Shown: positions 1-64,000 of the stretch, piece by piece
How the letters are laid out: the number at the start of each line of letters is the position of its first letter
How positions within the stretch are numbered: position 1 is the stretch's first letter
Origin: Saccostrea echinata
Taxonomy: Eukaryota
Assembly (NCBI RefSeq): GCF_033153115.1
Contig: NW_026889750.1
Coordinates: forward strand, 39,308,001-39,372,000
Reading direction: 5' to 3'
DNA: 64,000 nucleotides
Program-made: the position numbers and the translations under genes
Notes under the pieces: generated by a model
The model's input: only the letters and a program-made list of their open reading frames with translations
The model's database searches: none
What the model was told of the DNA's origin: nothing

Positions 1-60
1 CCAAATTCTCGCTAAAAAATTATCCAACAAGCTAAACCAAATCTGACATCAGAGAATTTA

Positions 61-392
61 TAGGGCTGCAATGAATAATTACAGTGCACATGAATTGCAA
101 TGCAAACCATTCAATTCAATTTAATTCAGTTCAACATCTTAAAATTACGACTCGGTTCATGTTTAAAAAAAATCAATGTGTTTTTTTTCTTTACAATTTG
201 TAAGTGGCTAACGCCAGTGGTTAAATCTCTGGAATTTGGATTAAAACTCCAAAAGTAAACCTTAATTATGTCCCCATCGTGGATATATTTTGGCCTGAAA
301 GAAAACAGAAATGCTATGAAAAGTATGACCGAAGAACTGAAAATGGAACCAAATCATGAGGTACCTGAATCATTGCACTGATTGCAGCCCTA
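61..392. mobile_element. hAT-like MITE remnant
   Basis: TIRs TAGGGCTGCAAT ... ATTGCAGCCCTA; TSD not evident. Confidence 0.55.
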
Positions 393-486
393 TAAAAATT
401 ATATGAATTTTCAATGAAAAAATATGGAATTCTGTACAAAATTGCATTCTCTACTTTTAATTTATGGAAATGCAACAGCATAAGAT

Positions 487-984
487 CAGGGACCTATATA
501 CTAACAGGATAAGCAACTCCTTCAGTGCCATGTTTACTTACCCAAAATGTCACACACAACATTGCAAGTTTTTCAAACTAGTACTTGTATGTTTTTTTCC
601 AGAAAAAAAAACTTGTTTTCTGATTAATGTAATCTGTTCTTTTTGTGAATCAGAATGGATTTTTAATAAATTTTGAAGCACACATTATAAAACAATTTAA
701 ATATCAAGTAGAGAACCACAAAAATCGGCGAATTCTCAGAAACATGGCCAATCAAGGGCATCACTGATTTTTAAATAAACGTTATTACTACTAAGACAAG
801 GAGTAAAAACAGTGCTAAGAACAATTCTTGAATAATTTTTTGATAGATAAATTAAGGTTTTATTCTGAAATATTTGATAGCAAAAGAGATATATTTAATT
901 AAAATTGACTTACAAAATACCACAACTTACAAGATATCGTGTGACTTGTGAGAATTGCCTATCCCGTTAGTATATAGGTCCCTG
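487..984. mobile_element. Non-autonomous TIR element, 7-bp TSD (P-like), copy 1
   Basis: TIR CAGGGACCTATATACTAAC.GGATA.GCAA at both ends; ATAAGAT duplicated at 480-486 and 985-991. Confidence 0.85.
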
Positions 985-2037
985 ATAAGATGAATGATGT
1001 GCCATCACACTGGTGACAGGCTAGACTTAGTGTATCCAACCTATAACCTTCCAATGTAATGTGCATTTAATAAGAGGGTGATCTAAGTTAAAAGTGTATA
1101 TATATTGAAGATGAATTTCATTTTCTATTCAGCTGCCAAAAATACAATAATCATAGGTTAACTTTTGAAAGGAATTTGTTGATTTTTTTTCAAGGGAAAA
1201 TATCAAATATGTCTAATACTAAAAAAGTTAAGCTCTGCTTTAATAGGCAATGCCCTGAAATACTGAAAATAACACACTCACTTATTAAAAAATGTCATAT
1301 ATCTAGAAATAATTGTAGTACATATTAACTATTGTACAAATGATTGTATGATTTATGCATATCTTCACATTCTAGAATATTGTTTAAATGTATGAACAAT
1401 TGATGATTCTTGTATGCTGTGCCTTTGCCAATTATTGTAATTGTGTTTGCACCAATAAATATTGTATTGTACAATATTGTATATAAAGTAAAAGGTTTTT
1501 TGATGTGTATCCACATCAAAAAATAAACTCCTCAGAACACTCACATGTGGAACATATAATAAATCTGTAAACTTTTGTATAATATCTTGATTTTGTTATT
1601 TTATTAAGATTTAAATGAGACTTTGCTATTAGATAGACACCCCCCCCCCAAAAAAAAACCCCCTCATTCATCAAAGTGATATGACTTTGTTTAGCAAAAA
1701 TAAATAATGAATAAATTATTTTGAAATGGTTTATTCCCTGCCAATTATTTTCGATCGAAGGATTCTGTGACATATCACAGAGTAGAATAGGTGTGGTTAA
1801 AATATTGATGCATTACTGCATTACTGAGGAAATTCAAGTTAAAAATATTGGAAGATGTAAAATGGCAAATATATTGCATATAGAACAGCAAATATAACTT
1901 AAATGTTTTGAATTATTGCACAAAATTAATCAGCATGCAGAATACAAGTTGTAAACAGTGCACCTACTCGATAATGTTAAATGTGCACCTGCAGAAAGTT
2001 TCACTTTCCAACTTTGACGTCCATGTTTAAACAATTT

Positions 2038-2300
2038 TAGGACGCATGCGGACTTTTTTTTGTAGAAACTGATCTAATCGATAAATCAAAATATTATTGG
2101 TTCAATAGATATTATAAAGAAAGAAATCTTTATTGAAAGAGCATTTTCAATTATATCACTCTGCAACAAAATCAAAAAATATGGTATAAGATTTATAACA
2201 AGTGGAATACTTGAATTTTTACGTGAAAATGAAAACATTAATTTATCGGCTATTTTCAATCGCGCATGCGTCCTAGCGTACCGCCTTTACCAATATGGTG
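2038..2300 (+). promoter_or_regulatory. EMSY promoter region (NRF1-type CGCATGCG motifs, YY1-like AATATGGTGG at start)
   Basis: CGCATGCG at 2043 and GCGCATGCG at 2262, locally CpG-enriched, immediately before the first ATG/GTGAG donor (2295/2324). Confidence 0.55.
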
Positions 2301-5300
2301 GACAAAAGCACATCGGAAAATTAGTGAGCATATTTTTCCATCTTATTAAGCGTAAATTTCAACGGTTTTATATATTTGAAGAGCTCATATGATTTTAATT
2401 TTTATTTAGATTTTTTTACCGCCCTAAACACACACACAAGTCAAGGAATAATTGAGTTACAAGGAAAAATGTAACGTGATTTTTGATATAAATCACAATG
2501 TATAATCTAATAAGAACATAGCTGCAATAATGTAGCCCTCTACGATTTTTTTTAATCTGATATTTTCAGGAGAGGGCTACAATTCCACTGCATCTCCGTA
2601 ATGGTGCAAATATATTTTTAGATACGGGCGACTGCAAAATAAATTGTTTTTGCATTTAACTTACTTCCAATAAGACGGAATTTTTATTTACTATCAACAA
2701 CATAGCCCTTCATACGCGAAAACCAAGTAAAATAAATCTGCGTGTTTACCAGAGGCCTGTTCAACAGGGCGAACGTTCGCGAGCGCTCGCGAACATATCT
2801 GTTGGAAAGATAAGGAATATTGGCGAGCGCTCGCGAACGTTTGCTCTGTTGAACAGGCCTCAGTTGTTCTGCTCAGCAGCCATGACAGTTCTCGCGTGAT
2901 GTACTGAGACATGCGACAGGACCTATATACTAACGGGATAGGCAACTCTCGCAATATCTCGTAAGTTGCGTGATTTCATAAGTCAATTTTAGTTAAATAT
3001 ATCTCTTTTGCTATTAAATATTTCAGAATAAAATCTTAATTTATCTATCAAAAAATTATTCAAGATTTGTTATTAGCACAGTTTTTACTCCTTATCTTAG
3101 TAGTAATTACGTTTATTTAAAAATCAGTGTGTGTCCCTAATCGGCCGTATTTCCGAGAAATTGTCGATCTCGGTGGTTGTTTACTTAATATCTAGATTAT
3201 TTTATAATATGTGCTTTAAAATTTATTAAATATCCATTCCGATACACAAAAAGAACAGATTACATTAATCAGAAAACAAGCTTTTTACTTGGGAAAAACG
3301 TAGTTAGAAAAACTTGCAGTGTTGTTTGTGCCGTTTTGGGTAAATAAACATGGCGCTGAAGGATTTGCCTATCCCGTTAGTATATATAGGTCCCTGCTTG
3401 CGATTGAAATTTAGAATCACTTTATTAGGTAAATGTTGGTGTATATAAATCTTTGTGTTGTTTGGTATAACTTAACATCGATAAATAAAAGCATCCCACA
3501 TGATATTTTTTCATAAACATTGATATTTATGCTTAAAATAAGGGAAATCCTAATAGGTCCGCTCCCCTAGATCCCGAATTCTCATTGGTTGTCCCAAAAT
3601 AAAATCGATCAAGGTCAGTAAACAAGGCGGATAAATTCAAAATGTGATGTTGACATACACGAAAAATAACCAATATACGGATTGTTCTGTAAATTTTTGG
3701 ATCAATTCATGTTTTGCATAACTACATTTTATGAGTTCAGGTAAGATATGTTAATAAAGTACCCACTAACTGATAATTTGAGCCGAAATCTGTGAGGTAG
3801 AATCACTCCCGCACTTGCACCATTACGGAGATCCTAAGGAGTTGTAGCCCTCTCCCCCCCCCCCCCCCCCAAAAAAAAAATCGGAGAGGGCTACATTATT
3901 GCAGCTAATAAGAACAGTGTCCTGATGATAGAAGAACAGCTTTGTCACAATCCAAAAATTGGAAAATGTTAATAAGTCAAATTCTAGTGAATGTGGTTAT
4001 GGTGGGAAATAAAAGCTGTGGATCACTTTATTTATTTTTCAGAAATTTATACTGTTTTATGCTTAGTAACAGAAAATAATGAACAGGTTCCACTTTTTAT
4101 TTGCATTTTCTATTCAAAGCACCATGTGGCCAATGCTGTTGGACATGAGCAAAGAAGAATGCAAGCGAATATTGAGGAGAATGGAGTTGGAGGCGTACAG
4201 CTCTATTGTTTCAGCTTTCAGAGCACAGGGCGATCTCACAAAAGATAAGAAAAAAATTCTTCAGGATCTTCAGTCCACTTTAAGGTAAATTATGATACTA
4301 TTTCACAGAATTGCAGAAAACAAAAACATCTTTTAAATAAGACAGTGTCTTACTCTTTTTACTTCTCTTTATTGTAGTATCTCAACAGAGAGACACAGAG
4401 CTGAAGTCAGAAGGGCTGTTAATGATGAAAAATTAGCCACCATTGCTGATCAGTACGTTATTGAAATTTTTTCTGCCCCATGGGCTACTTTTGGGCCAAA
4501 ATAGAGGGCAAAGTTTTACACAAGAAATATGAAACTTCTTTATGAGCAAGAAGACTAGAATTTGTAAGCTTGACATTAAGCTTCAGTGTACTTAACAAAT
4601 TGCTGAAATTGTGGTCTTTAAGAAAATAATAGCTTCTAAAAGGGTTTTCATTTATCCACGTTTATTTGCAAGAAAGGTAATTAAACTCAGTTGCGTGTTG
4701 CAGCACTTTTGCTTATTGTAATTTTGGCCTTAATGTAGTGGTTTCTTAAAAAAAGAAACCTTTATGAATTTTGTTTGAATTAAGACTGTGTTTATAATTT
4801 TAAAGCATGTGTGGACCTAGCACAGATGCAGAATGGATGATCGAGGGGAGGAGACTAATTCCTCTGATGCCTCGTCTTGTGCCTCAAACGGCATTCACGG
4901 TGACAGCCAACCAGATGGCTAATCTACAAGCAGAAAAAAATGCAGCTATGCCAAGTCCATCTAGAACAGGCAGTAAAGACTGTAAGAAATAAATGATGTA
5001 CTAAATCAGAATATTTTCAACTTGTCTAACTTGAAGCTAGCATAATGAATTCTTTCAAAATTGCAGTAAGCAGCACCTCCTCTAGTCCACCGACTCCTGT
5101 TAGTGGTACTGTCACCAAGGTAACAAGACCATCCAGCCCAAACTCTAATGTGGTGGTATTGCCAAGTGGAATGTCTATTCACATCAAAGGTATTTTAAAT
5201 TTTCTTTAGACTGATTAAAACTTCATTTTTCATCAGTAAAAATTTCAAATTTAAGATAGTGACATTCACAAAATCTTGTAGGTGGATTAAACACAGAAGA

Positions 5301-8300
5301 TGAGGAAGAATTGCCTGCAAGAAAGAGAAGAAGAAGTCAGTCCTCTTCAGAATCTATTAATATTGTGTCTCCATCAGCTGGTACACAAACTCCAAGGGTC
5401 ACGTATTCCACTACAGCAAGTTCAGCTTCAGGGATGTCCCCTGTCAAAATCACCATCAGCAAGAGTCCCCAAACACGCCCTCAAGTCACATCTTCAACCA
5501 GCCAGTCACAAAAGGTTTGCTCTGTTCAATAGCCAGGGGAAAATTTTGTTGCAAAATTAATATATTTGATGCAAAAAGAAGAATTTTTATGACCATACAG
5601 TGGCCTGCAAAGAATGTCAGCAATCTCACAGATATTAAGTTTTATATGCACATCTATTTAATGATGAAATATAGTTTCAAGTTTTTTGGGTGATAGAAAT
5701 GTTTCTTATTGTCCCCCGCTTTCGCAAAACAAGGGGACATTAAATCTCATTTGTCTGTCACAAAAACTACCACCGTGGTCATAACTTTTGAATGAGAAAA
5801 GAGAGAGCTCTCATATTTCACAAATTTGTACATTACCTCTGACGAGATCTTTGCAAATGTGCGATGGTTTTTGACACCTTGACCTTGAAGTTTGACCTGC
5901 TTTTCAAAAATTTTGACATTGATGATAACATTTGAATGAGAGAAGATAGGGCATTTATCTCTTACATATGCATTACTTGTGACAATCCCTTTCCAAATAT
6001 GTATAATTTTTGAACCCATGACCTTGCCCTGGAAGTTCTGACCTGCTGTAAATCCCTTTTTTTTTTGTGAAAACTTTATTTTTGTGTAATTAAGAAAATC
6101 AGTCTGCTCCCGAAAATTTCATTCTGGCTTATATTTTTATTAGTATAGATTATATACAACAACCAGAGTTCACCAAGATTCTGTCTTGCTTATAAATTGC
6201 AAAAATAAGGTGTCACAAAAATTTTGTGATGTACAGTACTTTTCAAAGATTTTTAAGATTGGTGATGAAAATTTATAATGAGAGAAGATAGGGTGTTCAT
6301 ATTTGGCATGTGCATTACCTGTGACAAGACCTTTCCAAATGTACATATGTACTATGTTTTTTGACCCCATGACCTTAATCTAGAAGTTTGACTTACATAT
6401 CAAAAATGTTTAACTTTGGCTGTAACTTCTGCTCCAGAAGAGACAGGGCTTTCATATTTTTTTCACATACATGTGCATTACTCGTGACGACCTTTTGGAT
6501 AGTATTTTGATATTTGATCTCATGACCTTGATCTTGAAGTTTGATGCCGGTTCAAGAAACTTTGCTGTAACTTTCAAAATTCAAAAATTTAAATCTTTTT
6601 TGTATGATGGACAGCCAGGACACATAGGCAAGACAGTTACAATTTACCATAAATGATTCCATCCCATCCACTAAGACACTGAAAGCAGGAGTCCACAATA
6701 TACTGAATTTGCTTATTAAGTTCTATATGATAAAGGTGTGTGACATAATAACCAGTGACAGTGCTACCTACATGTATCCCTCTACAGGTTATCCTTGTAT
6801 CCAGTTCTGGGCAAGCATCATCATCCAGCATTTTACATCAGAAATCAATCACAGTCCCTGTGGTTAAAACAACCAGTTCTTTGGGAGGAACATCCAATCA
6901 GAAATCTAATATCTTACCAAATTCTGGATCTTCATCCAATGGAAATCTTGGAAACATTGTTACAGTGGCAACTCCCTTGTCATCAACTTCATCTTCAAGT
7001 AAGGAATAAAAGTAGATGACAGAGAATATGAAGTTTTTAGATTAGATCAACAGATACATTTATATCAGATGGATTGTTTATTCGTCAGTAACATTCATCC
7101 TCACTGATGAACAAGCACAGAAACATTATTGACAAGCAAAATAGGGTTAGTTACATGTACTGGTCATCAATTTGGTGCACTTGAGATACTGTAACATACT
7201 TTTTTTCAGCTATAATTCTGTCATTTACTTGATCCTCAGAATAATTATTTAAAGTTAGAATCTACTGTGAAATTCAACCACCGGATATATTTTAAGAAAT
7301 TCAAGCAAAGAGTGAATGATGATAATTATTTACATTGTTGATTATTCTGAAGACATCCTCAGGACATTTCACTTTCACAACTTGGGAGTTTGATTTATGC
7401 TGAACAATTTTCATTACCAGCAATTTTAAATGCATTTTTGATTGATGGGTTTACTAAAACATGCAAGACACTACCATATTTATGTTCATTGTTCTTAATT
7501 AATGCTCTTTTATTTTAAAATATTTATTTACTATATTTATTTTAAACAGTGTATTAAGAGCATGAACATCTAAATGTTTCAATGGTTAGCATTGTGCTTA
7601 GTGTTATGGACCTTCTGCTAATCATGCCTGCAGGCAATTAAACTGCAGATGTTGAAAATACCTATCTACCATGAACTTTGAAAATAATATGTATGGAGCA
7701 AAAATTTTTACCATAATGTCAAATTCAATCAAAAATTGAAAATGTTTTGTTTTACCAAAATAAAATGCACGTAATGAAAAGAAGAAACAAAAGATAAACA
7801 CCAAGGCTTCTTAACATTGTTAAAAATCATTCACATACAAAAAATTTTTTTTAAAAGAATTCACAAGTCTGTGTGCTGCATATTGCATTATTTTATTGCT
7901 CTTCTGTATTTTACAAAATCACTTTCAGACTCTACATCCACAGCTGTCACGACATCAACTATGACCTTCTTGACCCCAACTGTCAGTATTCAGAAACCTC
8001 GCCCAAAAACAGTTCCAAGACAGAGATTTCCTGTGGTAAGAATTTGTAAATCTTTTCTTAAATGAAACAAGCACTTCTTGTGATGATCATTGAAGGAAAA
8101 TGGTGTGGATCAACTACCATAAAATCATTAATTGAAATTATATTTTCATTGACCGTATTTTTCATGTATAGTACATGTATGTATAGATAAACAGGAACTT
8201 GACCCCAGATTTCACCTTTTACAGAGCCAGGGTCAGCAGAAGCCTGGAGTAGTCATACCAATGGGGCCGCAGCCTGTACAGCCCTCTCCCCAGTCTATGC

Positions 8301-11300
8301 AGAACATTCAGATAAAACCTGTTGGCAAGTCCCCCTCCACAATTCAGATTAGGCAGGAGGGAGGTAAGAAAAGCAAATATTAAACTTTTCTTTACTTTTC
8401 AAAAGAAATATTCTGTATGATTTGGAAAAGGAAATTTTCTGGGAAATCATGAATTACATGTAATAGCAAATTATATATCTAGAAAACAAAGAATTGATTC
8501 ATTGGTGAGAGTGGGTTAACCATAAGAATGTGAAGTATCTAGTTAGACAAACTTTAATATGTTACAGGTATGAAGATAATTACTCAGAGTTTCCCAGGGT
8601 CTGGTGGAAGTAAGATTCTACCTAAGCCCACTCAGCTCCCTACCAGTTCTGGTACACCAGTTGTCGTCGTTAGTCCCGGATCATCCACTTCATCAAATGT
8701 CACCATGGTCACCAAACCCATCACATCCATCGGTATTGTAATCAGAATTAAATTTATCATGCCTCATATATATGTAGTAGTGTTCCTGTTGGAATGAGCC
8801 AAGTGTCATGATAATAGTGTTGAATGTTACAGTTAACTGGAGAAAAAGTTTGTATGGTGTTTTGTTTTGAAATATTTAGAAAAATTGTTTTCATTTGAAG
8901 GTCAAGCTGGGACAAAGATTTTGAACATAACGACTCAAGGTGGGAAGGTGATTTCTACAGGAACAAGTCGTGGACCAAATGTTGTAACAGTGAATCCTAA
9001 AACACTCCACTTAACAGCCGTGAAATCAGCAGCGGGAGGAAGTAAGTGTGAATGTCATACCTCTTATAGAAGAGTCTGTTTGGAATATTTTGATGTTTCT
9101 TAGGGTCCAGAGTTTATGTTTGTAAGGGCCAAAAGAGGCAGGTGCCGGGCCCTATTTGCAGTGATAGAAATGTAAGGTTCCCAAAATTACCTATTAAAGG
9201 AAATTCCCAAACGCAATGGGAATTTTTTTGCAATGGGAAAGGCCAAGACCTTTGTTATTAATAAGTAAAAAAAAAATTGAGTCCCCTGTATGTACACCAT
9301 GTATTTTAATTTAATGAGGCAAAGCAATGATTAATAGTTTTTCTTCATCCACTGAAGATGTGTTGGAGATGTTTTAAATGGTGTATTTTTTCCTTTTCTG
9401 TTTTCAAACAACCAATTTACATTATCTTAGGTGGAAAGCCCAATGTTATTGTTGTACAAAAGACCCAGCCCCGGCGACTTTCAGGAATGCCCACTTCTAC
9501 CGCAAGGGGAACAACTGTCATTTCTAGTCCATTTGAAAAGGTCTGTAGTTGTTTATTGTTATTAAGATATTACCCTGTTCTGCTCGTGTTAAAATTTTCT
9601 AAGGCCTAAGGGGTAAATGTTAAATTTAAATGGTATATAGCAGATTTACATGTATGATTGTAATAAAGAAACTTTGTTTAACTTTTCTGACTCAGGAGTT
9701 GGTGAGTTTCCTACAGAAGCAAGACAATACTAAACACATCGTAGTAACATCACCTTCAGGTGGCCAGAGACCAATAGAAAGGAAGGTTATAGTGACCACT
9801 CCAGGGCAGCTGGAGGCCACTAGACAGGTACGTGTACATCTATCATGTACTGTAAAAAAAAACTGTTATCACTTTAAGATATATGGACAGGCATTACTTA
9901 AAAGTGACAGAATATATTTACAATAAATTTGAATTAAACAAATTATAAAAAAACATTAAAGCAAATACTGTCTTCCCTTTTGTTAGAGAGTTCGTATTGA
10001 AAATGCAGAAGGGAAGTTGATCCAAGATCTGATCCATGCAGCAAGTCAGGATTCTGAGGGAGGTGGTGACGTCACTATTAACCTGGACGAAGCTACCCTG
10101 GCTGCTCTGACGGGAAGCACTAGCAGTCAGGTATCAGAGACGGTCACCAGTAAAGGTATGTGACAGTAACACTGCACATTTTTATCTCCTCTTGTAATTT
10201 AAAGTTTATGTGATGTATATTAAGTATTTCATGTCTTAGGTGCCTCAAGTGAAAACCTGCCAAACAATGAATGGTTTGAGTATGATGACAATAACCCCTC
10301 CTTCCAGTCTGGGGTAGACCAGGCTGCTGTACAAGCCCTCATAGAACAACAGGGATCTAACAAACCAAAAGTGACAGTTCAAAGGTTAGTATAAAGTCAG
10401 ATAAGCTCTCAAAGAATAACAGGGATCTATCAAATCAAAGTTGATCATTCAAAGGTTAGTTTAAACTCAGATAAGCCCTTAAAGAATAACAGGGATCTAC
10501 TAAACTAAATGTAACAATTCAAAGGTTAGTATAGACACAGATTGTACTGCTGTACAAGCCATCATAAAACAACAGAGATCTAGCGACTCGGGAGGTTACT
10601 GTAGACTCGGATTATTTGTATAAGTTTGATAAGAGTAAGAGAAATGGATATTAAGGTAGTTGAAAGGGACCTTGGAAGTGGAGAATGAAGGGAGAAGATG
10701 AAGGAGGCAGAAGGGGGACAGTGAGTGATACCCTGAACCCCTCACTGCCTGATCTGTCCCCATGAGTATGTTTATTCATTTACAGGTCTGCCAGTGTGGA
10801 TATTGGGCAGTTATCAGATCAACTCTCACAGCAGCAGTTCTACACAATTGGTATGATATATGTATTTGTTTTTGATTCTAACTAATGAATGATAACTAAG
10901 TACTTAAATATTGAGGTGTGAAAAGTATTTTATCTGGTATGATTTTTCTATTCATTTGAGAAACATTTTAATATTTATATATGCAGAGATTTGGGGGCAT
11001 ATAGTTTTTGGCTTGTCTGTCAAACATGTTTTTGGCCTCATGACCTTGATTTTTGAGTTTGACCTACTTTTGTCAAACTTTAACCTTTACCATAATGTGT
11101 GAATGGTTGGTATTAGGGCTTTCATATTTCACATGAGTATTTCTTTTGCCAAGAGCTATCTCTGGGTACCAACTTTTTTGACCTCATGATCTTGAACTTG
11201 GAGTTTAATCTACTTTTGAAAAACCTTAATTTTGGCCATGAGCTGCCATATGGTGGCAACAATGTTTCACACCCACATCTTTTTTCATGGGAATATTGTA

Positions 11301-14300
11301 GAACAAGCCATGAAGATTCTGAATAATCCAGAACAGAGTGAGGCAATGATGTTGGAAGAGGTAATTGAAGATGCTAAACCAAAAAGCTAGTACAGCACTA
11401 ATCTTACTGTAAATCATTTTTGCATGAGCAGGAACTTTATATAATTATGCCACACAGTATAAAAATCTGCCAGATATACATTTATTAGCTTGTTTAATTT
11501 GCTATTGAGAAGGAAATGGTGTAAAATGTCTTGTGCAGTTAAAAGTTCCATGACCAGCTTCAGTGACACAGCACTGTCAGTGTACAAGAAGTAAAATGTT
11601 TCAATGAAAAGTTAATCGATCTGATTTTATTTTGTTATTGTCTGTATATGAATTTCATTCTCAAATATACAATGTACTTCAATATTTTTAGAGCCAGGAA
11701 TCCACATCAGAAGGGAATGTTGTCATAGAGACAGTAAATACATCACAGAGTTCTGACATTACATCACAGAATGAGTTGGAACAGATAGCTCGTAACCTGA
11801 ACCTCCAAGGGGAGCTGGATCCACAAACAGGGATATTTTACACAGTGACAAATGCAGCTGGTCAGACTGAAACCCGCAGGCTAACAACAGAATCCAAGGT
11901 TGTCACAGAGAGTGCTCCCCAAGGGGAGGCAACCCCAGGCTCCAAAGCATATGATTTGTTAAGCAGTTCCCTGGCTCAGGCACAGATTGACCTGGATCCT
12001 TATCAGTTCATTGAGGAGGATGTACTTTCTGACAAATCTGCAACAGGAAGTCAGGCTGATAGTGGGGTTGTGGGTAAGATAAAACACAACATTCAATTAA
12101 TTTCTTCAGTTAAATTTTAACATGACTGCATATTTTTGTATTATGATGTATAGTAAGAAGATGACCAAGATCAGTGCTGTTGAAAAATACAGATTAAAAT
12201 AATCGATTGAAATTAAATGAATTTTAAGATTTTTAAAAATCAGATTTTTTTCCTGTTTGTGTATTTTCATGAATACATACATCAATCAAATTGCACATTT
12301 GTATTAATGAAACATGTTAATGGGACATTTTCATGTTCTTTGAGTGGATTATTTACAGTATAAGAATTTAATCCTTGCCTGAATTTCCACAGAGATCCCA
12401 TCTTCTGGAGAGGTCTCGGCTGACACAACAATAGAGAATGTGGTGGTGTCTGATAGCAGTGAGCCCACCACTAGTGCCGCCCTCCACACCACCACACTGA
12501 ACACCACCACAATCAGGATCAAACCCGGCAGCAGCTTCATCCCTATACAGGATGTGGCTAAATCTTCTACCATCAATGTTACACAGGAACAGGTAGGACT
12601 TGGGTTTTACTTCATTCATGGTAGTGGATAAAAACTTTAAAAAAAAAAAGCATTGAAATTAATAATTAATTGATTTCAAGTAATTGCATGAGATATTCAG
12701 TTGTCACTGAATATTACAGACTATTATTTGAGATATTTTTGGGTCTGTTGGTTAGACCAGAACAGCTTATGCATTGCTTATGTGTCCATTCCTAGTTTGT
12801 TAAAACAGTTTACATAATTATAGGAATAAGTTTGACCTGATACAAATTTAGAGTACTTCTGGACATGTACATGTTTCAGCCAAACTTGAATTTCAATGTA
12901 CAGTCTTGATAATGTTATTGAAAATAGAATGTAAAAATAGGCTTCTTTGATAATTTCAGTCTGACTAAGTCTGGTATAAATATAGATTACCTCAAAATAT
13001 TTATTAAGGTTATTGAGTTTGCTGTAAATTATACTTTCTGTCAATAAGAAAAGGTTAAAGCTTTAAAGTTATAAATTCATTTTTCTTTTTGTTTGTTTAA
13101 TAGTTTTTATTTTGTTTTTCATTAAAAAAAAAAATGTTGCTTCTTTCTTTGCAGTTTAAAAAGGGGTGTGTTCTCAATTCAGAAAGAAAATTTTAAAAAT
13201 GCTAATGTTTGATCTGATCAATTTTTTTGTAAAATATTATAGGCTGAAATCATAAAAGCTGCCATCAAATCAGAATGGTTAAATCATGAAGTTAAAAATA
13301 AATACATGTATTTTTTTTTTTTTGAATGAATGAATAACATTGTGTTTTGGTGTTATATATGTTATAAGAACATTTTTGATACAGAAAATTATTTCATTTT
13401 AGGTGATTTTCTATTCTGCAACATTATGATAATTATAAACTATTTAGGAACATTAGATTTTTTAAAATATATAAATTATTCTAACTACATAATGATTTAC
13501 CAATAGATAAACAGGTTATCCAGTTATAATTACTGTTATAATTACCCAATTGCACTGTCAACTGAACTAATTGCATGTGATGGTGAGAAGGTAGAGAACT
13601 TGGTACCTGTAATTAGCACCTGCTAGGTAATCAGATGCAGTATCTGCACTTACCAATGGTATTAGTGTGTAATTTGGAGGGTGTCAAGAGTAGGAGGGAG
13701 AACTCATGTAATTGGATTGTGTGCTCAGGCCAGGTATATATAGCTATCCCTCTGGCTAGGCTCATCAATCAGTTCTTCTGGCTTCTAGCACTTCAGACCT
13801 TGTGGAAATATTTTACTGAGAGCAAGAGAAGTTTTGTGAAACTGAAATCATAGGAAAAATTTTTTCCTATCTTTATCAATAATTTCAGGATTGTTTCCCT
13901 TTTTGGGAAAATTATCTGTGATATTTTTTTTTGATTTGTCAATTGAGCAAAGATGAATGGGGCTATAGTGTATGAGAGGGATTATGCGGACCATCATAAT
14001 GTGGACAGGGATAATGGTTATCCCCCTTCAACAGAGCCATCTGTCATGGCCCAGGGCGAGTACCCCCCTCCTTACTTCCCTCCACCCTACACCATGCCAT
14101 CTCAGCCTCCCATGGATTATCATTTCAATAACTCGTATGCTCCTGTGTCCGACTACCAGCAGCAGGAGCAGCCCTCCCAACAGGAGTTCCAGGCTATGCA
14201 TGGTGGCATAGACAGAGTCCACGAGTACAAGATTCAGGATGGTGGTGCCAACATCCACAGACCAGAACCGGTGATGCCAGGAACTATCCCTGTCAACTTC

Positions 14301-17300
14301 AATGAACAAGGTATGATGAGTGGTGGAGTCCAGCAGGGAATGCCACCCATGAATGGAAACTACCCAATGGAGAATTACATCCCTAGAGAAATGAGAGAGA
14401 TGATGGGAAACTTTGAAGCACAGTCACAGAAAAGCCTGGTAGTCCATGAGAAGGCTGGTCGCAATGATGTGGATATATCTGCAGCTGCTGCTCCAGCTGA
14501 TGTTTTCTGTATGGTGGATGGAAGACTCTCCCTACTTAGCAGTACCACCAAGTACAAAGTCACAATAGCAGAAATACAGAGAAGATTGTCTCCCCCTGAG
14601 TGCCTTAATGCTTCACTGCTAGGAGGAGTTCTCAGAAGAGCCAAGTCTAAAAATGGAGGAAGATGTCTGAGAGAGAAGCTGGACAAGATTGGATTGAGTC
14701 TTCCTGCAGGTAGAAGGAAAGCAGCCCAGACAACACTCCTGACATCTCTTGTGGAAGGGGAAGCTGTACGACTTGCAAGGGATTATGGGTATTTGTGCGA
14801 GTCCGAGTTCCCAGCAAGGAAGTGTGCCGAATACAACTGTAAGAAATACCAGACAACAGACCCCCAGGAAAACATGGCAAGGAAGAATATGGTGCTGGCC
14901 ACTAAGCAGATCCTGAAGGAGTTTATGGATATCCTGAATCAGGACCGATCTCCCATTGGAAACTCTCGTCCCCAACCAATCCTGGAGCCTGAGATACAGA
15001 GCTATCTGACCAATTTCAGTCTGATTAGCCATGGTTTTGGATCTCCTGCCATTGTTGCTTCACTTGCTGCAGTTCAAACATACCTGACAGAAGTCCTCAA
15101 GGTCATGGACAAAGGATTTCTCAACGATGGATCGATGCCACCCTCCAAGAAAAGAAAGTTGTAAGAAGGAAAGACGTTCTTTGCTCTGTAAATAAAGTGC
15201 TTTGTGTGACAGTGTCTTGAATGTTGACTTGTTTCCTAGGAAGATATATTGATAACTTTGTGACTTAAGTGCAGATTCCTGTTGCTCACTAAGTTGATGT
15301 TTGTGTTTCCAGTGTTTTTAATCTGTGTTTATAAGGATCTGTAATTCCAGACTCATTGTGATCTTCAATAACTTACAATAGAGATATTTAATATGTACCT
15401 TTTTTCATCAATATTACTTTGTATGTTGTAATTCATTGAATAAATGATTGTAGTATATTTACAGTTGTTTTTGTAGTATTTTGCTATTACACACATTTAG
15501 TTTCGTGTACTTAAAATGGATTTAAAATAAAATGTTAATCCTTTAGATGTTTTAACATTCTGGGTTAAACATACCAAGATGCCTTTATAGAATACCTTTG
15601 CTTATGTTTGCAAGAACTTGCTGACTTTTGTAACCTGGGTCATTACTTGTTACTGGCTTTACCTGGGTCATTACTTGTTACGTGACCTACTGGCTTTTGT
15701 AACCTGGGTCATTACTTGTTACATGACCTACTGACTTTTGTAACCTGGGTCATTACTTGTTACATAATGTACTGGCTTTTGTAACCTGGGTCATTACTTG
15801 TTACATAACCTACTGGCTTTTGTAATCTGGGTCATTACTTGTTACAGTTGAGTTTAGAAGGTGTAGTTCAGGATGACTTTAACACAGAGACTGTAGAAAT
15901 GACGGGCACAACAGACTTCCTGTCCCAGCCAGCGGCCCTGACAGAAGAAGTCCAGTTAGTGATGGATTCTGTCTCGCTCGGAGATCGCACCATTCAGAGC
16001 ACTGAAACTGTCACGGTGGAAACCACACAAACAGTAGATCCGACAGAAGTCAGTCTAGATGAGTTTGTGGTCATGGATAACCCCATCCCAGGTAATATAT
16101 GAGCCATGGTACACATTAAGAAAAAAAATCCTGTTTATCCCAGTCTTGTAGATTTAAATAAGAAAAAGTCTACCTGATATAATACATTTTCTGTTAGCCT
16201 CTAAATACTTAAACCAATTCATATGCATTTATTCCCTCCCAGATTTACATATCGATTGTAGTTTTAAGCATACTTCTATTTTATGCAGGTACTAGTGTAA
16301 GTGAAAGCCACAGTGTTGATCCCTTAAGCAGTTCTGATCCCACGGGCTTGGCAAGATTAGGAAAGAGAAAAAGGAAAGTTCCAGCTGCATTGGAGGATAG
16401 TCCCACCCCCCTGCCTGGTGGGGGCTGGAACAGAGCATGCCTGGGGTAGGGTATTTTTTATGCAGCCTGTTATCAGGAGAATGTTGATTAATTTAATGAT
16501 TTTGAGGAAGTATAGCATGTTAATGAGGTTTTTGGAAGATCAAGATAATGAAACTATTTCAAACATTTAAAATCATTGTGAAGATTGTGATTTTGACTCT
16601 TAGGATAATACAGAAAGTGATGAAATACAGAGGATTAAACAGACATAAAGATGACCTGAATGCCTCCACATGGTTTTTAGAACCAGGTAAGTGCAAGAAT
16701 ATCTTTAACTGTCATAGAACAATTTTAGCTTTAAATATGTGTCATGTGGTTTTATATATATGCATACATAAAAATGATAGTACAGTAAAACTTGTTGAAT
16801 CCGGATGTTGTGCATTCCGGCATGTTGTTCAGTCCGACATAATATTTTAGTCCCTTGAATTTTCTTTATAATTTATGTTTAATAAATGTTGTGCAATCCA
16901 GATCTTGCCTATTCTGTAAACCGGCCGCTAATTAAAGAACTTACTGCTCATAATTAGTACAAATTATCTCCTCTAATCCGGCCACTTATTTTTACCTGTG
17001 CCCGCTGGTCATTAGAGAAGTCTCGCGTGGGGTAATTATTGTCCCGTTAATGATCTATCCTGTATCGACAGTTTAGATTCTAACAAACGTGATAAAAAAA
17101 ATCATTAATGGCTCAAGTAAGGCGAGGAAAGTTGCGTGTAGCATGTCTGTAGAAAAAACTTGGAGACTTATTCATGACCTCCTTTCTACTTTCGTTTTGC
17201 GTGCACGACGTGCAATTCGAATTACTTCCCTTTTTGTCGCTAGTTTACAACGACCAAAGTGACAGAAGATTTTTTTCAATATTCATTACATGTAGAACAT

Positions 17301-18486
17301 TTGAAATTAACAAATACAGTATCTAAATATTCAAACATATTAATTTTAAAAGAAAGAAATTAATTAGGAATCTGTCCCTAACAAAATAATATTTACAGCT
17401 ACGATAAGGTTTTTGATTGTATTTAAGCACTTAACGATTTTCAAATTTGATAAATGAACTAGAGATATTATATTTCGATACTGAATAAAAAACGTAGCAG
17501 AAATTAAAATTCTTAAGAACAAACAGAGTTCAAAACAAATGGAAATAGACGATTTTTTCAAGTGAAACGTAAAAAATGACACATTTGATCAAGTATTTAT
17601 TTACCACTCTTTGTTTATATCTATGTAATTTTTAACTTGCTATAACGGTTCAATTTTCTCTAATCCGGCCAAAAATTTTGGAACCACTGGTCGCCGGATT
17701 AGACAAGTTTTACTGTAAATGGCAATATTTCAACCAAAGAAAAAAAGGAAACTTTTTACAGGCATTTTTATCATGAATATATTAACATCTTCCAATGGCT
17801 TTATTTCTGTAGTGGACCCAGAGGATGCCCCAGATTATTACACAATCATAAAAAATCCTATGGACTTTGGAACAATCAAAAAGAAATTGGAGGTTGGTTA
17901 CATTTCCAGTTCATCTGTTATTAATTGAAGCAGGATTCTATTGAATTTACAAACTGAAAAAGACAAAAATGTAGAGCTTTTCTTAAAAGCTACTATTGTG
18001 TAGGATGATGCAAGGAAATTTTTTTCATACAGATTATATTTCCAAATTGTATATTTCCTGTTACAGAGTCATACTTACTCTGATTATGAAGATTTCCACT
18101 CAGACATGCTGCTAGTTCGAGACAACTGTCGCGTGTACAACCCCCCAGGCAGTGTGGTCCGTAGAGATTGTGATGAGGTGTTTGCTTACTACATGTCAGA
18201 GTACGAAAGAATCCTAGAAAAATGGCAGAAGGTAAAAAAAAAAAACTAAGTCATAATTTGTTCGAATTTTTCACTTTTTCATTTTTGTAAGTTTGTTGCC
18301 TTAACATGTATCAGTCTGAGTGGTTTAAAATCATAATAAAAACATTAATATATCCAGTGTCTTTGTTAATTTACTAAAAATTCATTGTTCTGTTCTTTAT
18401 TTTTTCATTATCTTAACTTTTAGGCTCACATCTCTTCACCCTCCTCCAAGAAACTGAAGTTTGAAAGTAGAAGTCCTAAGATGTGA
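2295..18486 (+). CDS. EMSY: EMSY-like chromatin regulator (N-terminal ENT domain, long S/T/V-rich middle, C-terminal bromodomain), 25 coding exons, ~1205 aa
   Basis: Phase-consistent GT-AG exons: 2295-2323, 4120-4284, 4378-4452, 4806-4981, 5067-5189, 5282-5514, 6788-6998, 7929-8035, 8225-8363, 8568-8732, 8901-9041, 9431-9540, 9696-9827, 9987-10155, 10240-10384, 10786-10850, 11302-11360, 11692-12073, 12393-12592, 15848-16091, 16289-16445, 16604-16686, 17813-17892, 18067-18231, 18424-18486 (3618 nt, ends TGA). ENT domain: [44 protein letters not shown]...[18 protein letters not shown]...[31 protein letters not shown]-like motifs: [38 protein letters not shown]. The first exon ([10 protein letters not shown]) is less certain; ATG 4124 is an alternative start. 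Confidence 0.9.
2753..2860. mobile_element. 108-bp hairpin MITE, PIF/Harbinger-like
   Basis: AGGCCTGTTCAACAG.GC.AACGTTCGCGAGCGCTCGC arm inverted at the other end; CAG flanks both sides. Confidence 0.75.
2917..3396. mobile_element. Non-autonomous TIR element, 7-bp TSD (P-like), copy 2, inverted relative to 487-984
   Basis: Same TIRs; the internal sequence is the reverse complement of 487-984. Flanks CATGCGA/CTTGCGA (one mismatch). Confidence 0.85.
5705..6570 (+). mobile_element. Degenerate Helentron-associated (HINE-like) element with internal tandem units
   Basis: Begins TTATTGTCCCCCGCT...GGGGAC hairpin; repeated TGACCTTGA(C/A)C..GAAGTTTGACCT and GGCCATAACTT-like units, same family as 45010-46180. 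Confidence 0.55.
10324..10582 (+). repeat. 70-bp tandem repeat built from EMSY exon 15 3' end and splice donor
   Basis: AGGGATCTA at 10351/10421/10491; TTCAAAG|GTTAGT donors at 10385/10455/10525; re-copy of exon sequence at 10547-10582. Confidence 0.85.
10980..11283 (+). mobile_element. Short HINE-like element ending just upstream of the EMSY exon 17 acceptor
   Basis: GGGGCATATAGTTTTTGG start, GACCTTGA..GAGTTTGACCTACTTTT units, end GTTTCACACCCACATCTTTT resembling 46159-46180. Confidence 0.55.
13735..13774 (+). promoter_or_regulatory. Candidate core promoter of nested TFAP2 gene (TATA + Inr)
   Basis: TATATATAG at 13735-13743 followed ~30-35 nt later by TCAGTT (13769-13774, invertebrate Inr consensus TCAKTY), ~180 nt upstream of the ATG. 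Confidence 0.55.
13953..15164 (+). CDS. TFAP2: Intronless AP-2 (TFAP2) family transcription factor, 403 aa, nested in EMSY intron 19
   Basis: Single ORF with PY activation motif [11 protein letters not shown] and AP-2 basic/helix-span-helix domain [76 protein letters not shown]...[18 protein letters not shown]...[13 protein letters not shown]. The paralog letter cannot be assigned. Confidence 0.93.
15191..15531 (+). terminator. Candidate polyadenylation signals of nested TFAP2 gene
   Basis: AATAAA at 15191, 15439 (followed by a GT/T-rich tract ~15464-15485) and 15526. Confidence 0.5.
15621..15847 (+). repeat. 41-bp tandem repeat (6 copies) terminating in the EMSY exon 20 acceptor
   Basis: A(C/T)CTGGGTCATTACTTGTTAC at 15633, 15661, 15702, 15743, 15784 and 15825; the last copy ends ...TTACTTGTTACAG|. 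Confidence 0.9.
16420..18231 (+). other. Bromodomain-encoding exons of the EMSY-like gene
   Basis: Spliced translation reads ACLGIIQKVMK...[73 protein letters not shown]. It has the canonical F..PV...APDYY..IK.PMD and NC..YN (acetyl-lysine-binding Asn) motifs. Confidence 0.9.
16783..17715. mobile_element. Tc1/mariner (pogo-like) MITE in EMSY intron 22
   Basis: TA|CAGTAAAACTTGT..AATCCGG ... CCGGATTAGACAAGTTTTACTG|TA. Confidence 0.8.
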
Positions 18487-20056
18487 ATTGACTTTTTTAT
18501 ATTAACTCAGACCTATGTGCCAAATTTCCTCTGCTCCTTTTGATGGAGTCGTATACTGCCAGATTTTGTTGTTTTATGTTTTCAATCTCATGTTATATTA
18601 AGAAAATTGACTGAAAAATTAAATGTCTTGTTGTTTGATTAGAATAGCTTCAATTTCAGAGTCCACATTTGAAATCATTAAGAATGAACCATGCACATTT
18701 TTAAGGATGGTCATTGAATATTGTTATAAATTTCATTTATTTTTGTGCAATACTTTGGATCTCAGATTTAACTGGATGTTGGTTGTAAATTTCCAAGTCT
18801 TCTAAATACAATGTACATATAAATACTAAAATTAATGGACATGTTATTTGGAATCTGACAGTAAACTTATGTAGGAATCCTAGATATTTTTAATGCATGT
18901 AATACTGTTTATGATTTGAAACAAAGATGTTGAAAATGTTTATTAGTATTACAGGTTGAAACACATGCTTGTATACTGTACATGTATGTTTTTTATTACT
19001 GAATATTAAAATGTAAAAATATGAGTACAGCTTTTCATTTGTATGTCATAATATAGTACAGTTCTGTTTATTTTTTACTGTATTTATCAGTTCTTGACTA
19101 TTTGAAGATTTATTCTTGGTCAACAGTACTTCTGATCTCCCTGCCCATCTCTTTTCTTTTTAGTGCAAGTGAGTACAGTAATTAAATGAAACTTTGTGTA
19201 AAGGTTGTCTAATGCCTGTGTGTCCATCTGCATCAATTAATTTGTTTTGCTTTGTCCTATTGAAATTTTCATAAGTTAATCAGGAATTGTGTTCAAATAC
19301 AATGTTCAGGGTTAACTTTGACCTTTGGAACTGATAAATGAGAAATCTACATGATTTATTGTGGAGTATCTTCACAGAGATGAATCAGAATGGGATGCAA
19401 TTTAAAGTTTTGCCAGCAGACACTGTCCTGAGAATTTCTGAAAAATGAAAGCTGCTCAGTTTTGGATGATGGTGCATTCTATATAACTTGGACCCTTGGT
19501 GACTGCACATCTATTGAAAATGACATAATTTTCTCGCTAGTCCTTTTATGACGTCATGAATATTGTATCATTCCCAAATTTTGAAAATTTCTTCAAAAAT
19601 TGACAAAAGTTTAATCTGTTTTTCAATATCTTGCATTGAGCCCAACCTCTAATCCAATATATGCAATTGTATAATGAAAGAACATTTTTTTTTATCAAGG
19701 GGTATGTTTTTATTTTAATAACTTGCTGAAGATATGCAAAAACACCTGTTTCTTGCAAAAATCACGCAATTTCAAAAAACCTCTACAACGTTGCAATATT
19801 TCACCAATAAAATTATATAGGTATGATACTTTTTTTTAAAACATGGTTTTTCTTGTGTGAATTTTTCAGAATCTTTACTATGAAAACTTTTCAAGTGTTT
19901 TAAAGTAGATTCAAATTTTAATAAACAATCCGGAAGACAAGCTCCTTGATGAAAAAATCTTGACTGCGCAGAATTTATGCACATGGGCTTCATCTTTCTT
20001 TGTTTAAAACATTCTGTATAAAATACTAAATAATGCATATAGTTGAAGGTTTCATT

Positions 20057-20785
20057 GAAAATTTTCACCCCTAGAAAGCCATTGTCAACCTCATTAGTGG
20101 TGTGTTCCCGTTTTGCACACATTTGATAATTAGGTATAGAACAATAGGTGTGAAATATGTTTTGATAGCAATTATAGTCTGATCTCCGTCTGGGATTTAC
20201 CTGGAATTACCTGTATTCACCAATGCATCATAGTCTATATTTAAAGGAATAAAGTTTGAAAATTTAAGTTGTCCAATCTAACTGAAATGGATAAATCAGA
20301 CAAATGTCGTCAGGCAGTCCCCCCTCTTTTTTTTTATTTCTTGAAGAAAATATGAATGAGTTAATGAATTCAATCTTAATAAAAAAAAAAATTAACTTGC
20401 CCAGTTAGTATCATATGAATGTACATTGTACTTATAGTTTTGATTAGTATTTATAATATTTTTTTATGTTTTGAAATAGTTTTTTTCTTAAATTGAAATT
20501 ACAGAATTAAATCAAAATAGAAAAAAAAAATAATGCAAAATTAATCATTTTTCTTCGCATTCTTGTCGTAGATTTCTTTTTCTCCAAATTCACAACTATG
20601 ATATAGACTATATCAATTAAGTAATTATCTTACCTGGACAAATTCCCGTTTTGCACACATTTTTTCAATACCTGAAATTCAAATGTGTGCAAAACGGGAA
20701 CAAACCTAATTAGTTGACAATGGTTTAATTGTCAACCTCAGCTGCAACTTGGTTGACAACAGTTTTCTTGGGGTGAAAATTTTCA
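20057..20785. repeat. Inverted repeat / fold-back remnant between EMSY and MOGS
   Basis: GAAAATTTTCACCCC...GTTCCCGTTTTGCACACATTTGA (20057-20127) versus TCAAATGTGTGCAAAACGGGAAC...GGGGTGAAAATTTTC (20679-20785). Confidence 0.6.
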
Positions 20786-20928
20786 GTGTAATCCTCAACT
20801 GCAATATTCATATAATATTTAATATAATATTAATGCTTTGCTGAATCCTGTGATATGGTCTAGATTGGTTTTTTATTTTATTTGTTTGCTTTTAATTCAA
20901 GCTCCAGACAGCTCAGTATTACGTTACG

Positions 20929-20964
20929 CTACAACTCCATATTATTCGTAGGGAAAGTAGTCCC
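20929..20964. promoter_or_regulatory. ZNF143/SBS-type (ACTACnnnTCCC) motifs in the MOGS promoter
   Basis: GGGAAAGTAGTCCC (20951-20964; reverse GGGACTACTTTCCC) and CTACAACTCC (20929), ~250 nt upstream of the MOGS ATG. Confidence 0.45.
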
Positions 20965-21205
20965 GGAGAATTGACACTGTATGGAGTTTGCTTTAAATTT
21001 TCAATTCCGGATTTACCAATTTAACTTTTACACTCTGTGACTGGTGAGAAAAACGCTTATAAGGTACTGTACTTTTACTGTAACAAGAAGGTCCTGATTG
21101 ACATCGAGTGTTCTTGTACACGTTTTTTGACACAATTATCGGTATCATGAGAGTGGTCCAATAACCATTTTAGTAGGAAGCCTGGGACGTTGACTGTTTG
21201 TTAAA

Positions 21206-24200
21206 ATGGGCAAAAATAAAGGGGGACGGCATCAACCACCGCAGACACGCCAGAGGAAACAAAAACAATCGGAAAGCAATGACGATCTTGAAAAGCAAAA
21301 TAAAACAGGGACAAAACCTAACCTTGGTAGAAAGAATAAAAATGATCAATCACAGAATAATAAAATGATAATTTGGACTATTGTATTCGTATTGGTAATA
21401 TCAGGTGCAACTGTTTACATGCGCTACCAAATGTACCTACAGGAGCTAGTTGTTACCCCACTCAATGTACCAAAAATGATTTCACAGAATGTGTCAACTT
21501 CTATGGTTAACCCTGAAAAGTTTTGGGGAACCTATCGATCGAATCTATATTTTGGCCTTAAAACACGTTCTCCAACATCCCCTGTGGTAGGATTGATGTG
21601 GTTAGAGCAGTCAGGAAGTTTGGAGATTCGGCATTGGTGTAGTCAGGATGACAGATTGCCACAGTATGGATGGCTCAAACATGATGGGACAAATTTTGGT
21701 ATCCAAGATGTAGTAGAGAAACATTTCAATGTAACAACATCTTTTGTCAAACAGCCAGGAGGAGAACATGGTGGGGACTGGACAGCTCGTATTTCAGCAA
21801 TTCCCAAAGTAAGATGTAATACTAATCAGGCAACACATACTATCTGATATGATAAGTATCTTCCATAACTTACATATTCTGGCTCCAGAGGCATAAAACT
21901 TTGAGGATCTCACTTTTGCATTAACCAAAATACTTTTTCATGTGAAAAGAGAGATATGGATCCAAAATGAGTTCCTCAAAGTGTTATGGCCCTGGAGTCA
22001 GATGTTTATATTGTCCTTTCATGTAAAGTATTAACTAGGAAAATATCATTAACCAAAAAAAAAAAAATGCTCCTAGCCTTTACTTTAGCAAAATATGCCA
22101 TCAGAATGATAAAATATAGCAAGAGATGATATTACTGGATGACAGATAACATGAAAATTGTCTCACAAAATTTATGTGGATACCAAACAGTATAGGTTAT
22201 ATTAATACATCAAAATAAATGGCATTTTACTTCATTTCACAATGCAGTGTTGGTCAAATGCAGTGGAATAAATGTTAATCAAACATGAATACATGTATGT
22301 TATATACTGTTTATATATTTGACATTCAGTATGGTATAATAATTAAACATAATGTGTACCTGAGGGTAAAAGCTGAAATTGTCACCCTTCAAAAAGTCAT
22401 TGCACTGTTTGCATTAGCCAAGGATTCTATGATGAGAGTTTGTCAAGGTGTGAACATTTTAACTCTTACTTATCCTTACTTACATGTTTATGGCACACAT
22501 TTAATAAATTTGACATAACATGTTCTTTCCAATTGCCTTGAAAATGGAAGGCTAAGGAGAGGGTAGTGTTATGGAAACTTTGACCTTGCATGTACATGTA
22601 CACTAGTAAATGGATGCATTAGTGTTATAATTAATGATCAATGTTTGCTTTGACAAAAAAATGATATTAAAACATGTATTTTGCATACATTTTTATTTCA
22701 AAATGTATGTCCTAGAATGATCATTAGCTGTCACTTATTTTAATTACTTTTGATAGATATTTCTAAAGTTTTCCATTTCAGTTTTAATTATTTATTTTCT
22801 ATTTTTCAGGATGTCAACAGACCTGTTTTAGTATCTCTCATGTTTTATATTGCCTTAGATGGACAAGGCACACTGAATTCGAACATAGCGAGGAACAGGA
22901 TGGAGGTAGTCAGCGGACAATCTCTTGAGCTTGGCAACTTTAAGTTGTCATTCCCAAAAGCCAGGAAAGGTGTAGGAGTTAAATACAACCATCTTATCTC
23001 ATATGCGTCTAGGCTTGACAAGCTTAAAGATTTATTACAAAATTCTCTGAGGACTGATAGCTTTGATAAAGGAAGAACAGTTCCGTACCTTACTTTAGCA
23101 GGGCGTCTACTTCCAAGGGATAGCCCAAGTCCAAATTTTATGGTCCACCAGGTTACAGCACAATTACCATTAGAAATGGAGGTTGTGTTTGAATCAGGGA
23201 GCAATTATGATCGCCATGATTCCCTCCAAGGTGAATTGTACACACACAAACTTGAAAAATTCTCAAAAAGTTTTGACAATAGATTCTCTGAAGTTTTCAA
23301 TTTGGAAAATAAAAGATACAATGAACATGAAATTGCTTTTGCAAAAGCTGCACTGAGCAATATGATAGGCAGCATTGGATATTTTTATGGCTCTTCCATA
23401 GTCCAATCAAAGTACAACAAAGAGCCTGTTTCTTATTGGCCTGCTCCTCTATACACAGCAGTACCTTCCAGATCCTTCTTTCCAAGAGGATTTTTGTGGG
23501 ATGAGGGTTTCCACAATCTTCTTATAAGTCAGTGGGATCCTAATATAGCAAAAGATATTATTGCTCACTGGTTGGATTTACTTAATGTTGAAGGATGGAT
23601 TCCAAGAGAGCAGATTCTTGGTGTAGAGGCCAGAGCCAGAGTTCCAGATGAGTTTGTAGTTCAGAGAAATGAGAATGCCAATCCACCGACTTTATTTTTA
23701 CCACTTCAACGTTTAATCAAAGACATGATAACCAGCCATGATCCACTGGACAAACAGTTCTTGAAAACAGTGTTTCCTAGATTGCAAAAGTGGTTTAGTT
23801 GGTTTAACACAACACAAGTAGGAAGTGAGCCTTTGACTTACTACTGGAGAGGGAGAGATGATAAGACAAATAAAGAATTAAATCCTAAAACTCTAACATC
23901 TGGCTTGGATGACTATCCTCGAGCATCTCACCCTAACACAAAGGAAAGACATGTAGATCTAAGGTGCTGGATGGCTTTGGCTTCAGGAATTCTTGCCGAC
24001 ATTGCAAAGGAGCTTGGAGAGAATGGGAAGGAATATGAGGCTACACACAAGGTTCTGACTGATAATGGTCTCCTGGACAAACTGCACTGGTCACCAAAAA
24101 AAGAACGTTACTGTGATTATGGACTCCATTCAGATCGAGTTCTTCTAGTGAAACCAAAACCACCAAAAAATTTACAGCCAGGACAACCCTTCAATCAAGA

Positions 24201-24699
24201 GAAGATCAGGGAGGTGAAGACACCTCCCCAGATGCAGTTTGTTGAGTCTTTTGGATATGTTTCTCTATTTCCGCTAATGTTAAGAATAGTAGAGCCAAGC
24301 TCTTTAAAACTTTATAAAATTTTGAGTGATCTCACTAATACAGAATTGCTGTGGACTAATTATGGACTTCGATCTCTAGCTAGGAATGCTCCTCAATATC
24401 AAAAAAGAAACACAGAACATGACCCTCCATATTGGAGAGGGGCTATCTGGATCAATATGAACTACCTTACTCTAAGTGCTTTGCATCACTATTCGAACAC
24501 TCCTGGTCCATATCAACAGTTAGCACAGGGAATATATAAGGATTTGCGTGCAAATATAGTCAATAATATAATAAAAGAATATTATAGGACAGGCTACATT
24601 TATGAACAGTATAATGATAAAACAGGTGAGGGTAAAGGAAGTCATCCATTTACAGGATGGTCAGCTCTGGTTGTACTAATAATGGCAGAAAAATATTAG
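21206..24699 (+). CDS. MOGS: Mannosyl-oligosaccharide glucosidase (ER alpha-glucosidase I, GH63), 2 coding exons, ~830 aa
   Basis: Exons 21206-21808 and 22810-24699, phase-0 GT-AG intron. Basic N-tail + TM (MIIWTIVFVLVISGATVYM), FWGTYRSNLYFGLKTRSP, GGEHGGDW, AVPSRSFFPRGFLWDEGFH, GWIPREQILG, ANPPTLFL, TLTSGLDDYPRASHP, YWRGAIWINMNYL, HPFTGWSALV. Confidence 0.96.
21876..22004. repeat. Short hairpin MITE-like element in the MOGS intron
   Basis: TCTGGCTCCAG.GGCATAA.ACTTTGAGGA.CTCA ... TGAGTTCCTCAAAGTGTTATGGCCCTGGAGTCAGA. Confidence 0.6.
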
Positions 24700-39120: not shown

Positions 39121-39656
39121 ATGTGGAATATGAATACTAACCCTTACACATATACATTAATATGATGTGACTTAGATAGATCGTTCTATTGTTAAAATGA
39201 TATTGTCCTACGGACCCAGGGCACTTGGTTTGGGTTGTCCTGAGACACAGTTAGATTATTCTAACTAGATGCGACTGTATATGTTTGTACTTGAAAATGA
39301 GATTTAACATCTATATGTAGTCTGTAGATGGTTTATGTTAACAATATAAGGGAGACTACGATCTGTGGTGATCTAAAGGTAAACGAGTTTAGCCTTTTTA
39401 AATTTTTAATGTTACAACAATAACAAAAAGGTACTTTAACATAAATAAAGATTCCGGAGAAAAAATTACAATGATTAGATTCTCTGATTATCAATCCTTG
39501 AGCTGAGAGAAGCAGGTAGTGAAATGAATAAGTAACGAATCATGTGAGATCAACAACTATTAACAACTGATTAAGTCATTGTCTAAGACAAAGGTAAAAT
39601 ATTGAGAAATGGACTAGTATATCTGATTACGTAGATACTTGTTCTTATAAACATTA

Positions 39657-39748
39657 CCAGGAAAGACAGGAAAGAAGTTTCTTTTTAAGATCACATTGTC
39701 AGCTCCAAACCAAAACAAAGATTTTTCTTCTGTATATTGATGACGTCA
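39657..39748 (-). promoter_or_regulatory. Probable ZRANB1 promoter / non-coding first exon with full CRE palindrome
   Basis: TGACGTCA at 39741-39748, candidate minus-strand donor CCTG|GTAATG near 39656, and an acceptor at 37750 just upstream of the ATG. Confidence 0.35.
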
Positions 39749-39799
39749 CATCTAAATTTACGAATATACTTGTGTAGTTGAAGAAACGAATAATTGATA

Positions 39800-39980
39800 T
39801 CCAGTCAAAGCGCCCCCTAGGAAAACCATCCCGGTCAAAGCGCCCCATAATTTTGGTCAAATCGTCACCTGATTTTGGTCAAAGCGCCCCTTCATAAATT
39901 TTATAGAAAAAAATCATTTCGAAACCGTCCCCAAGCAATGTGCCCCCCCCCCACCTTCTGATTTTGGTCAAAGCGCCCCT
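39800..39980. repeat. Clustered GTCAAAGCGCCCC motifs (transposon subterminal-type repeats)
   Basis: About five copies of (G/A)GTCAAA(G/T)CG(C/T)C within 180 nt, directly upstream of the putative ZRANB1 promoter. Confidence 0.55.
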
Positions 39981-40455
39981 TAGATATTTTTATAGAATGT
40001 TCGTTTGCAAATTTTCAAAAAAAACAAAAAAAAAAAAAAAAAAACAAAGCAAAAACAACAAACAAACAAAAAAAACCCCTAAATTTTATTTAATTTCATT
40101 TCATTTCCCTTTACTAATTTATGCTATTTATTTCATATCCCGAAAAATACATTTCATACTTTATGTTTTAGTTGATTTTTGTTTGTTCAGCGTGTCCCAT
40201 GAAATATTTCATAGATTAAGTTTGAATAATCAGAAGGAGGAATGCCACACCAAAATTTTATTTTATAAACCTTTAAGACATCCCTGATAAGTAGTGGTTT
40301 CAGCATTAAAAGGTCAATATTAGCTCTCAATTATTTAATAAGAATTTTTTTCCTATTTTTAATAGAAAATGAAAAAAATGTTTTATTTGCTAATAAGTAA
40401 CTTTAGGGTTAAAAATTTGCTATTAATAAATGCATAATATGAATGTCTAATAAAA

Positions 40456-40743
40456 CATGGCCGTAGGAACCGGGAGGGCACGGGGGGCGTACCCCCCCCC
40501 CCCAATAATTTTGCCGATATATAGATTACTATAGTAAACATAGATACTATATATGCTTGTGCCCCCTCAATAAAAACGTCTGATGACCTTTTTTTTTTTT
40601 TTTGCTTGTCAAGGAATTTTTGGTGGTTGACGACCTTTTTTCTACTTGTTAGGAAATTTTTGGTAGTGTCCCCTCAACTGTCAACTGACAAATGTTTGGC
40701 TGTGCCCCCCCCCCCCCAACTGAAATTGCTTCCTACGGGCCTG
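40456..40743. mobile_element. hAT-like MITE
   Basis: CATGGCCGTAGGAA ... TTCCTACGGGCCTG termini with G/C-run subterminal motifs. Confidence 0.55.
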
Positions 40744-41260
40744 TAAAATATGATAATAAAGGCTGGATAGTATAGATTCCATATGCGACAACCAACAGCT
40801 TACTGCCAACTGCTTACTTCCAACTGCTAGCTGCTTACTGCCAACTGCCACACATAAATTTTGGGACACATTGTGCTGTTGAAGAAACAAGCATACTAAC
40901 AATGAAATCATCTTAATTCAGCTAATTTTTTCATGACCTCTTCTTTTGTCAAGAATAGGTGCATAATACCTAAAAATGTTTGTATACCACCCCCAAAAAA
41001 TTAATGAAAAAGGAGTGTTTCGAGCTGTTAAATTACGAAGCATCTCGATCAGGTGCGAAACAGAATTGGCGCGAAACAACACAAATCCCCCCCCCCCTCC
41101 ACACACACATACACACGCATGTTCCTCCCAAATAAGTTTTTTTTGTGAATTTCTTATTATCCTTGTGTTTCGATATGTGTGAATTCTTTAAGCATTTGAA
41201 GTAAATCTATATTCTGAATAATTTGAATTTCCACAGCTCTGGGTTGAGTGACCAGTGTAA

Positions 41261-41322
41261 ACTTCCGGTTATTTTACTTCCGGTTGGAGAGAGGGATACA
41301 ATCGTTGAAAAAAACTGTAAGT
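41261..41322 (+). promoter_or_regulatory. Probable MGAT2 promoter and non-coding exon 1 (tandem ETS/GABP sites)
   Basis: Two ACTTCCGG at 41261 and 41277, followed by a strong donor T|GTAAGT at 41317. Divergent from ZRANB1. Confidence 0.55.
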
Positions 41323-41918
41323 ACTCTTTACGTTTTAACTCAAGAGCTTTTTCATATGTTTAAATATGTTTACTAGTTTTGACTGGTAAATGAGGGGTGA
41401 TATGAGTCAACAAGAACTTATAGCATGATTTCAACTCCATTTTCGAGACTTGAATCTATTTACAAAAGGTGAAAGGATTGATCAACAAAGTATCCACGAT
41501 ATATACTTAATAAGAAAGTATCGCACAAGAAACCTTTTATCCAAGCCATATGTATTGTAACATACATTTTAGGAGTGAAAAAAGGCGAAATCATGTTAAT
41601 TAAAATAGAAATTAAACTTACTGTACTCTGAAATGAAACTAAATAACATTCATTGTCAGGGTAGATAAGCCAGAGAATAATGATGATTGTCGATGACATG
41701 TATTAAAAAAGCATACAGTATAAATGTGTGCTACAAATAGGATGTCATTGTGGTTGAATGTTTGGTGCATGGTGGTCTGGCAGTCGCACGGGTTCTTCTA
41801 ATTGCCCAAATGGGATCTGGAATAACCCTCTAATCATACCCCCACCCCCAACCCCTTTTGGAATATAATATGTCCAACATACTGAAACTTTTGGCCAGGA
41901 AATTTTTGAGTATCACTA

Positions 41919-42250
41919 CAGGGGTTGAAATATACAGTAGCCTGATGCCCGGGGCTAGTCATTTTAGGACTCGGGCTAGCTAATTTAAATGTAACGATAG
42001 TCTGTTGGACTAACTGAATGGAAAAAATCCTCGTCCATTTTCTTTTTCTTTCTATATAGTCTGGTTTCTTTTGACTGAGAACTAGTTTAATTTGTTTCTG
42101 TCACCATAGCGTTTGAAACTTTAAATTGTTACATTTTCATTTTGCATTAAAAAAAATTGTTTTGCTACTTAGTTTGAGGTTTGGGCTAGTAATTTTTTAC
42201 TGATCAGTAGCCCTGGGCTAGTGGGATTTCCAGGAAAATTTCAATCCCTG
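41919..42250. mobile_element. hAT-like MITE
   Basis: CAGGGGTTGAAAT ... ATTTCAATCCCTG, with internal GGGCTAG repeats. Confidence 0.55.
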
Positions 42251-44157
42251 CACTATTGCTTTAATAGAGCATTAATCCAAAAGAAGATCCAAAATTTCTT
42301 CTGGTCAATCTCGTAAACTGATGGATGAAGGAAAAACCTTGCATAAAAATTTGTTGCATTCGGTGTACATTTATGTGGGTAAAAAAAAAACTGTTTCTCC
42401 ATCTTTTTTTTTTGCAGAGATGGCAATGTGGTGATTTTGTAATATGACAATTAAGAAAAATTATACATTTGCATCTTTGACTTCTACATTGAATAATTTT
42501 GCAGTTATAAATGCAAATATCAATTATGAATTTTTGAAGATTATTTCACTTTGAATGTCATTATATATTTAATCTGTTGATATTGCAAGGAAGACAACAG
42601 CACATTAATAGTATTAGAGTGTGTAGATTATACATGCAGATATTACCCATGCATAAGTCTTAGCAACTGGTATTCCCTGGATTACTTAAATAATTTCGTA
42701 CTTTAATATAATATATCAGTGATTCTGTATCTTTTTGTTTCACACTTCAGTCATGAGTGGTTTACACTGAAAGTCATCTTTTTGTTTGTGGAGAGGGCTT
42801 ATATAGGCTATGCCTGCTACCCAATCAATTTTATAATATGTTTCAGTACATAATAAGATATGTTCAAATCAAATCTTCTTGTTTGGGCATAATATTAGGG
42901 CTCTCTTTTGAGTATTATTTACATAATTTTCATAGAGTGACGACCATATCTTATGACACCGGTAATAAACAAGTTTTGATATATCAAATAAAAATAGGTG
43001 GAAACTTCAGATTTATATTATAGTATGAGATATCATCAATTAGATACCAGTTAGTAGTAGACTAAGAATACAGTCTCATTACAGATAGCATAGGGGAACA
43101 CAGGATTACTTTGTCACTCTTGAAGAATGTGTGTTATCAGCAATAGGATGTAAAAAAAAAAAAAAATAAAACTAGGGTGTGTTTAAAAGCAAAGGGGACT
43201 CTTGAGAATGTTTGGCTCTAAACATTATTTATTAAAGTTAAAGAGACTGTTTGAAACATAAAAGTTGTGAATAAAGTGGAACCTGGGAGATATTTTCGTA
43301 ATACATTATGTACATGGCATGCTATTAAATTTCATCATAAATTGATATGAAGGTAATTTAACTTTCATGCAGATAAAATAATGTAGAATTTTACATACAT
43401 CATCATGATCGTTAAAAAGGGTTCACATTGCAAGAAAAAAAATGTTTCAAAAAAGGAAGAAAAACAGTATTTATTTATCAGGTTTATTGCTTAGATTAAT
43501 CATCACACATCTTTACCATAAACAATCATGAATAATCTGATACATTACTTTTGAGTTTGGTGTTAGGTTACAGAGAATTTGAGCGACACTGATACAACAG
43601 GTGGTATAGATTAGCCAGAGTTTGTACTGCCTTTCTTTTTAACCTTGTCCAGTGTATATAAGATCTACATTGTTTAATGTGAGGATTACCCACTCGTTGC
43701 TGTGTTTCATAGCTAGTAACAAAATCAGCACACAAAGGCTATATGGTATGGGTTTAAATGCCTTACGTTACACTTTTATCGACCAAACTTTGAACATGTT
43801 AATATTTAATATAAATGGTAAGACCTTTAATTTGCACTACTAACATTATGATTCATGCATAGATAACTTTGAGAAATTGCTTTTGTTTTTTATTATGTAT
43901 GTTTATTGAAGTTTAAGAGACTGTCAAGCAAACATCAATTTGATCATTTTCATAGAAGTTGATATTATTGACCATGTTGACCAATGAGTATGTGAGCGTT
44001 AATGCGAAAAGGACTATATTCTGTAATGGCCAATGTCTGCCCCCAAATCAAACTTTGATGGTGAAATCTTAAATCATGTTCTTAGCCAGGAGGATATGCA
44101 GACTTCAAAGCATTAGACATTGTCATCAAATCACAATTGTGATGTCATAAGTTAGAT

Positions 44158-44333
44158 ACAGTTGAACTTCGGTATCTCGAACACTGATATCTTGAATACC
44201 ATGGATATATCAAAATGATTTGAAAGTCCCAATCCCTTATTCTTTAAGTATTTTACCCAGGATATCTCGAATCCTTGGATATCTCGAAGTTTTTTCTCGG
44301 TCCCATTGGGTTCGAGATAACGAGGTTTGACTG
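44158..44333. mobile_element. Tc1/mariner-type MITE
   Basis: TA|CAGTTGAACTTCGGTATCTCGAAC ... GTTCGAGATAACGAGGTTTGACTG, with internal ATATCTCGAA repeats. Confidence 0.7.
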
Positions 44334-45009
44334 AATGTCAAAAAATTACATAAATTAAACATTTGAATTTTCAATGATTTCAAAATAACTATCAAACAAC
44401 TAAATTGTGCAATAAATTGCAGTCCTTTTTTGTTGGACAGACTGCAAAGCAGGAGTTTTTTTTACAAAGCAAGTTGATCAAGCAGCATCAGTTTCTATGC
44501 CCCAATATGTCCCTATAAAGCTGCTTATTTTGTTTGTTGTGAGAATATTAAGTGTATATTCCAGATGGATCATTTTTAACCACCACAGGCAGCACCAGTA
44601 GCGCAGCAGTATTGTTTGAAAAGAGGTGAAAAGTGAATGTAAAAATTGATGAGCAACTAGGTCAGTCGTTTGAATGTGGGACTTTATGATGTGTATAAAT
44701 TATGTCACAGATTGTCCATTGTTTGTAAGATTTTTGACATTTGTGCATCTTACAGAGAGCCTAAGCAATCCAAAATGTCATCTTATTTTTCTGTAAACAC
44801 AATATACCAGGTATATATAGGTCATAAAGATTGGAATGGATTGTTCTAACTTTGTTGTCGAAGTGAGTTATGATTCATGGAAGTGTAGAAATTGCATGAA
44901 GACAGATTTAATGAAGACAACTGAACAGAGTATTGACCAGTTTTGATAATGGTACTTGAAGGTGTTCATCGGATTTATTGTGTAAACATGGTAAAAGTCA
45001 TACGTCAAG

Positions 45010-46180
45010 TTTTATTATGCCCCCGGATCGAAAGATCCCGGGGGTATATTGTTTTTGTCCTGTCTGTCTGTTTGTCTGTTTATCTGTTTGTTTGTCTGTT
45101 TATCTGTTTGTCTGTTTGTCTGTCTGTCTGTTGTCAACTTTAACCTTGCCCATAACTTTTGATTGGTTGGAGCTATGACTTTCATATTTCACATGTGTAT
45201 TCCTTGTGACAAGACCTTTCTTTGAGTACCATCATATTTGACCTTTTGACCTTGACCTTGGAGTTTGACCCACTTTTGCAAAATTTTATGAGACTTTAAC
45301 CTAGGCCATAACTTTTGAACAAGTGGTGCTTGGGGTTTCAAACTTCACATGTGTATTCCTTGTGACAAGACCTTCCTCTGGATATCAACCTCTTTGACCC
45401 TTTGACCTTGACCTAGGAGTTTGACTTAGTTTTGAAAAACTTTAACCTTGGCCATAACTTTTGAACAGTTAGAGCTAGGGCTTTCATACTTCACATATGT
45501 AATCCTTGTGACAAGAACTTTCATTTGGATACCAACCACTTTGACCCTTTGACCTTGACCTAGGAGTTTGACCTACTTTTGAAAAACTTTAACCTTGGCC
45601 ATATTTTTTGAACGGTTAGAGCTAGGGCTTTCATACTTCACATATGTAATCCTTGTGACAGGACCTAACTTTGGATACCAACAACTTTGACCTTTTGACC
45701 TTGACCTAGGAGTTTGACCTACTTTTGAAAAACTTTAACCTTGGCCATAACTTTTGAATGGTTGATGCTAGAGCTTTCATACTTCACATAATTATTTAAT
45801 CCTTGTGACATCACCTTCCTTTGAATACCAACCACTTTGACTCTTTGACCTTGACATAGGAGTTTGACCTACTTTAGAAAAACTTTAACCTTGGCCATAA
45901 TTTTTGAATGGTTGGTGCTAGGGCTTTCATACTTCACATATGTAATCCTTGTGACAAGACCTTCCTTTGGATACCAACAACTTTGATCTTGACCTTGATG
46001 TTTTACTTACTTTTAAAAAACTTTAACCTTCGCCATAACTTTTGAACAGTTGCAGCTAGGGCTTTCAAATTTAACATTTTTTATCTTTTGGCCTGGATTT
46101 TGACTTGCATTTGAGAAACTTTAACCTTCGCCATAACCTGCCATACGGGGGCATCAGTGTTTCACAAACACATCTTGTTT
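45010..46180 (+). mobile_element. Helentron-associated element with (GTCT/GTTT)n microsatellite and ~147-bp tandem units
   Basis: TTATGCCCCCGGATCGAAAGATCCCGGGGG hairpin start, microsatellite 45057-45132, AACTTTAACCTTGGCCATA units ~147 bp apart, end GGGGGCATCAGTGTTTCACAAACACATCTTGTT. Confidence 0.8.
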
Positions 46181-46433
46181 TTTGACATGTATTAATGGTA
46201 AGAATTTATTAACTTGATTAAAATGAATGATTTATGATTCTCAAAATCAGTTGGCACCTGGACATTTTGTAAGCTCTTTTTTTTTTTTTTTTTTGAATTT
46301 GTGCCATTTAATGTTTCTTAGTTTAAATAAATTTCTGTCAAGAAGTACATGTTTATACATTTAGATAAATGTAACAGAGTTAAAAGTGGCTATGCGTTGT
46401 ATATAGTGAGGCCACGCTCCTACTAGCACTAGC

Positions 46434-46506
46434 TAGCCTGTAGCTCAGTCGGTAAAGCGTTGGATTTTAAATCTGAGGGTTGTAGGTTCAAGCCACAGTG
46501 TGGACA
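46434..46506 (+). pseudogene. tRNA-Lys(TTT)-like pseudogene / tRNA-derived repeat
   Basis: TAGCTCAGTCGGTAAAGC (A box/D arm), TTGGA-TTTTAAA-TCTGA anticodon arm and GGTTCAAGCC (B box) resemble tRNA-Lys. The acceptor and T stems do not pair properly. Confidence 0.6.
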
Positions 46507-49500
46507 CCCCTAGTTAATTGGTCATATAAAGAATATCAAATTATTTGGAAATATGTTTCACAACTTTATACTAAATCTCTTTCTCCTTACGATTTTTAAA
46601 TTGTATGTGTATTGTGATGCAATAGATCAACCCATCAAGTTAATCTAATTGTCATTTGGACAAGTTGCTGACGAATGTTACTCATCCAAACTCATTTTTT
46701 ACTTGTCTGACTTTGAACAGATATAATAGGAATTTGTAGAAATTAATTTTCAAGAATGAAGAAGTTGAAAATAATATTGACTTAGAGATTTGTTTAATAA
46801 TGAAAATAAAAGCATTAATACTGATCTAAAATGCAGTAGCACTCTCTTTAACCTAGTCCTTGAACATTCTGACAATATCTGGTGAAGTGTGACTCATGAG
46901 CCCTTAAGATTGTAATGTTTCGTATTTGATGTTTGTGATTTAAAAAAAATCACAGAGCTAGGTAAATGAATTCTATGGGGATTTTTTTTCCATATTCACA
47001 ATATTCCAATAATTATTTAAAAAAAAAAAAAGTAACTTTGATTGGAAAGTGTTTTTGGAGATTGACTTGACTGATAACAAAATGAAGTGGACACGGGCAG
47101 TCCGACAAACGTTAATGTCCTGATTAAGTAGAAGTTCTAGCCAGAAGGTACCGGTATATTCTGGATTAATGACTCTCTATTTGAAAACTTAAACAGTGGA
47201 AACTGGTTAAAATTCATCAGTTTATGTATGAATTATTCTTAAAAGTAGTAAAATTCTACAGTCATAAATCTCCTATAGGTAGTGAACAGAAGCTTGTGCA
47301 GTTAAATTCAGATTGATTGTAAATAAAATAAATGCAATATTAATAACATTTCTATTTTATTGCATTCAAGCTTTTGTAACATTGATGAAGGGAACTTGCA
47401 CACATTAATAGAATGTTTGGAAGGAGAAAAATAAAGTTAACTGTAAATGAAAAGTCATCTTGCCAGAGATTTTTGATCCACTAGGTACTGCGCTCCCCAC
47501 ATTTTGACTGAGGAGCATAGTAGATTGAGAACCCTTGGCTTGCAAAGATGATAAAAAGTACACATTAAAAAGGAATGTAGACCTCTGTATACGTTTATTT
47601 CTAACCTCTTCCTTTTGTAGGATAGTGTCTTATTTTGGTTTTTAGGCAATTAATGTTATTTGAATCCATCTATATTCTGACACCTGATTTTAAATCCTCC
47701 AGAACATGTATTTCCAAAGGCTGAGCTAATGTTGAAATTCCCATTCATGAGAAGACAGCAGTTGCAAGATAATGTATAAGTTGCTAGTTAAGTATTCTCT
47801 AAATGAGATAATTATACATTGTGTGACTGATTAAAAAATTATTTTGTCACAGGTAACTTACCTACTTAAATTATGTGCAAAGGGCTGTTAAATGAGATAA
47901 AAATAAATCATATTCTTCAGTCTAATTTTAGAATAGTCCTCTAGAAATGTAGGTTAATATGCTTTAATTTTTTGTATACAAATAAGTTTTCTGCTCAATG
48001 ATGTTACATACAACCAAGATAAAGGTACGAGGTAGATATAAATCAGTTGTATTTATCTAAGACTATAGGCACATTTTACATTTGGTAAGAATTCAAACTA
48101 TATTTGATAGAAATTTTGTAAAACTTTACCTAAAACTAAATTGAGATTTAATTGGGCTCAATCCTGTGATATTTGAAAAAAATGTAAAAATTTATGTGAC
48201 TTTTAACATGTTTAACATGTTTGTCATGGAAATGGAGAACTGATAAAACTTGGGTGATTAATTCTGCAGCTAATGCTGTTTGTTTCAAACTCAATCTCCA
48301 TTTTTTATATATATATATATATTTTTGATCAGACTGGCTCACTGTTCCCCAGACATGTGGCTAGACTGGGTCATATGGAGGTACAGTGAGTCAGCAAGTG
48401 CTTCATAAGATCCGTGATTGGCCAAGTACTTCTATAATTTCTTTGTTTACATCACAATCACATTGGCTCATTGGCTATCCTATGTTTTTTAATCTGTAAA
48501 CTTTATGAGCTGCTGAACCTAAGTTTGGGTGTATCTCTGATGCATTGAATTTTGACACATTAAAATTTGTATTAGCACTTGCATATTGAGTAGATAACTT
48601 CTCACTGCAGCACAGGGAGATCCTAGCTGTGAGCCAGAGAGGTAGACTTCCACACGGAAGGATATGAACATGCATTATGTTCTCAAACTTGCAATTGAAT
48701 GTGATGCATACTTAGAAGTATCCACAAGACTTACTCTCTAGGGTAATAACAAAATTTCACAGTGTCATAATATCTAAGTAATTTTCTAAGTTGTATATTT
48801 TTCAGATGTTTTAAGATGAAGTAGGCAATTCCAGAGTCAATGATGGACGACAAAATCAGCATCAAGGATAAAGTTTAATTCTTCAAACACAGAATTGTAA
48901 GTTATCATGGTTATATTCTGAAAATTACTGAACCAAATATTTATTTAATTTTTTTTTAATGTCAAATGTCATGTAATTTGTAACTGGAGACTTTTCAACG
49001 AAAATCTTTGTCACTGGGACAAAAATGTTTCACAATGTAATTATTTTTGGTATTCAATGGCCATCAGCTGTGGAATTCTAGAAAAAGTGCATATAGCATT
49101 TCATTAGTTGCGGAATAAACCATACTTCAGCATAATTTTAAACAATACAGTGAAATGAATAACAGAATTAGCAAACTGACTGCTTATTGTTATGAGACCA
49201 TGGAGCTGTCTGAGATCAGTATATAGTTTTTTTTTTCTATTCGATTGCTAAAAATGTGACACCATCAATTGTGACAGTAGCCAACTCTGACCATGATGGC
49301 AGAAAATATTGACAACTTCATTTATTTTAAAGTTCATTCAGATATCTCTATGGTTACATGACTTTGTATCTGTTAAAGATTACCGTACATGTAATGTGGA
49401 TACATCATGTAACAAGTATTGAGAATTAAGAATTTGTTTGATGAACACAATCAAGCTATGTAGGTCAGTATCACAATTTTCTTAACTTAAGGTAAGCTTA

Positions 49501-51458
49501 TATAAATAACCTCTGTCTTTTCTCTCTCGTGTTAAACTGAATTTAATTAAAGTACTTCTAAGCTTATCCATGAAGATAAGGCACAGGCCCATGTAAGATT
49601 ATATGTTAACATTGACCATGACTAGCATTATAATAAATAGGTCTTAACTCTTCATCATACTATTTCCTGATGACAGATATAAATAGTACATTACATCCAT
49701 ACCCTTCATCCTTAAACACACATGAAACCTCTTGGAATGTTAAAGTTACTTTAACAGTGTGAAATGAGGCAGATGTTTTGAATTTAACAAATTCAAAGAG
49801 AAATTTTCTGAAACTGTCAGAGGTAATTTCTGGGTGTATGTGTGTGTCTGACATAGCATTCTGGCATTTCAGTGTCCATGGTCTGGAGCCTTTATGAACT
49901 CAGTTAATTAAATGTATAAGATGCAATATAGCATAATACTAATTATGAACTTTGATTATAAGCTAGGTGTTAAAGTAAAACATTTTTATTTAACACTATT
50001 AACTTAGGTCCAAGTATTTTATGGAGTATATGGCATACTGGCCATATAGTTTTAGTTTGAAAAATGAAATAGAACATATTTATAACTGCTAGGTTATTTG
50101 TTTGTTCAGGTATGTGATGAGAACATGTAGATATATGATTTTTATCAGCAAACTAGTAATTATACACCGTGAAAAAAGTACCCCCTCGCTGTGATAAAAT
50201 AATCATATACAAGATATGTAGAGTTTTTCTTCATATCAGATAGTGTAAAAGTACTGCTACCTATATACATGATAGAAGAACATTACTGAAAAAGATAATA
50301 TTTAAGCATTACCCATAATGAAATTTTACTTTTTATACCTATTTTCATTATGAAATATAAAAGTTTGTAGTTAATAAGTTCAGATGAAGAAGAAAAACTA
50401 TTGATGTTACATTTGTTTAGATTTTGTTAACTGGTTTTAAGTTAGAAAATGACATGTCATCAAGAACTAAGGATTTTTTAAAATAAAATTTTAATATGAA
50501 TCTGATAGACAAGTAGATGCTTTGAATTCTTCTTTATCAGGATAAAGTGAAGATCGATCCTGATGTTAATGTGAATATGTGAAGTAACATATACAATTTT
50601 TCTTATCCATGCCATGCATAAAGTAAAACATGGTTACAGTGAACATAATGAATTTACATTAACAGTGTATTGATTTTCATTTCCGTAGTTTCAAAACATC
50701 CTTAACTTATCAGATATTATACATATATCACATGCTTTGGGAGGGGGGGATGGGGATATCAGAATATTTGCCCCTTGGTGCAGGAAAGTCATGGAGTGTT
50801 ATGTCAACCACTGCTGAAGTCAGAGGGTTTCATAACACTCCAGGGCTTTCCTGTCACCTCAAGGCAAATATTCTGGTAAAGTCACCCAGGGGTCATGTGA
50901 TATATGTTATAAAACATTTTTAAAAATTTCCTTCATCAATAAGATTGATTATTAGAGTATAGGCAATTAAGGTCAGACGACGTGTTCCTCAATAATATTT
51001 ATTTTTTTTCCAAGAATTTACCATTGAAGTATTGCTATTTTAACAAGTTTTCTCATAAAAAATTAAGGTACCTTACCAGGCATTTGTGCAAGATACCAGA
51101 GGATGCTATTGACTATATAATCCCATTGGAAATCACTAGCATTGCCCAAATTCACAATTATTTTATGTCTATATCTACTTACACATTTTGAGAACAGTTT
51201 AAAAATCACTAGACAATGATAATTATGATTATTTTGTTGTATATTACGAAGAGATACAAAACAGATATTCGAACAACATGTCATCAGACCTTAAAGTGAT
51301 TATTTTGATTTACCAGTGTTTTTAAATCATGAACCTGACCTAATTAATGTAAGTGACAGAGGGTAATCGGGACTGTGTTATAACTTTTCAGCATGTTCAG
51401 AAGAGTGTCACAGCTGTTTCCTTTTTGATTCAACATTCTTCAGGGTATATAGTATTAT

Positions 51459-51606
51459 ACATTTATTGACTGGGTTCTCGGGCAACATGCATTTTGTTGG
51501 ACCCAAGAACCAAACTGTTTGCCTTCGGCCTAACGGCCTCAGGCAAACAGTTTGGTTCTTGGGTCCGACAAAACGCATTTTGCCCGAGAACACAATCAAT
51601 AAATGT
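51459..51606. repeat. 148-bp near-perfect palindrome (hairpin element)
   Basis: ACATTTATTGA..GGGTTCTCGGGCAA..TGC.TTTTGT.GGACCCAAGAACCAAACTGTTTGCCT arm, centre GGCC-TAAC-GGCC, mirrored arm. A more degenerate palindrome lies at ~50722-50906. Confidence 0.85.
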
Positions 51607-52877
51607 TTTGTTATACCTTTTATTTTATTTACATATACATGTATCTTGTACTGGTTTCCATAATGTAAATTTCCTTTACCCGCACTGCGGTTAAACTCGG
51701 TCCCGCCCACATTGTGACGTAGAGGTCCAATATCTCATCGACAGGTCCAATATCTTACTCAGCGGTCAAACATCGATTTTCAATGGACTGCTCAGTAAAA
51801 CATTGAAAATGTCAGACTTTTTAAAGTATAGATTTATATAGGAAACAATTTTTAAAGGTATAACAATACTTATTATATTTGTGACATAATAGGAAAAATT
51901 ATTCGAAAAAAATTACTGTTGTATAACAAATGTTTTTAACAAATCAAAATTCTTCATCCCTTGCATACCACTAAAAGTGTGTTGTAATGTATTTAGTGCA
52001 AATTTATTGGGAACTTGGACAGTGTTAATTTGCACACCCCATTTTATATCAGTGATATATTGTATACAAATGCCAAAAAACTTTAGATTATAGTCTCCAT
52101 TGCAGGTTCAAAATTCACTTAATTATATCTCTTAATATACTATGAAACATGCGTACAGCTAAATGATGAACAAATGATGAAAAGGGATGAACAATTTTGA
52201 TTCATTATAAACATGATTTGTAATATCTGTTAAGTTTATATTATGTCTTTGCTGTACAGATAAATTCATTATATGAGTGTTCAACTAAACTTGCTACATG
52301 TGTCCTTTGGTGTTGGGGGGGGGGGGTTCAAATTTGTTCAAGTAAAGGTCCATTTCCCTTTCAAAAAGGGGCCAATTAAGAAATAGTGGAAGTAGGGTGA
52401 GATCATTTAAAAAAACAAAACAAAAAAAAACTTGTGTAGAGTTTCTGTTTAGAATATGGTAGAGAAGGGGTCCAAAGTTTTGAATGCAGGTGTATGGTAA
52501 AATCTTTTAAGAACTACAAGGTGAAAAATTTTCAAACTTGTACAAACCTCCTCTGATATGTAGATCAAGTCATATTTGTTAAGATCCTGACCTCTAGCAC
52601 AGAAATTGGCCAACACAAGGGTCATAAGTTTTACAAAGAAATGCATAGAAAACTCTTAAAGAATCTTTTGAGGACTGCAATTTAGCAGGCACCCACATGT
52701 ACCGCAATGTACATTCAGGTTTGTTCAAACCCTGGTCACATTGTGCAGGGAATGGACCACAAAGACATATAATTGAAAAGAAACAAATAATATTTAAAAA
52801 ATTTTCTCTACAAGATTTACAAGACTACAATTTGTCAAATTTATTTGCAAACATTTTATGTAGTACAAATTTAAGAT

Positions 52878-53230
52878 TAGGGCTGTGTCAATAAGTTGAT
52901 AAGTAACCAATATTCAAGAATGTATCGTATCAAAAAAATAAATTCCAATACATATCGGGCAGGCTGTTTTTCTTATAATTCTGTGAAAATGTTGAAAATG
53001 TCAATCACCAAAGATTTGAATTAAAACTAATTAATAATGATATAAACCTTAGGGAGATAACACATCTTAATTATTAAAATATTCATAGACAACTATATTC
53101 AAACATGCTGGTTTGACAGTCATTGAAAATTTGAATTTGTTAAAAACTGGTTAAAAAATCCAATATATCGCAAATCACTTTATAAAATATATAATAAGTA
53201 TCAAAATTATTTGCTCAATACAAAGCCCTA
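52878..53230. mobile_element. hAT MITE with 8-bp TSD, inserted in a decayed HINE (~52270-53565)
   Basis: TTTAAGAT|TAGGGCT ... AGCCCTA|TTTAAGAT. Confidence 0.8.
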
Positions 53231-53775
53231 TTTAAGATTGAATAAAATATTGTCCCAAAGGCATGTTTAAGATGTGGTCCCTAAGGCAGAATAAGTGGGA
53301 GAGACACAATATTTTTTAGTGTAATTAATTGGACTTTGAAAAAATCCTGTCATGGAGGTTACAAATTGTCGAACTAATATGAAATTGTTCTCATAAGCAG
53401 TAAATTCAGATTTGATTACATCCTTGCCAAATGGACCAAAACAGTTTAGATTAGGGTTATCAAATCTAAGATAAAGAAGAAAAGAATAAAAAATATTTTC
53501 TTAATGTCACTCGGAAAATGCCTCTAAATAACACTCAGGTGACTAGTAAGGTCCATGGGCCTGTGTGTGTGTTTGTTTTGTAGCTTTAAGTAAACCAGGA
53601 GTTCAAATTTTATTTCCAAAGGTAAAATTAAATGCATTTTTAATGATGTATTTTTATTTGTGCCAGATGTGTCTGTGATGGGTACAAATTGCCCAGCAGA
53701 GTATTGATGGAGCGAAGATCAGATGAGCAATAGTGTGTTGTCACCAAGACTGTGAGGCACACACAGTTTGTTGAC

Positions 53776-56700
53776 ATGAGAGTAAGACCATCTCGTTTGC
53801 TACGCAGCCTCTTTCTGGTAGTGCTATTTCTTTTCGTGATGCTCAACATGCATGTGCTGTTGAATACGAATTCTCACCATTCAGAATCCGTGGATCATTC
53901 CCTTCTCTACAAACTCCGAAATCCGGACATTTACATCAACCCTCACGTGCAAGTCGGCCATGAAGTCACACCTCAAAGTAGCGAAGCCAAGCTGGAAGTG
54001 TTCATCCCACCAAATATGTATAATCAGACATTCTCCAAAGGAGACGTACAGGAAAACAATTTAACACAAATTAAACTAGAAATAGATAGGATTAACCGAG
54101 AACAATATATACAAAATTTGCACAAGTTTGGATTGAAGTTAAGAACAGACAGTGTTGTCATGGTAGTCCAAGTTCATGATCGCGCTCAGTACCTCCAGAT
54201 TCTTGTGGATTCTTTACGTAAAGTCAAGAAGATACAGGAGACCCTTGTGATATTTAGTCATGATGTGTATTCAGAGGCTCTAAATAAAATTGTGCAATCT
54301 ATAGACTTTTGTCCGGTAAGTGGTCTACTTGATGATTTATTAAACAGTATTTTGTACGTGTTCTTTGCTAGCACTGAAAAATTACGAGCAGTTGTTTATA
54401 TTATACATGTATAAGTTTACCTATAAAACTTAAGTTTTATATCAAATAATTTTTTGATAAGCATTTAAATATGATGGGTATTTACTTAAATATTTGATTT
54501 TATGGTTTTTGATTATATGTGGCAGGTTTTCCCCCCACAAGCTTATGCCTTAACATGCATACATTTCACTGAAACCTTGACAGGGTATCAAAATCTTGAC
54601 AAATAATTTAGATATTATTCAGATTCTGTTTACATAGTCAGCCTGTTATTAAGAAATCTAAAATTAAAACTGATAATTTTTGCTGTATATGTGCATATCA
54701 ATTATGCAATTCTCATTTAGACTTTTAAAAGTTCTTGATTCGTCAAAGTGATCTAAAATGTATTATACAAGCATGCTAATTGATGATAAGTAAAAACTGT
54801 TTTTTCAAGAAATGTGTTTGAATTTTTGTTGGCTATGTAGAAAACCTTATTGATATTTTTACTATCACATTTAGTATATTACAAATTTTACCTGATTGAA
54901 AACTTAAGTAAACTCCTCATTTTTAAAAAAAAAATTGCTTGAAATGCAAGTATGCAACAAAGTAGTTTTTTATAGAAATATCAGAATAAATTATGGTTAT
55001 CAAACTTTATATGAGATATAATGACCAGGAGACATTTATATCAATTTTTAATTAAGTATTAATGTAGACAGGAGCTTATCAGTATCGATCAATACTCAAA
55101 TGTGCATGTTTTTTTATATACATGTATCATGAATAAAGATACACTAAAAATATAGATAAGTGATAGCAAAAATCAATGTAGCTATGGGATTAAAGTACTA
55201 CTTATAGAAAGAAAAATAGAAAAGACTAGCAGCTAAGCCATGTATATGTGTGTATAAATACAAATAAGCAGTTTAAAACATTTTAGTATTGCACATTCTA
55301 TCTGTTTTCTATCTCAATCTGTTTACAAACCCTACAGCAGGTGCCCTCTGTTTTGTGTCTGGTGCACTAAGAGTTGCATACAGATTTGAATTTTTGTTTA
55401 CCGGTAGTAGGTAAATTCTCAATATATACCAACAAACACATACGTAGCTTTGACAAACTAATTTGTACACTATTTTTTCATCAGGTGATGCAGATATTTA
55501 TGCCTGTGACTGCTCAACTTCATCCACAAGAATTCCCCGGCGAACACCCAAACGATTGTCCCCGCAATATAAAAAAGGAGGAGTAAGTGTGTATATTGTA
55601 GCTTATCACTGAAACTCTGTCCCTGTGGTCAGAAAACATACAGCTTTGCTGTTTCTTAAAGAATAGGAAGAGCCCTCGGGCACACTACATTGTATATCCA
55701 CAAGGGTTCATGACCACTTTGCATGATTTGCCATCTCTGCCTTTTATTCCCTGTGTTCATCTTACCATGACTTTTGCAAAACTTTGGTTTGGCTTCTTTG
55801 AATGTTCATAAAGAAATATACAAATTTAACATCAAAACTTGTTCACAAAGAAAAAAAATTGAAGTGGAAGTGAAGAATATTTTTTTGGATGACTTTTCAG
55901 GGCAGCATCAAAGAAATGTAACAATTGGCAGCATCCAGACAAGTATGGGCATTATAGAGAGGCCAAGTACTGCCAGACAAAACATCACTGGTTATGGAAG
56001 GTAAGCTAACTGATCAGTATGGGCTGTTTAACTGACAAGCCTGGGCAGTCTGATGATGTGGGCTGTCTATCTGACAAGTTAAGGGAATCTGACAACTATG
56101 GGCAGTCTAACTGACAAGTATGGGCAGTCTAACTTACAAACATTGGCAATCTGACAAGTTTGGGCAGTCTGACAATGTGGGCTGTCTATCTGACAAGTAT
56201 AGGGAATCTGACATCTATGGGCAGTCTAACTGACAAGTATGGGCTGTCTAACTCACAATCATTGGCAATCTGACAAGTTTGGGCAGTCTGACAATGTGAA
56301 CTGTCTATCTGACAAATAATGGGAATCTGACAAGTATGGGCAGTCGAACTTGCAAATATGGGCCATCTAACTGACAAGCATGGGCAGTCTAACTGACAAA
56401 TTTGAGAATCTGATTGACAAGTACAGACAATATTGGCATTACAGAGAGGCCATATACTGCATAATGTAAACACAACAATTTAAGCAATACAATGACTGCT
56501 AGGTATTATTTGTCTAAAATTTATGTCAACCACAATACACTGTTTTCAAAACATATAAAAAATCAATTTGACAAAGGTTTCTCTGAGGAATTTTACTGTG
56601 GTATTGTATCAATCATTGAAACCTTTAGGGTGTTGTTATTTCAGTAGCAATGTAGCATTGTTGGGATAAAATAAAAATGCTTTGAAAAATGTCATCTACC

Positions 56701-59700
56701 CTGTTGTTTGATAATCTAGTTTGTAGTTTGATAAAACATGATCTATAATTGTTTTTTATATTAATCTGATGGGGAAATATTTTACACATATACAATTCTT
56801 TTTGCACAAATGAGACTGACACAATAATACTTGTATTTGTTATTTATCTATCCCCAGAGACCTGCAATTAACATGATTAGGTAGATGACTATTTGACACA
56901 AGGAGATAGACTGATGTGTTAGAATCTCTGTACATAAAATTACTTACTCCTGCCACAGTAGGGGTAAGTCACATGAAATTAGGTCTTGGCTTTAGATAAC
57001 TGGACTTAGTAAAATCCATTGCCTTTAAATCTGATGAACAAGTCAGGTTAAAAAAGTTTTGCAAGCATAAGAATAGGGTTACAGTAATTGTATAACAGGT
57101 GTGTTATTGTACCTGGAGGCAGCATATCATATTGTATGATGGATTGTGAATCTGAACAAAACATACACTAAAAAGTCATTTCAGTTTACTTTCTATGTAG
57201 TATTGATATTGTTTTTCTGTCATATGAACTATTTTCATCCATTTTTAAAACCCTGTGCTTCATTTTTTTTTTTTTTTTTTTGGCAATCTTGTGGTAGAGC
57301 AGGTAGATAAGACTAAAGTGAAACTAGAGTGTTCCAAAGAAATGCATGTGTCACCTGTTTTATAGCTCCATTAAAGATGTAAATAAATCTAAGAATGGTC
57401 ATGAAAGCTATTTATTTGCCTCTAGCATTATCAGTAACCATGGTATTTTACAAAAGTCATGATGCCAAGCAATATATGTGCAAAATCAAATCCATACCTC
57501 TAACAGTTCTAGAGATAGAAAGTGTGACAGATGGACAGACAGACAGATGCCGAGTAAAGTGATCGCTAAGTGTCGCTCTTCTCTGCAGGCAACACAAAAA
57601 AACCTTTTGTTTTAATTTACATAGAGACATGATATATGTCATTCATATTGTTATTTTAGAGTTTAATATATACATACATCTTGCCCAGTTCTCAAAAATG
57701 CATAGGTCACTTATGAAAATATTTTATCTCTTCAAAAAGAAAAAAAAAATCTTAAAAGAAGTTTTCAAAGCATGCTCCTTTCTATGATATTTTTTGTATA
57801 ATAATAACTATCCTGCATGTGCATCCAAGCCTGTGTCCCTTACAGGATTGTGGATGAAGAGTATTACATGTATTTATTGAAAAAGAGTGGTATATATTAC
57901 AAAATTTTCTTTTCCCATCACTTTCCCTGATTATGGGGTTAGAGATTTACTACTACTACCAGCTAGACTTTTGTGACATATGACCACTTTCTGATAATAT
58001 CTGCTTAGTATACAAATAAATCCCTTTTTGATATGACTAAAGTATATTTCCTTATGCTGAGGTGTAGGGAGAAGAGATAATGGTAGATTGGTTACTAGGA
58101 GAGGCTAGGTAAATTTTATTTATATAAGCTACATGTGAAATGATGGATTAAACTGTGTGGGTCAGTTTTAATGTAGATACAGGAGTATTTTTTCCTTAAA
58201 ATACACATACAATTTGCTTGACAAACATGAAATTATCAGTATAAATGGTTGGAGTGAGCAGATATAGAAAGGTAGATTTCCTCTTGAGTAGTGTTTTTTT
58301 TAATAAAACAGAGTACATGAAGTATGACTGGTAATGTTTTCTCAGTAAAAAAAATATTCAAAGCACATTAAATTTGATATCTTCTTGTCCCATCACTTAG
58401 CAGATATATTTAAATCAATGTTCGGTGTATAAACTGAAAAAAATCCAGGTATGCACCTATATTGGAGGAAATTAATTTTACTGGCCTGTAACAGCAAAAA
58501 AAAAAGAAAATGTATAGATCTATGGTAATATTTTTGCATTCATCCATTAAACACAACATTCAAGAACAGAAAAATTACCAGTGCATGAATTTTATTTGTA
58601 TTAGCACTCAAATTCTTTTTTCATTGAGTTTCCAGCTTATGGACAGTTAATTATAGGATTAGGGACTAAACATGATGAAAAATAATTATTTACAAAAGGA
58701 TTTTACTTTGCAAACATGGTTGAGTAAAATTAATCGCAATGTAAACTTTAATTTAGACAGATTGTGTTTGATTTCTGTTGATAATTCAATTCATTCATGA
58801 TATCAAAGTTCTTGTTATGACACAACAAGCATGTACATTACATTACTACATTGTATCACAAATACCAAAGGGTCCAAACTCTTTGCCTCATGTTGCCAAG
58901 AAAGATTTAAAAATGAAAGCAAAATCTTTTTCACAATATTTTCAAAATTTTTGCAAACAAGTTTGTTATAGCTTTACTGATCATAGAGTGTCCATAGAAT
59001 ACATGATTCTGTGTACTGGTTTTATACTTTTTTATGTTCACTCAAAATGGAATAATCTGTTCATAATCTACTCCTATTATGCTGTGGGATTTTTGTAAAA
59101 CTGGCTACTACTTTATAAATCCTAATGATAAATACTGATATTTGAGGGGTGATCAAAAAGTTTGCAAACTATCTCTATATTTACAAAACCACAATTCAGA
59201 TAAGAATGCAATTTGGCACACATATAGTCATACACATGTTCTATAAATAGCATATGTAATGTAATGTTTTTCTCCATGTGTGTAATGTCACAATGTAAAA
59301 ATGACGTCAATATGTAGGTGACTTGTGACAAAAAATGGTTGACTCAGTCGTACTTGAGATACAAACGGCTGTGAAGTTTAACGTATATCTTGGAAACTCC
59401 TTTGCAGTAGTGTATAATATTTTGAACAAGGTTTTGAAGATAAACAACTTCCCAGAAGTTCAATCATTAATTGGATTGATTGTTTGAGTGAAGGGAGAGA
59501 GACGGTTAAAAATGGTGTTTGTTTTTTTTGCCCAGTGATAGAAAGCTGGTTTAGTGTTGTGTCCATAGTTGAGCAATTTGTTATTAAAGATCGCCAAATT
59601 ACAGTTAGATAAAATGTTAAATATCTTAACAGTAATGTTAATATTAAATCTCTAAAATATCATTTACTTCAGACTTTAAACATATCAGATATGATAAAAA

Positions 59701-61456
59701 GAAGTTGCACATACTTTATCCACATTGGATAAATGATGTTGCCAAGGTAGAGGACTTGGGTTGTGATGGTCACCATGCTCATTCTAGGAAAAGATATCCT
59801 TTTCTCCCCATCCTATTTCTGAGATTTGGCCATTTCTGACTAATGGACTGTTCTTGTTATAAAAAATAACCTGCATGGTAAGAAATATACGACTCTGAAA
59901 AATCTTTTGGCTTCTGTGAACAGAACGCTAAGGAGCATGTCACGTGACCACCTGGATCACGTGATTCACGCATGGACAGAACGGTGGCAGATGTGCATTA
60001 AAATCGGGGGGGGGGGGACTACTTTAAGAAATAATGAATATTAAAACCTAATTTTAGTTCTTTTATGGAAGTAATTCAATTAGTTCACGAACTTTTTGAT
60101 CACCCTTCATAATTATATAAATGTTGAACTAAAAAATAATGTGTCTAAAATCCAAGTGCAACTTTTAGTCTATTCAAAGTGGTAGAGCTACAGTCTCAGC
60201 AGAGACCTCTGGTTCATTATTTAACCCTTCAACAGATAATTTCTGTAGCACTTTGTTCACTTTTACCTATTATGACCCACATCTTGGGTACCATGACTTG
60301 CTTATCAGATAGAACCCATTAAAAACCTGTTTCTACAAAAATGTTTTCTTTTCTTTAGCTTCATCGTGTGTTTGATGAGCTGGATGTGACCAAGAACTAC
60401 ACGGGACAGGTTCTGTTACTAGAGGAGGATTACTATGTAACTCCTGATATTATCACTACTCTACAAATGACACTCAATCTCAAGAAAAAGTGAGCACTTT
60501 TTTCTGTCTTGGCTCTGTACTTTATTATAGGATATATATCCATAGCTAAAGATATGTGTTGTTTTATTTAAAAGTATTGCACTTCTTTGGGATGCCCCCT
60601 AAAAAAAACCCCTGCACTTTCAAATGAGTGAGTGGTTTGTGTGAAATAACCCAGCTAAATTTCTACATTTTAAAATACCCTGGTGTTGAATTCATTGATT
60701 ATCAACTTTTGTAATAGTTTGAAATCCAGAGGAAATGATGATGAATTCATAATTGCTAATGTCCAACATATATCCAAGGTCACAACATGCAATATCAAGA
60801 GGCTGCTGGGAATTTAAATGTTAACTTTTAATATCCATATTTAATTTTTAATCCAAAAGACCACTCAGACATACTTTCTATTTAGGTCATTTCCATTTCT
60901 GAATAATTTAATTCTGGTTGTAATGTGCCATTTGATTAGATAAAAAAAATTACATTATATCATATATATTGTGTTGCCTACGTCACAATGACTTGGGTCA
61001 AAAAAGTATCGATCCACCTGATGTTACATTTAAATTTGGTATAATTTAAAGTCATTTTTAAGGACAATCATTTCTATTTACTTATAATAAATAAATGAAA
61101 ATTGAATTATAAGGAATGAATTTAATAGCTACTCAATTTATATGGTATAAACTGGGTTGGAACAGTTTATGCTTTTTTATAAATATACTGTATAAATATT
61201 GGGTAGCTATTAAATTCTTTACTTAATTAATATACATGTATATTTCTGTGTCCAGTTAGATATATATGTACAGATAATGTTGAACTTTAAAAGACAATGA
61301 TTGAATTTACTTATATGTTTTTTATAATTATGTGATGTTATAAACTGCTTATTAAAATCTTTCAAAACTATTTATTCCAGAGAGTGTAAGGACTGTCGTA
61401 TGATCACTGCAGGGAATTATGACAAATCCCAGATATTCTCGTCTAATTCAGGCAAG
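53776..61456 (+). CDS. MGAT2: Alpha-1,6-mannosyl-glycoprotein 2-beta-N-acetylglucosaminyltransferase (GnT-II), partial; continues beyond the window
   Basis: Exons 53776-54315, 55485-55582, 55901-56000, 60359-60489, 61381-61456, phase-consistent. Type II TM (LFLVVLFLFVML), VVQVHDRAQYLQILVDSL, LVIFSHD, IDFCPVMQIF, EFPGEHPNDCPRNI, CNNWQHPDKYGHYREAKYCQTKHHWLWKL, catalytic LLEEDYY. Confidence 0.93.
56005..56460 (+). repeat. Exon-derived minisatellite (18-22-bp monomers, 119-bp higher-order repeat) in an MGAT2 intron
   Basis: Monomer CTGACAAGTATGGGCAGTCTAA; ATGTG..CTGTCTATCTGAC at 56056/56175/56294; core GACAAGTATGGGCA equals exon 55938-55951. Confidence 0.9.
59143..60109 (+). mobile_element. Decayed, internally deleted mariner transposon
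   Basis: TIRs TGAGGGGTGATCAAAAAGTT ... AACTTTTTGATCACCCTTCA|TA; transposase remnants IVEQFVIKDRQITVR (59565-59609) and a frameshifted YSPDLAP(S)DY-like segment near 59810-59845. Confidence 0.7.
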
Positions 61457-61509
61457 GTGAGATCAAATAAAGGACAACTATGAGGAAATAAATACAATTC
61501 TAACTATAT

Positions 61510-62745
61510 AATGACTTACTGACCTTCAAAACACAAAAATTTTCCTTTCTAATTAAAAAATACTGTTCTGATTTTTAGAAAGAAAACTCACTTTTTTAAA
61601 ACAGAAAACTGAACAAATGACTTGCTGACCAACAGAATAGAAAATTTCCATTCCAGTTAACAAATGATTTGTTGATTTTTAGTAAGAAAACTACCCATTC
61701 CAGTTAACTTACTCTCATACAGAACAGAGTTGACAAATGACTTGCTGATCTGCAAAAATGTAAAATAACAAATGACCGATTTACAGAAATAAAACTTCCT
61801 CTTCTAATTAACAAATTACTGGCTGACATAACATAAAATTTGACAAATGTCTTACTTCTCTGCCGAAAAGAACCTTCTATTACTTTTAACAGATGTCTTT
61901 TTGACCTTCTGTATGGAGAAGAAAAACTGTTCCACGTGTTCCAGTTAACAAATGCTTCATTGACCAGTAGAAATAAAACTTTCCCTCAAAACGACTCATT
62001 GACCAGCAGAAAGAAAACTTGCCTTTCACATGTTCCAGTTAACATATGACTCATTGACCAGCAGAAATAAAACTTTCCCCCCACATGTTCAAGTTAACAA
62101 ATGACTCATTGACCAGCAGAAAGAAAAATTTCCTTCTACATGTTCAAATTAACAAATGACTCATTGACCAGTAGAAATAAAACTTTCCCTCCACAAATGA
62201 CTCATTTACCAGCAGAAAGAAAACTTTCCCTCCTCGTGTTCAAGTTAACAATTGCCTCATCAACCAGCAGAAAGAAAATTTTCCTTCCACATGTTCAAGT
62301 TAACAAATGACTCATTGACCAGCAGAAAGATAACTTTCCTTCCACATGTTCAAGTTAACAAATGACTCATTGACCAGCAGAAAGAAAATTCTCCTTCCAC
62401 AATTTCCAGTTAACATATGTCGCATTGACCAGCATAGAGAAACTTGCCATTCCAGTTAACAAATGAATTACTGACCTAAAGAACAGAAAATCTTCCTTTT
62501 CAATTTTGAAAAGATTTTATAAATCGAAGAAAGAAAGCTTTCCTTTCCCATAAATAATGACCTACTTACCAGCAGGACAAACTTCCTTTCATGGTTAACA
62601 GTTGACATATTGACCTGAACATTGACTTAACAAACCAGCAGTACATAGACTTCCTTTCATGGTTAACAGGTGACATACTGTCCTTAGCAATTACTTAACC
62701 AACCAACAAAAACTTCCTTTCATGGTTAACTGGTAACGTACTGAC
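61510..62745 (+). repeat. 55-bp minisatellite with degenerate flanking units in an MGAT2 intron
   Basis: Unit AACAAATGACTCATTGACCAGCAGAAAGAAAACTTTCCTTCCACATGTTCAAGTT; ATGACTCAT at 62046, 62101, 62156, 62197, 62307, 62362. Confidence 0.9.
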
Positions 62746-62755
62746 CTCCAGAAAG

Positions 62756-63520
62756 TTTTTTCTCCGAGAAAGTGAGCTTTTCTGATCGCCCGTTGTCCTG
62801 CGTCTGTCCGTTAGTTTGTCTAGCTGTCTGTCTAGCTGTCCGTCCGTCTGTAAACTTTTCACATTTTTGACTTCCTCTCAGAAACCAAAGTTGGCACAAA
62901 GCATCCTTGAGAGAAGGGGATTCTAAATTGTTCAAATGAAGCTTATGAAGGGCTAAGTCCTATTCCAAGGGGAGGTAAACAAGAAAAGGATAAATAGGGT
63001 GGGGTCATTAAAAAATTTTCTTCTCAAGAACCACTGGGGCAGAAGAGATGAAACTTGTGTGAAAGCTTCAGGAGGTAGTGTAGATTATAAATTGTTCAAA
63101 TCATGGCCCTGGTGTTTCGGTGGGGCCACAAAAGGGGATCAAAGTTTTACATTGAAATATATAAAAGAAATTCTTTAAATATCTTCTCAAGAACCACTGG
63201 GCAAGAAAAGATGAAATTTGTATGATGGCTTTATGAGATAGTATAGTTTCTAAATTGTTCAAATCATGGCCCCCGAGGGTTGGGTGGGACTAAAATAGGA
63301 GATTAAAGTTTTACATTGAAATGTATAGAAAAAAAATTCTCTAAAAATCTTTTTCTCAAGTACTGGTCCTGAAGTGATGAAACTTATACGAAAACTTCCT
63401 GAGGTAGTGTAGATACTAAATTAAATAAATTTTGGCCCCTGGGGGTAGGATGCCATCACAATAGTGGATCAGAGTTTTACATGGAACAATATAGGAAATA
63501 AATGTTGAAAATCATCGCAG
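62756..63520 (-). mobile_element. HINE of the 28158/31902 family, reverse orientation, truncated
   Basis: AAGTGAGCTTTTCTGATC, GTCCGTCTGTAAACTTTTCACATTTT and reverse-complement ~166-bp units. Confidence 0.75.
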
Positions 63521-63577
63521 GAACTACATTCGCTCCATTCATATGCAAACATTCCAAAGTTGAGTGGATTCATTTCT

Positions 63578-64000
63578 TTTTATGCCCTACCATAAAATGA
63601 CCGGGGCATATAGTGTTACCCCGTTCCGTCATTCTATCATTCCATCATCATGTCTTTCCATTCATTATCTTGGCAACAGTTGCACACATTCAACTCAAAT
63701 TTCACATATGGATACGTCATATAAATATGCAGGTCAAGTTTAAATTTGGTCATGGTCTGATGATTTTTGACAGAGTTATCCTTCTTGAACTCAGATAAAA
63801 ATAAGAAATTTTCAGTTTCTGCTCTCCAACTTTTGTAGGGATGTTTGTATAAGGTTGAAATTATATATGCAGGTATTTTACCAGAAAATACAGGTCAAGT
63901 TCGAAATTGGTCCTGGTCCGTTAATTTTTGAAAGTTATCCCCCTTGAACTTGGAAAAGATTTGAAAATTCACAATTTCTTATCATTATCTCGGCTGAAAA
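63578..64000 (+). mobile_element. Start of another HINE-like element (runs off the window)
   Basis: TTTTTATGCCC....GGGGCATATAGTGTTACCC start, TCATTC microsatellite, repeated CAGGTCAAGTT..AATTTGGTC.TGGTC units. Confidence 0.55.

Follow-up and report, generated by a model that had tools for sequence, protein, structure and literature searches.

An AP-2 gene within an intron of an EMSY-like gene

The window (the whole stretch of Saccostrea echinata DNA analysed here, 64 kb in length) carries an EMSY-like gene and, on the same strand, a single-exon gene for an AP-2 transcription factor, denoted AP-2A. The host is recognised as EMSY because of its ENT domain exons (4124-4447, + strand; Pfam ENT at 4070-4285 and 4337-4501, E 3e-14), which also match the EMSY structure 1uz3 in the PDB (E 4e-19). 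Bromodomain exons lie at the 3' end of the gene (17719-18246, +), and its orthologues in the databases are named 'BRCA2-interacting transcriptional repressor EMSY-like'.

The host intron that holds the whole AP-2A gene spans 12593-15847 (+), with GT at 12593 and AG at 15846-15847, and the exons on both sides are in phase 0 (phase 0/0). The 5' exon (12392-12592, +) ends with ...INVTQEQ and is directly followed by the GT donor, and the 3' exon (15848-16099, +) starts with LSLEGVV.... The EMSY-like protein of S. cucullata (P0252) is contiguous over exactly the 12592|15848 junction (...INVTQEQ|LGLEGVV...), its residues 876-945 showing 95.7% identity with 12392-12601 and residues 942-1031 90% identity with the 3' exon. 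The Pinctada EMSY protein (P0213) is colinear with the same exons, residues 919-973 corresponding to 12419-12592 and residues 990-1059 to 15875-16093. The EMSY proteins of both species skip the region in between, which confirms the same-strand nesting in an EMSY intron proposed in an earlier note on this DNA: the whole AP-2A CDS lies within one EMSY-like intron. The number given there, intron 19, is roughly right: by exon count, it is coding intron 18 or 19. A 41-bp tandem repeat (15661-15846, +; 4.5 copies, 93% matches) takes up its final 186 nt, up to the acceptor. As for capture of AP-2A by a mobile element, it was ruled out, both flanks of the ORF being single-copy in the genome.

Synteny of EMSY and AP-2A in other bivalves, a check put forward in the earlier note, was assessed through the lengths of the contigs listed for the database proteins. 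In S. cucullata, AP-2A and an EMSY-like gene share a 1,124,310-bp scaffold, and in Ostrea edulis a 75,578,129-bp chromosome, which establishes co-location rather than nesting. In Pinctada, the AP-2 paralogue and EMSY are on different chromosomes. The arrangement of AP-2A in EMSY probably dates to the oyster family and not to the origin of the paralogue.

A complete AP-2 protein

The AP-2A CDS (13953-15164, +) starts with ATG and codes without interruption for 403 residues, followed by a stop codon; it is set in intron DNA of 30-35% G+C, and there is an in-frame stop two codons 5' of the ATG. Residues 185-380 cover positions 1-196 of the 197 positions of the Pfam TF_AP-2 profile (PF03299; E 9.1e-73), and residues 180-392, which correspond to the DNA-binding and dimerisation domain, match AP-2alpha in PDB entry 8j0k (E 1.5e-100). 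The C-terminal 213 residues can be aligned over their whole length with the solved DNA-binding domains of human AP-2alpha and AP-2beta, with no gaps of note. The intact, intronless 403-residue AP-2 ORF described earlier is therefore borne out by the reading frame, the full-length Pfam domain and the PDB match. The N-terminal region is rich in Pro and Gln and contains PPPY twice (aa 38-46, within a stretch at aa 36-46), a motif also found in canonical AP-2 proteins of molluscs and vertebrates. The protein ends with a clade-specific basic tail, whose last residues are KKRKL.

With its PPxY activation motif retained and its basic/helix-span-helix domain intact, AP-2A should bind DNA as a dimer and activate transcription. 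Its domain is about 75% identical to the crystallised AP-2alpha domain, from which binding to AP-2 sites of the GCC-N3-GGC type (GCCNNNGGC) is predicted. It might also dimerise with canonical AP-2.

Three AP-2 loci in the genome

A six-frame search of the genome revealed three AP-2 loci, of which two are uninterrupted, the one in the window and one on contig C54, and the third, on contig C60, has a split domain. The C60 locus is the canonical TFAP2 gene, with seven coding exons over about 13 kb; a multi-exon TFAP2 elsewhere in the genome, which the earlier note had proposed to look for, thus exists. The S. echinata RefSeq protein P0145 matches each of these exons at 92-100% identity, and four of them at 100%. 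We read the canonical gene and the EMSY host exon by exon and through the database proteins P0145, P0252 and P0213, and none of the searches and trees used joined-exon sequence from the S. echinata genome. All six canonical coding introns are missing from AP-2A, whose ORF spans every equivalent site. The C54 gene, hereafter paralogue B, is likewise intronless; its neighbours are a BTB/Kelch-like gene and a TLDc-like gene, as named from their translations. No intermediate AP-2 copy with only some of the introns was present among the matches, and the sole result of a scan of metagenomes for relatives was a fragment resembling one exon of a multi-exon AP-2, from an unrelated contig.

AP-2A shares the full-length Pfam domain with canonical TFAP2 proteins (TFAP2A-E in vertebrates; 'AP-2-epsilon-like' P0145/P0139 in oysters), with domain identities of about 80% (oyster canonical protein) and 75% (AP-2alpha), and like them it has PPxY in a Pro/Gln-rich N-terminal region. 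It differs from them by its single coding exon instead of seven, its length (403 versus 486 residues), the low identity of its N-terminal part (about 25-30%), a C-terminal tail that is both new and conserved, and a long stem branch. Paralogue B (C54; 'Transcription factor AP-2 alpha' K1Q9B2 in Crassostrea gigas, P0045 in O. edulis) is closer to AP-2A: it belongs to the same derived clade and is of similar length, with 55% identity overall and about 80% in the domain. Unlike AP-2A, however, it is not in EMSY, ends without the KKRKL tail and has a degenerate PY motif.

An old, derived clade

In our main tree (IQ-TREE, 55 rows, mixture model), AP-2A belongs to an oyster clade A (support 100/100), whose sister is clade B (100/100). 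The pearl-oyster paralogues join oyster A and B next (100/99), and all derived paralogues fall inside a pteriomorph clade (100/100), with the canonical Pecten gene outside (98/89). The canonical AP-2 genes track the species tree. In a 28-row tree, the derived, short paralogues of mussels, pearl oysters and oysters (A and B) form one clade with a long stem (99/98). The AP-2 domain tree, another analysis envisaged in the earlier note, thus nests AP-2A in the canonical pteriomorph TFAP2 lineage. Because the derived clade lies inside pteriomorph canonical TFAP2 and is common to mussels and pearl oysters, AP-2A is, on its phylogenetic position, an old copy and no young retrogene.

The long stem could in principle mean a deeper age, namely that of an intronless AP-2 lineage older than molluscs and lost except in some bivalves. 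We regard this as very improbable, given the position of the derived clade inside Pteriomorphia at 100/100 and the canonical genes that follow the species tree. Furthermore, a constraint that grouped the canonical mollusc genes to the exclusion of the derived clade cost 63.9 lnL units, and this placement of the clade outside the mollusc canonical genes was rejected by the AU test (p-AU 4e-5; 28 rows, LG+G4, the tested group having been named after the tree was seen). No member of the derived clade from a gastropod, a cephalopod or another spiralian was found among the 120 best matches listed.

Probable origin by retroposition

The loss of every intron at once is the classical signature of retroposition. 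Most likely, AP-2A goes back to a retroposed copy of a spliced transcript from the canonical TFAP2 gene with its seven exons, inserted in an early pteriomorph bivalve, after the scallop split and before the divergence of mussels and oysters. The intronless copy would have gained a promoter of its own, and its early evolution would have been fast. A later duplication in the oyster lineage would have given rise to A, in the EMSY intron, and B, on C54, both of which would then have come under strong purifying selection. One retroposition followed by a duplication is the most likely course of events; we infer the mechanism, since scars of retroposition are missing. In the flanks that were read by eye (12400-16200), no A-tract follows any AATAAA, and no target-site duplication is obvious. 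The absence of such scars is uninformative with respect to origin, since they would be expected to vanish over several hundred million years. That the mussel members of the clade, such as P0031 and P0026, and the pearl-oyster members, such as P0010, are intronless too is only suggested, by full-length ORFs on long ENA/JGI contigs.

Alternatively, the canonical gene might have been duplicated at the DNA level, with its six coding introns disappearing afterwards, either stepwise or through gene conversion with a cDNA. No visible poly(A) remnant or target-site duplication would be in keeping with such an origin, and so would the TATA-like and TAAT-type motifs found at similar offsets upstream of A and B, which would show that similar promoters were carried over or re-formed at least when A and B separated. 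However, the canonical gene has kept its six introns and neither of the two unlinked oyster copies has any of them, the matches include no partial-intron intermediate, the paralogues are on contigs other than that of the parent, and the simultaneous loss of all introns classically marks retroposition. We therefore consider a DNA-level duplication unlikely. The earlier note had proposed a retroposed or intron-stripped extra paralogue. The core of this proposal stands, with a multi-exon parent, no introns, a nested position in the tree and constraint on the protein, but the copy is old, it has an intronless sister on C54, and it was already present in RefSeq.

Selective constraint

Between paralogues A and B, the proportion of synonymous differences (pS) is 0.78-0.80. 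The synonymous sites of these two in-genome paralogues are saturated (pS above 0.75), so that no finite dS or dN/dS can be given for the pair. For non-synonymous differences, the proportion (pN) is 0.12 over the domain and 0.45 over the N-terminal part. AP-2A orthologues of the same length occur in at least three oyster genera, and among the oyster A orthologues the domain is 95-100% identical and the N-terminal part 71-95%. Relative to its S. cucullata orthologue, AP-2A has eight differences, all of them within aa 4-139. To judge from these comparisons, A and B are under strong purifying selection. The earlier claim that AP-2A has been kept under selection is upheld by the saturated synonymous sites combined with a conserved protein, and by the domain identity of the orthologues.

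These data leave next to no room for a decaying or non-functional retrocopy with a chance ORF, or for an exon used only in EMSY transcripts. Against these readings stand a frame of 403 codons that is open in A+T-rich intron DNA, its conserved length and domain across oyster genera, the location of all differences from the sister species outside the domain, and the conservation of the protein despite saturation at synonymous sites. The in-frame stop before the ATG also speaks against them, as do the EMSY models of other species, which skip the AP-2A region. We put at roughly 0.78 the joint probability that AP-2A is functional and encodes a lineage-specific transcription factor of the AP-2 type, and that it originated by retroposition.

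Putative promoter and possible role

A putative core promoter of AP-2A is found at 13735-13775 (+), where TATATATA (13735-13742) is followed by the Inr-like TCAGTTC (13769-13775), within a local rise in G+C about 180-220 nt 5' of the ATG. No other TATA+Inr composite is present in the 1.36 kb 5' of the ORF; the + strand of the 64-kb window has 12. No upstream ATG is present within 13771-13952, and AATAAA occurs at 15191, 15439 and 15526 (15191-15531, +) in the presumed 3' UTR. The TATA/Inr at 13735-13774 and the AATAAA signals of the earlier note are thus present as described, at the level of motif matches. From these motifs, we infer that AP-2A has an independent promoter; it may also have an intron in its 5' UTR.

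TATA-like elements and TAAT-type motifs are found upstream of both A and B at similar offsets. A local alignment of the two promoters scored 28, versus a mean of 24.5 after shuffling (42 of 300 shuffles reached 28), and is thus not significant. Same-offset 7-mers numbered 13, versus a shuffle mean of 6 (30 of 500 shuffles reached 13) and at most 8 in shifted controls, and they were mostly A+T-rich. Homology between the two promoters is only hinted at by these sequences.

AP-2 factors are key developmental regulators: vertebrates use them in the ectoderm and the neural crest, and several animals in the germline. A doubtful but possible reading, compatible with an origin by retroposition, is that AP-2A is an early-embryonic or germline factor with a compact TATA promoter, and that, through transcription on the host's strand and through its poly(A) sites, it tunes the output of full-length, bromodomain-containing EMSY mRNA. 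The single TATA+Inr composite 218 nt 5' of the ATG and the leader devoid of upstream ATGs are consistent with it, as are the three AATAAA that the host intron contains, 5' of the bromodomain exons. Nevertheless, TATA-like strings are common in A+T-rich DNA, and the 1.36 kb 5' of the ORF contain six TATAWAW matches. Another argument comes from a 454 transcriptome of eight developmental stages of Crassostrea angulata, in which an 'AP-2 alpha' contig was among the most abundant sequences (PMC3428355), but that contig may be the canonical gene or paralogue B.

In a broader and less probable scenario, the derived intronless clade would be a pteriomorph-specific developmental regulator distinct from canonical TFAP2, for example a highly expressed early-embryonic factor. 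Oyster A and EMSY would then form a conserved host/guest pair, in which same-strand transcription and polyadenylation of the guest set whether EMSY transcripts reach the bromodomain exons. We regard this scenario as a long shot.

Significance and comparison with nested retrogenes

Most invertebrates are thought to carry a single AP-2 gene. Oysters have three, two of which come from an old intronless offshoot common to mussels and pearl oysters. For evolutionary developmental biology, this represents a defined lineage-specific expansion of a transcription factor to study in bivalve development, and for annotators a clean case of a gene nested on its host's strand, of a kind that may be missed or fused. 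Our literature search found no paper on bivalve AP-2 paralogues or on an AP-2 retrogene. The case reveals no new mechanism, as the birth of retrogenes, gene duplication and nesting in introns are familiar processes, and RefSeq already has an annotated AP-2A protein.

Functional retrogenes located in introns of host genes make up a general class, represented in mammals and Drosophila. Like those nested retrogenes, AP-2A has an intronless CDS, a multi-exon parent elsewhere in the genome, an unrelated gene as the host of its intron, and a protein under purifying selection. It differs from that class in that it is very old, its poly(A) and target-site-duplication scars are gone, it lies on the same strand as its host, and it has itself been duplicated.

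Nesting of an AP-2 gene in an EMSY-like host

The host of the intronless AP-2 gene in the window (AP-2A) is an EMSY-like gene on the forward strand, whose open pieces encode an ENT domain (4070-4501, +) and a bromodomain (17719-18246, +) according to Pfam. Among solved structures, the ENT piece hits the EMSY ENT domain 1uz3 (E 4e-19). Phmmer, queried with a single host exon, returned full-length proteins running from ENT to bromodomain, named 'BRCA2-interacting transcriptional repressor EMSY-like' in their source. We read both EMSY and the canonical TFAP2 gene of this genome exon by exon and via database proteins. The Pinctada EMSY protein P0213 is colinear with 4124-17898; its residues 919-973 stop at 12592, and residues 990-1059 restart at 15875. 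The S. cucullata EMSY-like protein P0252, 90-100% identical over the aligned host exons, reads contiguously through ...INVTQEQ|LGLEGVV..., a point that coincides exactly with the junction 12592|15848. Because these proteins define the junction, the intron (12593-15847, +) has GT...AG ends and the exons on either side of it are in phase 0, the whole AP-2A gene lies inside a late EMSY intron on the same strand, as the earlier note had proposed. Its 'intron 19' holds as a late intron, its rank among the coding introns being roughly 18th or 19th.

The end of the intron is filled by a 41-bp tandem repeat (15661-15846, 4.5 copies, 93% matches). The acceptor AG (15846-15847) lies directly at the repeat end, the last unit supplying the ...CTTGTTACAG acceptor, and near-copies of it are found in earlier units. 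Precomputed Pfam labels also place ENT and bromodomain together in EMSY proteins of molluscs, annelids, a brachiopod, nemerteans, hemichordates, amphioxus, echinoderms and a centipede, and only ENT in those of vertebrates and insects. Given this distribution, the bromodomain seems to be an ancestral feature that some lineages have lost, not an oyster novelty. The next gene downstream (21206-24699, +) encodes a glycoside hydrolase of family 63, of the mannosyl-oligosaccharide glucosidase type, its coding region consisting of two open pieces, 213 and 649 aa, that are unusually long.

The AP-2A protein

The AP-2A coding sequence (13953-15164, +) comprises 403 uninterrupted codons, with an in-frame stop two codons 5' of the ATG and a G+C content of 48%, versus 29-37% in the adjoining 1-kb bins. 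Residues 185-380 form a full-length Pfam TF_AP-2 match (E 9.1e-73, profile positions 1-196 of 197), and residues 180-392 align over their full length with the DNA-binding and dimerisation domains crystallised for human AP-2alpha (8j0k, E 1.5e-100) and AP-2beta. The N-terminal part carries PPxY, a motif of AP-2 activation regions, in two copies (aa 36-46). As AP-2 domain and N-terminal PPxY are both present, the predicted protein has the two halves that make up a functional AP-2 factor, and every sequence criterion that could be tested places AP-2A in the TFAP2 family.

Origin of the intronless copies

When the complete S. echinata genome was searched with Pfam in six frames, three AP-2 loci emerged: the window gene, an uninterrupted one on contig C54 and a split one on contig C60. 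The RefSeq protein P0145 ('AP-2-epsilon-like isoform X1', S. echinata) maps to C60 with 92-100% identity per exon, four exons being 100% identical. This gene has seven coding exons across ~13 kb (aa 1-54, 54-210, 210-231, 231-298, 298-339, 339-385 and 386-486 of P0145) and is the canonical TFAP2. The case against an extra copy, namely a sole TFAP2 that is intronless across molluscs, is thus countered by this multi-exon gene. The C54 copy, paralog B, is an uninterrupted, intronless ORF of 443 aa (G000:C54:55909570-55910901; L002:1456-2787, minus strand). It is intergenic, not in EMSY, between BTB/Kelch-like and TLDc-like neighbours named by eye from ORF translations.

In an IQ-TREE phylogeny of 55 AP-2 proteins with a deuterostome root, the canonical genes follow the species tree: arthropods, nemerteans/brachiopod/annelid, then cephalopods, gastropods and bivalves. 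Short bivalve proteins of 400-446 aa are nested in the pteriomorph clade (100/100), with canonical Pecten AP-2 outside them (98/89). They comprise oyster clade A (the window gene, S. cucullata P0001 with 98% identity, P0002, probably from Crassostrea, and O. edulis XP_048746377.2), oyster clade B (the C54 copy, C. gigas K1Q9B2, a C. angulata protein and O. edulis P0045), a pearl-oyster group (Pinctada P0010) and a mussel group (Mytilus P0026 and P0031). These four groups form a single clade in a 28-row tree (99/98). Forcing the canonical mollusc genes together without the derived ones cost 63.9 log-likelihood units (p-AU 4e-5; 28 rows, LG+G4, constraint group picked after the tree was seen). 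The stem of the derived clade is long, 0.2-0.4 changes per site, whereas the canonical genes have very short branches.

The simplest account would be a history in four steps. One copy would have split from canonical TFAP2 in an ancestor of mussels and oysters; all six coding introns would have gone at once, pointing to a retroposed spliced mRNA; the derived copy would have evolved fast for a time; and the A/B duplication would have preceded the split of Ostrea, Crassostrea and Saccostrea. No A-tract or target-site duplications are visible around AP-2A when its flanks are read by eye; such scars are not expected at its age, which leaves retroposition as the inferred mechanism. Carriage within a repeat family is ruled out by the flanks of the ORF, which are single-copy in the genome. 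Mussel and pearl-oyster members were called as full-length ORFs on ENA/JGI contigs of 12-226 kb, which suggests that they are intronless too.

Constraint and association with EMSY

Identity among oyster clade A orthologs is 95-100% in the AP-2 domain and 71-95% in the N-terminal part; all eight differences between AP-2A and its S. cucullata ortholog fall within residues 4-139. Synonymous differences between A and B are saturated (pS 0.78-0.80), hence without a finite dN/dS, and non-synonymous differences amount to 0.12 per site in the domain versus 0.45 in the N-terminal part. By this substitution pattern AP-2A appears to be a constrained, functional gene, in line with the earlier proposal of an extra copy kept under selection. 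Its 12-residue C-terminal tail (15126-15161, +, aa 392-403) is present in all oyster clade A orthologs with 92-100% conservation and resembles a classical monopartite nuclear localisation signal; canonical AP-2, clade B and the paralogs of mussels and pearl oysters lack it.

As a proxy for linkage, which speaks to co-location and not to nesting, we compared AP-2 and EMSY proteins by the recorded size of their scaffold or chromosome. AP-2A and EMSY-like share a 1,124,310-bp scaffold in S. cucullata and a 75,578,129-bp chromosome in O. edulis; in Pinctada imbricata the AP-2 paralog (63,253,413 bp) and EMSY (71,201,966 bp) lie on separate chromosomes. With these two oysters linked, Pinctada unlinked and paralog B outside EMSY, the association looks specific to oyster copy A, and it probably holds, as linkage, throughout the oyster family.

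Putative signals and expression

The TATA/Inr and AATAAA signals described earlier are present as sequence motifs: a TATA motif TATATATA (13735-13742, +), an Inr-like TCAGTTC with a local G+C rise (13769-13775, +) and AATAAA matches at 15191, 15439 and 15526 (+). The TATA and Inr composite occurs once in the 1.36 kb upstream of the ORF, versus 12 times on the forward strand of the 64-kb window. From 13771 to the start codon there is no upstream ATG, and the start codon has an A at -3. Promoter and poly(A) sites are putative, and a 5'-UTR intron is possible. Paralog B has a TATA-like element and TAAT-type motifs upstream at offsets similar to those of AP-2A; overall alignment of the two upstream regions is not significant. 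In a 454 transcriptome of eight developmental stages of Crassostrea angulata, a 'Transcription factor AP-2 alpha' contig is among the most abundant; it is a weak match to mouse (E 7e-09) and could be any of the three oyster AP-2 genes (PMC3428355). It is speculation that AP-2A has an early-zygotic or germline role, or that the poly(A) sites of the guest truncate EMSY transcripts.

Relation to known genes

The AP-2A protein is already in NCBI and UniRef (P0251), and the S. cucullata ortholog carries the name 'AP-2-alpha-like'. The P0002 cluster, probably the Crassostrea ortholog, has 190 members and is 86% identical to the window protein; among 40 of these members none is NCBI-named, the Saccostrea and Ostrea orthologs being named. 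Some Crassostrea annotations may lack the nested gene. As our literature search found no paper on an AP-2 retrogene or on the AP-2 paralog clade of bivalves, the evolutionary reading of this clade may be new, yet it is an instance of well-known processes. AP-2A matches a known class of genes, namely paralogs that are old, functional, retro-derived and housed in an intron of a host.

Follow-up and report, generated by a model that had tools for sequence, protein, structure and literature searches.

The locus described here, contained in a window of 64,000 nucleotides of oyster DNA, raises the question whether an EMSY protein may carry its own bromodomain and, if so, whether this layout represents an ancestral state that was lost in vertebrates or a lineage-specific fusion, the two origins offered in an earlier note on this DNA. 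To our knowledge, work on EMSY has been confined almost entirely to mammals, in which the protein is portrayed as an ENT domain combined with a featureless scaffold, and we know of little that explains how mammalian EMSY is targeted to chromatin.

EMSY orthology and gene model

The ENT domain is encoded in two exon pieces, which match PF03735 with E values of 2.3e-14 (53.6 bits, profile positions 1-42 of 71) and 3.4e-6 (27.4 bits, positions 43-67) and together span positions 1-67 of the 71 of this family profile. A profile of the EMSY family in turn recovers the human EMSY ENT structures 2fmm, 1utu and 1uz3 with E values of 2e-85 to 3e-63. The similarity extends collinearly beyond ENT to named EMSY proteins, as seen by tblastn against those of Magallana, Ostrea, Saccostrea, C. 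virginica and Mytilus, and the 923-Mb genome contains a single ENT match (the first exon core) and a single EMSY-type bromodomain exon (exon E, matching only itself). As judged from these sequence comparisons, the gene is an ostreid oyster's EMSY orthologue, present in single copy.

The layout of the gene is given in Table 1. Twenty-four coding exon cores, instead of the 25 exons counted in the earlier note, map contiguously to residues 14-1205 of P0154, the EMSY-like protein of Saccostrea cucullata (1205 aa), which served as reference for the per-exon mapping; because the first 13 residues of P0154 lie outside this mapping, a 25th exon upstream is possible. The two ENT cores show 98% identity to residues 14-64 and 100% identity over 24 aa (residues 66-89), the middle cores correspond to residues 91-941, and exons A, C and F show 96, 100 and 100% identity to residues 943-1023, 1077-1103 and 1186-1205, respectively. 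The last middle exon ends in phase 0 with the donor CAG/GTAGGA, and exons A-F (244 + 157 + 83 + 80 + 165 + 63 = 792 nt as read from the sequence) join in phase, with start phases of 0, 1, 2, 1, 0 and 0 and with GT..AG introns throughout. Identity to Mytilus amounts to 85, 90 and 93% for exons D, E and F and to 46-82% for the middle exons.

Table 1. Features of the EMSY locus (positions in the window)
Feature	Position	Strand	Evidence
Exon core 1, N-terminal half of ENT	4130-4285	+	PF03735 match
Exon core 2, second ENT half	4379-4468	+	PF03735 match
16 middle exon cores, S/T/P/Q-rich scaffold	4807-12592	+	collinear tblastn to oyster/mussel EMSY
Intron, 3255 nt, hosting nested AP-2 gene	12593-15847	+	GT..AG, skipped by contigs of 4/4 runs
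Exon A, conserved motif common to the C-terminal end of vertebrate/termite EMSY	15848-16091	+	C-termini alignment, joints
Exon B, GKRKRK and start of bromodomain helix Z	16289-16445	+	sequence, joints in 4/4 runs
Exon C, rest of helix Z, insert and W-F-L-E-P shelf region	16604-16686	+	sequence
Exon D, ZA loop and helix A	17813-17892	+	PF00439 match
Exon E, helices B and C, acetyl-lysine-anchoring Asn codon	18067-18231	+	PF00439 match
Exon F, conserved C-terminal tail and TGA stop at 18484-18486	18424-18486	+	identity to P0154, joint 18231>18424 in 4/4 runs
3' UTR, end approximate and inferred	18487-18958	+	contig overhang

The annotated EMSY proteins of Saccostrea, Magallana and Ostrea likewise possess ENT plus bromodomain, and the exon junctions are shared with annotated oyster EMSY. 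No difference of kind separates the oyster gene from the annotated non-vertebrate EMSY proteins, such as those of S. cucullata (P0154, from which it deviates by 0-11% per exon), Magallana gigas (isoform X3, P0158), Branchiostoma (P0193) and Trichoplax (B3S7M2, P0083), with which it has the architecture, the insert and the basic motif in common.

The C-terminal bromodomain

When Pfam was searched exon by exon, exons D and E exceeded the PF00439 cut-off of 21.7 bits (E 1.3e-7, 31.9 bits, profile positions 22-47 of 84, and E 1.9e-7, 31.4 bits, positions 48-83, jointly spanning 22-83), while exons A, B, C and F alone, including helix Z, matched no Pfam family. The motifs A-P-D-Y-Y (17827-17841) and N-C-R-V-Y-N (18124-18141) retain the Tyr of the ZA loop (codon 17836-17838) and the Asn of the BC loop (codon 18139-18141) named in the earlier note, which we take to be the acetyl-lysine anchors. 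They are conserved in 44/44 and 43/44 family members, respectively, and the Tyr preceding the Asn in 42/44. The basic motif GKRKRK lies ahead of the bromodomain at 16360-16377, as had been noticed before, and its R/K positions are either fully conserved or conserved to at least 90% across the 44 members. The W-F-L-E-P stretch (16671-16685) departs from the W-P-F shelf, which is a typical but not a defining feature of bromodomains: the locus reads W-F-L (16671-16679), and the shelf W and F occur in all 44 members without the Pro. Between helix Z and the shelf, next to the pocket, an insert of 8-9 residues is present; it had been called unusual, which holds against other bromodomains, but it is not peculiar to the oyster, being conserved throughout the EMSY-type family.

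The fold was assessed on an AF2 model of the family member P0028, not on the oyster protein itself, and is predicted to be the left-handed bundle of four helices (Z, A, B and C, with ZA and BC loops), with pLDDT values of at least 90 over about 125 residues and of about 94 in the insert loop. Foldseek aligned this model with BPTF, BAZ2A, BRD4, PCAF and CECR2 at TM scores of 0.93-0.95 and an rmsd of about 1 A, with a sequence identity to any solved bromodomain of 26-34%. That oyster EMSY ends in a complete bromodomain is confirmed, a canonical four-helix one according to this prediction. It appears to share the fold, and shares the Asn and Tyr, of the solved bromodomains of BPTF, BAZ2A, PCAF/GCN5, CECR2, BRD4 and BRD1, but differs from them in belonging to a separate clade, in the extra loop after helix Z and in having W-F in place of W-P-F.

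In the bromodomain phylogeny, an analysis that had been proposed for this protein, the 31 EMSY-type bromodomains form one clade against an outgroup set limited to 21 others (SH-aLRT 98, quick-search tree), and within it Ambulacraria, oysters, anthozoans and arthropods fall into their expected groups. An EMSY-type profile gave 26 of 27 EMSY-type domains scores of 153-236 bits, whereas those of other bromodomains did not exceed 90 bits, and a second comparison gave at least 142 bits for the EMSY type, with BRDT/BRD4 next best at no more than 104 bits. Among solved single domains, BRD1 (88.5 bits), BRD2-BD2 (87.7), GCN5 (85.4) and BRD4-BD2 (about 85) came out best. No closeness to one named vertebrate subfamily (BET, GCN5/PCAF/BPTF/CECR2, BRPF/BRD1, BAZ, TAF1 or polybromo) was seen, nor was a vertebrate counterpart of the EMSY-type bromodomain found in these comparisons.

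The strongest of the competing explanations is that the fold no longer reads acetyl-lysine, serving instead as a protein-protein module or in the recognition of a different acyl mark or a non-histone partner. The Pro-less shelf, the conserved insert and the low identity to solved bromodomains speak for such a change, against which stand the near-complete conservation of both anchor residues, the retention of PMDF and Y-N-P-P-G, and the predicted superposition of the backbone at about 1 A on ligand-binding bromodomains; we consider it improbable. Binding of acetyl-lysine, as suggested by the conserved residues and the predicted fold, is by itself about as likely as not, or slightly more, and since the shelf reads W-F-L and the insert lies beside the pocket, the ligand preference may differ from that of textbook bromodomains.

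Splicing across the intron with the nested AP-2 gene

The intron at 12593-15847, which precedes the terminal exons, hosts an intronless AP-2 open reading frame (13953-15161 plus stop) matching PF03299 with an E value of 9.1e-73 over profile positions 1-196 of 197, and the terminal unit of a tandem repeat of about 47 bp (about 15600-15847) forms the acceptor of the intron; the nested gene and the repeat at the acceptor mark this intron as a dynamic place. The GT..AG joints 12592>15848, 16091>16289, 16445>16604, 16686>17813 and 18231>18424 are present in contigs of all four runs considered, whereas the joint 17892>18067 is found in three and displaced by 3 letters in the fourth, which we would attribute to a base difference at 18067. 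The runs are presumed to be RNA, as argued by their contigs skipping introns; X1 and X3 derive from one sample, and X1-X3 from one study. A single contig of 4039 nt (run X1, record 3) spans all six of these joints and continues for 409 letters past 18549, and ATTAAA occurs at 18618 and 19005, near the 3' end of EMSY, for which no poly(A) site was observed. The left side of the joint 12592>15848 comprises 39 letters in X1, X2 and X3 and 24 letters in X5 (below the 31-letter rule), this shortness being due to the examined stretch starting at 12550.

These contigs bear on the possibility that the bromodomain exons belong wholly or partly to a separate transcription unit with minor read-through, or that a considerable fraction of EMSY transcripts stops early, for instance at poly(A) sites belonging to the nested AP-2 gene, and yields a vertebrate-like isoform devoid of the bromodomain. 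Bromodomain-only models in Octopus sinensis (330 aa) and Priapulus (546 aa) and adjacent ENT and bromodomain models in Elysia crispata would fit such a reading, but may be annotation splits, and a 203-nt contig of run X2 inside the intron (12643-12836) would fit it as well, but is not joined to the exon and carries 6 mismatches. Moreover, the contig covering exons A-F also carries the joint 12592>15848 in 4/4 runs, none of the contigs listed from the four runs begins at exon A, and in five bivalves the annotated orthologues connect these residues in the same way. A separate unit or a prevalent early end is therefore quite unlikely, although the contigs give no isoform proportions and leave room for shorter isoforms. 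The in-phase connection from ENT to bromodomain described in the earlier note is borne out, the contigs linking 12592 to 15848 and onward through the stop with the same junctions as in annotated oyster orthologues, and from the length of the 4039-nt contig and the orthologues we infer that both domains reside on one molecule in this genome. The locus also represents a well-documented case of splicing over an intron that hosts another gene.

Distribution, origin and possible role of the architecture

The co-occurrence of PF03735 and PF00439, which the earlier note had suggested to survey, is widespread from sponges and Trichoplax to amphioxus and is recorded in 61 of 120 listed homologues, all of them non-vertebrate. 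ENT with a C-terminal bromodomain of the EMSY subtype was found in sponges, Trichoplax, cnidarians, molluscs, annelids, nemerteans, brachiopods, myriapods, ticks (added by a separate search beyond the 120 homologues), echinoderms, hemichordates and amphioxus, amounting to 11 phyla. The EMSY-type profile also scored Dendronephthya, Sanderia, Trichoplax, Corticium, Sycon, sea urchins and a millipede, and Actinia and S. purpuratus were contributed by the second comparison mentioned above. The statement that vertebrate EMSY is devoid of a bromodomain agrees with both records: PF00439 is annotated in none of the 47 listed vertebrate proteins (46 with PF03735 alone, one without a domain), and the EMSY-type profile at maximum sensitivity gave no signal in any of the 47. 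RefSeq and UniProt already carry this architecture as automated annotation, and no paper discussing it was found in the literature searched.

Oyster EMSY is orthologous to vertebrate EMSY (human C11orf30), with a nearly identical ENT domain and a common C-terminal motif, VxVE(P/T)S..FTSQR, which the alignment of C-termini also places in exon A and in termite EMSY, and the amphioxus and hemichordate proteins are collinearly similar to ray EMSY across the first 860-930 residues or so. In contrast, the vertebrate proteins, like those of insects (a loss seen in three species), lack the module of KRKRK and bromodomain and end about 20-30 residues after the shared motif that precedes it. This position of the ends, together with the occurrence of the same architecture from sponges and Trichoplax to amphioxus and the single bromodomain clade, indicates an ancestral module that was subsequently lost. 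A capture of a bromodomain gene by EMSY restricted to molluscs or lophotrochozoans, for which no direct support was found beyond the dynamic nature of the AP-2-containing intron, is rejected as hardly credible in view of the 11 phyla (including sponges, Trichoplax, cnidarians, echinoderms, hemichordates and amphioxus), the one clade with its expected groupings, and the insert and KRKRK motif common to all family members. Of the two origins initially offered, the ancestral one thus stands and the lineage-specific fusion does not.

We therefore regard it as highly probable that oyster EMSY retains an ancestral animal combination of ENT and C-terminal bromodomain that was lost in vertebrates and insects. 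Its mRNA would lead from the ENT domain over a long low-complexity scaffold to six terminal exons with KRKRK and the bromodomain, a layout presumably passed down vertically since before sponges, placozoans, cnidarians and bilaterians diverged, and vertebrates and insects would each have truncated EMSY just past the shared motif ahead of the module. The bromodomain may bind acetyl-lysine of histone tails and provide the scaffold with its own reader of acetylated promoter chromatin, the KRKRK motif is probably a signal for nuclear import or a contact site for DNA or nucleosomes, and oyster EMSY may be a member of a complex of the SIN3B-HDAC/KDM5 type. According to excerpts of the respective papers, mammalian EMSY binds HP1-beta, BS69/ZMYND11 and BRCA2 and belongs to the SIN3B/KDM5A complex (PMC3122151, PMC9309374, PMC6295471), which is composed of SIN3B-HDAC1/2-KDM5A-MRG15-PHF12-GATAD1 (PMC9309374, PMC6295471).

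ENT proteins are coupled to readers of histone marks in other systems as well. The plant proteins EML1 and EML2 (ENT plus Agenet/Tudor), compared here through ENT and their description, are reported to read H3K4me3 in cis and to bind the BET bromodomain protein GTE4 in trans (bioRxiv 10.1101/2024.07.25.605061); unlike in oyster EMSY, their cis reader is the Agenet domain and the bromodomain resides on a separate protein. The ENT protein of trypanosomatids is reported to be physically associated with bromodomain factors in a HAT2/BDF3/BDF5 complex (PMC9236257, PMC9279504, bioRxiv 10.64898/2026.03.22.713544), but there the association is made in trans, the complex is an acetyltransferase, and the organism is a distant eukaryote. 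By analogy, ENT scaffolds and bromodomain readers might form an ancient obligatory pair, fused in the first animals via an orphan subfamily with a ZA-side insert that is absent from vertebrates, and paired in trans in plants (EML-GTE4), kinetoplastids (ENT-BDF3/5) and vertebrates. This extension is speculative and rather doubtful; if true, the vertebrate loss would be offset by a bromodomain partner such as BS69/ZMYND11, and the step of reading acetyl-lysine that is missing from the picture of the human EMSY-KDM5A-SIN3B complex would be displayed by invertebrate EMSY.

From the standpoint of genome annotation this finding is unremarkable: both databases list the gene with its domains for numerous species. 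For the biology of the family, the strong conservation of an intact EMSY bromodomain in most animal phyla and its loss in vertebrates and insects provide a concrete and testable hint that the EMSY complex acts on acetylated chromatin and that some vertebrate partner would have to supply the acetyl reader to this complex.

A single spliced gene from the ENT domain to the bromodomain

The six terminal exons of the EMSY gene, designated A to F, comprise 792 nt or 264 codons (TGA counted), with GT..AG borders at every intron, and are preceded by an exon ending at 12592 in phase 0. The window as a whole is AT-rich animal DNA without any N. All motifs named in the earlier note, namely the basic GKRKRK and the W-F-L-E-P, A-P-D-Y-Y and N-C-R-V-Y-N motifs, are present in the sequence at the positions given in the table. 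In Pfam searches run with one exon at a time, exons D and E each matched the Bromodomain profile (31.9 and 31.4 bits, respectively; cut-off 21.7) and jointly span positions 22-83 of its 84, and no match was obtained for exons A, B, C, and F singly. Genome-wide, there is a single ENT match and a single copy of the bromodomain exon E.

Features of the EMSY gene and its nested AP-2 gene in window coordinates
Feature	Position	Strand	Basis and remarks
ENT domain	4130-4285 and 4379-4468	+	Pfam, exon by exon
Intact intronless AP-2 transcription factor ORF	13953-15161	+	403 aa; PF03299, E 9e-73; inside intron 12593-15847, same strand as EMSY
Exon A	15848-16091	+	read from sequence; 244 nt, start phase 0
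Exon B	16289-16445	+	read from sequence; 157 nt, start phase 1
GKRKRK motif	16360-16377	+	sequence
Exon C	16604-16686	+	read from sequence; 83 nt, start phase 2
W-F-L-E-P motif	16671-16685	+	sequence
Exon D	17813-17892	+	read from sequence; 80 nt, start phase 1
A-P-D-Y-Y motif	17827-17841	+	sequence
Exon E	18067-18231	+	read from sequence; 165 nt, start phase 0
N-C-R-V-Y-N motif	18124-18141	+	sequence
Exon F	18424-18486	+	read from sequence; 63 nt, start phase 0; TGA stop 18484-18486

Because a complete AP-2 gene lies nested on the same strand in the intron directly upstream of exon A, a separate transcription unit had to be considered a real possibility. Contigs from four public sequencing runs (X1, X2, X3, and X5, of which X1 and X3 represent one sample and X1-X3 one study) were aligned to 12550-18549. 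The joints 12592>15848, 16091>16289, 16445>16604, 16686>17813, and 18231>18424, all GT..AG, are present in all four runs, and joint 17892>18067 in three of them, being offset by three letters in X3, probably on account of a differing base at 18067. The left flank of the decisive joint 12592>15848 measures 39 letters in X1-X3 and 24 in X5 (below the 31-letter rule), because the examined stretch started at 12550. Since the contigs skip the introns, they represent spliced RNA, the runs themselves being only guessed to be RNA; they are uninformative on isoform proportions. One X1 contig of 4039 nt reaches about 2770 nt upstream of the 12592>15848 joint and 409 nt past 18549, which by arithmetic fits a near full-length mRNA that would begin close to the start codon. 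Small, separate contigs lie over the AP-2 ORF. The in-phase joining of the upstream EMSY exon to the bromodomain exons across 12592->15848, as proposed in the earlier note, is borne out by splicing in each run, and EMSY is one spliced gene that opens with ENT and closes with a canonical, conserved bromodomain.

The acceptor at 15848 (preceded by TTGTTACAG) is the final unit of a tandem repeat of about 47 bp at about 15600-15847, the remaining units carrying TTACAT, TTACTG, or TTACGT at this spot; the splice site thus belongs to a repeat array and is preceded there by near-miss copies. In the intron between exons C and D, parts of 16781-17717 are covered by contigs in all four runs; these contigs have ends hanging loose to the left and right and differ at several bases, so that they look more like transcripts of a dispersed repeat or transposon at another locus than like a retained intron. 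A single X2 contig of 203 nt at 12643-12836, starting 50 nt beyond the donor 12592 after a T-run, with 6 mismatches and unjoined to an exon, is too little for calling an alternative 3' end.

The named EMSY proteins of Magallana gigas, Ostrea edulis, Saccostrea cucullata, Crassostrea virginica, and Mytilus edulis align collinearly with 4121-18483 (tblastn), and 24 singly translated exon cores follow one another along residues 14-1205 of the S. cucullata EMSY-like protein (P0154, 1205 aa) with 89-100% identity per exon, leaving exactly one residue between cores at each split codon, including 941/943 over the AP-2 intron. The window therefore derives from an ostreid oyster, and its gene model is the same as that publicly annotated for its relatives. 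Identity to the Mytilus protein amounts to 85, 90, and 93% for exons D, E, and F and to 79-88% for ENT, against 46-82% for the middle exons, a pattern of conservation which fits strong purifying selection on both protein ends.

Conservation and predicted fold of the bromodomain

Among 44 family members, the W, the F, and the first Tyr of P-D-Y-Y are conserved throughout, the Asn of Y-N in 43 and the Tyr before it in 42, and little or no variation occurs in the basic motif and P-M-D-F. For P0028, a family fragment of 223 aa, an AlphaFold2 model calculated with 44 sequences predicts helices Z, A, B, and C with pLDDT values of at least 90 for approximately residues 91-215, and the 8-9 residues inserted past helix Z appear as a confident loop. 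This insert had been noted before as unusual; it does exist, but it is a trait of the whole family rather than of this protein, as it occurs in the alignment of 27 homologues described below. Foldseek superimposes the model on BPTF, BAZ2A, BRD4-BD1, PCAF, and CECR2 with TM scores of 0.93-0.95 at about 1 Å, the identity being just 26-34%, and BRD1, BRD2-BD2, GCN5, and BRD4-BD2 score alike with the family profile (85-88 bits). No human bromodomain subfamily could be assigned in view of these near-equal scores, the low identity, and a separate clade in the tree; as modeled, the domain is of canonical fold and represents an orphan subfamily.

Distribution and origin of the two-domain layout

When 1.84 billion representatives were searched with exon E by phmmer, 219 matches were obtained at E <= 0.001. 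Among the 150 matches listed, 27 proteins of 818-1937 aa that match just once, at the very C-terminus, were chosen. In their alignment, ENT comes first, and the final part consists of the KRKRK motif followed by helix Z, the insert, W-F, and the remaining bromodomain. PF00439 is recorded in all 27 and PF03735 in 19, the other eight being N-terminally short or models without ENT, as judged with our own profiles. The co-occurrence of both domains, suggested as a check in the earlier note, was found in 61 of 120 homologues listed when the Mytilus protein served as query in a word-indexed search. All 61 are non-vertebrate, from bivalves, gastropods, a chiton, Lingula, nemerteans, annelids, hemichordates, Branchiostoma, echinoderms, and Strigamia; the same 120 include 47 vertebrate EMSYs with ENT only (one without any domain on record), and two termites and a katydid are likewise ENT only. 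Further searches and name look-ups added ticks, a millipede, sea urchins, Actinia, Dendronephthya, Sanderia, Trichoplax, and the sponges Sycon and Corticium, extending the layout within one protein to 11 phyla in total. The amphioxus module gave 107 matches, of which 61 score at least 142 bits, all from non-vertebrate animals, followed by fish BRDT/BRD4 with at most 104 bits. Judging from their lengths, P0163 (1192 aa, encoded on a 4229-nt Logan contig) and similar entries probably represent spliced full-length mRNAs.

Some species have the EMSY-type bromodomain module annotated as a gene of its own under misleading names (bdf1-like, GCN5, female sterile-like). These cases, from Octopus sinensis (P0033, 330 aa), Argonauta hians (P0189, partial), Priapulus (P0044), and Elysia crispata, where the neighbors P0198/P0113 (RRG08_028152/028153) include an ENT half with a transposase domain (PF13843), are either annotation splits or real gene fissions. 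The metaclust protein P0187 (1004 aa) combines ENT with MYST acetyltransferase domains (PF17772, PF01853), which may reflect an assembly chimera or a fusion of ENT and HAT recalling the trypanosome HAT2-ENT complex, and the additional carboxypeptidase domain (PF00246) in the Solemya velum EMSY model P0167 (1422 aa) probably results from gene-model merging.

Two origins had been envisaged, an ancestral state lost in vertebrates or a lineage-specific fusion. The latter is rejected on the distribution over 11 phyla and on a quick maximum-likelihood tree, in which a long branch (SH-aLRT 98) separates 31 EMSY-type bromodomains as one clade from 21 others, with Ambulacraria, oysters, anthozoans, and arthropods each clustering inside. 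Distribution and tree together indicate that the layout dates back to the animal ancestor and was passed on vertically. Across the first ~860-930 residues, EMSY of amphioxus and hemichordates can be aligned with ray EMSY, and a second short match connects amphioxus residues ~1131-1186 with the final ~60 residues in EMSY of ray, newt, falcon, and arowana. When the C-termini are aligned, this match corresponds to the motif VxVE(P/T)S..(D/N)FTSQR, encoded in exon A of the window; vertebrate EMSY and a termite protein stop ~20-30 residues past it, whereas all others run into KRKRK and the bromodomain. The absence of a bromodomain from vertebrate EMSY extends to relics, as none of 47 proteins gave a signal with the family profile at maximum sensitivity (best -0.7 bits). 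In the search with the amphioxus module, which relied on shared 5-residue words and covered proteins of 767-2440 aa, no vertebrate, tunicate, or lamprey protein with an EMSY-type bromodomain was found.

Relation to known ENT systems and possible function

The layout is already contained in RefSeq and UniProt models, e.g., 'EMSY isoform X3 [Magallana gigas]' and a Trichoplax 'Bromo domain-containing protein', and the combination of ENT and bromodomain is real, yet ordinary for a non-vertebrate animal. Full-text searches of open-access papers and preprints found no paper discussing either a bromodomain within animal EMSY itself or its loss in vertebrates, so that the evolutionary reading, modest in weight, may be unremarked in the literature.

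BS69/ZMYND11, a partner of mammalian EMSY, has a bromodomain. EMSY is named among the BS69 partners in PMC9755447, and mammalian EMSY is described in PMC9309374, PMC6295471, and PMC3122151 as a subunit of a SIN3B-HDAC1/2-KDM5A-MRG15-PHF12-GATAD1 complex at H3K4me3-rich promoters, with an N-terminal region that binds HP1-beta and BS69. The Arabidopsis ENT proteins EML1/2 pair in trans with the bromodomain protein GTE4 (bioRxiv 10.1101/2024.07.25.605061), and a trypanosomatid ENT protein does so with bromodomain proteins (PMC9279504, PMC9236257, bioRxiv 10.64898/2026.03.22.713544). In these Arabidopsis and trypanosomatid systems the bromodomain resides on a partner, whereas non-vertebrate animal EMSY carries it on the same protein; the pairing in trans, together with the bromodomain of BS69 in mammals, is suggestive. 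The KRKRK motif would serve import or DNA contact, and we give a little better than even chances to a mechanism in which the bromodomain would read acetyl-lysine, helping to place or hold the eraser complex on acetylated promoter nucleosomes.
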